A stretch of 64,000 bases of DNA from an uncultured Phycisphaerales bacterium (GTDB lineage: Bacteria > Planctomycetota > Phycisphaerae > Tepidisphaerales > Tepidisphaeraceae). Location: assembly GCA_963755915.1 (NCBI GenBank), contig CAVWLP010000002.1:1792001-1856000 (forward strand), read 5' to 3'. A program made the translations under genes and the position numbers. This document shows, in pieces, positions 1 to 64,000 of this stretch. The first letter of the stretch is position 1. Every line of letters begins with the position of its first letter. The notes under the pieces were generated by a model. That model was given only the letters and a program-made list of their open reading frames with translations, was not told the origin of the DNA and searched no databases.

Positions 1-136
1 GATCGCCGGGGGGTGGGTGGCGTTTATCTCTGTGGCGCTGGGACTGGCGTTCGCAGTGCTCGGATCAACCGCGGGGGCGTGCGTGTGTGGCCAGTTAAGG
101 AGGACCAAAAAAACTGATACGCCTACAAGGGCTTAG
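1..136 (+). CDS. 3' end of a probable membrane protein (partial)
   Basis: Frame 2 reads IAGGWVAFISVALGLAFAVLGSTAGACVCGQLRRTKKTDTPTRA*, a hydrophobic stretch then a basic tail, ending just before a terminator hairpin. Confidence 0.4.
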   Translation, partial: IAGGWVAFISVALGLAFAVLGSTAGACVCGQLRRTKKTDTPTRA

Positions 137-180
137 CATCATGTCTGGCAGTGAATGCACTTATGGCATTCAGTGTCGGC

Positions 181-221
181 AAAAAATCCCTCTCCTGATT
201 AGCAGCAGGAGAGGGATTTTT
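181..221. terminator. Bidirectional intrinsic terminator
   Basis: AAAAATCCCTCTCCTG-N8-CAGGAGAGGGATTTTT perfect stem with A/T tails, between convergent genes. Confidence 0.85.
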
Positions 222-226
222 CGTTC

Positions 227-3081
227 TTACGAGAGGCATCCTGCGATGAAGTTGCTGCAGAACTCGGCGTAGGTCAGCGTGGCGATGCCCTGGCTGTTTT
301 CCAGCGAGTCGCCGGAGAAGCCCCAGGGGTTGCGAACCGTGAAGGTCATGTTGCCGCCCACGTCGGAAACGCTGAGCAGCGTATACGCGTGATCCCCCAC
401 CAGGTTCGGCGGTGAGTCGCTGGTGCCGAGGGTGATCGAATCGCCGGCGGCGAGGTCGCTGGACATCTCGCTGTAAAGGATGCTCTGCGAGAGGGCTGAC
501 GGCACAAACTCTTCGGAAGAGAGTCCGAAGTCACCGTAGACCTCGCCCATCCACCCGCTGGCGATGGAGGCGTAGGTGTTGGCATCCGTGCGGTAGTAGG
601 CGAACGCCTTCTCGATCACGGCGGCCCAGATGGTTCCGTTGGCGCCGGGGTGGGCGTATTCATATCCGTCAAATCCGCCGGTGGAGAACTGGTTGGAGAC
701 GCGGACGTAGGTCGGCGTGCTGCCGTTCATGAACTGCACGACGTAGGTTCCGTCACCCATATCGACGGCTGATTGGACGAGCAGATTGGGATCCTGCTGG
801 GCAAAGGCGGCGAGGCTGGCGATGAGATAGCAGTCGCCGCTCTCACCCTGGTTGGCGTCGGCGGCCACTGGTCCGGTTCCGAAGAGGGAGGCGCTGAATG
901 CGGCGGTCGCGCCGGCGTCGCTCGGGTTGGCCAGTGCGGCCCCATAGGCCTTGCTTACGCCGCCGGCGAAGCTTGCCACGCGGTGGACGTTGCCGCTGCC
1001 CGTGTAGCTGTCGGTTGAGTCGATCCAGGCCGTCACGTCGGTGCCGGCGCTGTCGATCGTCGTTAATGCGCCGTCGATGGTTTCCAGCGTGACGAAGGAG
1101 GTGACGGTTGAAGCGATATCGATCGTGTCCGTTCCGCCGCGGGTGTAGATGAACAGCCCACCGGGCGTGGAGGCGTCGGTGAAATTCTCGCCGTCGGCGT
1201 CGATGGTGAAGGTGCCGGCGGATTCGGAGACGGAAATCGTGTCGTCCGTGCCGGTGGAGTTGACGACCAGCTCATCGTCGCTGTAGCGCGAGGTGATGGT
1301 CACCGTATCTTCCTGCGTTTCCGGGACAACCTGGCTGGCGGCAACCGACGGCGTTGAAGTCGTCGCCGCGTCGAACGCCTCGATTTCGTAGTAATACGTG
1401 GTGCCCGAGGTTACGGTTGGGTCGGTGTAGCTGTTGCTGGATACGCCGTTGACTGTTCCGATGCTGGTGAACGTTGAATCGTTCGTCGAGCGCAGGACGT
1501 AGTAGCCTGTGGCGGAGGGATCTTCGTCGGTCCAGTTGAGGACGATCGAGCTTCCCGAAACGGTGGCCCCAAGCGCGCCGGGGCGCTGAGGGGCGTGGTG
1601 GCGGTTGCGGAGGCGCAAGCCGCCGAGGTCGTCGAGCCGTTGCTGGCCTCGATCTGGTAGTAATAGAGCGTTCCGGACGTGGTGGAATTGTCGGTGTAGG
1701 CTGTAACCGCGCCCAGCGTGGCGATCTGGGTGAAATTGACGTTGTTGGTGGAGCGGAGGACGTAATATCCGGTTGCGCCGGCTGCCGCGGTCCAGTTGAG
1801 CTGCACGGAATTTCCGGAAGCTTGCGCGGTCAAGCCGCTTGGCGTGCCAAGCTGCGCCTGGGCGGGGAGGGAGGCGCTGGCGGTATTGGAGACGCCGGAG
1901 GCGGTGACCATATTCACGGCGACGATGTCGTAGTAATAGGTCGTGCCGGCGGCGCCGGTGTTGTCGACATACGTATTGGCTGTCGCGCCGCTGATGGTGG
2001 CGATCTGCGAGAAATTCACATCATCCGTCGAGCGGTAGAGATAGAACCCCAGCGCGGTCGGATCGTTGGCCGTCCAGCTCAGATCCACGGAAGATCCGGA
2101 AGGCGTCGCCGCCAGATTCGTCGGCGTCGCCAGGGGCGTGACCACGTTTGCGACGTTGGAAACGCCCGATGCGGCGACCGTATTCACGGCGACAAGCAGG
2201 TAATAATAGCTCGTTCCCGCCGCTGCCGTTGCGTCGGTGTAAGAATTAGCCGTCGCGCCGCTGACGGTGGCGATCTGCGAGAAATTCACGCCGTTGGTCG
2301 AGCGATAGACGTAGAAACCCAAGGCGTTTGAATCGTTGGGCGTCCAGTTCAGCGAAACCGAAGAACCCGACACGCTGGCGCTCAGCCCCGTCGCTGCGAC
2401 CAGCGGCTTAACCGCCGTCACCACGTTCGACGCCGCAGAGCCGGCGACAGTGTTGACGGCCATGACCGTGTAGTAATACGCCGTCCCGGTCATCCCCGTG
2501 CCATCGGTGTAGGTATGTGCGGAGGCCCCGGCGACGGTGGCGATCTGGGAGAAATTGACGCCGTTTGTCGAGCGGAAAATATAAAACCCCAGCGCATCCG
2601 GATCGTTCGGCGTCCAGTTCAGGGTGACCGCGGTTGTGCTGGCACTGGCCGTCAGGCCCGTGGCCGCTTTCAGCGGCGTCGTCGTGCCGGCGAAGTTTGA
2701 GTCCGAAGCGGTGGACCCGTTTACCGCCTGGACCGTGTACTGGTAGGTCTGCCCCGAGGCGACCGTCGTGTCGGTGAAGCTATTTGCGGTTTTAGCGGTC
2801 AGCGTTCCCACTTCGGTGAACCCGCCGCCGTTGGCGGAACGCCAGATTCCATAGCTGGTGACGGCCGTTGTGTTGTCCGTCCAGTTGAGCTGCACCGCCG
2901 ACGGCGAACTCGCCGCGGCCGTGAGGCCGGTGGGGGCGGGAACGGTGCTGGACATGAGGAGCCGGTCTTCCAGCCGCTCGAAATTGCAGGCGTTTTGCAA
3001 CGCCCGGCGGGTGCGCGGCTTTACCGGGATGCCAATTGAGAGGCCGTGGGCGAGGTTGTGTTGGCGTGCTATGCGGTTCAT
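227..3081 (-). CDS. Secreted protein: LEPR-XLL-type N-terminus, tandem fibronectin type III repeats, C-terminal calpain-like (peptidase C2) domain; frameshift near 1590
   Basis: FERLEDRLLMS motif; about six repeats of W-T..Y.I/VYRST....F.QIAT......YTD......YYY; triad motifs QGESGDCYLIA, HAYTLL, RNPWG; ORFs 1411..3150 and 227..1618 joined. Confidence 0.85.
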
Positions 3082-3248
3082 TTCTCGGCTCCTCCAAGAT
3101 GGGTAATCCAATTCGATTGCACCGGAGTCAAATCCCCATCCCCGGGGCAATCGAATCAGTACCCAGCGCCTTCATCGGCCGGGAAATAGCGAGAATATTC
3201 GAATGTTGATATGTAGCGTTTAAGGAGGCGGGGCAGTCTTATCGGAGC

Positions 3249-6200
3249 CTAATATTCCAATTCTTCCACCGGCAAACTCATTGCGGGAGTCTCATCCGGA
3301 ATTTCCGCTACTTCCGATCCGGGGAAGAGCGGCTGCTGCTGGGCCTTGGTTCTTCGTGTTCCGTCGCCTGCCAGTTCAACCCGCCCATGGCCATTTAGAG
3401 CGAACTCCAGCTCTTCCTTCAGCGCGGGCGTGGCGCGGATCCACCACTGTTTGTCGAGGGCGATCAGGGCCCGCTTTTCGCCGGTCGCGGGGACGCTGAG
3501 ATATGTCTGGCAGTTTCCCTGGTGCTTGCTGAGAATGCCCTTGAGCTCGCGAAGGGTTTCGATTGCGCCGTCAATCCTGTCGATTTCGACTTTCACGCCG
3601 CGCGTGAAGCGCGCCATTGCCTGCGAAATCGGAATAAGTTCGTTGACGATAATTCCCGGCGTTTCCCGGCGCCGATCTACTTTTCCTTTTACGAAGACGA
3701 TCTGCTCGAGCGCGACGATGCCGGGCTGGGCTTCGTTGATCTTCTCAAGGCTCTCGGCAAAAATCGTGGCTTCGATCTGGCCGTCGAGATCTTCCAGCGT
3801 GATGATGCACATCGGCTGGCCGGCGGAACGGCCGGTCTTGGTGACGGCGCGCTTTACGCGGTTGATCAGGCCGCCGATCGTCACTTCCGTGCCCTCGGGC
3901 ATGGCTTTGATTTCGCGGGTGTTGGCCGTCGAATAATTCAGCAGCGCCGCCTCGTGCTCGGTGAGCGGATGATTCGTGATGTAGAAGCCAAGCAATTCCT
4001 TCTCGAATTTCAATAACTCGGCCCCGGCAAATTCGGGAATGTCCGGCAGTACATCGACCGGCCTGGAGGCGGTTTTGTTTTCGCCGCCGCCGAACATATT
4101 CAACTGCCCCATGCGCTTGTCCTGCTGCGACTGTTGGCCCATTTCCACGGCACGCTCGAGGATGGCGACAAGCTGGGAGCGCTTGGCCTTTAGCGAGGAA
4201 AACGCTCCGCATCTTACGAATGCCTCGACGGTGCTGCGCGTGACCTGCCGCTGGTCTACGCGTTCGCAGAAATCGTAGAGGCTGGTGAAGGCGCCAGTTT
4301 TCTTTCGCTCGGCGATGACCGCTTCGACCGCTTTTTCACCGACGCCGCGGACGGCCATCAGGCCAAAGCGAATGGCTGCCGATCCCTTTGCATAGACCGG
4401 CGTGAAATCTTTGTCGGAGACGTTGATGTCCGGCGGCCTGCACGGTGATTCCGCGCGTGCCGCTGGGCTGTGTGATCCGGCGGCATTCCTCGATGTATTC
4501 GACCACCTTGTCGGTCGAGCCCATTTCGAACGTCAGCAGGGCGGCCATGTATTCGACGGGATGATAGGTCTTCATATAGCGCCGTCTGAAACGCGATGAT
4601 GGCGTAGCGCGTGGAGTGGCTCTTGTTGAAGCCGTAGCCGCCGAATTTCAGGATCAGCTCAAAAATATCCTCGGCCTTCGACTTGCTGACGCCGTTTGCC
4701 TCGGCGCCTTTGAGGAAGTCGGGCTTGTATTTGGCGATGACGTCGGATTGTCTTTTTGCTGATGGCCTTGATCAGTTTGTAGGCGGCGCTCAGCTCGATG
4801 CCGCCGAGCTGGTTGAAAATCTGCATCACCTGTTCCTGGTAGACCATGATGCCGTAGGTTTCGGCGAGGATGCGGTCCATGATCGGATGGACCTGCGGCA
4901 CGGGCTCTTTGCCGTGCTTGCGATTGCAGTAGAGCGGAATCAGCTCCATCGGCCCGGGGCGATAGAGGGCGTTGGCGGCGATCAGATCTTCCAGCCGGTC
5001 CGGCTGCATCTTCATCAGCAGGTCCTGCATTCCGCCGGATTCAAACTGGAAAATGCCTTTGGTTTCGCCGCGGCAAAAGAGGTCGAGGACTTTTTGTCGG
5101 TGAAATCGACCTTCTCGATGTCGATGTCGATTCCCTTGGTCTGCTTTACAAGCTCGATGGCGCGCTGAAGCGAGCGTGAGCGTGCGCAGGCCGAGAAAAT
5201 CCATTTTCAGCAGGCCGACTTTTTCGACGATTGGGCCTTCGAATTGGGTGAGAAGATCGTCGCCGCTTTTGTAGAGCGGGACAAATTCATCCAGCGGCTG
5301 ATCGGCAATCACCACGCCGGCGGCGTGCATCCCCGCGTTGCGGCAAAGGCCTTCCAGCCTTTTGCCGATCTCGATGATCTGCTGAACCTGCGAATCCTCT
5401 TTAAAGAGCTTGGCTAAATCCGGCGACTGGGAGAGGGCCTTGTCGAGATTCATCCCGGGGACGCCGGGAATCAGCTTGGTGATTTTGTCGGTGACCGCCA
5501 GGGGCACGCCGAGGACGCGGCCGACATCTTTGCAGACCGCGCGGGCGGCGAGCGTGCCGAAGGTGATGATCTGGGCGACGTGCCCATATTTGTTGCGCAC
5601 GTATTCGATGATCTTCCCGCGGCCCTCCTGGCAGATATCGATATCGATATCAGGCATTTCATTTCGGCTCGGATCCATGAACCGCTCGAAGAGCAGGCCG
5701 TATTTGATCGGATCGACATTGCACAGGCCGAGCAGATATCCGACCATCGTGCCGACGCCGGAGCCTCTGGCGCCGACGGGAATTCCCTCTTTGCGGGCGA
5801 AGTTGCAGAAATCCCAGACGATCAGGAAGTAGGAGCAGAAATTCTTGCTGGTGATGATCTTCAGTTCGTAGTCCAGCCGCTTGCGGATTTCCTCGGAAAC
5901 CTCGCGCGTGCCGTATCGCCACTGGAGGCCCTCCTCGCAAAGCTGGCGAAGATATCGAGCGTCTTCGGGCGCATCGGCGGACGATTCGTCCTTGATTGCG
6001 CCTTTGGGCACGCGATAGACCGGGGCATGGCGCTTGCTGAAATCGAGCGTGACATCGCACATGGCGGCGATTCGCGAGGTGTTTTCGATCGCCTGGTCGA
6101 AGCTGCCCCAGTGCCTCGGCCATTTCCTGCGGGCTTTTGAGATAGAGCTCCGTGGGGTATTTCAGGCGGCTCTCGTCCGTAATCAGCTTCCCCATGCTGA

Positions 6201-6882
6201 TGCAGCAGAGAATATCGTGGGCGTGGTGGTCCTCTTTTTTCAGAAAATGGACGTCGTTGGTCGCCACCAGCCCAACGCCGAGCTTTTTCGCCAGCTCGGC
6301 AAGCTCGGGATTGACGCGTTCTTGTTCCTCGACGTGTTTCTGCACTTCGATGAAGAATCGATCCGGTCCGAAAATGTCCAGATAGGTTTCGGCGATTTTT
6401 TTCGCGGCCTTCGCGTCGCGCCGGGTGAGGCATGAGGGAATCTCGCCGCCGAGGCAGGCGCTGGTGGCGATCAATCCCTCCCGGTATTCCCGAAGAATTT
6501 CCTTATCGATCCGCGGCTTGTAATAGAAACCCTCCCGATACGCGAGGCTCGAAAGCTTGATGAGGTTCTGATACCCCTTCAGATTCTGGCATAAAAGGAT
6601 GAGGTGATAAGCGGCGTCGCTGCCGGTTCCGCTGGCGCTGCTGCGGTCGCGGCGATCGCCCGGCGCCATGTAGGCTTCCATTCCCAGGATCGGCTTGATC
6701 CCGGCCTTGTTGCATTCGTTGAAGAACTCGACGACCCCGAACATGCACCCGTGATCGGTGATCGCCAGGCTGTCCATCCCCAGTTCCTTGGCGCGTCCGA
6801 CCAGCTCGGGGATTTTGCTGGCGCCGTCCAGCAGGGAGTAATGCGTGTGGCAATGCAGATGAACAAAGCTTCCTCGATCCAT
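3249..6882 (-). CDS. dnaE: DNA polymerase III alpha subunit (several apparent sequencing frameshifts)
   Basis: FVHLHCHTHYSLLDG PHP domain, ARGSGVG, MPDIDID, GLLKMDFLGL, GYGFNKSH, EKELLGFY and OB fold spread over ORFs 5659..6912, 4659..6062, 4336..4575, 3249..4358. Confidence 0.97.
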
Positions 6883-6974
6883 GGAGCGATTGTTAAGCGC
6901 TCCACCCCGCAAGTAAAGCCCCGGAATTCGATCCTTCGAAATCCCGCTTTTTCGGCTATATTCTTAAGTCCGCC

Positions 6975-8140
6975 ATGGCAAAAGCTGATAAACCTTCAAA
7001 GCCGGCCCAGCGCGAAACCGGAAGAAAGCATGGCTTCAAAAATTCAACTCGCCGGAAGGATGCGGGGGGCTTTGCGTTCGCTCGTCCCCGTAGCGCTCAA
7101 CATTGCTTCAGCCGGCGGCGATTTCGAACCCCTCGAACACCAAGGTCTTCGCGCCGCTGCCTGCGCGACTGGCCTGACGATCCGCAATTTATTCCTGGCT
7201 GGAATTCGCTGCTCAAGCAGAATCCCTGGGCCACGGTTTTTCGCTCGCCCGCCTGGCAGTCCGCGGTGGTTAACGAATTCGTTCCCGCCGGGCTCTTCCG
7301 TTTGATCACCGTTTCCCGAAACGACGAGCTGCTGGCGGTTTTGCCGCTGGCGCTTAACACCGCCTCCATGCTCGAAACGCCTGGCCGATGGGTTACCGAC
7401 TATCTCGATTCTCTCGTTGATGCCCAATCTGCCGAGGCGTGCTGGGAAATCATCCTCGGTCTGCTCGGTAACCTGTGGGACTGGTCCGTGGGCGCGGTGG
7501 TCTTTCATCACGTCCGGGCGGATTCGAACATGCGTCAGATTCTCCCGGTACTGGGGCCCAAGTTCGGATTCCAATACCAGGAATCCCTTACCACCAGCGC
7601 CCTTATCTGGAGCTACCCAAAACCTGGGACGAATATCTTGCCTCCATCGATTCCCACGAGCGCAAGGAGATGAAGCGTAAGGTGCGAAACGCCCAGACCA
7701 AGGCCAATCTCCAGTGGCGGACGTTCCGCACGGAAGAGGAATTGCTCCCGGCGCTGGAGCGCGCTCTTTCGGCCATGCGGCAATCCGAGGCCCCAAAGGC
7801 CGATTTCACGGATGAGGTTCTCGTGGGCTTCCTCAACCGGCTCTGTCCGGTGCTCTGCCGGCAGGGGGATTTCTTTCTACAGGAACTGGTTTTGGAAGAT
7901 AAGCCCTCCGCGTGGCTGCTTGGGCTGCCCAGCGAACGCGGGCCGATGATTTACAACACCGCCTACGATTTCACGCAGAAGCAGTGGAGCCCTGGAATCG
8001 TGGCGTTTGCAATGTCGATCCAGGAGGCCATCACGGCCGGCGCGCCGGTTTACAATTTTCTCCGCGGCGCTGAGGAGTATAAAGACCGGCTCGGTGCTAA
8101 AGACCTCCAACTGCTCAAGATTCAGCTCATTCCGACCTGA
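6975..8140 (+). CDS. GNAT family N-acetyltransferase, CelD/BcsL-like (frameshifted; start may be 7030)
   Basis: VFRSPAW, LLAVLPL, TDYLD, PYLELPKTWDEYL, WSPG, YNFLRGAEEYKDRLGA motifs over ORFs 6975..7673 and 7475..8140. Confidence 0.8.
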
Positions 8141-8467
8141 GTTCAGCCACCCCGTCAGCAACCCGCCTCGGCGTTAAGACATCCCTTCCGAAGGGCTTAA
8201 TTTAGGTATATGATCGCCTTATCGGACGATTGAGCCCCTGAAATTGGCCTGATCGGGCGATGTGGTGTATATCCATGATTGAGCGGAATACGCTGCGGTG
8301 AATCATCGAGGATTCGCCGTTTTGATCATCATCTGCAATTCGCGGCCGCCTTCCCACGGAAGGATCACGCAGCCGCAGCGAAGGGCCAGAAGAGTGCGTA
8401 GCACGTTGGGGCCGTCGCGGGATTGAAGGATTTGAACAACTTGTTGTTGGGAGACGAATGGACCGCC

Positions 8468-9682
8468 ATGACTGAGCGGACGCTTCACATTTCGCCGGAC
8501 CACTCCTCACGCGAGGATCGGTTCGATCGCTTTCGCCTGATCGGGTGGTGGGACCAGTCCCGCCTGGCCGCGGCGAAGGTGCTCGTTGTCGGGGCGGGTG
8601 CGCTCGGCAACGAAATCATCAAGAACCTGGCGCTGCTGGGCGTGGGGAATATTCTCGTCGCCGATCTCGACCGGATTGAGAATTCCAATCTTTCGCGCTC
8701 CGTGCTTTACCGCGAATCGGACAATGGGCGTTTCAAGGCTGAAGTTGCCGTCGAAACGGCCCGGTCCATTTATCCCGACATCCGGGCGCACGCGTTTAAC
8801 GGGAATATCGTTCACGACCTGGGCATGGGCGTTTTCCGCTGGGCGGACGTTGTGATCGCGGGGCTGGATAATCGCGAAGCGCGGCTCACGATCAATCGCT
8901 ATTGCCACAAAGTCAATCGCCCGTGGATCGACGGGGCGATCGAAGCCATTGCCGGCACGGCCCGGGTTTTCCTGCCGGGCGACGGGCCCTGCTATGAATG
9001 CACGATGTCGCAGACGGATTGGCAGCTTCTCCAGGCCCGCCGGTCGTGCAATCTGCTGACGCGCTCGGAGATGGAGCAGGGGAAGACGCCGACGACGCCG
9101 ACCATCGCGTCGATTATTGCGGCGGTTCAGTGCCAGGAGGCGGTGAAGCTGATTCACGGGCTGCCGACGATCGCCGGCCGGGGGTGGGTATTTGAGGGTC
9201 TTTCCGCGGATTCGTACCTGGTCGATTACCAGCGGAAGGAAGATTGCCTGAGCCACGAAACACTTGACGAAATTCATTCGCTCGACGCCGGCGTGGAAGA
9301 GATGCCGATCGGCGATTTGCTGAACGAAGCGCGGCGGCTGGTGCCTGGCGCTCAACTGGAACTCGGCCGCGAAGTGCTTCAGTCGCTGGACTGTCCGCGC
9401 TGCGGCCAATCGGAAGAACTGTTTGTTTCGCTCGGAAAAGTCCGTGCGGAGAAGGCGTTTTGCCCGAACTGTTCCGGCGTCCGCCGGAGCGTCAAAAGCT
9501 TTTTCCAGATCGGAAGCGAAAGGGGATTGCTGAACCGGACGCTTGCCCAGATCGGCGTGCCGCCGCTGGACATCGTCATCGCCCGAAACGGCGCCCAAGC
9601 CGTCGGGCTAGAACTGGCCGCGGACCAGAAACGCGTCCTCGGCCCGCTTGTTTTAGAAACGGAGGCTCTGTCATGGGAGTAA
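8468..9682 (+). CDS. Ubiquitin-activating E1-like enzyme (ThiF family) with catalytic Cys and a C-terminal Zn-finger/ubiquitin-fold-like domain
   Basis: VLVVGAGALGNE, DLDRIENSNLSR, LDNREAR, PCYEC and EDCLSH Zn ligands, RRSCNLL followed by TPTTPTIASIIAA; C-terminal CPRC and CPNC pairs. Confidence 0.92.
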   Translation: MTERTLHISPDHSSREDRFDRFRLIGWWDQSRLAAAKVLVVGAGALGNEIIKNLALLGVGNILVADLDRIENSNLSRSVLYRESDNGRFKAEVAVETARSIYPDIRAHAFNGNIVHDLGMGVFRWADVVIAGLDNREARLTINRYCHKVNRPWIDGAIEAIAGTARVFLPGDGPCYECTMSQTDWQLLQARRSCNLLTRSEMEQGKTPTTPTIASIIAAVQCQEAVKLIHGLPTIAGRGWVFEGLSADSYLVDYQRKEDCLSHETLDEIHSLDAGVEEMPIGDLLNEARRLVPGAQLELGREVLQSLDCPRCGQSEELFVSLGKVRAEKAFCPNCSGVRRSVKSFFQIGSERGLLNRTLAQIGVPPLDIVIARNGAQAVGLELAADQKRVLGPLVLETEALSWE

Positions 9683-10483
9683 CGCAATCCACTGCCACGG
9701 AAACCGAAAATAGCGGCGGACTCGACTTCGCCCACCTGCCGCGCCGCGAGCTGATCAAGCTCAACGGCCTGCGCAGCGTCTCTTTCCAGGTCGTTGCCCG
9801 CCAGTCGGCGCTCAACCGCATTCACGTTCACGGCGATTCGTCGCCGCGCGGAAGTCTGCGGCGTGCTCGTCGGGGATGTTTATCACGACGAAACCGGTCC
9901 CTTCCTGCTTATCGAGCACATCATCGAAGGACAGGCCGCCACCGGCAGCGCCGGGCAGGTGACCTTCACCGCCGACACCTGGCAGCACATTCAGCTCCTG
10001 ATGGATCGGCAGTATCCGGACCTCCGCATCGTTGGGTGGTATCACACGCATCCGGGGCATGGGATCTTCCTCTCCGAGATGGACGTTTTCCTGCACGAGA
10101 GCTTCTTTGGTCTTCCCTGGCAGGCGGCGTTGGTTTATGACCCGCGCAGCGGCGATGAGGGGATCTTCAGCGCCCATGAGGGACAGGCGCACCGCCTTGA
10201 ATATGTGGTCGAATCGGACGAGCCTTCGGTCAGTGGGCCACCTTCGCCGGTGCTTTCGCCGGAGGCAGCGGCGCCTCTTTCAACAATTGAGCCGGTGCAG
10301 ACGAAGGCCAATGCTCCGCTGGCTTACAAGCGGAAACGGCCGGTCTGGGTGCCGATGGGCAAAATGGTGCTGGCTTTTATCGGACTAGTCCTGTTTGTGG
10401 CCATGGGCGGGCTGCTGGGCCTGCTTATCCGAATGCAGCATTTACAGCTTCCCTATTGGATTCAGCAGATGGCTCATGGATAA
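9673..10483 (+). CDS. JAB/MPN (Mov34) metallo-isopeptidase with C-terminal TM helix (frameshift near 9850)
   Basis: EVCGVLVG plus VGWYHTHPGHGIFLSEMD JAMM motif; GGAGG RBS before ATG 9673, which overlaps the E1 stop; hydrophobic MVLAFIGLVLFVAMGGLLGLLI. Confidence 0.92.
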
Positions 10484-10494
10484 TCTATGGGCGT

Positions 10495-10578
10495 GGTAAT
10501 GGGTTAACTGCGTGTAGCCCCAGGTTGGCGAGGCTCGATGTTGAGCCTGCTCAGGCTTCTGGGGGTTAACCCATTGCC
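10495..10578. other. Long intergenic stem-loop
   Basis: GGTAATGGGTTAAC pairs with GTTAACCCATTGCC; inner CCCCAG/CTGGGG and AGGCTC/GAGCCT stems. Confidence 0.7.
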
Positions 10579-10673
10579 TCCTGCCCCAATGGATTGGCGC
10601 AACGATTTTTGAGCCCTGATCCGGCCCGCTGGGATTGTCGGCCGTGCATGGCGTTTTGTTTGCGGCAGTTCGC

Positions 10674-11758
10674 ATGGCCAGCGTCGTTATCCATTCAGAA
10701 GAGCCCATCCAGGCTGCGTCTTTTTCCAGCGCGTCCTGATCGGGCGCAAGCCTTTCAACGGGATCCAGTTTGGGCAGCGAATCGTTTCCAGGATCCACGC
10801 CTGGATCGACAAGGACGGCGACGACTTTTATATCCGCGACGCCCGCAGCCGCGGGGGGACCTTCGTCAACGGGAAGCGCACCAACGGAAAGATCATTCTG
10901 CACGACGGGGATGAGATTCGCATCGGCACGTCGAAGATGACGTTTCACGACAGCGACGAAATTCCCGAGCACGCAGTAACCTTCCAGATTGCCGAGGACG
11001 GGACCAATCCGGGATTTGAGGATCCGGGAATTCTCATTGCCTGCGAGGCGTGCAGCGCACCGATGTGGGTGCCGGCGAGCATGGCGGGGGCCTTTGGGCG
11101 ATGCGGGATTTGCAGCGGGGAGATCAATGTTCCGGGGGAGCCGGCATCGGGCATCCGCCGGCCGCTGACGCCGAACGATTCGATTGTCGATATGCCGGCA
11201 ATCAAGCAGCCGGTCGATCTGGGGGAATCGGCACGGCCGTTTGATCCGCTGGCGGTGGATATGCCGCAGCCCAAGCCGGAGGCCGCCGCGAGAACCTGCG
11301 GCGTGTGCCAGAGCCCGATTCTTCCCGGAGAGGCGACCATCCCCTGCACGAGCTGCTCGCAGGTTTATCATGCCGAGTGCTGGTATGAAAATCGGGGATG
11401 CGCCGCGTATGGGTGCGCGCAGGTTGGGGCGCTGGATACGAAAACAGAGGAGCCGGAGCCGGCGCTTGCGGCCAGGACTGCCGCACCGGTCGCCGCGGCT
11501 CCCCAGCCGGCGTCGCGGCCATTTCCCTGGGATTTTGCCCTGCTGGGAGGGAGCGTTCTGGGCAGCGTCTTCGGTGCGTTCACGTTTGGGCTGCCGGCGC
11601 TTTTGGTGGGGGCTCTGTCGATTATCTATGCACGGCGGCAGCGAAATGGGAGTCATCGCCTTGCAACGATCGCTACGGTTATCTGTGTGGTGGGTGTGGC
11701 CGGTGGGGTTATCACCAGCAGCATCATCTTCAATGTTCCACTGTGGAGAGGCCGATGA
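10674..11758 (+). CDS. FHA + Zn-ribbon + prokaryotic RING-type finger + C-terminal TM helices (putative E3 ligase; frameshift near 10725)
   Basis: In frame upstream of ORF 10937: VLIGRKPFNGIQFGQRIVSRIHAWI..D..SRGGTFVNG..LHDGDEIRIG (FHA); CEAC-x16-CGIC; C-x2-C-x12-C-x2-C-x4-H-x2-CW-x5-C-x4-C at 11297-11416; hydrophobic C-terminus. Confidence 0.85.
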
Positions 11759-12477
11759 TCCGCTTCTCCTGCCCGGGGTGTGGGCGGAAATTCACCGTCC
11801 CAAATCTCTACGCCGGCAAAAAAGCCAAGTGCAAGACCTGCGATCACGATATCGTGGTTCCGCAATCGACGGATGCGCCGCCGGTTCCGCAGCCGGTGAA
11901 ATCGAATGAAAAACTTCCCGTTCGCACGCGCCGGCTGATTGCCGAGCAGCAGCAGATGCGGCAGGCGTTCAGCAGGGGGGCGCTGATCCGGCTCATGCAC
12001 GTCATCGGCAGCCCGGCTGAGGTGTACAAGGTGGAGTTCAAAATCCGCGGGGTTGAATCGCTTGAATCCGACCAACCGGTCTTTCGCGGCAATCACGTCG
12101 CGGAGATCCGGCTGACGCGCGACTACCCGCGGCTGGCGCCGGCTTGCCGGATGCTTACGCCGATTTTTCACCCCAATATCGATGAATCGACGATCTGCGT
12201 CGGCGATCACTGGGTGGCGGGGGAGCGGCTGACCGACCTGGTTATCCGGATCGGGCAGATGATCGCCTATCAGCAGTACAACATTAAAAGCCCGCTCAAT
12301 GGTGAAGCGGCGATGTGGGCCGATCTCAATCCTGATTTGCTTCCGATCGATGCCCGCGATCTTTATCCGCCGGAACGGCCCAAGGAGCCGCAGCCGATTG
12401 CCGCTCCCGCTGGTGGATCTTCAATTGCTCCAAGTCCCGGCGACCAGAGTCCACGCACCGAAGGCGAGCAGGCATAA
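11755..12477 (+). CDS. Zn-ribbon + ubiquitin-conjugating E2 enzyme
   Basis: ATGA overlap with the upstream stop; MIRFSCPGC-x16-CKTC; DYPRLAP..LTPIFHPNIDESTICVGDHW..SPLNGEAA (HPN motif and catalytic Cys). Confidence 0.93.
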   Translation: MIRFSCPGCGRKFTVPNLYAGKKAKCKTCDHDIVVPQSTDAPPVPQPVKSNEKLPVRTRRLIAEQQQMRQAFSRGALIRLMHVIGSPAEVYKVEFKIRGVESLESDQPVFRGNHVAEIRLTRDYPRLAPACRMLTPIFHPNIDESTICVGDHWVAGERLTDLVIRIGQMIAYQQYNIKSPLNGEAAMWADLNPDLLPIDARDLYPPERPKEPQPIAAPAGGSSIAPSPGDQSPRTEGEQA

Positions 12478-13952
12478 AACCAGGGCGAGGTAGAGCCGGC
12501 GCATAAAGCGGTCGAAGTCGGCAGTTCGGTGCGAATCGCGGCTGAGGAATTCCAGGAAATGCATCCGCTTGGCGATGCTGCCGTGGCACCAGCTTCGGGC
12601 GGCTACGGGGATATTGTTTACCGCGGCGACGCGCTCGAGGGCGGAACAGAAGACGGCCGCCCCGCGGCGTCCGACGTAATCCGCCTGGGTGTCCTCTTCC
12701 AACAGGGCCGTTTGCGTTGTCGGCCCATCCATCATTGCTTCGACGGTCGCGAAGGTTTCCTGCGGCTGATCGCGAGAAATCTCCTGGATCGCGCGGGCTG
12801 CGAAGACATCCGCCTGGCGCTCAAACTTGCGGCTGACAAATCCAAACGCCAGGGCGAAGAGCCCCATAGAGCCGGCCAGAAGCAGGGCGATCTGAACCGG
12901 CTCGACGAGCCAGTCGTAGCGGGCGTGGAGCGATGTCATCGCGTTGACGAGAATCTGGCCCGGCCCGGCGAAGGCGAGCATGAGGGCCATGATCGCGGCC
13001 ATGAGCCAAATCAGGTGGCGGTGCATGACGTGACCGATTTCGTGGGCGAAGATGGCCTCGATTTGCTCGTCGTGCATCGTCTCCAGCAGCAGGTCGCTGA
13101 GCAGCACGTAGCGGAAGCGCGGGACGAATCCCATGACGGCGGCGTTGCCCATCTGGTTTTCGGTTTTCCAGAGAAGCACGTCGCGATAGCGCACGCCATG
13201 CCGGCGGGCGATTTCGGCCAGCTTGTCTTTCAGGGGGCAATCGGGAAGGGGCTCGGTTCGCAGGACACGGCGGAGAATTTCGGGGCCGAAGATGATCAGC
13301 ATGCCGACGGCCGGGAGGGTTACCAGCGCATCGACCATGTCCTCGCGCTGAGCCATCGCCGGAACGAACTGCATAATCAGGGTGAGGCTATCGTGGACGG
13401 TCACCAGCAGAATTGCGGGGGCGAGCGTGAAAAGAAGCTGCAATCGGAGGTTTACCAGGAAATAGGTGCGGAAGGATGGTGGCCTCTGAACCGGGAGATT
13501 TTCGTTGAGCTGAATGAGAATGTTCTGTTCCCGGAGGGCTCGGTCGGCGGGGAACTGGGCCCACCAGATTCCCATCCAGGAGAGAAATGAGGGCAAACAG
13601 CCGAGAAGCAGGCCTGGCGCATCGAGGGGCAATCGCCCAAAGGCCGTGCGGTCGAGCACGGCGTCGATGAGCGCCCGCCAGCCCAATGCAAAGACTCCGA
13701 CGCCAAGCCACACGGGGATCAGAATCCTGCTGGCGTAGATGACGAAATTGAAAATCCGCAGGCGGCGCTGAACGTGATTGAAATGCGCCGCCCGGGCGAC
13801 GTGGCGGCTCCAGAGCCCGAGGACCAGAATCACAGCGGCATATCCGCCGAGAAAATCGCGCATCCAGCGGCGGACGAGAGTGCGCCGACCGGGGCGAGCT
13901 GCGGGCCGGTCAGCCAGATCACCAGGATAATGAGGGGCAGAAAGCGGGACAT
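12421..13952 (-). CDS. M48 family (Ste24/HtpX-like) membrane zinc metalloprotease (frameshift near 13852)
   Basis: GNAAVMG, AIFAHEIGH, SRKFERQAD, HGSIAKR; multiple TM helices; rejoined N-terminus MSRFLPLIILVIW. Confidence 0.9.
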
Positions 13953-14053
13953 CTTTGGTGCCGTTCAACCCTATCGGAGATAGCAAAAATTGTCGAGAAA
14001 ATTTCACGGTTCGGAAGCTGAAGGGACGGGGCGGAACCTGGCAATTTCGCGGT

Positions 14054-14950
14054 TTATTCGCCCATCTGCTGGGACGACGATTGGGCGTTGTGCAGATAGC
14101 CGGTAATCGTGACGGCACAGACCACACCCACGGCAATCACAACAGGAATTGCCCGGATTGCCAGCCTCACCCATCCGGATCGTTTTTTGATTGCGGGCAG
14201 ATCGCCGACCAGCGCCAGCAGCGGCGTGGCAAGCAATATCGCGATCCATCCCTGCTGTGCGCCGGTGAGAGTATCGTCCGTATAAAAATAGGCGTGCACG
14301 AGCAAGAGCTGGAGCATGAGGACGATGGCCTCGGAGAGGCCGTGCGAAAAGGTGATGCGCCTGCCTATCGCTTCGAGGATCACGACGATCAGGCAGACGA
14401 ATGCCAGGGAACCGGCCATCGCGCCGGAGCTGAGAATGTGCCAGCCGAGGGCCATGACGATGGCGGCAGCCGCGGAGATGCCGCCGAGGATCAGCGGTGC
14501 GGTCATCGCGGGCTCGGTCTGGGCAAGCGATTCGAATGCAAACCACCAGAGCAGGGTCGCCAGGGTGGAGACGTCGATCCACATTTCGGCGTCGTTGGGT
14601 GAGATTGATCTGGGAATCTGCGGCGCGAGCAGCAGACGAACCGCGAGGCGCCAGAAGATAATCAGCACGACAGTCCGGACCCAGATGGGGGGCCGGAAAA
14701 GGCTGTCGGCGAAGCTCAAAACGCCGGCCGTTACGCCGAAATAGAAGAGGAGATAGAGGACATTGGCCGAGGGCGGCCAGCCGGGTTTGGTCTCGAGGTT
14801 CCAGAAGGCGATTCCAAACCCGGCTGCCGCCGCCAGTCCCAGGACGCACCGGGCGGTGGGATGCAGCTTCCACAGCAGCAGGGCGATGACGGCGACCAAC
14901 AGCGCCGGCACGACCAGGCCACCGACGATTTGCGTTCCGGTGAACGGCAT
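14054..14950 (-). CDS. Hypothetical polytopic membrane protein
   Basis: 298 aa with about 9 hydrophobic segments; co-directional with yceI and the M48 gene. Confidence 0.75.
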   Translation of the reverse strand: MPFTGTQIVGGLVVPALLVAVIALLLWKLHPTARCVLGLAAAAGFGIAFWNLETKPGWPPSANVLYLLFYFGVTAGVLSFADSLFRPPIWVRTVVLIIFWRLAVRLLLAPQIPRSISPNDAEMWIDVSTLATLLWWFAFESLAQTEPAMTAPLILGGISAAAAIVMALGWHILSSGAMAGSLAFVCLIVVILEAIGRRITFSHGLSEAIVLMLQLLLVHAYFYTDDTLTGAQQGWIAILLATPLLALVGDLPAIKKRSGWVRLAIRAIPVVIAVGVVCAVTITGYLHNAQSSSQQMGE

Positions 14951-14962
14951 AGACCGATGGGG

Positions 14963-15540
14963 TTATTGCTTGACCGCTTCAATCGCGACGATGATGTGAA
15001 TCTCATCGGCGATCATGGGCGCGGATCCTTCACCATGCCGAAATCTGAGCGATTGATGGTGAAATCGGCGCGGAATCCGGCGCGGGTCTGGCCCATCATC
15101 GAGCCGGTGCCGGTGTATTCCATCGGCACGGTGATCGACTTGGTCACGCCCTTGAGCGTCAGATCGCCGGTGACGGACATTGTCTTGTCACCCGTCTTGG
15201 TCACGCTCGTGCTTTTGAACGTCATCGCGGGGAACTGCTTGACGTCGAAGAAATCCGGGCCTTTCAGATCGTTGTCGCGCCTGTCATTGCGGGTGCTGAG
15301 CGTGTCGGTGTCGACGCTCAGATTGAAACTCGTTTGCGTCAGGTCGTCGGGGGAAAATGTGACGTCGCCTGTCGGCCCGGCAAATGATCCATATACGTAT
15401 CCCGCGCCGAGGTGATGGACGTCAAAGACCACGAACGAATGCACGGGATCCGCCTGGTAAGCATCCGCTCGCGCGGTGGCGGCCAGCGCCATCAGCATTC
15501 CAAGAACTAGTGCTCCGAGAGAAAACAGTTTCCGGTTCAT
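14963..15540 (-). CDS. yceI: YceI family periplasmic lipid/polyisoprenoid-binding protein (frameshift near C-terminus)
   Basis: Signal peptide, DPVHSFVVF, RDNDLKGPDFFDVKQFP, GDLTLKGVTK, INRSDFGM; rejoined tail IADEIHIIVAIEAVKQ*. Confidence 0.9.
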
Positions 15541-15583
15541 ACGGTCTCCTTGTGTAAGAAATCCTTGTGACACCATTGTACGT

Positions 15584-16066
15584 TCAACATTTGGTTTCCT
15601 CGTCCTGGCCGCGGGCTTCTTCCAATAGCTCCAGCAGCGACGAGAGCTTTTCCTTTGACATATGACCCAGGGCGCGCTGGTTCAATTCCGTCATGATCGG
15701 GTCCAGATCCGCGAGGAGCGTCTGGCCTGCCGGTGTGATGGTTGTGTGAACCACTCGCCGGTCGGCGGTCTGACGTTGGCGCTGGACCAGACCTCGCGAT
15801 TCAAGGCGATCGAGCAGGCGGGTCAGGTCGGCATCGCGGGTGATCATCCGGCGGGCGATTTCCTGGCAGGCGATGCCCAGCGGCGACATTCCCCGCAAGA
15901 TTCTCAGGACGTTGTACTGAGTTGGGGTTAACCCGGCAGTCTTCAGCCCGGCCTCGGCCTTGCCCATGAGGCGATCAGCCGTTCGCAGCAGGTTCAGCAC
16001 CACCTCCTGCTCCAGCGAGGTGAAGGGGTCGCGTTTTCCAATCTCCTTCTGGAGTTTGCCGGACAT
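15584..16066 (-). CDS. MarR family transcriptional regulator
   Basis: LTPTQYNVLRIL, DLTRLLDRLESRGLV, DRRVVHTTITPAG. Confidence 0.93.
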   Translation of the reverse strand: MSGKLQKEIGKRDPFTSLEQEVVLNLLRTADRLMGKAEAGLKTAGLTPTQYNVLRILRGMSPLGIACQEIARRMITRDADLTRLLDRLESRGLVQRQRQTADRRVVHTTITPAGQTLLADLDPIMTELNQRALGHMSKEKLSSLLELLEEARGQDEETKC

Positions 16067-16074
16067 ATCGAGTG

Positions 16075-16093
16075 ATTATAGTTGTTTAAACAA
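16075..16093 (-). promoter_or_regulatory. -10 box (TATAAT) and adjacent palindrome TTGTTTAAACAA, probable MarR operator
   Basis: TATAAT 8 nt before the marR ATG; perfect 12-bp palindrome at 16082-16093. Confidence 0.6.
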
Positions 16094-16251
16094 ATGTCGT
16101 CAATACATATAATTTAAATAGTGGTTTAGGTAACTGCCGATGGGGCAGAAAATTATTATCCCTTTTAAATAAAATACCCAAATTAACAAAGTCAGGGTTT
16201 GATATGGCCGATTCCTGATTTTGCCGGGCATTCCTACAACGAGGAGCGCGT

Positions 16252-16710
16252 ATGAGCCGAGTGATGTCGATGGTCAAAGAGGGTTCTGAAACGAGCAGCG
16301 AAAAGTCCTCCGGCGCCGATCGCCGGGAGCATCGCCGACACGATATCGAAAATCAGGATATTCCGATCGACCGCTGCGAATCGGGGAAGCATTCTGGGCA
16401 GACGTTCGGCAAGCTGGTGGATATTTCGGCGGGCGGGGTGCGCATCCGCACGTGCGAAAGCAACGTGAAGGCCGACCATCAGATCCGGGTTCGCCTGGAG
16501 CTTCCCAACTATGCGGGGATCAGCCCGTTCATTGCCGCCAACGGCAAAAACCTTTCGCCCAAGAGCGAGTGGGTTGGGTGGATGACGGTGAGCCGGGTGG
16601 CGAAGATCAGCAAGGAACAATACGACGTTGCGGGGCGGCTCGTGGACATGGACGAGATCGACCGCGGCATGCTGGGGCTGTACCTCTCGACGCAGCCTCT
16701 CGCGGCGTAA
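16252..16710 (+). CDS. PilZ domain protein (c-di-GMP receptor)
   Basis: RREHRR (RxxxR) and DISAGG (DxSxxG) motifs; GAGGAG RBS. Confidence 0.8.
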   Translation: MSRVMSMVKEGSETSSEKSSGADRREHRRHDIENQDIPIDRCESGKHSGQTFGKLVDISAGGVRIRTCESNVKADHQIRVRLELPNYAGISPFIAANGKNLSPKSEWVGWMTVSRVAKISKEQYDVAGRLVDMDEIDRGMLGLYLSTQPLAA

Positions 16711-16742
16711 ACCGCGCTTTTAAGACAAATTGAACAACCCCA

Positions 16743-16801
16743 CCGGCCCCCGGGTTCTTATACCTTTCCGACCCGAGGGCCGGCCCCTATTTTTGGGGCC
16801 G
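16743..16801. terminator. GC-rich hairpins between convergent genes
   Basis: CCGGCCC.CGGGT..ACCCG.GGGCCGG and CGGCCCC..GGGGCCG stems. Confidence 0.55.
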
Positions 16802-16809
16802 ACTGATTT

Positions 16810-17858
16810 TTACTGCTTACCGACGACGATGATTTCGAAGGTGCCGGGGATAATCCGCGGTCGGTTGCGGCGCGGCCTTTCGCTTTGTTGCGTTGCGGCC
16901 GGCTGAGTGGCGGGGGCTTCGAACTGGGCGGTCACCAAGTAAATGTTGTGAGTCTTGGCGTCCAGGCGCAGGTCCTTGCGTTGCGGGCGGTCTGGACGTT
17001 CTGCTCGACTTCAAAGCTGCTGGGGCTGTTTTCTTTTACGACCGTCAGGGTGCCGTCGCCGTTGGAGGCGAATGCCTCGAGGGTGTCGGGATCAAATGTG
17101 CCGGCGTCGGTTCCGTCTCCGGTGGGTAAAGTCGCGAGGACTTTTCCGCTGTCGGCGTCGAGGACTTCCATGGTTGAATTTCCGCGGCAGGAGAAAATGC
17201 GGCGGTTTTTGGCATCGAGGCCCATTCCGGAGGGTCCTTCGCCATCGCCGCCGAGGGCGTAGCGCGCTGTTACTTTCATCGCGGTGGGATCAACGACGAC
17301 CACTTCGCTGGTGCTTTCGAGGTTGACGTAGACGTGGCCGGCCCCGTCGCTGGCTCCCTGCTCGGGCTCACCGCCGAGATCGATGGTGCCCAGGACGGCG
17401 CCGTCGTTTGCGTCGATGACGGTTTCGTTGGGATCGCGATGGCTTTCGCAGAAAATGCGCTTCGTGAAGGGGTCGAAGAATATCCCGTCCGGTCTTCCGG
17501 TGACCGTTATTTTCTTGATGGTTTTTAGCGTCTTGATGTCAAACATGGTCACGGAGGTATCGCCGCGGTTGGTGGTGAAGCCGTGCCCCGATGACGGGTC
17601 GATTGCAACGCCATGACAGCCCGGCGTATCGTCGAGCTCCCCGACTTTCTGCAGGGTGTCGGCGTCGTAGACATCAAAGCGGGTTGCCCGGGAGATATAA
17701 AGCTTTCGGTTGTCGGGATCGACGGTGAGGTAATCCCAACTTCCATCGCCGCCGACGGTGACTGTTTTCAGGACTTTGTAGGGCCCGCCGGTATCATCGG
17801 CGCGAACCATGGGGGACAACGCGAGCAGGACCCCAACCACCGCCAACCAGATTTTCAT
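16810..17858 (-). CDS. YncE/YVTN-type beta-propeller secreted protein (frameshift near 16970)
   Basis: Signal peptide, GGDGSWDYLTVD, HGVAID, repeated blades; rejoined tail IIPGTFEIIVVGKQ*. Confidence 0.85.
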
Positions 17859-17938
17859 GCTAGACTCCCTCTAAAATGGGCGGGTTTTATACACTGAGGC
17901 TGTGAAAGATGCATGAAAACCATTGAGAAATCAATCGT

Positions 17939-19613
17939 ATGAAAATCGCGCTGGCGCAAATCAATCCGACGGTCGGCGATATCAGTGCGAATTGTCGCAA
18001 GGCCGTCGAGTTTATCGAGCGGGCCAAGAATGCGCGGCGCAGCTGGTGGTTTTTCCGGAGCTGTCGATCATTGGGTATCCGCCGAAGGATTTGTTGCTGA
18101 AGCCGCAGTTCATTGAGGACAATCTTCGCGGGGTTCAATCGGTGGCGGGTTCGGTTCATGGGATTGACGCCGTCGTGGGGTATGCGGAGAGAAATACTGC
18201 GCCTGTGGGGCGGCCGCTGCACAATGCGGTGGCACTGATTCGGGAAGGGAAGATTGTCAGCCGGCATTTTAAGACGCTGCTGCCGACGTATGACGTGTTT
18301 GACGAGAGCCGGTATTTCGAGCCTGGGCCGGCGGGGGAAAAACAGAATCTGGTGCAGCTTGGGGCGGTGGTGGTGGGGCTTTCGATCTGCGAAGACCTGT
18401 GGAACGACGAGCGATTGATCGCCCGGCGGCTGTATCACCAGAATCCGATTGCGGACCTGCATTACGCGGGGGCGCAGATCATGATCAATACCAGCGCGAG
18501 CCCGTTCGTGGTCGGCAAGCATGAGTTCCGGGTGAAACTTTTTTCGTCGCAGGTGCGGCAGTTTGGGCAGCCGCTGGTTTATGTGAACCAGGTGGGGGGG
18601 AATGATGAGCTGATCTTCGACGGGAACAGCCTGGTGCTGGATTCGGGGGGAATCTGATTGCGCAGGCGAAGGATTTCGAGGAGGATTTGCTGGTTGTGGA
18701 TGTTCCGGTGGGGCAGGCGGGCAGTGCAACTCCGGGGCCGATTCATCGGGCCAGCGAAGGGATTGAATCTATCTACAAGGCGCTGCTTCTGGGACTTCGT
18801 GATTATGCGGGCAAGTGCGGGTTTTCCAGTGTTGTTGTAGGGCTTTCGGGGGGGATCGACTCGGCAGTCACGGCGGCGCTGGCGGTGGCGGCGCTGGGGA
18901 AAGATAAAGTCGTCGGCGTGGCGATGCCGAGCCGATTCAGCTCGGATGGTTCGCTGAGTGATGCTAAATCGCTGGCGGAATCGCTGGGGATTGAGTTTCA
19001 TGTGGTTCCGATCGAGGAAGTTCATGCTGCGTATGAACGGACGCTGGCGCCGGCGTTCGCGGGGCGGGGGCCGGATGTCACTGAAGAGAATCTCCAGGCG
19101 AGGATTCGCGGGGCGCTGCTGATGGCGTTCAGCAACAAGTTCAACCACCTTCTGCTGACGACGGGCAACAAGAGCGAAATTGCCGTGGGGTACTGCACGC
19201 TTTATGGAGATATGGCTGGCGGGCTGGCGATTATCTCCGACGTTCCGAAAACTACGATCTGGGAACTGGCGCGGTGGATGAACCGGAATTCGCCTTCGCC
19301 GGTGATCCCGCAGAGCAGCATTGACAAGGTGCCGAGTGCGGAGCTTCGGCCGAATCAGACCGATCAGGATTCGCTGCCACCGTACGATATTCTCGATGCG
19401 ATTTTAAATCGGTACGTCGAGGAAGAAAAAGGGGCGGGGGAGATCATTGCCGAGGGATTCGATCGCGAGACGGTGATGCGGGTGATTCGGCTGATCGACC
19501 GGAGCGAATATAAGCGTCGGCAGGCGGCGCCGGGGTTGAAGGTAACGAGCCGGGCGTTTGGTTTTGGGCGGCGGATGCCGATTGCGCAGAATTATCGGCA
19601 GGGTTTGCCGTGA
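17939..19613 (+). CDS. nadE: Glutamine-dependent NAD+ synthetase (frameshifted)
   Basis: MKIALAQINPTVGD, FPELSIIGYPP, ICEDLW nitrilase domain; GLSGGIDS, ENLQARIRG, TGNKSE, EYKRRQ. Confidence 0.96.
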
Positions 19614-19640
19614 ATGAGTGGGATTCACGAAGGTTTATGG

Positions 19641-19670
19641 ACGCGCTCCCCTGCGGGTCGCGGCTAAACG
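19641..19670 (+). repeat. REP-like element, family A (..CCCC..GGG..GCTAAAC)
   Basis: ACGCGCTCCCCTGCGGGTCGCGGCTAAACG; related copies at 23418, 27638, 40584, 44633. Confidence 0.75.
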
Positions 19671-19688
19671 AGAGGCGGGACGTCGCAT

Positions 19689-19952
19689 ATGGAATCGCCG
19701 AAGAATTCTCCGAGCAAACCTTCCGGCATCTGGTTCCCGGCCAAGCGGTACGGCTGGGGCTGGGGGGCGCCGGTGGCGTGGCAGGGATGGGTGGTCATGA
19801 TTGTGTGGATCGCGTTTCTGATTTTGGGGGCACCTGTGCTTGCGGAGCGGAACTGGATCGCATTTGCGGCATTTTTGATTGTCATGATTGGGGTACTCGT
19901 GGGCATTTGTTACGCGAAGGGGGAGTCGCCGCGGTGGCGGTGGGGGAAATGA
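19689..19952 (+). CDS. Small two-TM membrane protein (WFPAKRYGWGWG type)
   Basis: WFPAKRYGWGWGAPVAWQGW, two hydrophobic helices, KGESPRWRWG. Confidence 0.75.
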   Translation: MESPKNSPSKPSGIWFPAKRYGWGWGAPVAWQGWVVMIVWIAFLILGAPVLAERNWIAFAAFLIVMIGVLVGICYAKGESPRWRWGK

Positions 19953-20329
19953 GCACGTCATCTCACTCGAGCATTGTCGGGGTTGGATGGCTGGGTGGGC
20001 GGGGTGATCGATTCCCCATATTTCCCCAAAATTCCCCACTTTTTAGGGGCGTCGACGGTGTGGAGTTGGGTCTGACGATTGTGCCGGCGACAGATGACCC
20101 CGAATGCCCCATTTTTCCCCGATTTCGAGAAATTTTTTCCTGGGACTCCATCCGGGGGAGTTGACCGCCCGACACTTTTTGTTTTCGTGGGCAAAATGGC
20201 CGCTTTTTTTAATACAAAACGCAAATGCAATGCGGGGGCAAGGGAGAACCAGATAAGGCCCCAACAGTTTCTCCCTCGCCCCCGCACCCCCTCCACCCTC
20301 TTTCCCTTCCCCTGCTATGTTGGTTGTCA

Positions 20330-20656
20330 AGTGTGGGCCGCATTCGCCGCCTTTATTCTTTTGTCTTTTTAAGCTGTTGCTCGGCCTGTCAGTGTCCGCT
20401 CTGCATGGGCTGTTGCCATCATTGCGGCAACGCTCTTCCTGCTATCCGTACCTGGCGGTTTGCCAGTACACCATGGTCTAATACGTCCGTTGCAGGCGGT
20501 TCACGCTGACCCAATCTAACCGCCGAACGCTCAAGGGCGCTCATAGGGGAAAACGGGCGCGTTACACCGTGGCTCGTCTCTTTCACTTTTATTCCAAGCT
20601 CTTTATCCGTCGTCCATCCAGGCTCCAGAAGTTCGGGGACAACCTTGGCCGGCTTT
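20330..20656 (-). ncRNA. Candidate bridge/seek RNA region of the IS110 element
   Basis: Non-coding region inside the IS ends, downstream of the transposase as in IS1111 elements; contains 7-9 nt matches to the element junctions; boundaries are inferred. Confidence 0.5.
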
Positions 20657-21796
20657 TTACGCTGCCAGTTTCAAGCCCAGATCCTGCGCTTTGACCCGGC
20701 CGGTTTTGATCCGCCACAGGTCCACCGCCAGTTGCCGCGCCAAGGCCACCGCGGCTTTCTTGCGCATGGCTCTGGCTCCGGGGTTCTCGAAGACCTGCTT
20801 CCAGCGCTTCAGACGAAAATACTCCGGCTGGAACTTGGGCAGCAGCCACGCCAGTTCCACCAGCACCGTGCGCAGTCGGCGGTTGCCATGTTTGTCGATC
20901 GACAGATTCATCCGGCTCTGGCCTGAGGAGGATTCTCCAGGGCAAAGCCCGGTGTAGCTGGCGATCTGCCGGCGGTTCTGGAAGCGATTCCAGTCGACGA
21001 TCTCACGATCCAGCAGCTCATAGCTGAGGTGTCCGATTCCCTTGATCCGGGCCGATTCGCGGGACTTGGCCTCCGCGCAGAGCTGGCGGGTCAGTTCATC
21101 TCGCTTCTGGTCCATCATCTCTACCATCTCCAGGTCGCGGGCAAGCTCCTTGCGGATCGGTTCGATCAGTTCTGAGCCGTAGAGTTCTTCCAGCTTTTTC
21201 AGCAGCGGCTCACACGCCAGCGGCTCCCACCATTTTCCCGGGCGATGGATGCCGAGGCTGTGCAGCAGGCTTCGTCCACGGGCGATCCAGCGCTGCCGTT
21301 CCTTTCGGTAGGTGTTGCGCTCGCGCCCCAGGCGGCGGTGGATCTCCTGGGCCACCGTGGGGACACGCACCAGACGCAGCGCCGTCGTGTTGCCGGCGAG
21401 ATGCCGGTCCAGACGCGAGAGCAGTTCGGTGGCGTCGATCTTGTCGTTGACTCTCTTGCGGCCGCGGGACAGACGTTCGGGGGCACAGACCAGGCACTCT
21501 ACGCCCAGGGCGGTGGCTTCGCGGTGCAACGCGAAGCCGTAGGGACCGGCTTCGTAGACCATCACCACGCGTTTGGCCAGCGTCAGCTGCTTTTTGAGAA
21601 ACTCGATGAAGACGGCCGGCGAGAGTTTTTGGGCCGGTTGAATCCCCTGATGATCGACCATCCGTGCGAAGGTATATTGCTGGCTGTGGGTATCCACGCC
21701 GAGTTTGATCACCTCGTGCGACTGATTGGGCTTCGAGACTCTCTCCCCTCGAACTTGGGAGGCCTTGCGGCTACCTTTAGAAGAATTGTGTTTCAT
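20657..21796 (-). CDS. IS110 family transposase/recombinase
   Basis: DEDD motifs LGVDTH, YEAGPYGF, NDKIDA; C-terminal IKGIG, ASYTGLCPGESSSG, KHGNRRLR. Confidence 0.95.
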   Translation of the reverse strand: MKHNSSKGSRKASQVRGERVSKPNQSHEVIKLGVDTHSQQYTFARMVDHQGIQPAQKLSPAVFIEFLKKQLTLAKRVVMVYEAGPYGFALHREATALGVECLVCAPERLSRGRKRVNDKIDATELLSRLDRHLAGNTTALRLVRVPTVAQEIHRRLGRERNTYRKERQRWIARGRSLLHSLGIHRPGKWWEPLACEPLLKKLEELYGSELIEPIRKELARDLEMVEMMDQKRDELTRQLCAEAKSRESARIKGIGHLSYELLDREIVDWNRFQNRRQIASYTGLCPGESSSGQSRMNLSIDKHGNRRLRTVLVELAWLLPKFQPEYFRLKRWKQVFENPGARAMRKKAAVALARQLAVDLWRIKTGRVKAQDLGLKLAA

Positions 21797-22312
21797 GGTT
21801 GTCGGGTTTAGTCGACGGTGGCTAGCCCGACAACCAACATGCCATCTAACCGTCCAAGGCCAAAGGCAACGAACAGACGCATTGCTGCGGATTTTCAGGC
21901 CTATTTGTGCTTGGACCATCGGGCAGGTGAAGATCGTGGGGCCAGCCGGACGGTATTGGCGGTTTTACTGGTTCACGTCCTGCGACAAAGGAAAGAAGCC
22001 GAGCGCATCATTGAGGTGGGGTGAAATCTGACTCGACCGAAAAAAGTGTCGGGCGGTCAACCCGGGGTGAGAGGGAGGGGGTTGGGAAGCGACGGATTGG
22101 AAAAATAGCACCCATCTATATATGGGTCCAAAGGGTGTACGTTTTGTACCTATTTTTGAGAAATCGGGGAATTTTTTTTGTGCGATCGATGAAAATGGAA
22201 ATAATCTGACAGAGGAGGGATCGGGTCGATTCCGTATTTTTGGGGATGGGGTAAGATCGGGTCCGGCGGCGACGAGGTTTTTCCGGGGTGTTGCTTTGGC
22301 GAGGAGGCATAG

Positions 22313-22552
22313 ATGGAAGAATCGATTCCCCCGCAGCGCCCGGGGCACGCTCGGGTTATTGCATGGACGGTTGTGCTGATGCTCTGCTCGTTTGTGCTGG
22401 GGGTTTTCGTGGGGCTGCATCCGAACTGGATTCCGATTACGGTTCCGCTGCCGGCAGGGGAAAACGGGGTGATGCCGGACAATTCGGCGCCCGGGGTGGG
22501 GGGAATCGCAACGACGATGCCTGCGACCCGGGAAGCGGAGACACAACCCTGA
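22313..22552 (+). CDS. Small membrane protein
   Basis: GGAGG RBS, one TM helix, low-complexity tail. Confidence 0.6.
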   Translation: MEESIPPQRPGHARVIAWTVVLMLCSFVLGVFVGLHPNWIPITVPLPAGENGVMPDNSAPGVGGIATTMPATREAETQP

Positions 22553-22558
22553 TCGGGG

Positions 22559-23350
22559 TTAATCGACGTCCAAGTCGTCTGACTTCTGAAGGTAGGCGAA
22601 GAAGCACATTTGCTCGATGCCGTCGCCTTGGACTCCGCGTAGAGAAAAGAGCTTGAAGAACCAGGCCAGGTCGCTTTCCGCGGGTTCGGGGCCGGGGGCT
22701 GACCTGGGTCCGACGATCTCTTCGGCTGATACGCTCATGATGTAATCGGAAAGATAGGCGATGTTGATTTCGTCCGCGGACTGGGTGGAAAGGACGAAGC
22801 ATTTGAATTGCCGGATGGGGTCGCGGAGGTAACGCTCGGCCATCTTCACCTCGACTTCGTCGAGGGCGGCGAGATAGGCCTCTGTCTGCGGACCCTGTTT
22901 CCACTGGAGAGATTGGCGCTCGTCTTCGCGGAAGCCTTCGAGGGCGGCGTCGAAATGGGCCTGGAGGCGCTCGTAGAAGGCCTGGACTTCGTCGCCGGTG
23001 AGCCAGCGGAAAATCATTACCTCGCCGGGGCGGCGATGGATGTGGTAGTCGTTCGTCGAAATCTCTCGCGTTTTGGGAAGGTTCAGGAGTTCGGCGGCCT
23101 GCTGTGCGGAGGCGGGGGGGAGGATGGGACTTTCGGGGGTTTTGGATTTTTCGAGGATGGCCATGGTGCGCTGGGTTTGGCGGGCGAGTTCGGGGTCGAA
23201 GCCGGGGATGAGACGGGCGTCGAACTTGCGGGAGCCTTCGAATACCGCGGCGAGCTCGGTGTGCATGCGGAATTCTTCGGCTTTTTCGCGGGCGCGGAGT
23301 TTGGGGTCGGTGGAGTCTTCGGAGGGGGTTTCGGAGGGTTCGTCGAACAT
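22559..23350 (-). CDS. Hypothetical protein
   Basis: 263 aa ORF with normal globular composition; no family recognised. Confidence 0.7.
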   Translation of the reverse strand: MFDEPSETPSEDSTDPKLRAREKAEEFRMHTELAAVFEGSRKFDARLIPGFDPELARQTQRTMAILEKSKTPESPILPPASAQQAAELLNLPKTREISTNDYHIHRRPGEVMIFRWLTGDEVQAFYERLQAHFDAALEGFREDERQSLQWKQGPQTEAYLAALDEVEVKMAERYLRDPIRQFKCFVLSTQSADEINIAYLSDYIMSVSAEEIVGPRSAPGPEPAESDLAWFFKLFSLRGVQGDGIEQMCFFAYLQKSDDLDVD

Positions 23351-23417
23351 GTCGGCTCGTGGGGCTTTCGATAATCTAGCGAACTTGAGCGGGGCTGCAA
23401 TTGCAATTCGAGGCTAA

Positions 23418-23450
23418 GCGCACCCCTGCGGGGTTGCGGCTAAACGGGAG
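23418..23450 (+). repeat. REP-like element, family A
   Basis: GCGCACCCCTGCGGGGTTGCGGCTAAACGGGAG, identical to 40586-40618. Confidence 0.8.
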
Positions 23451-23505
23451 CGGGAGTGTCGCGATTGTGGCGGTCGATTTAGAATGAAGTTTGATTCAGC
23501 GGGTG

Positions 23506-23934
23506 TTACGTCGCCAGGCGGGAATGATAGAGCATGAAGTAGATGATGACCCCGGTTACCGAAACGTAGAGCCAGATCCAAAATGTGGGGCGGGCGATGC
23601 GCATGTGGTTGGCCCAGTCTCTTCGATAGGCGCGTAACAGCGTGAGATAAATCATCGGCAGCATGACGACCGCCAGAAGCAGGTGGGGGAAGAGAATTGC
23701 CAGGTAGGTGTAGCGCAGCCAGTGCGGGGCGTGGGTGGCTCGGGTAGAGCGCTCGCCGTACATGTAGTGGTACGTCAGGTAGCAGGCGAGGAAGGCGGTG
23801 GAGACGATTGCGGCGCTGACCATGGTGTAGGCGTGGGCGCGCCAGCGGCCGGTTTTGATGAAGAAAAATCCGAGGCAAAGGAGAAGGCAACTGATGCTGT
23901 TCAACGTGGCGTTGACAGCGGGGAGAGCGCTCAT
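23506..23934 (-). CDS. DUF420 membrane protein
   Basis: LPAVNATLN, FLACYLTYH, Y.AILFPHLLLA, IWLYVSVTGVIIY. Confidence 0.9.
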   Translation of the reverse strand: MSALPAVNATLNSISCLLLCLGFFFIKTGRWRAHAYTMVSAAIVSTAFLACYLTYHYMYGERSTRATHAPHWLRYTYLAILFPHLLLAVVMLPMIYLTLLRAYRRDWANHMRIARPTFWIWLYVSVTGVIIYFMLYHSRLAT

Positions 23935-24632
23935 TTGGCAGCTCCATCGGGATGAGCGAGGAGCCAGTTGGCGTCGTGAATGAGGGCATCCATGCGGTCG
24001 GGGTTTTCTGAGTCGTAGAAATCGCGGATGCGGCCCTGGGCGTCGACGAGGACGAAGTGCCAATCATGCTGGATGGGATTGCCGCCCTGGGCGGGGATTA
24101 AGCCGAGCTTCATGGCGCGGATGATGTTTTCCTGTGTCTTTTCGTCGCCGGTGAGGAAAATCCAGCGGCCGGGTTGGGCGTGATATTTTTCGCCGTAGGC
24201 TTTCAGGACCGCGGGGGTGTCGTGAGTGGGATCGACGGAGAAGGAGACGAGCTTTATGTCGGCGGGCAACTGGGACTGAAGATCGGCCAGGTGAGAGGAC
24301 ATCATGGGGCAGACGGTGGCGCAGGAGGTGAAGAAGAAATCGGCGATCCAGGGATGGCCGAGGAGCTGGGAATTGGAGAATTGTTTTGCGTCCTGATCGG
24401 TGAGGGTGAAGGAGGGGGCGGCGAATTCGCCGGGCGGGGGGGCGTCGTCGGCGGATGTATCAGTGCCGTCGGAGGCGAGCTGGGCTGCGGTTGCGGATGG
24501 GGCGGCGGAAGCTGGGGAGCTGGCATCGGCATTGGAATTGTTGGGCATGGTTTTCATGGCGACGACGCCGACCATGCCGCCGACCGCGAGGATCCACAAA
24601 ACGATGGTGAGGATTTTCTGCGGTTTACTCAT
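23931..24632 (-). CDS. SCO family copper chaperone
   Basis: FTLTDQ, FFFTSCATVCP (CxxxC), SVDPTHDTP, conserved His in IQHDWHFVLVD. Confidence 0.92.
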   Translation of the reverse strand: MSKPQKILTIVLWILAVGGMVGVVAMKTMPNNSNADASSPASAAPSATAAQLASDGTDTSADDAPPPGEFAAPSFTLTDQDAKQFSNSQLLGHPWIADFFFTSCATVCPMMSSHLADLQSQLPADIKLVSFSVDPTHDTPAVLKAYGEKYHAQPGRWIFLTGDEKTQENIIRAMKLGLIPAQGGNPIQHDWHFVLVDAQGRIRDFYDSENPDRMDALIHDANWLLAHPDGAAK

Positions 24633-24638
24633 AGGCGA

Positions 24639-25451
24639 TTATTGCAAATCCGCGGCGACGCGCTGGCCGGCCATGAGGCTGGAGATGAAAAACATCGCCA
24701 GGGCGAAGGCGAGGCTGATTCCGAGGCAGATGGACCATGATGGCAGGCGAAGGTTTGCATCGCTGCTCCAGTATAGGGCCTTGCGGAGGGAGGAGACGCC
24801 GTAGGTGAGGGGATTGAGGCTCATGAGGAGGCGCATGGTTCCGTGGGCGCCGTCGGCGGGGAACATGGCTCCGGAGAGGAACCACATGGGGATCAAGAAG
24901 AGATTCATGATGACGTGAAAGCCCTGGGTGGAACTCATGCGCCAGGCGATGCAGAATCCCAGGCCGGAGAGGGCGAAGCTGACGATGAGCGTGACGCCGA
25001 CGGCGGCGGCGAAGGAAGCGGGATCGAGATGGATGCCTACGAGTGGGGCCAGCAGCAGAAACAAAATTCCCTGGGCGGTTGCCAGGAGGGTTCCGCCGAG
25101 CACTTTTCCGAGCACGATGGCCATTCGCGAGACGGGGGCCACGAGGACCGATTGCAAAAATCCTTCGCGGCGGTCTTCGATGACGGAGATTTCGGAAAAG
25201 ATGGCGGTGAAGAGGAGGATCATCACCAGGGTTCCGGGGAAGAAATATTCGATGAAGTTGCCGCCGCCGGGCATATCGGCGCGGAAGGATTTTCCCATTC
25301 CGGCCCCGATGACGATCCAGAAGAGGACGGGCGTGGCGAGGGCCCCGATGATTCGACTGCGCTGGCGGACGAAGCGAATCAGCTCGCGCCAGCAGAGTGA
25401 GACGGCGGGCAGCCACAATCGGGTCCAGAGTGAGGGGGGAATTTCATCCAT
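24639..25451 (-). CDS. ABC-2 type transporter permease
   Basis: YFFPG, DRREGFLQSVLVAPVSR..IVLGK, FLSGAMFP, NPLTY. Confidence 0.92.
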   Translation of the reverse strand: MDEIPPSLWTRLWLPAVSLCWRELIRFVRQRSRIIGALATPVLFWIVIGAGMGKSFRADMPGGGNFIEYFFPGTLVMILLFTAIFSEISVIEDRREGFLQSVLVAPVSRMAIVLGKVLGGTLLATAQGILFLLLAPLVGIHLDPASFAAAVGVTLIVSFALSGLGFCIAWRMSSTQGFHVIMNLFLIPMWFLSGAMFPADGAHGTMRLLMSLNPLTYGVSSLRKALYWSSDANLRLPSWSICLGISLAFALAMFFISSLMAGQRVAADLQ

Positions 25452-25484
25452 GATTAATCTGGGAATAATGTGGGCAGGGGTATT

Positions 25485-26338
25485 CTATAGGGAATTGTCT
25501 TTGTCACCAATGGCCCGAAATGCCGCGGCCACTCTGTCGGAGTCGGGCGGGATTTTGAGCAAAATCGGTTTTGCAGTGCGGGGATGGTCGAATCCAAGCT
25601 CAACTGCGGCAAGCATTAGCCCCATTTCGCACGGCGTTCCGCCATATTGGCGATCTCCGAGGACGGGAAATCCAGCTTCGGAGAGATGGGCGCGAATCTG
25701 ATGCTTTCGGCCGGTTTCGAGTCGAATCTGTAGCAGGGCAAATTTTCCATGGCGTTTTTCGACGCGGAAATGGGTCACGGCTTTTTGGCCACGTCCGGGA
25801 ATGTTGGTGGAGTGGACGGAGCCATCGGCGCGTTCGACGAGAAATGAATCGATTCTGCGGTGATCGCGCGGAGGGGGGAAGCAATCGCGTGATAGACCCG
25901 CGTGACGGAGTGCTGGACGAATTGGGCTTTCAGGGAGCTTAGGGCGCGGCTGTTTTTCGCGAAGACCAGGAGGCCGGAGGCATCGCGGTCGAGGCGATGG
26001 ACCAGACCCGCGCGCGCCGCCGGGTCTGTTTGCTGCACGTACTCGCGTACGGCGGCGAAAGCGGTGGGGCGGGTTTCGCGGGCGTTGGTGCTGGTGAGGA
26101 TTCCGGCGGGCTTGTCGATGACCAGGAGGTCGCGATCTTCAAAGGCGATCGGAAATGGCAGCCGGGCGGAAAGTTTTTCGGGCGGGCGAACGAGCACCCG
26201 GTCGTCGTCGGCGATATTTTGGTCGGCTCTTGTGGCGCGGGTTCCGTTCACGAGGACGCGGCCGTCCTGGACCATTCGCCGCAGGGTTTGCTGTTTGGCG
26301 GTGGGAAATTCTTTTCGAAGGCGATCGAGGAGTTTCAT
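25485..26338 (-). CDS. RluA/RluD family pseudouridine synthase (frameshifts near 25780-25880)
   Basis: S4-like N-terminus, VIDKPAG, VHRLDRDASG, LETGRKHQIRAHL..PVLGDRQYG. Confidence 0.92.
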
Positions 26339-27597
26339 AGCATGGGCGTGGCGCGGTCGAGAAATCGCCTTACCTGGTTGGCGACGGCGGAATCGTCGGC
26401 GGCCTGCTCGTCGGTTTCGGCGGTGCGGCGATCGAGCCAGAGAAAGCTCTTGGGGGCGCTGGCGGCTTCGTAAAGGTCTTGACCTGAGTCGAAGGTGATG
26501 ACGGGATCATCGCGGCAGTGGATGAAAAGGATGGGGCGGGGGGCGACGTCGGCGGCATCGTGGGCGGGGGAAAAGTCGTAGAGATCGCAGCCGGTTTGGA
26601 GGCAGACCAGGCCCAGGGCGATGGGGACGAGGGGATATTCGAGAGGCGGGCGAAAGGAGAAGCTGACGGCAGATGCGGCGAGGCGGCTGAAGCGGTCGTA
26701 GCAGCCGAAGACCGCGAGGGCATCGAGTGCGCGGCCTTCGCGGGAGTGATCGGCGGCGGCGGCGAGGAGGGCTGCGCCGCCGGTGTCGACGCCGACGGCA
26801 ACGATGCGGCGCGATTCCTGGGGATGATTTTGGCGCAGCCAGCGGACGGCGCCGAGTACGTCACAGCGTTCGCGGTCGCCGAAGGAATCGATCTGGCCTT
26901 CGCTGTCGCCCTGGCCGCGGAAATCGAAGCTGAGGACGTTGTATCCGCGGCCGAGGAATTGTCCGGCGAGGGAGATGTAGCTTCCCTTTCCGCCGCGTGC
27001 TCCGGGGCAGATGAGGAGCGTTTGCTTTCCCCAGGTGGCGCCGGTGCTGTCGTCGGGCTCCGGGGCGGGGGTCCAGAGGGCGGCGAGGCGGAGGCCGTCG
27101 GTGGAATTGAAGAAGACGGTTCGGGCACCGGCGTCGAACCAGGGGGACTCGTTTCTCTGGATGGCCCGGGGGCGATAGGTGGCCGCGGCGACCATCATGT
27201 AGGGCAAACCGATCAGAAACAGGAGAACGACGCGGAGGGTTTGGGCGGCGGATCGGCGCTGGCGGCGTCGCCAGGATCCTTTTCCGGCGGCGAATATGAG
27301 GCGGCCGAGGCGTTCGCAGGCCATGTCGAGGAGTTTCAGGATGCAGATCAGTCCAGCGGCCCAGTAGCAGAGGATCAGGGTTTGCAGGGGTGGGACGATT
27401 CCATCGAGCCAGAGGTCGTAGACGATGGAGGCGGCGATTCCGAGCATGAGGGAGCCGGCGATGGCGACGGTGGCGCTGGGCCAGACGCGGGCGGCGGGGA
27501 TGCCTTTGTGCCAGGCGGAAGCGAAGAGGGCGAGGAGCATCAGCGGCGGCAGGAGGAAGTATGCCGTCATGAGGAGGATGTGGGCGAATTGGAGCAT
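26335..27597 (-). CDS. Membrane-anchored alpha/beta hydrolase-fold protein with atypical active site
   Basis: N-terminal TM helices; STDGLRL, FDFRGQGDS, DVLGAVRWL, GVDTGG elbow, PRPILFIH..DPVI. Confidence 0.85.
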   Translation of the reverse strand: MLQFAHILLMTAYFLLPPLMLLALFASAWHKGIPAARVWPSATVAIAGSLMLGIAASIVYDLWLDGIVPPLQTLILCYWAAGLICILKLLDMACERLGRLIFAAGKGSWRRRQRRSAAQTLRVVLLFLIGLPYMMVAAATYRPRAIQRNESPWFDAGARTVFFNSTDGLRLAALWTPAPEPDDSTGATWGKQTLLICPGARGGKGSYISLAGQFLGRGYNVLSFDFRGQGDSEGQIDSFGDRERCDVLGAVRWLRQNHPQESRRIVAVGVDTGGAALLAAAADHSREGRALDALAVFGCYDRFSRLAASAVSFSFRPPLEYPLVPIALGLVCLQTGCDLYDFSPAHDAADVAPRPILFIHCRDDPVITFDSGQDLYEAASAPKSFLWLDRRTAETDEQAADDSAVANQVRRFLDRATPML

Positions 27598-27637
27598 GGG
27601 TGAGGTGGGGGCATTGTATCAATAGATGCGCGGGGGG

Positions 27638-27666
27638 GCGCGCCCCGCAAGCGGGGCCGCTAAACG
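27638..27666 (+). repeat. REP-like element, family A variant
   Basis: GCGCGCCCCGCAAGCGGGGCCGCTAAACG; overlaps the stop codon of the adjacent gene. Confidence 0.7.
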
Positions 27667-28380
27667 GGGGAGGGGTTTGGGGGCGGGAGGATTCGTTTGC
27701 AACGGCGGTAGAAGAGGATCAGGACGACGGGGCCCAGGGCGATGAACATCACCGAGACGCCGATGCAGATGGCGGTTCCGGTGGCGATGGTGGCGCAGCA
27801 TTCGTTTCGGCGGCGGACGATGATGTGGGAGGGGACGGCGACGAGAAGCTCGAGGAGGCTTCCGGCGAGAACCCGGCGGTGCAGGGTTGCGGCAAGAGGG
27901 CCGGGGTCGCGGCGAAAAGCGATCAGCCCGAAGAGGATTGACCATCCGGCCCAGACGGCGAGGGAGGCAATCAGGACCGGCCACTGCATCCAATTCCCAA
28001 ATTTGAATAGTTCCCAGAGAGCTAGCCCGGCGCCGAAAACCAGGACACCGAGCAGAAATCCAGAGCCAATGATGGGAATCCAAATCGAACGGCGCGAAAT
28101 AGGCCGGCGGCGATTGGCTTTCACCGGCACGATCACCAGCGTCAGTCCGCTGACGATGAGTGCGCTGACGTAGATGGCGACGAAGCACCAGGTGTTGTCG
28201 TTGGGATCGGACTTGTTTTCCCAGTAGACGAAGGCGGGGAAGAGGAGCAATCCAATGAGTAAAAGGAGGTAGACGCCGACTAGGGCGAGGACCCAGGCGG
28301 GGCGTCGAAACGGTTGGGAGAATTCCGGGGGTTCGTATCGGAGAGGTGGAGAGGCGCCTGCGGGGTCGGGCGAGCGCATG
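27660..28380 (-). CDS. Hypothetical polytopic membrane protein
   Basis: About 6 TM segments; GSLLELLVAVPSHIIVRRRNECC motif; start codon uncertain. Confidence 0.75.
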
Positions 28381-28476
28381 GGATCAGGATACTTCGCGGA
28401 GTCTTGTTTGTCTTGCGCGGGGAAGATTGGGACGCGCTTAGGGTGCAATGCAGAATGCTAAGCACAGAGAAATAAA

Positions 28477-28519
28477 CCCCCTCCCTAGCCCTCCCCCGGA
28501 GTACCGGGGGCGGGGAAAA
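28477..28519 (+). repeat. REP-like element, family B (CCCTCCCCCGGAGTACCGGGGG)
   Basis: Palindromic core; related copies at 41744, 50435, 52522. Confidence 0.8.
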
Positions 28520-28558
28520 GAAGGGTGCGCGGGCTTTAAAGAGTGTTGAACGCGGCGT

Positions 28559-29995
28559 TCAGGCAACCGCGGGTTCGTGGGATTCTTCGGTGTCGCGGGC
28601 GAGGGTTTGCGGAAATTCGCAGGTGACGGTGGTGCCCGACCCGACGACCGATTGGAGTTGGATGGTTCCGCCGAGGGCGTGGACGGCGTGTTTGACGATG
28701 GCGAGTCCGAGGCCGGTGCCGCGGCCGGCGCTGCCGCTGCGGGCGGAATCGACCTGGTAGAAGCGTTCGAAGACGCGTTCGACGTGTTCGGGGGCGATGC
28801 CGATGCCGGTGTCGGCGACTGTGACCGTCACGTTTCCCGACGGCGCCTGGCTGACGGAGACGGTGACTCGTCCCCCCGCCTGGGTGAATTTTATGCTGTT
28901 TTCGACGAGATTTTTGAGGATGAGGTAGACGAGGCGGGTGTCGGTGCTGAACTCGGCGGGGGTGCCGGAGTCGGCGTCGCCGAGGCGAAGCTCGACGCCC
29001 TTCTGGCGGGCGACGGTGCCCATGGTGGAGCGAACGCCGGCGAAGAGCTCGGAGGTTTTGATGGACATAATGCGGGGTTTGAGGTCGGCGGATTCGACGC
29101 GGGAAAGATCGAGGAGGTCGCGAAGCATTTCCTCGAGGCGGCGGAGGTGGCCGTCGATCACGGCGATGCAGCGGTCGGATTGGACGGGATCTTCGCGGTA
29201 GACATCCCGGAGGGTTTCGAAGGCGATTTTGATGGCGGCGATGGGGGTGCGTAATTCGTGGCTGGCATTGGCGACGAAATCGGTTTTCATCTGGACGGCG
29301 CCGGCGAGGCTGCTGACGTCGCGAAGGACCAGCAGGGCTCCGCCGCCTGGGGCGCGGGTGGCGACGGCCTGGTAAATGAATCGCTGGGCGTTGCGGGCCA
29401 GGCGGATTTCGCGGTTGAGGATGGTGGGGGGGCCGGTGGCCTTGGCGCCGCCTGCGGTGACGAGCGCTTCGTAAAGCTCAACAATGTGCTCATCGCTGAC
29501 GACGTTAACGAGCTGCTGGCCGAGCGCCTGCTGCGGCTGGAGGGAAAGGAGGCGTGCCGCGGGAAGATTGATGAGGGTGATACGTCCACGCGAGTCGGCG
29601 GCGAGGATGGGGTCGGGAAGTGTATCGACGAGGGCCTGCAATCCACCGCGCTGGGTTTTGAGATCGGAGAGTTGCTTATAGGCGTGGATCGCGAGTTGGT
29701 TGAGGTTTTCGGCCATGCGTTGGACGCCGGGGGTTCCGCTGGGCTGTACGCGGACTTCCCAGTCGCCGCGGGCCATCCGCTCGGCGGCACTCTCCATGTG
29801 ACGGATGGGCAAAAGCCAACCGTAGCGGTGGCTGAGCGCGCTGATGGACAAAAGGATGAACGCGGCGGCGGCGGCATAGAAAACGATCATGGAGGTGGAG
29901 GGACGGTTTTGCGAAGCCGCGACGATGGCCGCCGCGATCAGGGCGGTCGTACCAGCGAAAACCAGTGCGAGGCGCAGGAGACGGGTGCTCCACAT
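28559..29995 (-). CDS. PhoR-like sensor histidine kinase (2 TM, HAMP, PAS, HisKA, HATPase)
   Basis: DFVANASHELRTP, NLVENSIKF, DTGIGI, FERFYQVD, GTGLGLAIVKH. Confidence 0.93.
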   Translation of the reverse strand: MWSTRLLRLALVFAGTTALIAAAIVAASQNRPSTSMIVFYAAAAAFILLSISALSHRYGWLLPIRHMESAAERMARGDWEVRVQPSGTPGVQRMAENLNQLAIHAYKQLSDLKTQRGGLQALVDTLPDPILAADSRGRITLINLPAARLLSLQPQQALGQQLVNVVSDEHIVELYEALVTAGGAKATGPPTILNREIRLARNAQRFIYQAVATRAPGGGALLVLRDVSSLAGAVQMKTDFVANASHELRTPIAAIKIAFETLRDVYREDPVQSDRCIAVIDGHLRRLEEMLRDLLDLSRVESADLKPRIMSIKTSELFAGVRSTMGTVARQKGVELRLGDADSGTPAEFSTDTRLVYLILKNLVENSIKFTQAGGRVTVSVSQAPSGNVTVTVADTGIGIAPEHVERVFERFYQVDSARSGSAGRGTGLGLAIVKHAVHALGGTIQLQSVVGSGTTVTCEFPQTLARDTEESHEPAVA

Positions 29996-30263
29996 GAATG
30001 GGGAATTATCAGACGTCCTGAGGCGGTTGCAAGGGTAAAAGAGGGGAGTTGGGGCGGGAGGGTGGCGGTTAATGGCTTACTATCAATGCCTTAGCCTGCC
30101 GCAAATTCTCAAATCAAAAACTCATTCGTGAAATGGTTCGTGATAGGCAATTTTTGACGGCGCGGTAAAAACGACACAGAGGTTGGAAAATGCGACCGAA
30201 AACGCTTTGGGCGTCAAATCGGGCATAGGGTGCAACTCAAATCAGGTCTTACGGAGGCGAATT

Positions 30264-31262
30264 ATGCGGCGGAAAATCGGCAGAAATCTGGCCCTGGTTG
30301 TCGGCACGGCTGTCGGAATGGGTGCGACGGCGCTGGCGTCGCCGATCGAGACGTTTGTCTCGCTGAATGGGAACACGAATGCGACGGCGGATTCGATCAA
30401 GACGTATGCCCCGCCGGCGGGGTATGCGTACAGCGCGGCGGCCCCGATCGCTGTCACTGGGTCGGGGCAGGGCGATACGTGGAACAATATTCGGCCGACG
30501 TCAACGCTGGCCGCGGGGGCGACTTCGGCGACGATACCCGGCGATGGAAGCATCACACTGGATGATGCGTTTGGGAATATGCTGACCGGGGTGGTTTTGA
30601 GCCTGAGCGTTACGGATACGGCGGTGGGGGGAACGACACATGCTTATCCGGCTACGGCGGCGGGCGATAACCTTGCCCAGCCGGGCGGGGTGATGTCGAC
30701 GGCCTGGCGCGATTACAACAACGGGGGTGGATCGGGAGCGGCAATATCAGCGACGGCTTATTACACGGCCTCGATCACGGGTCTGGCCGATTCAACGGTT
30801 TACGATATCTATTTTTACATGGGGACGACGACGAGCGGTCAGGGAGGCGTGGCCCAATTGGCGGCTGTAAATCAGGATGGATCGAACCCCACACTACTGC
30901 AACTGAACGATACGCAAACAGCGACGGTCTATAACACTTCCTTGTCGGCGAACGTGACGGAAACGGGAAGCATTTTCGACGATGGGGGGACAAACAATGG
31001 GACCGACTATTCGCTGGTGTCCGGCGGACCTGGAACCGCGGCGGACAATGCGAACTCGGACTGGGGCGTGCTGGTTGCCGAAACGGACGGCTCGGGCAAC
31101 CTGACGTTTAATTTTGGAGGAACGGGTCCGAACGCGTATTTCAACGGGTTCCAGATTGTGGATGCGACGCTGGTTCCTGAGCCGGCGACCGGGGCACTGG
31201 TGGTGCTGGCGGGCATGGGCATCGGCAACATTCGATTTCGACGCAGGGGGATGAAAGTGTAG
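30264..31262 (+). CDS. PEP-CTERM exosortase-target protein
   Basis: GGAGG RBS, signal peptide, Thr/Gly-rich body, VPEPAT + TM + RFRRR. Confidence 0.9.
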   Translation: MRRKIGRNLALVVGTAVGMGATALASPIETFVSLNGNTNATADSIKTYAPPAGYAYSAAAPIAVTGSGQGDTWNNIRPTSTLAAGATSATIPGDGSITLDDAFGNMLTGVVLSLSVTDTAVGGTTHAYPATAAGDNLAQPGGVMSTAWRDYNNGGGSGAAISATAYYTASITGLADSTVYDIYFYMGTTTSGQGGVAQLAAVNQDGSNPTLLQLNDTQTATVYNTSLSANVTETGSIFDDGGTNNGTDYSLVSGGPGTAADNANSDWGVLVAETDGSGNLTFNFGGTGPNAYFNGFQIVDATLVPEPATGALVVLAGMGIGNIRFRRRGMKV

Positions 31263-31309
31263 AGCGAGGTTCTGAGCAAGCGCCTCACGCATCTCCTTCT
31301 TTCGAAAAT

Positions 31310-31340
31310 AAAAAACCCATGGCAATGCCATGGGTTTTTT
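31310..31340. terminator. Bidirectional intrinsic terminator
   Basis: AAAAACCCATGGC-AAT-GCCATGGGTTTTT between convergent genes. Confidence 0.9.
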
Positions 31341-31360
31341 ACTGAGTCAGGCTGTGGGTC

Positions 31361-33500
<2,140 letters not shown>

Positions 33501-35185
33501 TCAGGCTCGGCGTCGGCGTCGCATGAGGCCAAACGCCCCGATGCCCAGGAGGGCAATCGACCCAGGCTCGGGGACGGAGGTAATAATCACCGCATTGCCG
33601 GAATCTCCGACGTTGGGACCTCCGATAAACGTGTAATCCACATCCACGGCGAGATAGTCGTCGCTAAGCGAGCTCTTCAAATAGTCGTTGTTGCTGCCCA
33701 GAGGATTCCAAATGAAGTCGTTGACCACCGCTGGTTCACCGTCAATGTTGACAGTGTCGCTGTCGTCGGGAGTGCTGCTGGCAGAGGTGGAGAGAACCAG
33801 TTGCGGACTGGTGTCGCCCGGCTGCCAGAGGAGTATCGCCTCGGTGGCATCGGCGGCCGACGTTCCCTGCGGCCCGAGCAATGCCGGAAACGCGACCGCG
33901 CCGTTTGAATTCACATCGGGATACCAGTCATCGGCGCTTTCCTGAAGAGAGATGATTGGCAGGCTCGGCTCCGACGGGTCTACCGCCAAGGCGGTGTTTG
34001 GGATCGGACCCGATGCCGGCGCTTCGGAGGCGATTGTCGCCGCCACCGTGCTGGGAACCGCGAGGTTTCCATATTGAATCGTATCGGTGGGCGTATTGGG
34101 TAATCCCGGAATCATCGCGGCGAACTGTCCGTTGGGGGTTAACTGTCCGTAAAACGGATTGCTCCCCGACACCTGTGAAAACTCGTTGGCGATGATCGAT
34201 CTGGGGGCTCCGCCTCCGACGCTCAGTACCACGTTTTCTTTGTTCGTGGTGGTGTCGTGGACCTCGATGACCACTGCCTGATTCAAGCCATTGACACCGC
34301 TGGTGTATCCGACGATGGGCTGGGGTATCTGGTTGATGGGGAGGGTATAGTTCGCTCCGAGAGAAATTGGCGTCGCCGATCCCCCACCTGTTGGGATCAG
34401 ATAGACATTGGGCGTGCTTCCCGAGAATAAAACGGCGGCGCTGGAACCATCGGCGCCCTCGCCCATGCGGTAATCGTCGTCGATGTTCTGAGTGACGCCG
34501 GCGGTGGGGCTGGTAAAGACGGTGGTGGGCGGCGGGGTCGATTGCCCGTACTGAATTACATTCTGAGACGACTTTGTGACCGCGGGGAACAACACATTGC
34601 TTGACGTGTTGACCTGATACTGGAAGTTTCCGGAGGAGTCGTCCGCCACCTGCTGATAACCCGCAATGTCGTTCTGGAAGGCGACATCGCTGGTGTTGCC
34701 GGATAAGGTGTCATATTGCAGGACACCCTGGTCGCTGGTCGCGTCCTGCAATTCGCCATAGAAAGTCAAAACCGGGTCGAGGGAGTTTCCGGAAATGGCA
34801 ATGTTCGCAAATTCACTGAACTGATTTCCCCCCGAAGATTGTTGCGACGGCGTGAATCCCGTGACCGTATAATTTTGCCCATCGAGGGCGACGGAGGTTG
34901 AATAACCCAAAAGTCCCGGCGTCGAATAGAGCACGGCCGGGTCCTCGCCGTTGACGTTAAAGATCGCGCCGAGATGCCAACGTCCCCCTGGTTGTTAACG
35001 GCGATCTGCCCAACACCGAGGAGGGTGTCGCCGCCGATGTCGACGGTGTCGCCTACATTGGTGACGGTGGTGAAGGTGAAAGGGGGAGCCGCCAGTGCGA
35101 CGCCGGCAATTCCCACAACACCGGCAACCACAAGACGAGTAACCGCGTCACAAGCCCCACCGCCGACAATCCATCGCCTTTTCAT
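33501..35185 (-). CDS. PEP-CTERM exosortase-target protein (frameshift near 34950-34980)
   Basis: Signal peptide in ORF 34766..35185; VPEPGSIALLGIGAFGLMRRRRRA C-terminus. Confidence 0.88.
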
Positions 35186-35543
35186 GATTCTGCCCTCCGG
35201 TTCCGAGTGATCCGTTCCTTGACTTGACTGGCAACCGCCATTTTATGCAGCCGATCGGCGATTTCCACCTAAAAACATAATAATTTTCGCAAACGGAGAT
35301 ACGATTGTCGCAAAAGCAGGAAATCGACACGCAAATTTTGCCTTCCCGGCCTCGGGGGCTTGAATGGCCACAACTGTAATATTATTTTTTTCTAAGCCGG
35401 AGTCGGTATATACGGTTGCGCATTTCGTAGAATTGAGGCGCGTTTACCTTCGGGAACGCCGATCGCCGGACTTGTTGGCGGCGAGGTGTGCTCGAATCAC
35501 GGGCTGGTGAACGCCCGCTTTCCATTACGTTTGTCCCCCCAGA

Positions 35544-35597
35544 CAAGACTTCATGGGCAAGACTTCATGGGCAGGACTTCATGGGCAGGACTTGATG
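35544..35597 (+). repeat. 14-bp tandem repeat, about 3.9 copies, spanning the kinase start
   Basis: CAAGACTTCATGGG x2, CAGGACTTCATGGG, CAGGACTTGATG. Confidence 0.9.
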
Positions 35598-38500
35598 TTC
35601 CAGGCCAATCAGCGCGTCGGTGAATACGTGCTCGATAGTCTCGTAGCGCAGACCCCCTATGCGGAGGAGTGGCGCGCGCACCACCATGCCTGGTCAGACC
35701 AGCTTGCGCTGGTGAAAATTCCCACGGATGCGCAGTACGTAAGCAATTTGCAGCAAGAGGGGGTGCGGCTACATCGGCTGGTCCATCCGAACATCCTCTG
35801 CCCGCTGGGGTTCGATCCGAAGGGGCAGCCGCCGTATCTGATCACCGAATTTATCCCCGGGGAAACGCTGCGGCAGTGGATCGCCGGCAAAAAACTCAGC
35901 GTCGATAAATCGGTGAACATTTTGCGCCAGGTGCTGGAAGCGCTGCGTTTCGGACATGAGCGGCAGATCGTTCACGGGGATGTGCGGCCGGAGAACATTC
36001 TGCTGGAGACCAGCGCGGCCGCGGGCGACTTCGCCGCCAGCGGCTCGGTCAAGCTGACCGATTTTGGCGTCGGTCAGGCTGCGACGGCGACGGTCACGCG
36101 CGACGCGGCCGCCAAGGCGCAGCCGCAGCGCGGGTCGCTCGCCTATGTGGCGCCCGAGCAGCGGGACGGGGCTGCGCCGGACGTGAAATCGGATATCTAT
36201 TCCGTTGGCGTCGTGCTTTTTGAAATGCTCACCGGCGAACCGCCGAGCGGCGCCGAGCTTCCCAGCGAATTGAATTCCGATGTTCCTGCATCGCTGGATG
36301 ACACCTTTAAGAAGGCCTATGCCCGCCGCGACCGCCGATTTGAATCGGCGAAGGCGTTCCTCGATGCACTGGCGCCGGGGGTGCGTCACAGCCGGTTTTC
36401 CAGGCGCCGTCGCCGGCGGCTGCGCCGGTTGAAACCGAGCTGAAATTTCGCGAAGCCGATATTCCTGTCGCCCCAGTGGCAGAGACAGTAGAGCCTGAAT
36501 CCGAGGCCGGGGGTGAGCTGAGCCTGAAATCTGACGACGATTATTCACCGCCGGCCTTCGCGTCTGAGGACGAAGCCGCCGCCGAGGCTGCGGAACCCCT
36601 CGCCGACGAACCAGCGCCGGCCACTGACGAGCAGCTTGAGGAGCAACAGGAAGCCGGCGCCGACACGGCGGTTACGCCCGAAGAACAAACGGGGGGCGAG
36701 CCGGTCATCCCGCCGATTCCGCGCGTTACCTCCCGCGCCGATCGCGATGCGCTCTTCGACGAAATCAGCAAAAAGCAGGTCCGCAGCGTGGAGGAATTGC
36801 GAAACGCTCTCAAGGGCTACTTCGAAATCCGCGACATGGACCAGGGCGAATCCGCGAACATCCGCCTCCGGCTGATCCGCTGGGCGAACGCCTTGGCCGG
36901 CGGGAGCGCCGAGGTCGAAAACGGGATTTCGCTCATCAACGCGGCGGCAAGGCCCCTGTACATCGTCAAGCTGCTGATTCGCAGCACCCGCGGCGACGAA
37001 CCGGAGCGATCGCAAACCCTGGAACATCTGATTGCCCCACAGGCGGGGTCGATGCTGCGCTCGGCCGATTACCGTCTCCTCGCCCATTTTTCCTCCGGCG
37101 CGCTCAATGAAAAGCTTCTGGAAACGATCGCCAGCGCGCCGCTGCGGGCCGCCGTCATCAACCTTACGCGCGACAGCCGGCGGGAATTTTTCGGGAGAAT
37201 TCAGCGCGAAGACCTGCTGATCTACCGCGCCAACGTCATCACGGCGGCGTACCGATTTGATAAGAAGAAATATCGGGCGTTCCTGGTGGGCAATGGGTTG
37301 AGCATCGTGTCGGCGGGGGAGCCGTTCACGAAGATTCGGCAGGAGCCGACGAAGCGGGCGGCGACGCTTCTCAATGGGGAGCAGATTCACCAGGGGATGA
37401 AAGAGCTTCGCCGGGCCCTCGACGACTCGCAATGGGAAAGCAAGGCCAACGGAATCCTGGGCGCATGGCGCGGCAAGCTTGCGGCGGCGTATGTCGCGGA
37501 GGCGAAGGCGCAGTTCAAATCGTTCGGGTGGCTGGAAAGCCTGGAATATTCCGCGAAGGCGGGGCAGCTTGTTCCGGGGCAGGAAGACGCGATTCAACAC
37601 GCCCTGCTGGTGCGAAAGCGGATTGGAAATCTTCAGGTTCTGCCTGGAACCTTTATCGCGGTGGTGCTGGTCGGGCTGGCGGTTCTGGTCGGGCTTTTGT
37701 TTCCCGACCAGATCAACCAGGCGACGACGATGAAGGCCAAGTGGATCCAGATCGCGCAAAATCCGCTCCTGGCGGCGGGCGTGGCGGCGTGGATTGCGAC
37801 GCTCTGGTCGGCGTCGGTGCTGAAATCGCGCCTGGCGCGCACGGATTTCGCGTTTTACCAGGCGGCGGTTTTTCCGCTGCTGGTGGCGCTGGCGATCGCG
37901 TTTGTGAATTACAAGAGCCCGGTGCGCGCGTCGATTTGCGGGGCGCTGCTTGTCGCCGTTGTCGTGGCGGACGTGGTGGTGTTTAAGAAGTTTCGGCGAT
38001 ATCTGATCCGGCCTATCGACGAGGGGAGCTTTCCCGGCGATGGGCTGACGGTGCTGAATCGCATTGAGTCGATGCTCAACGAAGACTGGGAGAGGATAAA
38101 GCCGCACTACATGGAGCTGGGGCCGCTGTACAGCTATACGTCGGTTCATGCGGCGGAGGGGGCGATGGGGGAGTTGATGCAGGAGCCGGAAACTTCCGGC
38201 GGGTCGAGCGACGATACTGCCGGGGGCACGGTTACCGGTAGTTGGCATGCGGCGCCGGCGCCGGCCTCGTCGGAGCCGATTGAGACGGGCAATCCGGAAA
38301 TCGACCGGCTGGCGGCGCAGATGAATGCGCGGATTTCGGCGAACCTTCGCGTTCTCGCGCCGGCGGCGCGAGTGCTCATGACGCTGTTCGGGGAATACAC
38401 GAAGGCGGTGAACAATCACCAGATCGGGATGGCGCAGTCGAACGCGGCGAAGATCGAGCAGAAGGGGAAGGACCTGGCGGCGAAGCTGGCGGATTTTGAC

Positions 38501-38728
38501 CGGCTGTGCCGGTCGCCGTTGACATTGAATGCGGGGGATGCCGCGGACCTGGCGAAAGAGGCTGGGGAGCGGCTGGCGGCGCGCAGCGAGGATCCGGACG
38601 TGCAGCTTTTGAAATCGCTGGCGGATCGGGCGAAGGATTTTCGAAACGACCAGGTTGGGGCGGCTTCGGACATCGCGGCGATTGCTTCGGAAGTGGATGC
38701 TGCGGTGGAGCGGCTGAAGAAGGGGTGA
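35595..38728 (+). CDS. Hanks-type Ser/Thr protein kinase with acidic linker, four TM helices and helical C-terminus (frameshifts near 36390-36480)
   Basis: ALVKIP, HPNIL, HGDVRPEN, KLTDFG, YVAPEQ, SDIYSVG; ORFs 35553..36443 and 36476..38728 probably one gene. Confidence 0.8.
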
Positions 38729-38765
38729 GGGGCGAAAAAAAGTCCTCGCGGCTGATTGAGTTTGG

Positions 38766-39002
38766 TTGGGGCTTCTAACGATCGAGGATCCGCGTGTGGC
38801 CACTTCATATGCGATTGAAGCGATCCGGGTGTTCGACCATCTGCATTTCAGATCCAATATGGAAGAGGCTTCGACCACGAAGGACAACAACATCCTGACC
38901 CTGCAAAAGCCAACGGCGATCAGCGGCAAGCCGGCGTGGTTTGAAGATTATTATATTGCGGGGAGCCAGAAGGAAAAGGATAGGCTGTTGTTTTCGCATT
39001 GA
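38766..39002 (+). pseudogene. C-terminal fragment resembling a phospholipase D-like protein
   Basis: LLTIEDPRVATSYAIEAIRVFDHLHFR..WFEDYY..KDRLLF recalls the tail of PLD-domain proteins; no HKD motif and no good start. Confidence 0.45.
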
Positions 39003-39100
39003 GTGGGGGCAGGTGATTCGGGGGCGCGACGCGCTCGCCTTTTGGGTTGGGGGGAAATGGTAGCAGGCGCGATGCCGAGTCGCGACCTGATATGGGGGAC

Positions 39101-39722
39101 TCAAGTTACAGCCGGTCGGTGCATGGCGCATGGCCATGTCAGCCAAGGTTTGAAGCTCGCCGCGCGTCGTTCCGCTGGCGGCCTGAATGGATAAGCCGTG
39201 GACCAGCGCGGTAATGAACCGGGCCAAATCCGCGGCGCTGACGGTGCGGGCAAGATCGCCCTGGGCCTGGGCCCGCTGCAATCGATTGCGGATGGCGGTT
39301 TCTGTGGCCAGGCGGCGGGCGACGATCTCGCGGCGGACGGGGTCGGTTGCGTCGCCGCAGGGCGGAACGCCCTGCATCAGCAGGCAACCGCGCGGGTGAT
39401 TCCTGTCCGACAGGAATTGGACGGCCCCGCGGAAAATGTGCCGGATGACCTGCGTGGCAGTGGGCTTGCGGAGGGCGACGGCGATGAAAGTGGCCTCGCC
39501 GCGGGCGTAGCGATCGAGAACGCGGCGAAAAAGCTGCTCCTTATTTCCAAACGCGGCGTAGAGGCTGGGGCGATTGATGCCCATGGCCCGGGTCAAATCG
39601 GGCAGCGACGCGGATTCATAGCCTTTGCGCCAAAAGACTTCCATGGCCCGCTGAAGGGCGCGCTCGGGGTCGAACTGGCGCGGACGGCCTATTTGTTTTG
39701 GCGAGGCCCGTCTGAGTTTCAT
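39101..39722 (-). CDS. TetR/AcrR family regulator (true stop uncertain, ORF reads through to 38805)
   Basis: GRPRQFD, FWRKGYE, GINRPSLYAAFGNKEQLF, PRGCL. Confidence 0.9.
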
Positions 39723-39744
39723 ACCAGTTAGTACAATAATCCAC

Positions 39745-39801
39745 TTGACAAAGTTCGTCCACCGGAAATAGTGTTGGGGGTATATTTTTTACCGATCGGT
39801 A
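39745..39801 (+). promoter_or_regulatory. SDR promoter and TetR operator
   Basis: TTGACA-N18-TAGTGT; perfect palindrome TACCGATCGGTA at 39790-39801; degenerate copy TACCAGTTAGTA at the tetR start. Confidence 0.75.
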
Positions 39802-39825
39802 CATAACTCATTCAAGGAGATCGAT

Positions 39826-40578
39826 ATGGCCGGGAAACTGGAAGGAAAAGTGGCGGTGGTGACGGGGGCATCGAAGGGGATCGGCGCGGCGATCGCGGTG
39901 CAACTGGCGCGGGAGGGGGCGGCGGTCGTCGTGAATTACAGCTCGAGCAAAGAGGCTGCCGATGGCGTGGTGGCTGAGATCAAGGGTCTGGACCGGAAGG
40001 CGATCGCGGTGCAGGCGAGCATCGCCAATGAGAGCGACGTGAAGAGGCTGTTTGCGGAGACGAAGAAGGCGTTTGGGAGGCTCGATATCCTGGTGAACAA
40101 TGCTGGGATTTACGAGTTTGTGCCGCTGGAAAATGTCACGGCCGAGCATTTCCACAAGCTGTTTGATCTCAACGTGCTGGGGCTGTTGCTGGCGTCGCGG
40201 GAGGCTTGCAAACTGATCGGCCCTGAGGGCGGGAGCATCGTGAACATTTCCTCGGTGGTCTCGACGCTGGGCGTGCCGAGCGGCAGCGTGTACAGCGCGA
40301 CGAAGGCGGCAGTGGACGCGGTGACGCGCTCGCTGGCGAAGGAATTCGGTCCGCGCAAAATCCGGGTGAACTCGATTAATCCCGGCATGGTTGAAACCGA
40401 CGGGCTCAAAGCGGCGGGGATGCAGGAAAGCGACTTCCGCAAGATGGTGGAAGCGCAGACGCCGCTGGGGAGAATCGGGCAGCCGCGGGATGTTGCGCCG
40501 GCGGTGGTGTTTCTGGCGTCGCCGGATGCGGATTGGATTACGGGGGAGACGCTGTTTATCAGCGGGGGGTATCGGTAA
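39826..40578 (+). CDS. Short-chain dehydrogenase/reductase (FabG/glucose 1-dehydrogenase-like)
   Basis: TGASKGIG, NNAG, YSATK, NSINPG. Confidence 0.95.
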   Translation: MAGKLEGKVAVVTGASKGIGAAIAVQLAREGAAVVVNYSSSKEAADGVVAEIKGLDRKAIAVQASIANESDVKRLFAETKKAFGRLDILVNNAGIYEFVPLENVTAEHFHKLFDLNVLGLLLASREACKLIGPEGGSIVNISSVVSTLGVPSGSVYSATKAAVDAVTRSLAKEFGPRKIRVNSINPGMVETDGLKAAGMQESDFRKMVEAQTPLGRIGQPRDVAPAVVFLASPDADWITGETLFISGGYR

Positions 40579-40583
40579 ACGGG

Positions 40584-40620
40584 ACGCGCACCCCTGCGGG
40601 GTTGCGGCTAAACGGGAGTG
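40584..40620 (+). repeat. REP-like element, family A
   Basis: 33-nt identity with 23418-23450. Confidence 0.8.
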
Positions 40621-40677
40621 CGGATCATAAAGTTCGCTTCGTTTGAATCCGATTCTTTATGAGCATACGCTTAGTTG

Positions 40678-41724
40678 ATGAGTACCGTTGCGCCACCGCC
40701 GACGAATCTGACTGCTGCCGCCGCGGCGGTGCTGGCGCCGGCGAAGGTTAATGAATACAACCGGCTGCACCTGGATTATCGGCAGCCGATGCCGCGGCCG
40801 AAAGTTCGCGGGGCGGTGATTGATTATCACACACATCTGATTGCGGCCCGGCATGCGAAAGTTTGGTTTGAAACGGCGGATCATTACGGCATTGACGCGT
40901 TTGTGACGATGGCGCCGCTTGAAGAGGCGCTGGTGCTTCAGCGGGAGTGGCCGGGGAAGATTCAGTTCATTGCGGTGCCCTCGTGGCAGAATCCGTCGAT
41001 CGACGACTGGCTGCGCCGGCTGGAGATGTTTTACAACATGGGGGCGCGGATCATTAAGTTTCACATGGCGCCGGGGACGATCGCGATGCGGAAAATCCGA
41101 TTGGATTCGCCGGCGCTGCGGCCGGTGATCAAGGAGGCGGCCGATCGGGGGATGATCCTGATGAGCCATGTGGGGGATCCGGATACCTGGTACAACGGGA
41201 AGTATGCGGATGCCGCCAAGTATGGCACGCGCGAGGATCATTACGCGATGTGGGAGTGGGCGCTGGAGGAATATCGCGATCGGCCGTGGGTGGGGGCGCA
41301 CATGGGGGGAAATCCGGAGAATCTGCCGCGGCTTCAGAGATTGCTGGACAAGTTTCCGAATCTTTATTTGGACAACAGCGCTACCCGCTGGATGGTGCGG
41401 GAGCTGAGCGCGCGGCGGGATGCGGCGCGGGATTTCGTTATCCGTAACAGCGATCGGATTCTGTTTGGCACGGACCAGGTGAGCGGGGATGACCGGGGGT
41501 TTGATTTTCTGGCGAGCAGGTTTTGGGCGCACCGGAAGTTGTGGGAGACGGCTTATAATGGGCGGAGCCCGATTTTTGATCCGGATTTATCGGAGGAGAA
41601 TCAACCGATGCTGCGGGGGATGGCGCTGCCGGATGATGTACTGCAGAAGATTTATCATGATAACGTGGTGAAATTACTGGGGAGGGTGGGGATTGGAGTT
41701 GGGGATAGAGGGTTTGAGCAGTAG
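40678..41724 (+). CDS. Amidohydrolase family protein
   Basis: IDYHTH, KFH, SHVGD, AHMGG, RILFGTD, KIYHDN. Confidence 0.88.
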   Translation: MSTVAPPPTNLTAAAAAVLAPAKVNEYNRLHLDYRQPMPRPKVRGAVIDYHTHLIAARHAKVWFETADHYGIDAFVTMAPLEEALVLQREWPGKIQFIAVPSWQNPSIDDWLRRLEMFYNMGARIIKFHMAPGTIAMRKIRLDSPALRPVIKEAADRGMILMSHVGDPDTWYNGKYADAAKYGTREDHYAMWEWALEEYRDRPWVGAHMGGNPENLPRLQRLLDKFPNLYLDNSATRWMVRELSARRDAARDFVIRNSDRILFGTDQVSGDDRGFDFLASRFWAHRKLWETAYNGRSPIFDPDLSEENQPMLRGMALPDDVLQKIYHDNVVKLLGRVGIGVGDRGFEQ

Positions 41725-41743
41725 AAAACTTTTCCGGTTTCGA

Positions 41744-41782
41744 CCCCCTCCAACCCTCCCCCCGGAGTACCGGGGGTGGGGG
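41744..41782 (+). repeat. REP-like element, family B
   Basis: CCCTCCCCCCGGAGTACCGGGGGTGGGG. Confidence 0.8.
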
Positions 41783-41805
41783 CAAGTGGCAAGTGGGGGT
41801 AAGAC

Positions 41806-42054
41806 TCACTCTTCGGGCTCTTCCATCGGTTGCGACTGGATGGCGCCGTCTTCGGCTTTTGAAAGCAGGTCGATCTGTTTTTCGGCTGCGCCGAGGACTG
41901 CGCGGCAATGCTGGATCAGAAATGTTCCGCGCTCGTAGCGGGAGAGGCTTTCTTCAAGCCCCACCTGGCCGCCTTCGAGGTCGGCGAGGATTTTTTCCAG
42001 TTCGGCGATGGCTTCTTCAAACGATTTGGGCAGTGGCTGATTCTTCTTTCCCAT
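41806..42054 (-). CDS. xseB: Exodeoxyribonuclease VII small subunit
   Basis: SFEEAIAELEKI..LEESLSRYERG..C..L..AEKQI. Confidence 0.95.
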   Translation of the reverse strand: MGKKNQPLPKSFEEAIAELEKILADLEGGQVGLEESLSRYERGTFLIQHCRAVLGAAEKQIDLLSKAEDGAIQSQPMEEPEE

Positions 42055-42086
42055 CGGGTAAGATTATAGCGGATGGAGGTGCGGGC

Positions 42087-42242
42087 TTATTGTTCGGCGT
42101 TGGAATGAGGGAAATGGATGGGCGAGGCGCCCTGGAGAGGCCCGTAGGAGGGGGTGGCGGGGCTTTGGGCCATGGCCAGAAGCTTGGCATAGGCGGCCAG
42201 ACCAAAGAGAATGGCCATCGCAATGACAAAGGTCAATCGCAT
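42087..42242 (-). CDS. Small secreted or membrane peptide
   Basis: AGGAGG RBS; MRLTFVIAMAILFGLAAYA signal-like sequence; 51 aa. Confidence 0.5.
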   Translation of the reverse strand: MRLTFVIAMAILFGLAAYAKLLAMAQSPATPSYGPLQGASPIHFPHSNAEQ

Positions 42243-42473
42243 GTTCGCCTCCTGGCGATTTGAGCCCTGCACCCTGACCAAATTCTCAAACGCGGCTGGA
42301 GGTCTATTATTTCATGAGTGCCTGGGTTTCGGAAACATTATTTTCGGATGGCATTAAAAATATAAAGTCATATGCCTAAAGTGCTTGCAGTAGATTCGCC
42401 CCAGGTTAACGAAGTGAAACGGGGCAATATTTGGCTCCGATCTGCGTTAAACAAGTGACGATCGGAGTTGTGG

Positions 42474-43067
42474 ATGGACGCGCGCGTGCCACCAGAAGAT
42501 ACAACTCCGGTCAGCGATGAGTCGCTCGTGAGGCGGTTGCTCACCGGCGATGAATGGGCAGGCGAAGACCTCGCCAGGCGGCATTGCTCGTCGCTTTTGC
42601 GGTATCTTCAGCGGCTGGTTCGATCGGAACAGCTTGCCGAGGAATTGCATCAGCAGACGTGGACCAGCGTGCTGGAGAGCCTGGATAAGTTTGATCTGAC
42701 CTCCGGCGCGGGTGGGTTTAAAGCCTGGCTGTATCGCATCGCGACGAACAAGGCGCACGACCATTGGCGGTCGCAGGGCAGGGAAAAAAAGGTCAAGGAA
42801 GGGCTTCGACTTATCACGGACGAGTTGGCTCCGGACGCCGCCCATCGAATCGAAGGCGTCGAGGCCGAGGCAAAGCTGCGGGCGGCAATCGAATTGCTGC
42901 CTGACAATCAGAAGGAGATACTTCTTCTGAGATATTACGCGAACCTGAGGTTCGTGGAGATCGCCCAGATGCTGGGTTGCCCGCTGAACACGGCGCTGGG
43001 AAGAATGCACAAGGCAATGATCCGTCTGCGGCAGCTTCTGGCCGAGCCGATGGAGACAAAAAGCTGA
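42474..43067 (+). CDS. ECF RNA polymerase sigma factor
   Basis: AEELHQQTW, FKAWLYRIATN, LPDNQKEILLLRY..EIAQMLGCPLNT. Confidence 0.93.
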   Translation: MDARVPPEDTTPVSDESLVRRLLTGDEWAGEDLARRHCSSLLRYLQRLVRSEQLAEELHQQTWTSVLESLDKFDLTSGAGGFKAWLYRIATNKAHDHWRSQGREKKVKEGLRLITDELAPDAAHRIEGVEAEAKLRAAIELLPDNQKEILLLRYYANLRFVEIAQMLGCPLNTALGRMHKAMIRLRQLLAEPMETKS

Positions 43068-43098
43068 GAATGAATTGAAGCCCCAATGAATTGAAGTC

Positions 43099-43791
43099 AT
43101 GAAGAGCTATCTGCAACAACTCGAAAACAACGAAGCGATCCTGCTGATGTACCTGGCGGATGAGCTTCCTCCGGACGATCGGCAGGAAGTGGAGCAGATG
43201 CTGGCGTCGGATCCGAGCCTGCGGGCGGAGCTGGAGATTTTGCGGCAGACGCAGGAGCTGGCGTTCGACGCGCTGCGATCACTGGATGGGATGACGCGGC
43301 CGGTGATGATGCCGATGGCGGCGCAGCGGCGGGTGGGGGATCTGATCCGGCGATGGATCAATATCCACTACAAGCCGGCGGACGAGCTGGTAAGCAGCAG
43401 CCGGCAGTTGCCGTGGCGGCGCATCGGGGTTGCTATCGCGGCTTCGCTGATGATCGGGTTCTATATCTATACGGTCTATAACCAGAAACTAGGGCCCGAG
43501 GGCGGTGGTTCGAACCAGCCCGCGTTTAACGGGCCGAATGATCCGTTCGCGGACAATGAGCTGCCGACTTTGCCGCAGCATCGGGATCTGACTTCGGAGG
43601 AAAAACTGGCGCTGCTTTCGATTCCGCTGGATGATTCCGCGACTGACGAGTCGAATCTTCACGTGGCCGAAGTGGCATCGGTGACGCCCGCGGACGCTGA
43701 TTTCTCCAGTGACGGCAGCCGCGTCATCGATAATCATGCGGGCGATAATCATGCGGGCGATTCAAACAACAGCAATGTGGGGCAGCCATGA
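43099..43791 (+). CDS. Putative anti-sigma factor
   Basis: Directly follows the ECF gene; YLADELPPDDRQEVEQML N-terminal domain plus one TM helix. Confidence 0.75.
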   Translation: MKSYLQQLENNEAILLMYLADELPPDDRQEVEQMLASDPSLRAELEILRQTQELAFDALRSLDGMTRPVMMPMAAQRRVGDLIRRWINIHYKPADELVSSSRQLPWRRIGVAIAASLMIGFYIYTVYNQKLGPEGGGSNQPAFNGPNDPFADNELPTLPQHRDLTSEEKLALLSIPLDDSATDESNLHVAEVASVTPADADFSSDGSRVIDNHAGDNHAGDSNNSNVGQP

Positions 43792-44574
43792 AGGCGAAAT
43801 TGAGGGGTAGCATTCTTGCAGTAGGCATGGCGGTGATGGCTTGCGCCGGGGTGTGGGCGGATGTGCCGGCGACGCAGCCGACGGCGTCGGTTTCGACGAC
43901 GCGTCCCTCGCCGCTGAATATGGGACAGTGGCGGCGTGCGTGGGCGCTTACTGCCGGGCGAACCGCGGGGATCCGTCCTTACACGCAGGAAGAGTGGAAC
44001 GACATGATGGCCTTCATGCGGGTCAACTCTCCGGCGCTGGCGGGTTCTGTCGAGCCTGCAGCTTCGGCCGAACGCTCCGATTCGCCTCGACGCGATCCGG
44101 CGGTGGCGGAATTTCACTTTCACGAAGGACCATTTTCCGGACGTTGCCGACCAGCTCGTGAAGCGGGTCCGTCTGGAGGATGATCTTTTTGCTTTGACGA
44201 TGGACGCGCAGTCGAGCGGGGAGGCCGACAGCGCTTCGATCCGCGAAAAAATCCGCGATAAGATCGCCGAGATCGTCAACCTGGATTTCTCGGAGCGGCA
44301 GACGCGCATCGAGAAGCTGGAAAAGATGCTGGACGACGAAAAGACCCGGCTGGCGGCGGATCAGTCGTCGGTGGATAAGATCATCGATCGCCGAACCGAT
44401 CAGATCATGAATCGTTTGGACGGTCTGAATCGCGAACTCTCTTCGCCCACCACGCGGCCGACGCTGACAGAAGAGGCGAACGAAAACGAGGCCGCGCCGA
44501 ACAGTGCCGCGCCGGCGAATGCCGCGGAGGTGGACGTCGACAGCGCCGCCACCTCGACACCGCCTCAGAAATAG
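43788..44574 (+). CDS. Secreted helical protein of the ECF operon (frameshifted near 44040-44090)
   Basis: ATGA overlap, signal peptide, ATQP motif, coiled-coil body; ORFs 43788..44183 and 44158..44574 joined. Confidence 0.65.
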
Positions 44575-44632
44575 GCCAATCCGGCCGTAAATTCGCTACC
44601 TAAATGATGTTTCGTGTTTCTGGGCCAGGGGG

Positions 44633-44660
44633 ACGCGCCCCGCAAGCGGGGCTGCTAAAC
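44633..44660 (+). repeat. REP-like element, family A variant
   Basis: ACGCGCCCCGCAAGCGGGGCTGCTAAAC. Confidence 0.7.
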
Positions 44661-44765
44661 TTGGCGATCGATGCCTGGTCCAGACATCCCGCAACACTAT
44701 TTAGTCTTTCAATCTCCACCTCTTTGATTTATCGCCTCTGACTGATTACAGGGAGAGGGGACCCA

Positions 44766-45671
44766 ATGATCGACCCCTCTATTAGCGGCCACGACCCTGT
44801 TCTCCTCGCGGAGGTGCTGGAATATCTCGATCCGTCCGCCGGGCAAACCGTGGTTGATTGCACGCTTGGGCGCGGGGGACATGCACTGGCCGTCGGGCAG
44901 CGTCTTGGAGCCGGGGGGCTGCTCATCGGACTGGATGCGGACCCGCGGAATCTGGAATTCGCGGCGGGGCGGCTGGAGTCGCTCCAGTGCCGCCGGCGGC
45001 TTTTTCATGCGAACTTCTCGCGGGTTTCCACGGTTTTGTCGGAAGCCGGGAATCCGCCGGTGAACGCCATCCTTGCGGACCTGGGTATTAGTACCAATCA
45101 GCTCTTCGACGCCCATTACGGATTGAGCTTCGACCGGCCCATGCCGCTGGACATGCGGCTGGACCCCGAACTGCCTGAAAATGCGGCAGACCTTGTGAAT
45201 CGATTGCCCGAAGAATCGCTGGCCAACGTCCTATATGATCTGGCCCAAGAGCGTTATTCCCGCCAAATTGCCAGAAAGATTGTCGAAAGCCGGCGAAGTC
45301 GTCCGATTAAAGATACGGAAGCACTTGCCGAGCTGGTTCGCTCGGCAATTCCGCGTCGGGGCAAAGGCCCGTCGCGGATTGATCCGGCCACGCGAACGTT
45401 TCTCACGCTTCGCATGGCGGTCAACCGGGAAATGGAGAATCTGGCCGAGCTGCTGAAAGAGGCGCCGGCGGGATTGGTTTCCGGTGGACGGCTGGCCGTG
45501 ATCAGCTTTCAGTCGATGGAAGATCGAGCGGTGAAACTGGCGTTTCGGTCGTTGGAGCAGACCGGGGTCTTTAAGGTGATCACCTCGAAGCCCCTCACAC
45601 CCACCTCCGAAGAAATCGCCCGAAACCCCCGATCGCGGTCGGCAAAGATGCGTGTGATTGAGAAATCATGA
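44766..45671 (+). CDS. rsmH: 16S rRNA m4C1402 methyltransferase
   Basis: HDPVLLAEV, DCTLGRGGHA, DLGISTNQL, PLDMRLD, ISFQSMEDR, NPRSRSAKMR. Confidence 0.97.
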   Translation: MIDPSISGHDPVLLAEVLEYLDPSAGQTVVDCTLGRGGHALAVGQRLGAGGLLIGLDADPRNLEFAAGRLESLQCRRRLFHANFSRVSTVLSEAGNPPVNAILADLGISTNQLFDAHYGLSFDRPMPLDMRLDPELPENAADLVNRLPEESLANVLYDLAQERYSRQIARKIVESRRSRPIKDTEALAELVRSAIPRRGKGPSRIDPATRTFLTLRMAVNREMENLAELLKEAPAGLVSGGRLAVISFQSMEDRAVKLAFRSLEQTGVFKVITSKPLTPTSEEIARNPRSRSAKMRVIEKS

Positions 45672-45774
45672 AGTTGCGAGTGACGAGTTGCGAGTTGCGA
45701 GTAAATGCATTTGCGTTTCACTCGCAACCCGCAACTCGCGGCTCGACTGAGCTCGCCGAAGTCAACTCGCAACT
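45672..45774. repeat. Inverted arrays of the 7-mer GAGTTGC/GCAACTC forming a long hairpin
   Basis: AGTTGCGAGTGACGAGTTGCGAGTTGCGAGT followed by ACTCGCAACCCGCAACTCG and CAACTCGCAACT. Confidence 0.75.
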
Positions 45775-45791
45775 GCCTTTGGGAGGCAGAC

Positions 45792-46688
45792 ATGACTCGT
45801 GAAACCAAAATCAGCCTGCTGGTGGGGCTGGCGTTCATCATCGTGATCGGGATTCTCCTGTCGGATCATTTCCGGGCGACGCAGGAGTTGCCGGCGGCGG
45901 TGCTGACGAATATCGGGGACGCGGTGCGCCGAGCAACGGATTCACCGGGCGGGGCGAGTCCGCCGATCAATTTTGTGACGCCGTCGGAGACTTCACCGAA
46001 CCAGCAGGTTGCGACGCATGATGAGCTGGAGAAGTCACCGCCACCGGTGGTGGCTTCGCATGATTATTCGGCCCAGGCGAACAGCACACCGGAGGCGTCG
46101 AACCTGGTTCCGCCACCGGCGCCCGAAGATCACGGCGCGGATGCGCCGTCGCCAGACAAGGCGCTGAGCGACGTGGCGGCTCAAAACGGGGAGCCGATCG
46201 TTCCGGCGCAGGTGGATGGAAGAAACGCTCCGAATACCGAATCTTCTCAGGCCTCGGTGCCTGCGGGTCCGAAGGAATATCGTGCCGAGTCGGGCGATAC
46301 TGTTTCGCGCATGGCGGCGAAATTCATGGGTTCGAACACGCCGGAAAACCGCCAGGCGATCATCAATGCCAACCCATCGCTTCAAGATGATCCGGACATG
46401 GTGATCGTCGGCAAAGCGTACGTGATTCCCGGCACTGGGGACAACAACGGCTCGAGCGAAGTTGCGGTGGTAAATCCCTCAAATTCGACGACCGGGCGAT
46501 ATTTCTACACGGTGAAAGAAGGGGACAGCCTGTGGAGAATCGCGAACGATCAGCTTGGCGATCCTTCGGATGTTGACGCAATTAAATCGCTGAACGAATC
46601 GGTGCTGAAAGGGGACGATCACGACGTGGTTATTCCCGGGATGAAACTGCAACTTCCCGCCAAACCGGTGGCTGCCAGTAACAACTGA
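45792..46688 (+). CDS. Membrane-anchored protein with two LysM domains
   Basis: N-terminal TM helix; YRAESGDTVSRMA..IINAN and YTVKEGDSLWRIA..IKSLN. Confidence 0.9.
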   Translation: MTRETKISLLVGLAFIIVIGILLSDHFRATQELPAAVLTNIGDAVRRATDSPGGASPPINFVTPSETSPNQQVATHDELEKSPPPVVASHDYSAQANSTPEASNLVPPPAPEDHGADAPSPDKALSDVAAQNGEPIVPAQVDGRNAPNTESSQASVPAGPKEYRAESGDTVSRMAAKFMGSNTPENRQAIINANPSLQDDPDMVIVGKAYVIPGTGDNNGSSEVAVVNPSNSTTGRYFYTVKEGDSLWRIANDQLGDPSDVDAIKSLNESVLKGDDHDVVIPGMKLQLPAKPVAASNN

Positions 46689-46693
46689 GACCC

Positions 46694-46975
46694 ATGCTCA
46701 AAATGCTTCTATGCCTGCTCTGTGGTGCCGCAATCGCGGTCGCCCTGCTGGAACTCCGCGAACAGCGGCTGAACCTGACGTTCGAAACCAACAAGCTGCA
46801 TAACGAAATCGAAGCGAGCCAGCTTCAGCTCTGGAACCAGCAGATGGCGATAGCCGTGGCGACGGCGCCGAATGCACTGGCGGCGTCGACGAAGGATAAG
46901 GATCTGAAGCTTTCGGCGGGGAATGCGGCGATCAAGCGATCGTGGGTGGATGATCCGGATGCGGGAAATCAGTAG
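46694..46975 (+). CDS. FtsL-like small bitopic coiled-coil protein
   Basis: 93 aa, TM helix then heptad pattern; lies between rsmH and ftsI (positional inference). Confidence 0.55.
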   Translation: MLKMLLCLLCGAAIAVALLELREQRLNLTFETNKLHNEIEASQLQLWNQQMAIAVATAPNALAASTKDKDLKLSAGNAAIKRSWVDDPDAGNQ

Positions 46976-46990
46976 CTCTGCGAAATCCAG

Positions 46991-47023
46991 TTGACTTCCG
47001 ATCACTTCGGGTACAAAATGTAC
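46991..47023 (+). promoter_or_regulatory. higBA promoter/operator
   Basis: TTGACT-N17-CAAAAT; palindrome GTACA-AAA-TGTAC over the -10 box. Confidence 0.7.
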
Positions 47024-47027
47024 ACGG

Positions 47028-47345
47028 ATGCGGGTGATCAGCAAGCGGCGGCTGCGTGAGTTCTGGGAAATGTACGCTGACGCTCACAACCCGCTTGAAG
47101 CGTGGTTCAAGGCGGCGGAAAAGGCCGATTGGGCCAATTTCGCCGATGTGCGGGCAACCTTTGCCAATGCCTCGGGAGTCCCGCTTCAATGTGGAATCAC
47201 GGCGATTGTCTTCAATATCGGCGGCAATAAATATCGCTTAATTACGCGCATTGAGTACCGATTCCACGTGGTTTACGTAAAGATGGTTCTAACTCATCGC
47301 CAATATGACACGGGCGGATGGAAGGATGAACTATGCGGCGGTTGA
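47028..47345 (+). CDS. higB: HigB-type toxin
   Basis: MRVISKRRLREFW..LEAW..W.NFADVR..VFNIGGNKYRLI..VLTHRQYD. Confidence 0.93.
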   Translation: MRVISKRRLREFWEMYADAHNPLEAWFKAAEKADWANFADVRATFANASGVPLQCGITAIVFNIGGNKYRLITRIEYRFHVVYVKMVLTHRQYDTGGWKDELCGG

Positions 47346-47752
47346 AAACACGTCTCGAGAAGCTACCGGCGAATTTCGCCGATCTAGTCCGTTTGTATCC
47401 CCCCCAGGCAATTCATGATGAGGTTGGCTACGCCAATACACAGGAAATGATCGACCGTCTGACTTCCCTTCCGAAGCTTACGGCGGGCCAATCCGAGTAT
47501 CTTGAAACGCTGACAATTCTATTTGAAGCTTATGAAAATGAGCATGAACGCATCGACACAAGCCGTCTTTCTCCGCTGGAAATGCTGCGCTTTCTGCTCG
47601 ATTCCAATGGAATGACGGGTTCTGACCTGGGCCGGCTTCTGGGAAATCGGGAGCTGGGCCCCAAGATCCTGAATGGTTCTCGCCAATTGAGTAAAGCACA
47701 CATCCGCGTGCTCGCCGACCGCTTTAAGGTCGATGCCGGGTTGTTCTTATAG
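47333..47752 (+). CDS. higA: HigA-type antitoxin (HTH)
   Basis: YLETLTILFEAYE, PLEMLRFLL, ILNGSRQLSKAHIRVLADRF. Confidence 0.9.
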   Translation: MRRLKTRLEKLPANFADLVRLYPPQAIHDEVGYANTQEMIDRLTSLPKLTAGQSEYLETLTILFEAYENEHERIDTSRLSPLEMLRFLLDSNGMTGSDLGRLLGNRELGPKILNGSRQLSKAHIRVLADRFKVDAGLFL

Positions 47753-47841
47753 TCTGCGGTCGCTGGCGGCTTACAGCTCTCCTGCATCCGCCATTTTTAT
47801 CGTAATCCCCCCGATTTGCCGATCTATTATCGGACCATTCC

Positions 47842-49706
47842 ATGCCCACGTTTTCTACCATTCTGCGCGGATCGTTGTCCTGCTGATCGTCGGCTTGTTC
47901 GCGGCGCTCATCGGACGGGTGGGATACCTGCAAACTTACGGGCGCGATGCGACCATCTCCCGGGCGGATCGTCAGCAGCACCTGGTGATGAATCTGCCGG
48001 CCCGGCGCGGGAACATCGACGATCGCAACGGGCTGATCATGGCGGGATCGGTTGAGACGCGGAATCTCTTCATCGACCCGAAGTTCATGCAGGATGCCTT
48101 TCAGGAAGATGGGCGCAGCCTGAATGACATGGACGATGCGCTCGGGAAGCTGGCCAAGATCATCGACAAGGATCCGTTTGAACTGGCCAAGCTGCTGGGG
48201 GATCGCGCTACCAGCCGGTTCGTCAAGGTCGCGGAAGACCTTGATGATGGGACCGTGCAGCAGATTCAGGCGATGAACCTTCCCGGCGTTGGCATCGATA
48301 CGGGCAGCGCACGGTGCTACCCGATGGGGGCGCTGGCCGCTCATGTGCTTGGGGGCGTTGGGTCGGACGATTCGGGGCTCGATGGGCTGGAACTGGAGTA
48401 CAACTCGCTTCTGACGGGCAAGCCGGGCTTTGCGCGGGAGATGAAAGATGCGCAGCGGCGGCCGATTGGGGTTGATGCGCAGGACTACGTGCCGCCGCGC
48501 CATGGGCAACATATTGTTCTCACGATTGACGCGAATCTGCAGATGATCGCGGAGGAGGAACTTCGGGATGCCGTGGAGCATGTGCATGGGAAGCGCGGGG
48601 AATTCATTGCGATGGATCCGTGGACGGGGGAGATCCTGGCGCTGGCGAATTATCCCACGTTCAATCCGGGCACGCTCAGTGATTCGACTCCCGATGAGAG
48701 GCGGGATAGTGCGCTGATCGCTCCTTACGAGCCGGGCTCGACGTTCAAGCCCTTTATTGCAGGGCCGGCGTTTATGTGGAATGTCACCACGCCGTGGGAA
48801 GTGTGGGATATTCCGGGGATCACCTGGTTTACGCCATATGGGCGGGCGATCACGGATGTGGAGCATTACGGGAATTTGTGTACGTGGGATGGGCTGGTGA
48901 AATCGAGCAATATTCTCATGTCGCAGCTTGCGGAGCGGATGGGCAATGCACGGCTGCACGATGCAATTACCCGGTTCGGGTTTGGGAAGAGGACGGGGAT
49001 CGATTTGCCGCGCGAGGATTCAGGGGTCGTTTACAATTTGCGGAAGTGGACGCGGAAGAGCACGGAATCGGTGGCGCAGGGGTATGAGGTGATGGTTACG
49101 CCGCTGCAGCTTGCGCGGGCGTTTAGCGTTTATGCGAATGGGGGGAAGCTGGTGACGCCGCACCTGCTGCTGGGGACGGTGGATCCGGATGGGAACATCA
49201 TGTCTCGGCGGCGATCGGCGAGTTTTGATTCGTTGCCGGAGGTGATGGACCCGCAGATCACGGCAGAGATGCGGCGAATTCTGTGCGATGTGGTGATCCG
49301 CGGGACGGCGGAGGGGATGCGGAGCAAGACGTGGAATATTTCGGGCAAGACGGGAACGGCGCACATTGCCGAGGGGCATGGGTATAGCCCGACGCGGTTC
49401 AACAGCAGCTTCATGTGCATGGCGCCGTATGAGAATCCGCGAATCGTTGTCGTGTGCGTGATTCATGATCCCGACCGGGCGATCGCGCACTACGGCGGTA
49501 AAGTGGCGGCGCCGGCGGCGGTGAAGTTTATCGAGCGGGCGTTTACGTATATGGAAGTGCCGGCTTCGCCGGATTTGCCGCTGCCGGATCCTAAGGTTGC
49601 GAGCGTGCTGTGGGATTATTCGGATAAGGCTTATACGGATCGGAATGTGGGGGCGATGAAGGAGGGGGATGATACGGAGACTGCGCAGGTGGATGGGAAT
49701 CAGTGA
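47842..49706 (+). CDS. ftsI: Class B penicillin-binding protein (FtsI/PBP3-like); start approximate
   Basis: RRGNIDDRNG, RCYPMG, GLELEYN, LTIDANLQ; active-site EPGSTFK, KSSN, GKTGT. Confidence 0.9.
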
Positions 49707-49762
49707 TGGATTCAGCAGTTCTATGAACGTCCCAAGGGCGTTTGGATTTACCTTCTACCTGG

Positions 49763-50065
49763 CTATTCGCCTTTTGAGGATTTTTGGGAGGATCCCAGCC
49801 AATACCCAACTAAGCCGGGCCAAACCAAAGTCGCTACGACCGCGTGCAAAAGCAAGGTAAGCACGTACCCTAGCCGGTACAACAACCCGCGCGGTGCGGA
49901 CGAAATCTGTGGCAAGTGCATAGCCCGTTCGTCAATTTGGTGCTGACCGGGCGGGGCCGTCTCGTTTTTACGCCGCGCGTCACGCCATGCGAGCAGAAAA
50001 AGGGCAAGCCACAAGCACGGCACGAAGCAGAGGAGCCCAAGCAGTACATTTGCTAGAAAATGCAC
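49763..50065 (-). CDS. Small hypothetical membrane protein
   Basis: Two hydrophobic segments; TATAAT 6 nt upstream of the GTG start. Confidence 0.5.
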   Translation of the reverse strand: MHFLANVLLGLLCFVPCLWLALFLLAWRDARRKNETAPPGQHQIDERAMHLPQISSAPRGLLYRLGYVLTLLLHAVVATLVWPGLVGYWLGSSQKSSKGE

Positions 50066-50434
50066 GATGAGATTATACTTGGTGGGTGCAACAAGGAACC
50101 CATCGGCATGATGGCATTCCCGGAGATAGGGGACGCGTGCTAACGTTCAATCGCTTTCTGATAGATCGGTCGCGACATCACTGCGATTATGGTTTACGGG
50201 CTCAATTCGATCGGCATCGGATCAAGACATTAAGGCTGGACAGGTTTATGAATTCGTAGACGAAGCGACCAGCTTTTTAAAAGCAAATGCGAATGCAATG
50301 CAGGAGGGGCGAGGGGGGAATCAGGCGAGATTTAGATGCATGGGGCCTCAATGGTTTCCCCCCCTCGCCCCTCCCGTACCCTGCCCACTCCTCCCGCCTT
50401 TTGCGCTCAACTTGGATCGTGGGACGGAGGGAAA

Positions 50435-50480
50435 CCCCCTCCCCCCACCCTCCCCCGGCGTACCGGGGGCGGGGGAAAAA
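50435..50480 (+). repeat. REP-like element, family B
   Basis: CCCTCCCCCGGCGTACCGGGGGCGGGGGAAAAA. Confidence 0.8.
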
Positions 50481-50511
50481 AGCGGCATGCCGAGGCAAGG
50501 TCCGGCTGCGC

Positions 50512-51606
50512 CTATTCCATCATCATTGCATCCCCGTAACTGAAAAAGCGATACCGCTCTGCTATCGCCTCCTGGTAAATCCGCCGCTGCTCTTCCAGTC
50601 CCGTCATCGCGGCTACCAGGGCGATCAGTGTGCTGCGGGGCAGGTGGAAATTTGTGATGAGGGCGCCGACGTACTTCCAGCGGTAGGGGGGGTAGATGAA
50701 GATATTTGTGCTCCCGGCACCGGCGGCGATTGGGCGATCGTCCGGCTGGCTTTCCAGAACGCGGGCTGAAGTTGTCCCGACGGCGATGAGGCGGCGGTTT
50801 TCTTTTTTTGCGCGGTTGAGGGTATGGGCGGCCTGGTCGCTGATCGCGTAACTTTCGCTGTGCATCGCGTGAGCGGCGAGCGTGTCGGATGTGATCGGCT
50901 TAAATGTTCCTGCCCCAACGTGCAGGGTCACCATCACCCGCTCGATTCCCATCCCTTCCAGACGCTGCAAAATCTCCGGTGTAAAATGTAAGCCCGCCGT
51001 TGGCGCGGCGACGGCGCCCGGCTGGTGGGCATAAACCGTCTGATACCGCTGCCGATCCATCTCATCCCGCTCATCGCTCTGTTTTTGCCTGCGAATATAG
51101 GGCGGGAGGGGCATTCGGCCGATTTGCATGAGCAACTGCACTGCTGGAATTGCCTGCGAAAGTCCGATCACAAATTCGCCGGCTCCGCGACGCTCCAAAA
51201 CCCGGACGGGCAGCCCTCCCTCTTCATCTGCCTTGGTACTTCCGGGGAGGGGGAGGGTGAGGATGGGGTCGGAATTTCCGAGGTCCTTTAAAAGAACGAG
51301 CCATTTTCTCGGTTCTATTTGTTGAAGAAACAACGCCTCGACCTTTCCCCCTGTCTGCTTGCGCAAATAAAAGCGGGCGGGAATTACCTTCGAGTCGTTG
51401 AAGACCATCACGTCGCCGGGGCGCAGGATCGAGGGAAGGTCCGAGAACTTGCGATGGTGAATCTCGCGCGTTGGGCGAGCGTAATGAAGGAGGCGTGATT
51501 CGCCGCGGTTTGGTGGGGGCGTTTGCGCGATCAGCTCTGGCGGAAGTTGAAAATCCAAATGCTCGGTTCGCATCGGGGCATGTTGCTTTGGGGCATCATC
51601 CGGCAT
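50512..51606 (-). CDS. queA: SAM:tRNA ribosyltransferase-isomerase (start may be 51572)
   Basis: LPPELIAQTP, FNDSKVIPAR, MPLPPYI, YQTVYA, AAPTAGLHF, TNFHLPRSTL, YRFFSYGDAM. Confidence 0.97.
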   Translation of the reverse strand: MPDDAPKQHAPMRTEHLDFQLPPELIAQTPPPNRGESRLLHYARPTREIHHRKFSDLPSILRPGDVMVFNDSKVIPARFYLRKQTGGKVEALFLQQIEPRKWLVLLKDLGNSDPILTLPLPGSTKADEEGGLPVRVLERRGAGEFVIGLSQAIPAVQLLMQIGRMPLPPYIRRQKQSDERDEMDRQRYQTVYAHQPGAVAAPTAGLHFTPEILQRLEGMGIERVMVTLHVGAGTFKPITSDTLAAHAMHSESYAISDQAAHTLNRAKKENRRLIAVGTTSARVLESQPDDRPIAAGAGSTNIFIYPPYRWKYVGALITNFHLPRSTLIALVAAMTGLEEQRRIYQEAIAERYRFFSYGDAMMME

Positions 51607-51732
51607 AAACGGACCAGTTTGACATCGCGCACATTGATCGCATAAAAATTTGTTTGCCGCAATATTCAAGGCGTTTTTTATCGCTGGCGCAGATTTGGCA
51701 CGGGCATCCATGGCCTTTGCTCACTGCTGCGC

Positions 51733-52170
51733 GTGGCGGCGGTTTCGAACGTCAATCTTCTGGTCGCGACGCTTCAGCTTCAACTGACGCAGTCGATCAT
51801 TGCGGCGATTCGGACGGCCGACCTTACGACGGCGGCCCATAGAGGTTCGCCAGGTTGCCCGGTCGATACGTTCTGCTGCGGCGGGAGGGGGACGATAACA
51901 CCGGAGCCTCGCTATTTACCCAGGCGGGTGCTTCATCCGACGCCGCGGTATCTACCGAGGCCGGTGCTGCATCCGCGGGCGCGGATTGAGCCGCGTCCGG
52001 CGCCGCCGCCGGCTCCTTCGGCGAAGACACCGACGATAACGGCGGGGCCGCAGCCACCGTGGAAAACGGTGCCATGGAAGGAACCGTTGCCGGCGGCGGA
52101 CGTAATAAAGGTAGTCGTGCGTCAACCCGATACGGTGACTAAGGGAACTTTGATCGATTTGTTCCTTTAG
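51733..52170 (+). CDS. Pro-rich hypothetical protein
   Basis: Internal repeat PRYLPRxVLHP x2; C-terminal KGTLIDLFL. Confidence 0.55.
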   Translation: MAAVSNVNLLVATLQLQLTQSIIAAIRTADLTTAAHRGSPGCPVDTFCCGGRGTITPEPRYLPRRVLHPTPRYLPRPVLHPRARIEPRPAPPPAPSAKTPTITAGPQPPWKTVPWKEPLPAADVIKVVVRQPDTVTKGTLIDLFL

Positions 52171-52188
52171 GCTTCGGGAGAAATTGAT

Positions 52189-52416
52189 ATGCTTCAGTCC
52201 GATCAAGTCGAAGAGCTGATCACGCTGGTTTCAAGTTTGGACAAGCCTGCCCTGGTTCGACAATTCAGCGAATATCCTTCCAAGTTTCCGGTGGATTTCA
52301 CGAGCGATTTTCTGGATCGCCAGCCGCTGGATCGGCTTCGGCATCTATTCCTTGCCTTGTGCCTTCAGACGCAGCGCATGCCGCCTGCGGCGTGCGAGAC
52401 GGCGGAAGTTGCCTGA
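52189..52416 (+). CDS. Small hypothetical protein
   Basis: GGAG RBS; helical composition, FPVDFTSDFL..LDRLRHLFLALC. Confidence 0.65.
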   Translation: MLQSDQVEELITLVSSLDKPALVRQFSEYPSKFPVDFTSDFLDRQPLDRLRHLFLALCLQTQRMPPAACETAEVA

Positions 52417-52521
52417 GGGCATCAGTCCTATAAATCCTACTGCTCACGTGGTGCGCGCTTGATCGCCGATCTTGGTTCGGCTGGATGGCGTTGCGCTGAT
52501 CCTGGCCAGATTGAGCTTCGG

Positions 52522-52565
52522 CCCCCACCCTGACCCTCCCCCGGATTACCAGGGGAGGGGAAAAA
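52522..52565 (+). repeat. REP-like element, family B
   Basis: CCCCCACCCTGACCCTCCCCCGGATTACCAGGGGAGGGGAAAAA. Confidence 0.75.
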
Positions 52566-52618
52566 GACGGCGCGTGGTGGGGAATTGGCGTCAGGCATTG
52601 ATCGCCCGGAAAGGCAAA

Positions 52619-52903
52619 ATGTCCAAACCGATTCCGCATTGCCCGTTTCTGGATGGGGGGGACCATCGGTGTTCTAATTGTTTTCGGCTGGAAGATCTGA
52701 AGCACGCGTTCAAGTTTTGTTTTGGGAGGTATCGGGCGTGCCCGACGTATCTGGATCTTCAAGTGGAGGGGCGGATGCGAATGATGGGTTGTAAACTGCC
52801 GGAGGCTGTGCGCGATGGCGAACATGGTATCACGGAAGATTCCGTCGCGGACGCGGGTGAGCGAGCCGCGGTTGCCGCTGCTGCTCACGTTTCTTGCGAC
52901 TGA
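52619..52903 (+). CDS. Small Cys-rich hypothetical protein
   Basis: HCPFL..RCSNCF..FCFGRYRACPTY, possible metal site; overlaps the xerD start. Confidence 0.55.
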   Translation: MSKPIPHCPFLDGGDHRCSNCFRLEDLKHAFKFCFGRYRACPTYLDLQVEGRMRMMGCKLPEAVRDGEHGITEDSVADAGERAAVAAAAHVSCD

Positions 52904-53741
52904 GCGCGGGCTGGCGGAAAATTCGATTCACGCATATCGGCGAGACCTGGAAGACCTTTCTGAATTCCTCACCATTCGCAAGCGCGATTTCCAGTCGGCG
53001 GAAGCGCGCGACTACCGGGAATATCTGCACGATCAATCGCGCGGGGGGAAGTCGACGCGGACGGTGGCGCGGCGGCTGGCGGCGATTCGGGTGATGCTGC
53101 GATTCTTCGCTTCGGAGGATGGGAAATCCGCGGGGATTCTTCAGCAACTTGACCGGCCTAAGCCGGAGCAGTCTTTGCCGAAGATTTTGAGCCGGGCGCA
53201 GGTGAATCAGCTTATTGGGGCGCCGAATCCGAAGTCGTCGCTTTATTTGCGGGATGTGGCGATTCTGGAATTGCTGTATGCGAGCGGATTGCGGGCTACG
53301 GAATTGTGCACGCTGAAGCTGCGCGATCTGAATACCAGCGTGGGGGTGATTCGGGTTTTTGGGAAGGGGTCGAAGGAGCGGGTCGTGCCGGTGGGGAGGG
53401 CGGCGATTGTCGCGATTGAGCGGTATCTGGCGGAATGCCGGCCGGGGCTTTTGCGGGGGGAAAGTGAGTACCTGATGGTTTCGCGGAGCGGGAAGCCGCT
53501 GGATCGGATTGCGCTTTGGATGCTGGTGGAGAAGTATGGGCGCAGGAGCGGGATTCTGCGGCAGGTTTCGCCGCATACGCTGCGGCACTGTTTTGCGACG
53601 CATCTGATTGGGGGCGGGGCGGATCTGCGTGTCGTGCAGGAATTACTGGGGCATAGCGATATCAGCACGACGCAGATTTATACGCATGTGGATCAGGATC
53701 GGTTGAAGGCGATTCATAAGAAGTTTCATCCGAGGAAATAG
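52815..53741 (+). CDS. xerD: Tyrosine recombinase XerD
   Basis: ERGLAENSIHAYRRDL, LPKILS, LYASGLRATE, GKGSKERVVP, SPHTLRHCFATHL, LLGHSDISTTQIYTHV. Confidence 0.92.
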   Translation: MANMVSRKIPSRTRVSEPRLPLLLTFLATERGLAENSIHAYRRDLEDLSEFLTIRKRDFQSAEARDYREYLHDQSRGGKSTRTVARRLAAIRVMLRFFASEDGKSAGILQQLDRPKPEQSLPKILSRAQVNQLIGAPNPKSSLYLRDVAILELLYASGLRATELCTLKLRDLNTSVGVIRVFGKGSKERVVPVGRAAIVAIERYLAECRPGLLRGESEYLMVSRSGKPLDRIALWMLVEKYGRRSGILRQVSPHTLRHCFATHLIGGGADLRVVQELLGHSDISTTQIYTHVDQDRLKAIHKKFHPRK

Positions 53742-53744
53742 GTT

Positions 53745-53977
53745 TCAGCGCGACCTTTGACGTCGGCCGTTGGTGATTACTTCAAGTGCGGTGACCAACA
53801 GCAAGTCAACTATCTCGAAAGAGCCATTATTGAGGTGAACTGTGGCGATCCGACTCCGCGGAGCATAGGCCAGCATCTCGGGATGCATTACGGGCAGGCC
53901 TGGCCATCACCCAAGCGCAGATAAAAAGGTCTGAACGGTCGGGCAATATGCACTCGATGCAATTCATCGGTGGTCAT
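53745..53977 (-). CDS. Small hypothetical protein missing from the ORF track (frameshift near 53900)
   Basis: Rejoined MTTDELHRVHIARPFRPFYLRLGDG..LPVMHPEMLAYAPRSRIATVHLNNGSFEIVDLLLVTALEVITNGRRQRSR*; TATAAT 6 nt upstream. Confidence 0.6.
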
Positions 53978-54007
53978 GACTAAATTATAACTAATCCCAA
54001 AAGACTT

Positions 54008-55180
54008 TCACATCGCCTGCAATTCTTTGAGGACCCCCTCGGATTCGGATTCTTCCGGCTGTTCCGCGCGGATTGCGGTTCGGTAGGCTTTGGTGAGGGC
54101 TTTCCCGGAGAGGTCGGCGAGCTCGGCGAGGGGGATGAAGACACCCTTCGACTGGCTTGGCCAGAAGAGATGATGGGCGACGATGCCGATCCGCTCTACG
54201 CCGGGTTTGTCGAGGGGGGATTCTGTCCGCGCCTCGGCGGCTGTGAAGACGGCGCGGAGGATTTCGGAGCCCTGGGCGGGTTCGGCGATCAGGTCGGCGA
54301 TTTCTTCGATCGAGCCGGGGAGGATTAAGAATAGTTTTGCCTTGTTGGCCGCGGGGCCCGGTTGGACGGTGACGTAGGCGAAATCCTGGATGGGGCGGGC
54401 GTGGCGGTAGGGGCCTTTGCCGATTTTATTTAGCTGGTCGATGAAGGTTTTGATCTTGCCGGCGGTTTCGAAGCGGAGTTCGGCGGCGGCCTGCTTCATG
54501 CGGTCGTTTTGCTGGCGGATCATTTCGCGCGGGTCGGCCAAAGTTTGGGCGCTCCAGCGGATCATGAGACGGTATTGGTCCATCGAAATCGACCCATCGC
54601 AGGGGGCGGGGCATTTTCCCATTTCCTTGTAGGCGCAGGCGCGGGCGTTGGGGGCTTCGACGAGAATGTTGTAGTAGCGGCAGAGGTCGAAGGCGTCTTC
54701 GATGAGCTCCATCAGGCGGGCGGCGGCGTGCTTATCTTCGACGGGGCCGACGAGGATTCCGGGTTTGCCGGTGAGCTGAATGGTTTTCGTGTAGCGCGGG
54801 AAATTGGTTTCGGGGTCGACGTGGATGAACCAGGCGGGGCGGAAGCCGACCATGCCCTGGTAGCTGTCGGGGAAGGCCTGGCGGGCGACGTCGTGATAGA
54901 TCCAGTCGGCTTCGAAGGCGCTGTCGACGCGACGCCAATAAATTTTTCGGACGATTTCGCGGTAGTCGATGCGCTTGGTGAGGGAAATCGTTTCGCCGGT
55001 GAGGCGGCGCTTGAGGCTGTAGCGGAGGTTTTTGACGCAGAGAAGTTGGAGAGGGTGGTCTTCGGCATCCGCGAATAGGTAGACGACCCATTTGGCGGGG
55101 ACGGTGCGGAGGAATTCGTCGAAATTTTGCGCGGGGTCGAAATCGACGTGGCGATCGAGGATGCCCATAATTTGGGTCAT
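54008..55180 (-). CDS. UvrC N-terminal-like protein (degenerate GIY-YIG, Cys-rich segment, UVR domain)
   Basis: PAKWVVYLF..KNLR..SAFEA; LCR..CAYKEMGKCPAPC; MKQAAAELRFETAGKIK. Confidence 0.8.
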   Translation of the reverse strand: MTQIMGILDRHVDFDPAQNFDEFLRTVPAKWVVYLFADAEDHPLQLLCVKNLRYSLKRRLTGETISLTKRIDYREIVRKIYWRRVDSAFEADWIYHDVARQAFPDSYQGMVGFRPAWFIHVDPETNFPRYTKTIQLTGKPGILVGPVEDKHAAARLMELIEDAFDLCRYYNILVEAPNARACAYKEMGKCPAPCDGSISMDQYRLMIRWSAQTLADPREMIRQQNDRMKQAAAELRFETAGKIKTFIDQLNKIGKGPYRHARPIQDFAYVTVQPGPAANKAKLFLILPGSIEEIADLIAEPAQGSEILRAVFTAAEARTESPLDKPGVERIGIVAHHLFWPSQSKGVFIPLAELADLSGKALTKAYRTAIRAEQPEESESEGVLKELQAM

Positions 55181-55227
55181 GCGTTAATCCATGTTAGGAT
55201 CGGAAGAGAGGAAAATAAAAAAACATT

Positions 55228-55724
55228 ATGAGCCAAAACGAATCGCCGCTGGTCATTATCGTGATGGGGAGCAAGTCGGACTGGGAAACGATGCAGCATG
55301 CGTCGCAGACGCTGAAGGATTTTGAGGTGGCGCACGAGTGCCGGGTTTTGTCGGCGCATCGGACGCCGAAGGCGACGGCGGAGTATATTACTGCGGCGGA
55401 ATCGCGCGGGGTTGCGGTGGTGATTGCGGCGGCGGGAGGGGCGGCGCATCTGGCGGGGGTTGCGGCGGCGCATACGACGCTGCCGGTTTTGGGGGTTCCG
55501 ATGCAGAGTGCGGCGTTGCAGGGGCTGGATTCGCTTTTGTCGACGGTGCAGATGCCGGCGGGGATTCCGGTGGCGACGTTTGCGATTGGGAAGCCGGGGG
55601 CAGTGAATGCGGCGCTGTTTGCGGTGGCGGTGCTGGCGGGTTCGCGGGCGGGGTTGCGGGATCGGCTGGTGAAATTCAGGGAGAATCAGGCGCAGAAGAT
55701 TTTGGGGAAAAATTACCGGTTTGA
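55228..55724 (+). CDS. purE: N5-carboxyaminoimidazole ribonucleotide mutase (probable frameshift just before the stop)
   Basis: MGSKSD, SAHRTP, AGGAAHLAG, PVLGVP, STVQMPAGIPVAT. Confidence 0.97.
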
Positions 55725-55799
55725 GGGGAGACGAAGACACGGGCCGAGGACGGCCCGGCTCACTCTGGGAGCAGAGGGTTGGTCTGATTTGGGGGTTTG

Positions 55800-57197
55800 T
55801 TATTTTTGGGCGTTGTCGAGAAGTTCCACCAGGGGTTTCAAACGTGCGTCGAAGCGTTGTTGGAAGAGTAGCTGCGCGGCGCGGTAGAGGTTGAAGGCGT
55901 CGTTGGGGCTCATGTCGAATCTTGTGGAGATGGTGTTGACGGAGCTGCCGAAGGTGAGGGTGCTGAGTTCGCCGACCTGGGAGAGACTGAGGTGGGCGAT
56001 GCGGACGAGGCGGCCGCCCTGGTCTTTGATTTCGAGGTAGTGTTGGCGCTGGAGGGTGTCGATGAAGGCGCGGAGTTCGGAGGTGGTGTAGGTTCCCAAC
56101 GCGTTGTTTACGACGGCTTCGGAAAGGGTTGCAGAACCGGTGCGGTTGAGGAGGACGGAGCTGGAGACGCTGAAGCCTTCGAGGAGGTTTTCGATGCCGC
56201 CGAGCTGGGCCTTGGCGTTGATTTTGGCGTTGCTGGGGGTGCCGGCGTCGATGACGACGATGATGGCGCCGTTGGGATAGGGGTCGATGGGCTGCTCGGA
56301 TTCGGCCAGGTAGGAATTGATGAGCGTCTGGACGCCGAGGTTATCGACTACGCCGCCGTCGACGAGGTGGAGGTATTGGTTGAAGCTGGTGGAATAGTCG
56401 CGCAGGGTTGTGGGATCGAGGAGTGCGGGGACGGCGGAACTGGCGACGACGGCGCTGGCGAGGGGGTAGGTGTCGAGCTTCGAATTGATCATGTCGAAGT
56501 AGGCGTTGTCGAAGAGAAAGGGACGGCCGCTTTGCATGTCGGTGGAGTTGATGAGGAGGCGGGGGCGATCGGTGCGCAGGTCGGCGAAGGTGAGCCATTT
56601 TCCGTTGCGGGTGAACATGGTGTTGGCGAATTCATCCGCGAGCATGTCGCTGCGGTTGACGGTGCCCATGAGAAGGCCGAAGAGGTTCCAGGGGAGGAAG
56701 AAGACGCGGTCGAAGAGGGTGGTTTCGAATTGATTGGTGAGCTTGTCCTGGACGTTGGGAGGGTTCCACTGATAGTCCTTGCAGGAGCAGTAATAGGCGG
56801 CGGCGAGGGAGCCACCGCTGACGGAGGAGATGCACTGCACTTTCTGGAGGAAACCGATGCGCTGAAGCTCGAACATGCAGGCGGCGGCGAAGTTTGCGGA
56901 GCGGGAGCCTCCGCCGCTGATGGCGAGGCCGACGAAATAACCGTTGGGGCTGAGGCGACGTCCGCCGATCGGTTTGGCCTTGGGGCGTTCGTCGAGGGAG
57001 GGCATGAGAATGGGCTGGAGAAAGCTTTCGGTTTGGGGGTTGGTGTTGGTGGTTCGGTTTTCGAGGGGGAGGCGGAGGTCGTTTTCCTGCTGGTTGCGAT
57101 AGTCGGGGCTGCAGGCGGCGAGGATGAGGAGAAAGACGCAGGCGGTCAGGATCGCCCGGTTAGCATTTTCGGGTGAATATTCCTGTTGCGGTCGCAT
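55800..57197 (-). CDS. Patatin-like phospholipase, possible lipoprotein
   Basis: LILAAC lipobox-like motif, LAISGGGSRSA, SSVSGGS, LVDGGVVDN. Confidence 0.88.
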   Translation of the reverse strand: MRPQQEYSPENANRAILTACVFLLILAACSPDYRNQQENDLRLPLENRTTNTNPQTESFLQPILMPSLDERPKAKPIGGRRLSPNGYFVGLAISGGGSRSANFAAACMFELQRIGFLQKVQCISSVSGGSLAAAYYCSCKDYQWNPPNVQDKLTNQFETTLFDRVFFLPWNLFGLLMGTVNRSDMLADEFANTMFTRNGKWLTFADLRTDRPRLLINSTDMQSGRPFLFDNAYFDMINSKLDTYPLASAVVASSAVPALLDPTTLRDYSTSFNQYLHLVDGGVVDNLGVQTLINSYLAESEQPIDPYPNGAIIVVIDAGTPSNAKINAKAQLGGIENLLEGFSVSSSVLLNRTGSATLSEAVVNNALGTYTTSELRAFIDTLQRQHYLEIKDQGGRLVRIAHLSLSQVGELSTLTFGSSVNTISTRFDMSPNDAFNLYRAAQLLFQQRFDARLKPLVELLDNAQK

Positions 57198-57291
57198 GCT
57201 GGGGCCGAATATAACGCAGCCGTGGGATCGGGTGTAGGTGGTGGGCTTGTGGGCCTGTATCCGCCTAAACTCATATGTATGGAGGAGTTTG

Positions 57292-59145
57292 ATGAGCACG
57301 ATGCGTACGGATCGATCCGAGAATGAGAAAACGCGACGGCCGCCTGTGGGGCGGCCGAGCGTGGCGCAGCCGGCGATCAACTCTTACGTGCGGCAATGGA
57401 TCGATCAGTGCATCGACATGTGCCAGCCGCAAAATGTTTATTGGTGCGACGGCTCGCCGGAGGAGCGGCAAACGCTTCTGAAGCGGGCGGTGAAGGAGGG
57501 GGTCCTCATCGAGCTGAACCAGGAAAAGCTGCCGAACTGCTATCTGCACCGGAGCAATCCGAACGACGTTGCGCGTAGCGAGCAGGCGACGTTCATTTGC
57601 ACGCCGAGCCAGGATATGGCGGGGCCGACGAACAACTGGATGGAGACGCGGGCGGCGTATACGCGTTTGCGGGGGCTCTTCAGCGGGTGCATGAAGGGGC
57701 GGACGATGTATGTGGTTCCATTCGTGATGGGGCCGATCGGGTCGCCGCTGGCGAAGGTGGGGGTGGAGCTGACGGATTCGATCTACGTCGCGATCAGCAT
57801 GGGGGTCATGACGCGGATGGGGACGATCGCGTGGAGAGAGCTGGATTCAAGGGGATTTGATCCGAATATTGAGCCGGAGTTCACGCGGTGTCTGCATAGT
57901 GTTGGAGATTGCAGCCCGGAGCGGCGGTATATCTGCCATTTTCCGATCGACAATACGGTGTGGAGCTTTGGTTCGGGGTATGGGGGCAATGCGCTGCTGG
58001 GGAAAAAATGTCTGGCGCTGCGGATCGCGAGCTTTCTGGGATCGCAGCAGGATTGGATGGCGGAGCACATGCTGCTGATGGGAGCGACCAGCCCGGAGGG
58101 GGAAAAGACGTATGTGGCGGCGGCGTTTCCCAGCTCGTGCGGGAAGACGAATTTCGCGATGCTGATCCCGCCGGCAAAGTATCGGGATGCGGGATGGAAG
58201 ATTACCACGGTGGGGGACGACATCGTGTGGATGTGGGTGGATGAAAAGACGGGGAAATTGCGGGCGATTAATCCGGAGGCGGGATATTTTGGCGTGGTGC
58301 CGGGGACGAATGAGCAGACGAATCCGAACGCGATGGCGATCATGCGGAAGGACACGATTTTTACGAATGTTGCGCTGCTGCCGGATGGGGATGTGTGGTG
58401 GGACGGGAAGACGGCGACGGCGCCGGAGAAATGTGTTGACTGGATGGGGGAGGAGTGGACGCCATCGTGCGGGCGGAAGGCGGCGCATGCGAACAGCCGG
58501 TTTACGGCGCCGATGGTGAATAATCCGGCGCTGGATTCAGCGGCGGATGATCCGGCGGGGGTGCCGGTTTCGGCGATCGTGTTTGGGGGTCGGCGGTCGC
58601 GGGTGGTGCCGCTGGTGTTTCAGGCGTTTAACTGGATGCATGGGGTTTACCTGGGGGCGACACTGGGTTCGGAAACGACAGCGGCGGCGGCGGGGCAGGT
58701 GGGGGTAGTGCGGCGGGATCCGATGGCCATGCTGCCGTTCATTGGCTACAACATTCGCGATTATCTGGTTCACTGGTTCCGGATGCGCAAGAAGATGTCG
58801 GATTGTCCGCGGATTTTTCACGTCAACTGGTTCCGGAAGGATGACCAGGGGAGATTTTTGTGGCCGGGGTATGGGGAGAATATGCGGGTGCTGAAGTGGA
58901 TCATCGACCGGTCGCGCGGCCGGGCATATGCGCGGGAGACGCTGATTGGGTGGATGCCGCGGAGTTCGGATATCGATCTGGATGGGCTGAGCATCTCGCG
59001 GGAACAATTTGAGCAGCTGCAGTCGATTTCGGTGGAGGATGTGAAGGCGGAGCTGGTGAGCCAGGAGGAATTGTTTTTGAAGCTGGCGGGGGATTTGCCG
59101 AAGGAGATGATTTTTCAGAGGGAGTTGTTGATCAGTCGGTTATAA
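57292..59145 (+). CDS. pckG: Phosphoenolpyruvate carboxykinase (GTP)
   Basis: DVARSE, GSGYGGNALLGKKCLALR, AFPSSCGKTNFAM, VGDDI, INPEAGYFGV, VNWFRK. Confidence 0.97.
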   Translation: MSTMRTDRSENEKTRRPPVGRPSVAQPAINSYVRQWIDQCIDMCQPQNVYWCDGSPEERQTLLKRAVKEGVLIELNQEKLPNCYLHRSNPNDVARSEQATFICTPSQDMAGPTNNWMETRAAYTRLRGLFSGCMKGRTMYVVPFVMGPIGSPLAKVGVELTDSIYVAISMGVMTRMGTIAWRELDSRGFDPNIEPEFTRCLHSVGDCSPERRYICHFPIDNTVWSFGSGYGGNALLGKKCLALRIASFLGSQQDWMAEHMLLMGATSPEGEKTYVAAAFPSSCGKTNFAMLIPPAKYRDAGWKITTVGDDIVWMWVDEKTGKLRAINPEAGYFGVVPGTNEQTNPNAMAIMRKDTIFTNVALLPDGDVWWDGKTATAPEKCVDWMGEEWTPSCGRKAAHANSRFTAPMVNNPALDSAADDPAGVPVSAIVFGGRRSRVVPLVFQAFNWMHGVYLGATLGSETTAAAAGQVGVVRRDPMAMLPFIGYNIRDYLVHWFRMRKKMSDCPRIFHVNWFRKDDQGRFLWPGYGENMRVLKWIIDRSRGRAYARETLIGWMPRSSDIDLDGLSISREQFEQLQSISVEDVKAELVSQEELFLKLAGDLPKEMIFQRELLISRL

Positions 59146-59177
59146 AGTTTTCGCGGTCCGAGCGCGTTTCGCACAGC

Positions 59178-59597
59178 TCACACTAAAAAACGCTCGGCAC
59201 GGATGTTCAAATAAGCGCTGAGCGAGCGGATTGCGCCCTTGCTCCATCCACGTCGACCGCTGAGCATTTCGGACAGATTCGACTGGGGCACACCTATTGA
59301 TCGGGCGAGCGCGTTGATCGAGATTCCGCGCTGTTCGATGCGATGGCGCACCAGCTCGGCGGCGGAGAGTTTTGCGGCACCGGCGTCCTGAGCGCTCTTC
59401 TGTTCGTATTCGGCGACGAGATCCACGAGCACGTCAAGATATTCCGATGCGCCGCGGTCGTGCGTCTGTTTTGACAGGCGAAGGATCATTTTTTTGGCCC
59501 TCGCGTGATCGGCCGCGCTGCGAATCTTGCGCAGCGGCAACTCTTTGATGAGCTGCATGTAGGAATCCGATGCAGAGGTCTTCAACGTAGCGCGCAT
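59178..59597 (-). CDS. higA: HigA-type antitoxin (HTH)
   Basis: YLDVLVDLVAEYE, LARSIGVPQSNLSEMLSGRR. Confidence 0.88.
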   Translation of the reverse strand: MRATLKTSASDSYMQLIKELPLRKIRSAADHARAKKMILRLSKQTHDRGASEYLDVLVDLVAEYEQKSAQDAGAAKLSAAELVRHRIEQRGISINALARSIGVPQSNLSEMLSGRRGWSKGAIRSLSAYLNIRAERFLV

Positions 59598-59598
59598 C

Positions 59599-59907
59599 TC
59601 AATACCGTCCTTTCCAAAGATTTTTGTCGTACTCCGCGTGGGCCAGCAGATCCAAGGCGACCACGACCTGATTATGGTAGTTCACGTTTGAGAGCAGCCG
59701 ATATTCGTTTCCCTTGACGTTGAACACGGTGATTACAATGTCGCTTTTGAGTCTGACACCGTCGGCGGATGGGTAGTCGCCTCGAAGCTCGTCGAGACTG
59801 TGCCACTCGGCGTCCTCGACGGTGGCTATCCATGCTTGAAGCCATTTTCTTGCGTCCGGGTGCTTGCGCATGGCTTTGGTCAGCGCGTCATAGCCCAGAA
59901 GCCGCAT
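59599..59907 (-). CDS. higB: HigB-type toxin
   Basis: HPDARKWLQAW..W.SLDELR..VFNVKGNEYRL..HAEYDK. Confidence 0.9.
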   Translation of the reverse strand: MRLLGYDALTKAMRKHPDARKWLQAWIATVEDAEWHSLDELRGDYPSADGVRLKSDIVITVFNVKGNEYRLLSNVNYHNQVVVALDLLAHAEYDKNLWKGRY

Positions 59908-59942
59908 TATCTCATTTTGGTATAGGGTGGGCGAAAAGTCAA
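59908..59942 (-). promoter_or_regulatory. higBA promoter/operator
   Basis: TTGACT-N17-CAAAAT 6 nt before the ATG; imperfect palindrome TATACCA-AAA-TGAGATA. Confidence 0.7.
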
Positions 59943-59961
59943 TTCGGCGACGGAAAGATAA

Positions 59962-60001
59962 ACGGGGACGCCGCTAGTTAAAAAACTAGCTGCGTCCCCG
60001 T
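59962..60001. terminator. Strong hairpin (terminator or repeat)
   Basis: ACGGGGACGC.GCTAGTT-AAA-AACTAGC.GCGTCCCCGT. Confidence 0.55.
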
Positions 60002-60108
60002 CTTCAGGTCCGTGGACCACAAATAACTACTATAATCTACTAATTAGTGTACACTAATGGAAATCCCGAAAACCGTCTCTTTTCGTCCCATTTCGTCCCA
60101 CCACCAAT

Positions 60109-62274
60109 TCAACGCCAATTGTGCCACATCCGGCGGAATGCCGCTTCAATGCTTCGGGCGAATTTTGGGGCGTCCATCAGCGGCGAGCGCTGCATTCGTT
60201 CTCGCAATCCGGCTCTGAGGTCCGCGAGCCGGGGTTGATCCTTTGCCAGACCCACGGCGATCGTTATGAATTGCTCTTTGCTTTCCGCGGCGAGCTCCGG
60301 CAGGCCGAGGTTTGAGAGTTGAGACCAGCCGGCGCGGCCTACCGGGGTGTTTCCTATCAGCGTTGCGACCGGCACTCCCATCCAGAGGGAATCGAGGGTC
60401 GTCGTGTGGCCGTTGTACGGCATCGTGTCGAGGCCCAGGTCGATGCGGTGGTAGGCTTCCAGATATTCACGTCGGGATCGGCGGGAGAGGAATTCGATTC
60501 TGGTTCGGTCGATTCCCTCGGATTCAAATTGCTGGAGGGTGCGCTCTCGGAGGGAGCCTTCGGCGGCGAGGAGCAAAAGCCGGGAGTCTTTCACCTGGCG
60601 CATGATCCGGGCCCAGAGGGCGAAGAGGGGGTCGTTGGTTTTGCAGAAATTGTTGAGGCAGCCGAGGGTGACATAACCGTTGCGCTGGGCGGGCAGCGGG
60701 CTGACGGGAATGTCGGCTTCGTCCAGGGGCTCGTAGCACCAGAATGTTTCGGGGAGGCGGATGGTTTTTTCGGAGTAGAGGGATTCGTCCGTTGCGGGCG
60801 GATCGAGATAGGGGTCGCTGAGGCGATATTCGATGGCGGTTAGGCCTGCGCCGCCGGGATAGCCCAGCCAGGAGACCTGCACGGGGGCGGGCTTACGGGC
60901 GAAGATGAGAAGGCGGTGTTCGGCGGTGTGGAGTTTGAGGTCGACGAGGATGTCGATCTGGTCGCGGCGGATCTGGTCGGCGGCCTGATCGTCGGACAAT
61001 TGAGTGATGTTTCGCCAGGCGTCGGCCTGGTGCTCGAACCTGGTCGTCATCGCATCGAGGCGAACGACATTGGCGTAGCAGAACAATTCGACTTGAACGC
61101 GATCGTGCTCGCGGAGAAGGGGCCAGAGGAAATTGGCGGAGGCGTGGGTTCGGAAGTCGGCGGTGAGGTAGCCGATGCGGAGGCGGCGATTGGGGTCGCG
61201 GTCGTTTGTCCAGGGGAGGATGGATTTTTCAAGCGGCTGGGCGAATTTCTGGTTCCAGAGGCGGCACTGTTCGGCGATGGCATGGGTGTCGCAATCCAGA
61301 TCGTAGTGCATCGCGAGAATGAGGTTGCTGGAGGCTTCGAGGTAGTTAGGATTCAGCTCGATGGCGCGGCGATATTCGGCGATGGCCTGGTCGATCCGGC
61401 CAATCTCTTTTTTCACGCTGCCGAGGTTGCAGTGGACCTGCGGATAGTCGGTTTTTAGCTCGATGGCTTTTTGCAGAATCTCATCCGCTTCGTCGAGCCG
61501 GTCCATGAGTTTCAGGGCGATGCCAAGATTGCTGTAGGCTTCGACGAGGCGGGGTTGAAAGGAGATGGCTTTGCGGTAGGCGGCGATTGCTTCGTTTAGC
61601 TGCCCGAATTCGGTGAGGACGTTTCCCAGATTGCACCAGGCGTTGGCATATTGCGGCTTGAGTGTGATTGCCTGGCGGCAGGCGGCGATGGCTTCTTCGA
61701 GGCGCTTGGATTCCCAGAGGATGTTTCCGAGATTGCTGAAGGCCTCGGCGAGGCGCGGGTCGAGGGCGATCGCCTGGCGGTAGGAGGCGATGGCCTGGTC
61801 GCGCTTTCCCAATGCCCGCAGCACATTGCCGAGATTGGAGTGGGCGCCGGCGAGGGTTGACTTGAGGCGGATGGCCTGGCGGCAATGGGCTTCGGATTCT
61901 TCCCACTGCCGGTGTTTGTAGAGCACGTTGCCAAGGCTGCTGTGGGCCTCGGCGAGATGGGGTTTGAGTGCGATGGCCCGGCGGAAGGAGGCGACGGCTT
62001 CGTCGGTGCGGCCCATCTCGGCAAGGATGGTTCCGAGGTTTAAGTGGGCTTCGGCATAATCGGGGCGCATGGCGATGGTGCGGCGGATCAGTTCGACGGC
62101 GGCGTCGTTGCGTCCGACCTGGTGGGCGATGAGGCCGAGGTTGTGCAGGACTTCGAAATGATCGGGCTGGCGAGCGAGGATTCCGCGGTAGAGTTGTTCG
62201 GCTTCGCGCAGTTTTCCGGCCTCGTGGTATTTGAAGGCGAGGTCGAGGGCTTGCTGGATGGAGATTTCGGGCAT
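60109..62274 (-). CDS. TPR-repeat O-GlcNAc transferase/SPINDLY-like glycosyltransferase (GT41)
   Basis: About nine TPR repeats; RLRIGYLTADFRTHA, IDILVDL, KPAPVQVSWLGYPG, NNFCK, LDTMPYNGHTTTLDSLWMGVP. Confidence 0.92.
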   Translation of the reverse strand: MPEISIQQALDLAFKYHEAGKLREAEQLYRGILARQPDHFEVLHNLGLIAHQVGRNDAAVELIRRTIAMRPDYAEAHLNLGTILAEMGRTDEAVASFRRAIALKPHLAEAHSSLGNVLYKHRQWEESEAHCRQAIRLKSTLAGAHSNLGNVLRALGKRDQAIASYRQAIALDPRLAEAFSNLGNILWESKRLEEAIAACRQAITLKPQYANAWCNLGNVLTEFGQLNEAIAAYRKAISFQPRLVEAYSNLGIALKLMDRLDEADEILQKAIELKTDYPQVHCNLGSVKKEIGRIDQAIAEYRRAIELNPNYLEASSNLILAMHYDLDCDTHAIAEQCRLWNQKFAQPLEKSILPWTNDRDPNRRLRIGYLTADFRTHASANFLWPLLREHDRVQVELFCYANVVRLDAMTTRFEHQADAWRNITQLSDDQAADQIRRDQIDILVDLKLHTAEHRLLIFARKPAPVQVSWLGYPGGAGLTAIEYRLSDPYLDPPATDESLYSEKTIRLPETFWCYEPLDEADIPVSPLPAQRNGYVTLGCLNNFCKTNDPLFALWARIMRQVKDSRLLLLAAEGSLRERTLQQFESEGIDRTRIEFLSRRSRREYLEAYHRIDLGLDTMPYNGHTTTLDSLWMGVPVATLIGNTPVGRAGWSQLSNLGLPELAAESKEQFITIAVGLAKDQPRLADLRAGLRERMQRSPLMDAPKFARSIEAAFRRMWHNWR

Positions 62275-62456
62275 CAGGCCCAAATCTTAGCGATGGGAAA
62301 CTTCCCGGTCACGAATCCGTCTGAAGTTGTTGCCGCAGCGTTGCTCGTGGGTGTTATATGGATTTAAATATTGGTTGTTGAGGCGATTTGTGATGGGCTG
62401 GCGAATTTTTTTGTCATGATCGGGTCGCAGCGGACACTATCAGTGGATGGCGTGAT

Positions 62457-64000
62457 ATGTCGATTGCTGAGGACGAGGCTGGGGTTGTGAACAGCGCGCT
62501 CCCGGCGGGAGCGGCAGCGCCGCGCGCATCCAAGGGGCGCGGCGAAGGGTGGATTGTTTTTGCTTTGACGGCCTTTTCGGCGGTGCTTTGTTTCAACCGG
62601 CTGAATCATCCGCCGATGCTGATCGATGAATCGCTGACCTACTGGCGGATTTGCGGGACGATGGGGGAGATGCTGGACACGCTGCGGCACGACGCGTTTA
62701 CGCCGCTGCATTATGAGCTGCTGAACTGGATTCGGAATGGGATGCCGCTGGGGTTTGGGATTCGGATCGTTCGCGGGGGGATTATTATGACCCCCGCGGT
62801 GATGCGATTTGTGCCGGCGCTGTCGGGGACGCTGATGACGCCGGTGATGTATTTCCTGGCGCGGCAGCTTTTCAACCGGCGGACGGCGGTCATCGCGGCG
62901 GCGTTTATCGCTTGTTCGGCTTATGGGCTGTTTTTTTCGCGCTATGCGAAGATGTACGCGTCGGCGTGGATGCTGGAGACGCTGAGCATCGCGTGCTTCG
63001 CGTGGTGGATGAACAGTGAAAAGCGGCTGGCGTGGCTGTGTTGGATCGCAACGGGGATCGCGGCGGGAGGGTTTCATGGGGTTACGTTTCTGGTGATTAT
63101 TCCGCTGCCGATTCTTTATTTTGTGTCGATGTTCCGGTTTGGCGGGTGGCGGGTGCCGATGTTGATTGGCGGGGTTGTTCTCATCGGGGTGGGGCCGGCG
63201 ATTTATTACGAGGTTTTCAATCAATGGATGCGGAATACCGGAGGGCTTGTGCCGGGGGTTGTGGGCAAGTCGAGCGCGGATGCGAACTGGGATGCGAGCG
63301 GGCTTGCGTGGCTGGATGCGATTGACAATTCGTTCGAGGCGCCGTTTCGGGCGCTCAATGCGTACCTGAGCGGATTTGAATGGAGTTCGCTGGACGATCT
63401 GGCGGAGCCGGCGCCGTTCGTGCAGAAGTTTGGGGCGGCGATGGTGGGGCTGGCGGTTGCGACGTATGGGCTGTTTATTTTTGGGGCGCTGCCGTGGCCG
63501 CATTTGCGAAATCCGGCCTTGAACGAGCGGACCGTGCAACCGTGGTGGAGGTCGGCGCTGTGGCTGATGATCTGGATTGTGATGCCGGTTTATGGATTTT
63601 TCTATTGCCGGTCGGTGCCGGATTTCTGCTCGCCGATGGTTTGGATTACCGCGGCTTGGGAGGTGGTGCGGCCGGTTTGGTGGGAGGCGGTGATCGGGGC
63701 GACGCTCATTGCGGCGGCGCTGAATTTTCTGCCCAAGGCGGGGAAATTTCTGGCGATTCCGGTGCTGCTGGTGGCGGTCGCGGCGGTGGTGCAGACGGGG
63801 CGGAACAAACTTGAATGGATGGATTATCTGAGCCGGCCGACGATTTTGGTGGATGTGCTGGCGATTCCGTCAGCGCTTATTTTTCATTTCAGCGGCTCAA
63901 AGCTTTCGCAGCGATGCGTGCAGCTTTTGCGATTTGTGGGGATCAACGTGATTGTGCTGGGGATGTGCGAGATCATGTTTTTCGCGTGGACGTGGATGCA
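62457..64000 (+). CDS. GT-C fold (family 39/ArnT-like) membrane glycosyltransferase, truncated by the window end
   Basis: Hand translation: TM helix then PPMLIDESLTYW (DE motif), FTPLHYELL, MRFVPALSG, RYAKMYA; many TM helices. Confidence 0.8.
   Translation, partial: MSIAEDEAGVVNSALPAGAAAPRASKGRGEGWIVFALTAFSAVLCFNRLNHPPMLIDESLTYWRICGTMGEMLDTLRHDAFTPLHYELLNWIRNGMPLGFGIRIVRGGIIMTPAVMRFVPALSGTLMTPVMYFLARQLFNRRTAVIAAAFIACSAYGLFFSRYAKMYASAWMLETLSIACFAWWMNSEKRLAWLCWIATGIAAGGFHGVTFLVIIPLPILYFVSMFRFGGWRVPMLIGGVVLIGVGPAIYYEVFNQWMRNTGGLVPGVVGKSSADANWDASGLAWLDAIDNSFEAPFRALNAYLSGFEWSSLDDLAEPAPFVQKFGAAMVGLAVATYGLFIFGALPWPHLRNPALNERTVQPWWRSALWLMIWIVMPVYGFFYCRSVPDFCSPMVWITAAWEVVRPVWWEAVIGATLIAAALNFLPKAGKFLAIPVLLVAVAAVVQTGRNKLEWMDYLSRPTILVDVLAIPSALIFHFSGSKLSQRCVQLLRFVGINVIVLGMCEIMFFAWTWM

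Follow-up and report, generated by a model that had tools for sequence, protein, structure and literature searches.

The window, a stretch of 64,000 nucleotides from an uncultured Phycisphaerales bacterium of the Tepidisphaeraceae, contains one operon on the + strand that comprises genes for an E1-like enzyme, a membrane-anchored JAB peptidase, a protein combining an FHA domain with a RING-type finger, and an E2 (Table 1). The FHA-RING gene sits between those for the JAB peptidase and the E2, downstream of the E1. The E1 comprises a ThiF domain, a C-terminal zinc ribbon and a β-grasp-like tail. No NCBIfam model scored over its cut-off for any component of the operon.

Table 1 Features of the FHA-RING operon in the window, in window coordinates.
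Feature	Position	Strand	Evidence or remark
E1-like adenylating enzyme	8423..9682	+	Pfam ThiF 2.5e-53; start may be ATG 8468
JAB/MPN metallopeptidase with C-terminal TM helix	9673..10483	+	Pfam JAB 5.3e-10; HTHPGHGIFLSEMD motif
FHA-Zn ribbon-Prok-RING_1-TM gene	10674..11758	+	Product of 361 aa with the missing G at 10728/9 restored
FHA domain	10674..10960	+	Pfam core 10733-10927; first strands coded from 10674
1-nt gap, AGG read as AG	10728..10729	+	Finger gene interrupted: two frames in the window
Four-Cys zinc ribbon, CX2C-X16-CX2C	11042..11113	+	All 4 Cys invariant in 77/77 homologues
LTPND linker motif, T with D at +3	11165..11179	+	[LMV][TS]P[NHD]D in 49/77 homologues
C4HC3 binuclear finger (Prok-RING_1)	11297..11416	+	Eight ligands invariant, 77/77
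Membrane anchor	11537..11743	+	Two hydrophobic stretches, 32 + 30 aa, with RRQRNGSHR between (hydropathy scan)
E2: N-terminal Zn ribbon and UBC fold, HPN motif, catalytic Cys148	11755..12477	+	Pfam UQ_con 5.2e-9

Several of the genes are interrupted. In an alignment with genome G010, where the JAB gene is an intact ORF of 275 aa, the window shows a 2-nt gap after ~9850, which places the N-terminal ~60 codons of the gene in another frame. The GNAT gene upstream of the E1 is split in the window and is a single 389-aa ORF in G010, while a gene for a second membrane FHA protein (TM-FHA), located elsewhere in the same assembly, lies in three frames. Counting genes within the operon and those linked to it, three or four are affected by indels. 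A Ubl gene was sought between the GNAT and E1 genes (8141-8422), and this candidate region was discarded, since none of its six frames holds an ORF shared with G001 or G010.

The called ORF of the FHA-RING gene spans 10937..11758, and the ORF listing of the window shows the same frame to be open from 10613. The initial annotation had proposed that this open upstream frame encodes an FHA domain, as was indeed found upon translation of 10613-11755. No ATG, GTG or TTG start is present in that frame between 10613 and 10937. Because the homologues begin with MAS[VL]VI..AASFS[RK]RVLIGR, the start of the gene, judged from these sequences, is ATG 10674, in a frame that differs from that of the called ORF. 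An alignment against the closest relative, G001, whose protein is 96-97% identical to the FHA-RING product of the window, revealed one G missing from the window in CCAGGCGCG at 10728/10729, inside the interval 10670-10740 for which an indel had been suspected. Two other sites considered for the frameshift, a T5 run (10718-10722) and a T4 run near ATG 10649, were ruled out by the same alignment. A programmed frameshift or a non-canonical start was dismissed as well, because the FHA-RING homologues examined are all single ORFs of 350-380 aa.

A contig from a public soil run, X1 (715 nt, depth 5.73), bridges the gap: it carries the G behind 10728 and shows no other difference over 10706-11419 (714 nt). 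As X1 is possibly the sample behind the assembly of the window, the contig confirms the sequence and does not stand for an independent organism. A relative in run X5 (~95%) has an A behind 10729, which keeps the frame, and the coverage of runs X2 and X3 is confined to the gene's flanks. Since the otherwise identical X1 contig has the G, an error of the assembly most likely explains the frame break, and the FHA domain would have been "hidden" by this indel and not by biology. It is very improbable that the frameshift is genuine in the strain, leaving either a pseudogene or only an FHA-less product of 273 aa from ATG 10937. The window does contain the gap, one of the X1 contigs (record 1) stops at 10729 and so does not bridge the site, and the evidence there consists of contigs, not raw reads. 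Nevertheless, the bridging X1 contig, the presence of at least three more frame breaks in genes that neighbor it or are linked to it in this assembly (3 contigs, only 81% 'complete'), and a sequence past the break that is free of stops and 97% identical to the intact protein P0001 all argue against this explanation.

The FHA domain matched the full length of the Pfam FHA profile (PF00498; positions 1-67 of 67), scoring 61.4 bits where the cut-off is 20.7 (E 1.1e-16), and the same profile was matched by all 77 aligned homologues, which were taken from 120 listed. Since the FHA-RING family counts 121 matches at E<=0.001 in the homologue search, the architecture found in the window is, on sequence grounds, not due to chance. 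A complete domain with the motifs GR, SRxH and GTFVNG had been read from the window alone, and in the 77-sequence alignment GR, SRxH and T.VN proved invariant or nearly so: G34, R35 and H52 are invariant, while S49, R50, S69, R70, T73 and N76 are conserved in at least 90%. We take G34/R35, S49-H52 and N76 to be of the type that contacts phosphothreonine in FHA domains (Gly-Arg, Ser-x-x-His and Asn). The AlphaFold2 model has a pLDDT of 92-97 across this region, and Foldseek returned the FHA domains of GarA, EmbR and Ki67 with E-values from 6e-8 to 3e-7, the best match being GarA (6i2p_E, E 6.4e-8, TMt 0.82). TMt values were 0.75-0.86 for chains of isolated domains (0.86 for 3poa) and 0.23-0.24 for full-length EmbR. 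The model and these matches together display the eleven-strand β-sandwich fold of FHA domains, and the conserved residues suggest that the domain would bind pThr.

The zinc ribbon, C4HC3 finger and C-terminal transmembrane segment described by the initial annotation were all recovered, by the alignment of 77 sequences, hydropathy and the AlphaFold2 model of the protein (mean pLDDT 84.2). In this model, the zinc ribbon consists of four short strands, and the anchor was modeled as three helices (296-311, 317-332 and 339-362 in the AlphaFold2 model of P0001). The LTPND motif in the linker is a candidate phosphosite or FHA ligand, as far as its sequence indicates.

The spacing of the finger ligands, CX2C-X12-CX2C-X4-H-X2-C-X6-C-X4-C, is identical in 77/77 homologues. 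In the window, the finger matched Pfam Prok-RING_1 (PF14446) with an E-value of 2.2e-5 and 24.8 bits, just under the gathering cut-off of 29.1. Across the family, this profile was the best one for 72 of the 77 homologues (E<=0.001, best 3.6e-10), and it was matched by 136 of the best 150 cluster representatives of the RING-TM module (best 1.4e-40). Bacterial members of Prok-RING_1 are described in Pfam as having TM helices and adjoining genes for E1, E2, JAB and Ubl proteins. The protein of the window shares with them the C4HC3 finger, the TM helices and the adjacent E1, JAB and E2 genes, with the Ubl gene located in the operon in genomes G024 and G013 and in trans here. An FHA domain is carried by 81 of the best 150 RING-TM representatives; going by these sequences, the FHA-bearing architecture is the commonest form of the module and not an unusual one. 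One homologue has already been named 'FHA domain/Prokaryotic RING finger family 1' by JGI. Our literature searches found no paper on the combination of FHA and prokaryotic RING domains, which may have been published elsewhere, and no biochemistry for any member of the FHA-RING family. The gene is one member of an already known, computationally described family.

In the E2, residues H139, P140, N141 and C148 are invariant in 50 sequences, and the PDB profile matches are to UBE2C and UBE2N. We predicted the complex of the finger with this E2 and obtained an ipSAE of 0.75 (0.76, 0.75 and 0.72 in the individual runs) versus 0.00 for the best of three controls, with a partner pLDDT of at least 81 and a contact agreement of at least 96%. 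Of 80 solved complexes, 58 reach this mark, compared with 2 of 110 mismatched pairs, although our job differed from this calibration in having its own alignments and included Zn, and its score may echo memory of solved RING-E2 complexes. The predicted interface on the E2 is formed by residues 56-64, 125-126 and 152-158, which places the finger, in the prediction, on the canonical RING-binding face made up of helix 1 and the L4 and L7 loops.

The FHA-RING gene was present in all 13 genomes of the genus that were searched, G000 included. Among nine loci fetched from relatives, the order E1-JAB-FHA/RING-E2 was found in four (L013, L014, L015 and L021), and E1 and JAB genes accompany the FHA-RING gene in two more (L017 and L019). 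Only the JAB gene was matched beside it in L020, and the FHA-RING gene alone was matched in L016 and L018. Five of the loci come from the same genus. In the four named above, the FHA-RING gene has matches to E1, JAB and E2 next to it; an M48 gene flanks it in all five, with a GNAT gene at the opposite flank in three (L013, L014 and L021).

In sister genera, the operon has two further genes, one for a YukD-like Ubl with a C-terminal Gly and one for the second membrane FHA protein. The full operon of G024 reads Ubl-E1-JAB-TM/FHA-FHA/RING-E2, and G013 has the same order from the Ubl to the FHA/RING gene, with no E2 match to either the E2 of the window or that of G024 as query. The operon described here lacks the Ubl gene, the Ubl and TM-FHA genes of this genome being located 2.87 Mb away. 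The Ubl matched Pfam YukD with an E-value of 8.2e-13, and its distant locus is the sole match to PF00240 in the genome; PF14454 (Prok_Ub) had no match in the whole genome. The C-terminus of the Ubl reads ...ITAG-stop in G000 and G024 and has GG plus a tail in G013. Of 41 genomes, 21 have an FHA-RING match at E<=1e-26 and 19 a Ubl match, the latter being a subset of the former; both tallies include the unpublished genome G014. The FHA-RING gene is also present in G020 (95% complete), where the Ubl query used gave no match. Hanks-type kinases gave 12 matches in the genome of the window; no kinase or phosphatase is adjacent to the operon, and the nearest kinase match is ~24 kb away.

Taken together, the gene is probably intact in the organism, and its product is probably a RING-type E3 adaptor that is anchored in the membrane and serves a bacterial system for ubiquitin-like conjugation. 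The E1 would activate the YukD-like Ubl ending in Gly and hand it over to the E2, which, charged with the Ubl, would be recruited by the finger at the membrane's inner face. Through its FHA domain, the protein would make the reaction depend on a mark set by a Ser/Thr kinase: the domain would bind a pThr carried by the substrate, by the multi-TM FHA protein inherited alongside or by the LTPND linker of the FHA-RING protein itself. Finally, the JAB peptidase may reverse the modification, or process the Ubl where it is tailed. E3 activity would reside in the FHA-RING protein.

We regard it as unlikely that the finger, instead of activating the E2 as a RING, is a binuclear treble-clef module of PHD-like or other type whose ligand is a peptide, the Ubl or a lipid; the protein would then be a phospho-dependent scaffold, receptor or substrate, with an E2 that acts E3-free as in Bil and CBASS. 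Structure prediction had been suggested as a means of telling RING from PHD topology. The finger was modeled with a pLDDT of 93-97 within the full AlphaFold2 model and of 74.6 on its own, and Foldseek did not separate the two folds: the finger alone gave no match at E<=0.001, and PHD fingers ranked first (Pygo2, 2xb1, E 0.032, then MLL3 PHD6 and AL3), followed by RNF24 and RNF12 at 0.19-0.20, none of them significant. Because PHDs outrank RINGs in this search, we keep a peptide-binding finger without E3 function among the alternatives. The Pfam PHD profile (PF00628) reached 3.3e-4 on the finger, with 21.1 bits against a cut-off of 24, and C1_1 reached 0.036 on the protein. The X4 spacing before the His is also PHD-like, and a direct reading of the alignment of 77 showed YGC[APT][QEH]VG around the last Cys, with no basic 'linchpin' residue (Arg) directly after it. 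Furthermore, characterized bacterial Ubl systems consist of E1, E2, Ubl and DUB, and RING E3s are rare among them according to a preprint (PMC10557695). The RING assignment is favored by the profiles, as Prok-RING_1 is the best for 72/77 homologues whereas the PHD profile matched 4/77 at E<=0.001, and as the PDB sequence profile search put the RING-H2 fingers of EL5 (1.5e-4) and RNF24 (1.1e-3) ahead of the first PHD (3.2e-3). The predicted docking on the canonical surface of the E2 (0.75; controls 0.00) and the overlap of the finger-gene stop with the E2 start codon (ATGA), seen here and in G010, point in the same direction.

It is improbable, too, that the operon serves anti-phage defense of the Bil or CBASS type, with the FHA domains sensing phage-induced phosphorylation and the Ubl being put on phage proteins. 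The PADLOC models for E1-E2 (Cap2-like) and BilD do match the adenylation domain of the E1 (best 3.2e-17), but these matches are generic; the E2 and both FHA proteins went unmatched by PADLOC 2.0, and the match to the JAB peptidase is weak (0.0015). No mobile-element genes were seen beside the locus, either in the window or in the loci of relatives. Moreover, because the gene is carried by 13/13 genomes of the genus and its M48 and GNAT flanks and E1, JAB and E2 neighbors recur, the locus looks vertically inherited and not like a sporadic island.

The E3 adaptor that we favor can be compared with several known systems. Burroughs, Iyer and Aravind reportedly described RING proteins in prokaryotic Ubl/E1/E2/JAB neighborhoods in 2011 (Mol Biosyst), where the modifier is likely a YukD-like Ubl and the E1 ends in a β-grasp-like tail; our findings agree on both points. 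Unlike in Prok-RING_1 systems, the genes for the Ubl and the TM-FHA protein have been relocated in the genus of the window and lie at a separate locus. According to a review (PMC11354881), the RINGs of prokaryotes are of the C4HC3 type. The operon of Caldiarchaeum subterraneum (Hennell James et al. 2017, as cited in reviews) shares the compact set of Ubl, E1, E2, RING-type E3 (here a candidate) and JAB-type DUB (Rpn11), as well as an E2 with a canonical RING-binding surface. Its RING protein is small and soluble and is without FHA domain, zinc ribbon and TM helices, whereas the protein of the window has all three; the archaeal modifier is strictly ubiquitin-like and not of the YukD type; and the archaeal system, unlike the FHA-RING family, was reportedly reconstituted in vitro.

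Eukaryotic ligases of the RNF8/CHFR/Dma type are themselves called the FHA-RING family in, e.g., PMC3637335 and PMC3406662. RNF8, CHFR and Dma1/Dma2 share with our protein an N-terminal FHA domain, a finger located C-terminally and, as proposed here, the logic of reading pThr and recruiting an E2. Their fingers are C3HC4 (RING-HC), soluble and dimeric, in contrast to the prokaryotic C4HC3 finger of the window, which has very short loops and is accompanied by a zinc ribbon and a membrane anchor. As nothing indicates that the fusion was inherited from a common ancestor, its assembly independently of RNF8, CHFR and Dma1 would be the simpler reading. A likeness to the RING-CH ligases MARCH and Doa10 had also been proposed, and they do share the C4HC3 ligand order and membrane anchoring. 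The RING-CH consensus is CX2C-X10-45-CXC-X7-H-X2-C-X11-25-CX2C. The spacing of our finger differs from it, RINGv gave no match at E<=0.1 among the 9 Pfam families of the protein, and the anchor of the latter is C-terminal with two to three helices; the finger is therefore not RING-CH and is best placed with Prok-RING_1 instead.

BilABCD and Cap2/Cap3 of type II CBASS have in common with the operon bacterial E1/E2/JAB chemistry on a Ubl or a protein C-terminus. They are not known to contain a RING E3 or an FHA domain, whereas the system of the window has a candidate RING E3 with an FHA domain, along with a canonical HPN-Cys UBC whose matches are UBE2C/UBE2N and not PADLOC models. YukD/EsaB of type VIIb secretion shares the Pfam YukD Ubl, and FHA domains occur in both contexts. 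YukD is reported as not conjugated in PMC1779556; the Ubl found here, on the other hand, ends in Gly (GG plus a tail in G013) and is co-inherited with E1, E2, RING and JAB genes.

These results carry a lesson for annotation, namely that indels in long-contig metagenome assemblies conceal N-terminal domains. RING-bearing bacterial operons are called rare and uncharacterized in a 2023 preprint (PMC10557695). The five or six genes involved (Ubl, E1, E2, FHA-RING, JAB and TM-FHA) offer a compact set to probe the status of RING E3s in bacteria, and a route to ask whether YukD-like Ubls conjugate, and onto which substrates. If the biochemistry holds, Ser/Thr phosphorylation and Ubl conjugation would be joined in a single bacterial polypeptide, following the same logic as the eukaryotic RNF8, CHFR and Dma1. 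As a more tentative possibility, the Tepidisphaeraceae and many other bacteria may run phosphorylation-gated Ubl conjugation at the cytoplasmic membrane, in which the mark of a Hanks-type kinase would be read by the FHA-RING E3, the YukD-like Ubl borne by the E2 would be transferred onto a membrane substrate, perhaps the multi-TM FHA protein, and the JAB peptidase would erase it. Were such a pathway to operate, it would be an independently arisen prokaryotic counterpart of the RNF8/CHFR logic, and its modifier would be the first covalently conjugated Ubl of the YukD family.

The listed open reading frame of the FHA-finger gene (10937..11758, 273 aa) continues upstream in the same frame to 10613, with no ATG, GTG or TTG ahead of 10937. 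Translation of 10613-11755 gave a complete match to the Pfam FHA profile, covering its positions 1-67 of 67 at E 1.1e-16 and 61.4 bits (cut-off 20.7), and bore out the hidden FHA domain proposed in the initial annotation. A search of 5.8 billion proteins returned 121 homologues at E<=0.001, mostly of 350-380 aa, several of them titled 'FHA domain-containing protein [Tepidisphaeraceae bacterium]' and one, from JGI, 'FHA domain/Prokaryotic RING finger family 1'. The homologues begin with MAS[VL]VI..AASFS[RK]RVLIGR, while the window reads MASVVIHSEEPIQAASFS from the ATG at 10674, in a frame differing from that of RVLIGR. When its DNA is aligned with that of G001, the closest relative, the window lacks one G of CCAGGCGCG at 10728/9, within the 10670-10740 segment where an indel had been suspected. 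A T5 run considered as the site of the break was ruled out by the position of this gap.

Public sequencing runs were then compared with the stretch 10300-11900. In run X1, a soil metagenome (0.95 of sampled words), a 715-nt contig over 10706-11419 bridges the site with a 'G put in behind 10728' and is otherwise identical to the window, although X1 is possibly the sample of the window's origin, making this a re-reading of the sequence and no independent organism. Another X1 contig ends at 10729. A relative in run X5 (~95%) has A behind 10729, and the resulting AGA codon likewise reads as Arg. We consider it very probable that the gene is intact, running from the ATG at 10674 to the stop at 11758 and encoding 361 aa.

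The assembly of the source genome, G000, comprises 3 contigs, is 81% 'complete' and contains more frame breaks, including a TM-FHA gene at the Ubl locus that is spread over three frames. The GNAT (Acetyltransf_6) gene upstream of E1 is split into overlapping ORFs, a probable further assembly indel; its orthologue in the relative G010 is a single stop-free ORF of 389 aa. In the JAB gene, the initial ~60 codons (MGVTQS...HVHGDSSPR) lie in another frame and, after about 9850, 2 nt are missing from a CG repeat in comparison with G010, which encodes JAB in a single ORF of 275 aa. The gap is common to the window and G001; it is an assembly error that both share or else a genuine change.

The FHA motifs, Zn ribbon, C4HC3 finger and C-terminal hydrophobic helices of the initial annotation are all present in the window. 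Behind the FHA domain, the window protein matches Prok-RING_1 (PF14446; E 2.2e-5, 24.8 bits, under the 29.1 cut-off), and the same finger is matched more weakly by Pfam PHD, C1 and zf-RING_2. The alignment took in 77 of the 120 homologues listed, namely the longer ones, excluding near-duplicates and short fragments. It shows the FHA motifs G-R, S-R-x-H and T-x-V-N to be fully conserved or conserved at 90% or more. Invariant throughout are the four Cys of the Zn ribbon, the eight finger ligands and the Trp that follows ligand 6. The finger spacing CX2C-X12-CX2C-X4-H-X2-C-X6-C-X4-C was found in 77/77, with X12 in 76. Scanned individually, the homologues matched FHA in 77/77 cases, Prok-RING_1 in 72/77 (best 3.6e-10), PHD in 4/77 and zf-RING_2 in 1/77.

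AlphaFold2 was run with the 77-sequence alignment on P0001, an intact orthologue of 97% identity, which avoids joining the window's two frames (mean pLDDT 84.2, pTM 0.55). Solved FHA domains match the whole model, for example GarA (6i2p_E, E 6.4e-8, TMt 0.82). A hydropathy scan showed two stretches of 32 and 30 residues with RRQRNGSHR between them; the protein may thus span the membrane two or three times.

Positions of the features in the window, in the P0001 model and at other loci
Feature	Position	Strand	Description
GNAT gene, overlapping ORFs	6975-7673 and 7475-8140		split at 6975-8140
GNAT-E1 interval	8141-8422		
E1		+	ThiF 2.5e-53
JAB	9673-10483	+	JAMM motif HTHPGHGIFLSEMD, C-terminal TM
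Ribbon, FHA-finger protein	11042-11113	+	
Linker motif	11165-11179	+	RRPLTPNDS
C4HC3 finger	11297-11416	+	pLDDT 93-97, confident (AlphaFold2 model of P0001)
Ribbon, E2 N-terminus	11767-11862	+	
E2 C-terminal tail	12380-12477	+	
M48 peptidase gene	12421-14136	-	convergent
Kinase match	35679-36401		Pkinase, E 3.7e-32
FHA sandwich	P0001 residues 11-105		AlphaFold2 model
Four-strand ribbon	P0001 residues 130-162		AlphaFold2 model
Disordered linker	P0001 residues 184-208		AlphaFold2 model
Three helices	P0001 296-311, 317-332, 339-362		AlphaFold2 model
G013 FHA-finger ORF	L017 7919-8110		
G000 Ubl and TM-FHA genes	C2:4666995-4668552 (L022)		
Second Ubl-like locus	G000:C2:1655000-1667000 (L024)		

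The linker motif (LTPND; a D at +3 from the T, of the pT+3 = D type) occurs in 49/77 homologues. The ribbons of the FHA-finger protein and the E2 both follow C-x2-C-x3-[WF]-x-VP-x3-AG-x3-[KR]-C-x2-C-x3-[IV]-x-VP; E1 has a Zn ribbon as well, and the three may constitute a common docking or membrane module. The FHA-finger ORF of the relative G013 stops right behind the finger, without membrane helices, and the homologue P0109 (297 aa) resembles this form, so soluble variants of the protein exist.

Structure prediction, proposed initially as a means to tell RING from PHD topology, yielded a finger model, but the two folds were not separable. With a finger-only model (15-sequence alignment, pLDDT 74.6), the fold search returned no PDB structure at E<=0.001, and above this threshold PHD came ahead (Pygo2 0.032), followed by RING (RNF24 0.19, RNF12 0.20). 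The finger's sequence profile against PDB chains gave the opposite order, disregarding a designed C2H2 protein heading the list: RING-H2 led (EL5 1.5e-4, RNF24 1.1e-3), with PHD after (KMT2D 3.2e-3). The best descriptor of the finger is the family-specific profile, Prok-RING_1. Part of a review describes prokaryotic RINGs as C4HC3 (PMC11354881).

A finger-TM profile built from 14 sequences and searched against 1.84 billion cluster representatives matched 3615 proteins at E<=0.001, of which 454 reached <=1e-10 and 94 reached <=1e-30. The best 150 of the 3615 contained Prok-RING_1 in 136 cases and, in answer to the suggested search for an FHA-ZnR-RING-TM architecture, FHA in 81. No other partner domain appeared in more than a few of these 150 apart from C1-type matches. 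The window protein has such a match too, and we read all of these as the finger being hit by a related profile. FHA-finger-TM is thus the module's dominant architecture and no oddity of the window.

The E2 gene starts at ATG 11755, overlapping the FHA-finger stop as ATGA. Its product combines a Zn ribbon with a UBC fold, its profile matches UBE2C and UBE2N (PDB), and all of 50 sequences keep H139-P140-N141 and Cys148. The C-terminal tail is ~23 aa longer than in G010 (240 vs 217 aa) and overlaps the end of the M48 peptidase gene. One complex prediction paired E2 50-210 with the finger (residues 180-245 of the in-frame product of the window), each entered as an alignment, in the presence of two Zn. 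It scored 0.75 (runs 0.76, 0.75, 0.72) versus 0.00 for the best of three controls, a mark reached by 58/80 solved complexes and 2/110 mismatched pairs; the score may derive from the model's memory. Partner pLDDT did not fall below 81, with a contact agreement of 96% or more. The predicted E2 contacts comprise 56-64 (helix 1), 125-126 (the YPR position), which we take to be the counterpart of the UbcH5 L4 Phe, and 152-158 (HWVAGER), at the L7 'SPA' position. The contact as predicted is of the textbook RING-E2 mode, a likeness rather than proof of binding.

E1, JAB, the FHA-finger gene and E2 form an operon in the window. Gene order was compared across nine relatives' loci: four show the full order (L013, L014, L015, L021), E1 and JAB adjoin the FHA-finger gene in two more (L017, L019), JAB alone was matched beside it in L020, and the FHA-finger gene is the sole match in L016 and L018. 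The window's operon contains no Ubl gene. The GNAT-E1 interval, conserved in G001 and in part in G010, has no conserved ORF; a GC-rich, palindrome-like element within it may serve as a terminator or in regulation. The operon of the relative G024 encodes a YukD-like Ubl (89 aa), E1, JAB, a multi-TM protein of 424 aa with FHA at its C-terminus, FHA-finger-TM and E2, in this order. G013 keeps this order from Ubl to the FHA-finger gene; neither the window nor the G024 E2 found an E2 match at its locus. G000 carries the Ubl (89 aa, Pfam YukD 8.2e-13) and the multi-TM C-terminal-FHA gene together, 2.87 Mb from the operon; a DUF2617 gene precedes them. The Ubl ends in ...ITAG-stop in G000 and G024 and reads ...ITAGGD... 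in G013.

Among 41 genomes searched, which are kin and non-independent, the FHA-finger gene (E<=1e-26) was found in 21 and the Ubl (E<=1e-5) in 19, both tallies counting the unpublished G014. All 19 fall within the 21, and the two genomes with the FHA-finger gene and no Ubl match are G006 (59% complete) and G020 (95% complete). The other 20 genomes, in which the FHA-finger gene was not found, gave no Ubl match either. The two genes share a contig, within about 11 kb, in G013, G015, G016, G017, G023 and G024, which belong to other genera. About 131 kb ahead of the window lies a second Ubl-like domain, a distant one (33% identical). Its neighbours are a ThiF-family gene, a Pup-ligase family gene and a proteasomal-type AAA ATPase carrying OB domains; the locus is a tagging system of its own.

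The domains, the operon, the co-inheritance and the predicted finger-E2 interface come from observation or computation. In the pathway we propose, E1 would activate the YukD-like Ubl and hand it over to E2. At the membrane, E2~Ubl would be recruited by the finger in dependence on a pThr mark read by the FHA domain, and the JAB peptidase would undo the modification or process the Ubl. The G000 genome has 12 Hanks-type kinase matches, none adjoining the operon; the nearest lies ~24 kb downstream and is the only one in the window. Speculatively, the partner TM-FHA protein could be the FHA ligand, and the LTPND motif a ligand or phosphosite.

Such an operon could serve phage defence or a housekeeping or regulatory function. 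PADLOC models match only the generic E1 adenylation domain, the FHA-finger gene is present in 13/13 genomes of the genus searched (G000 counted), and it is flanked by M48 in 5/5 and by GNAT in 3/5 of the same-genus loci fetched. For these reasons a housekeeping or regulatory role is favoured, and phage defence less so.

The abstract of Burroughs, Iyer & Aravind 2011 reportedly describes prokaryotic RING E3s with E1, E2, JAB and Ubls, as well as E1s that carry a UFD at the C-terminus, and proposes that YukD-like Ubls are conjugated. The window's system fits this description and the Pfam text of PF14446. Bacterial RING E3 operons are called rare and uncharacterised in a portion of PMC10557695. 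Our literature searches, with the full text of Burroughs, Iyer & Aravind 2011 outside their scope, turned up no description of an FHA-RING protein from a bacterium. The protein would share its logic with RNF8, CHFR and Dma1 but is no member of that family. Of the likeness to MARCH/Doa10, the C4HC3-plus-membrane theme held, whereas membership in RING-CH did not, the RING-CH test being negative. We place the FHA-finger protein in a known, computationally defined group; it is of moderate interest because its family is large, coherent and ready for biochemistry.
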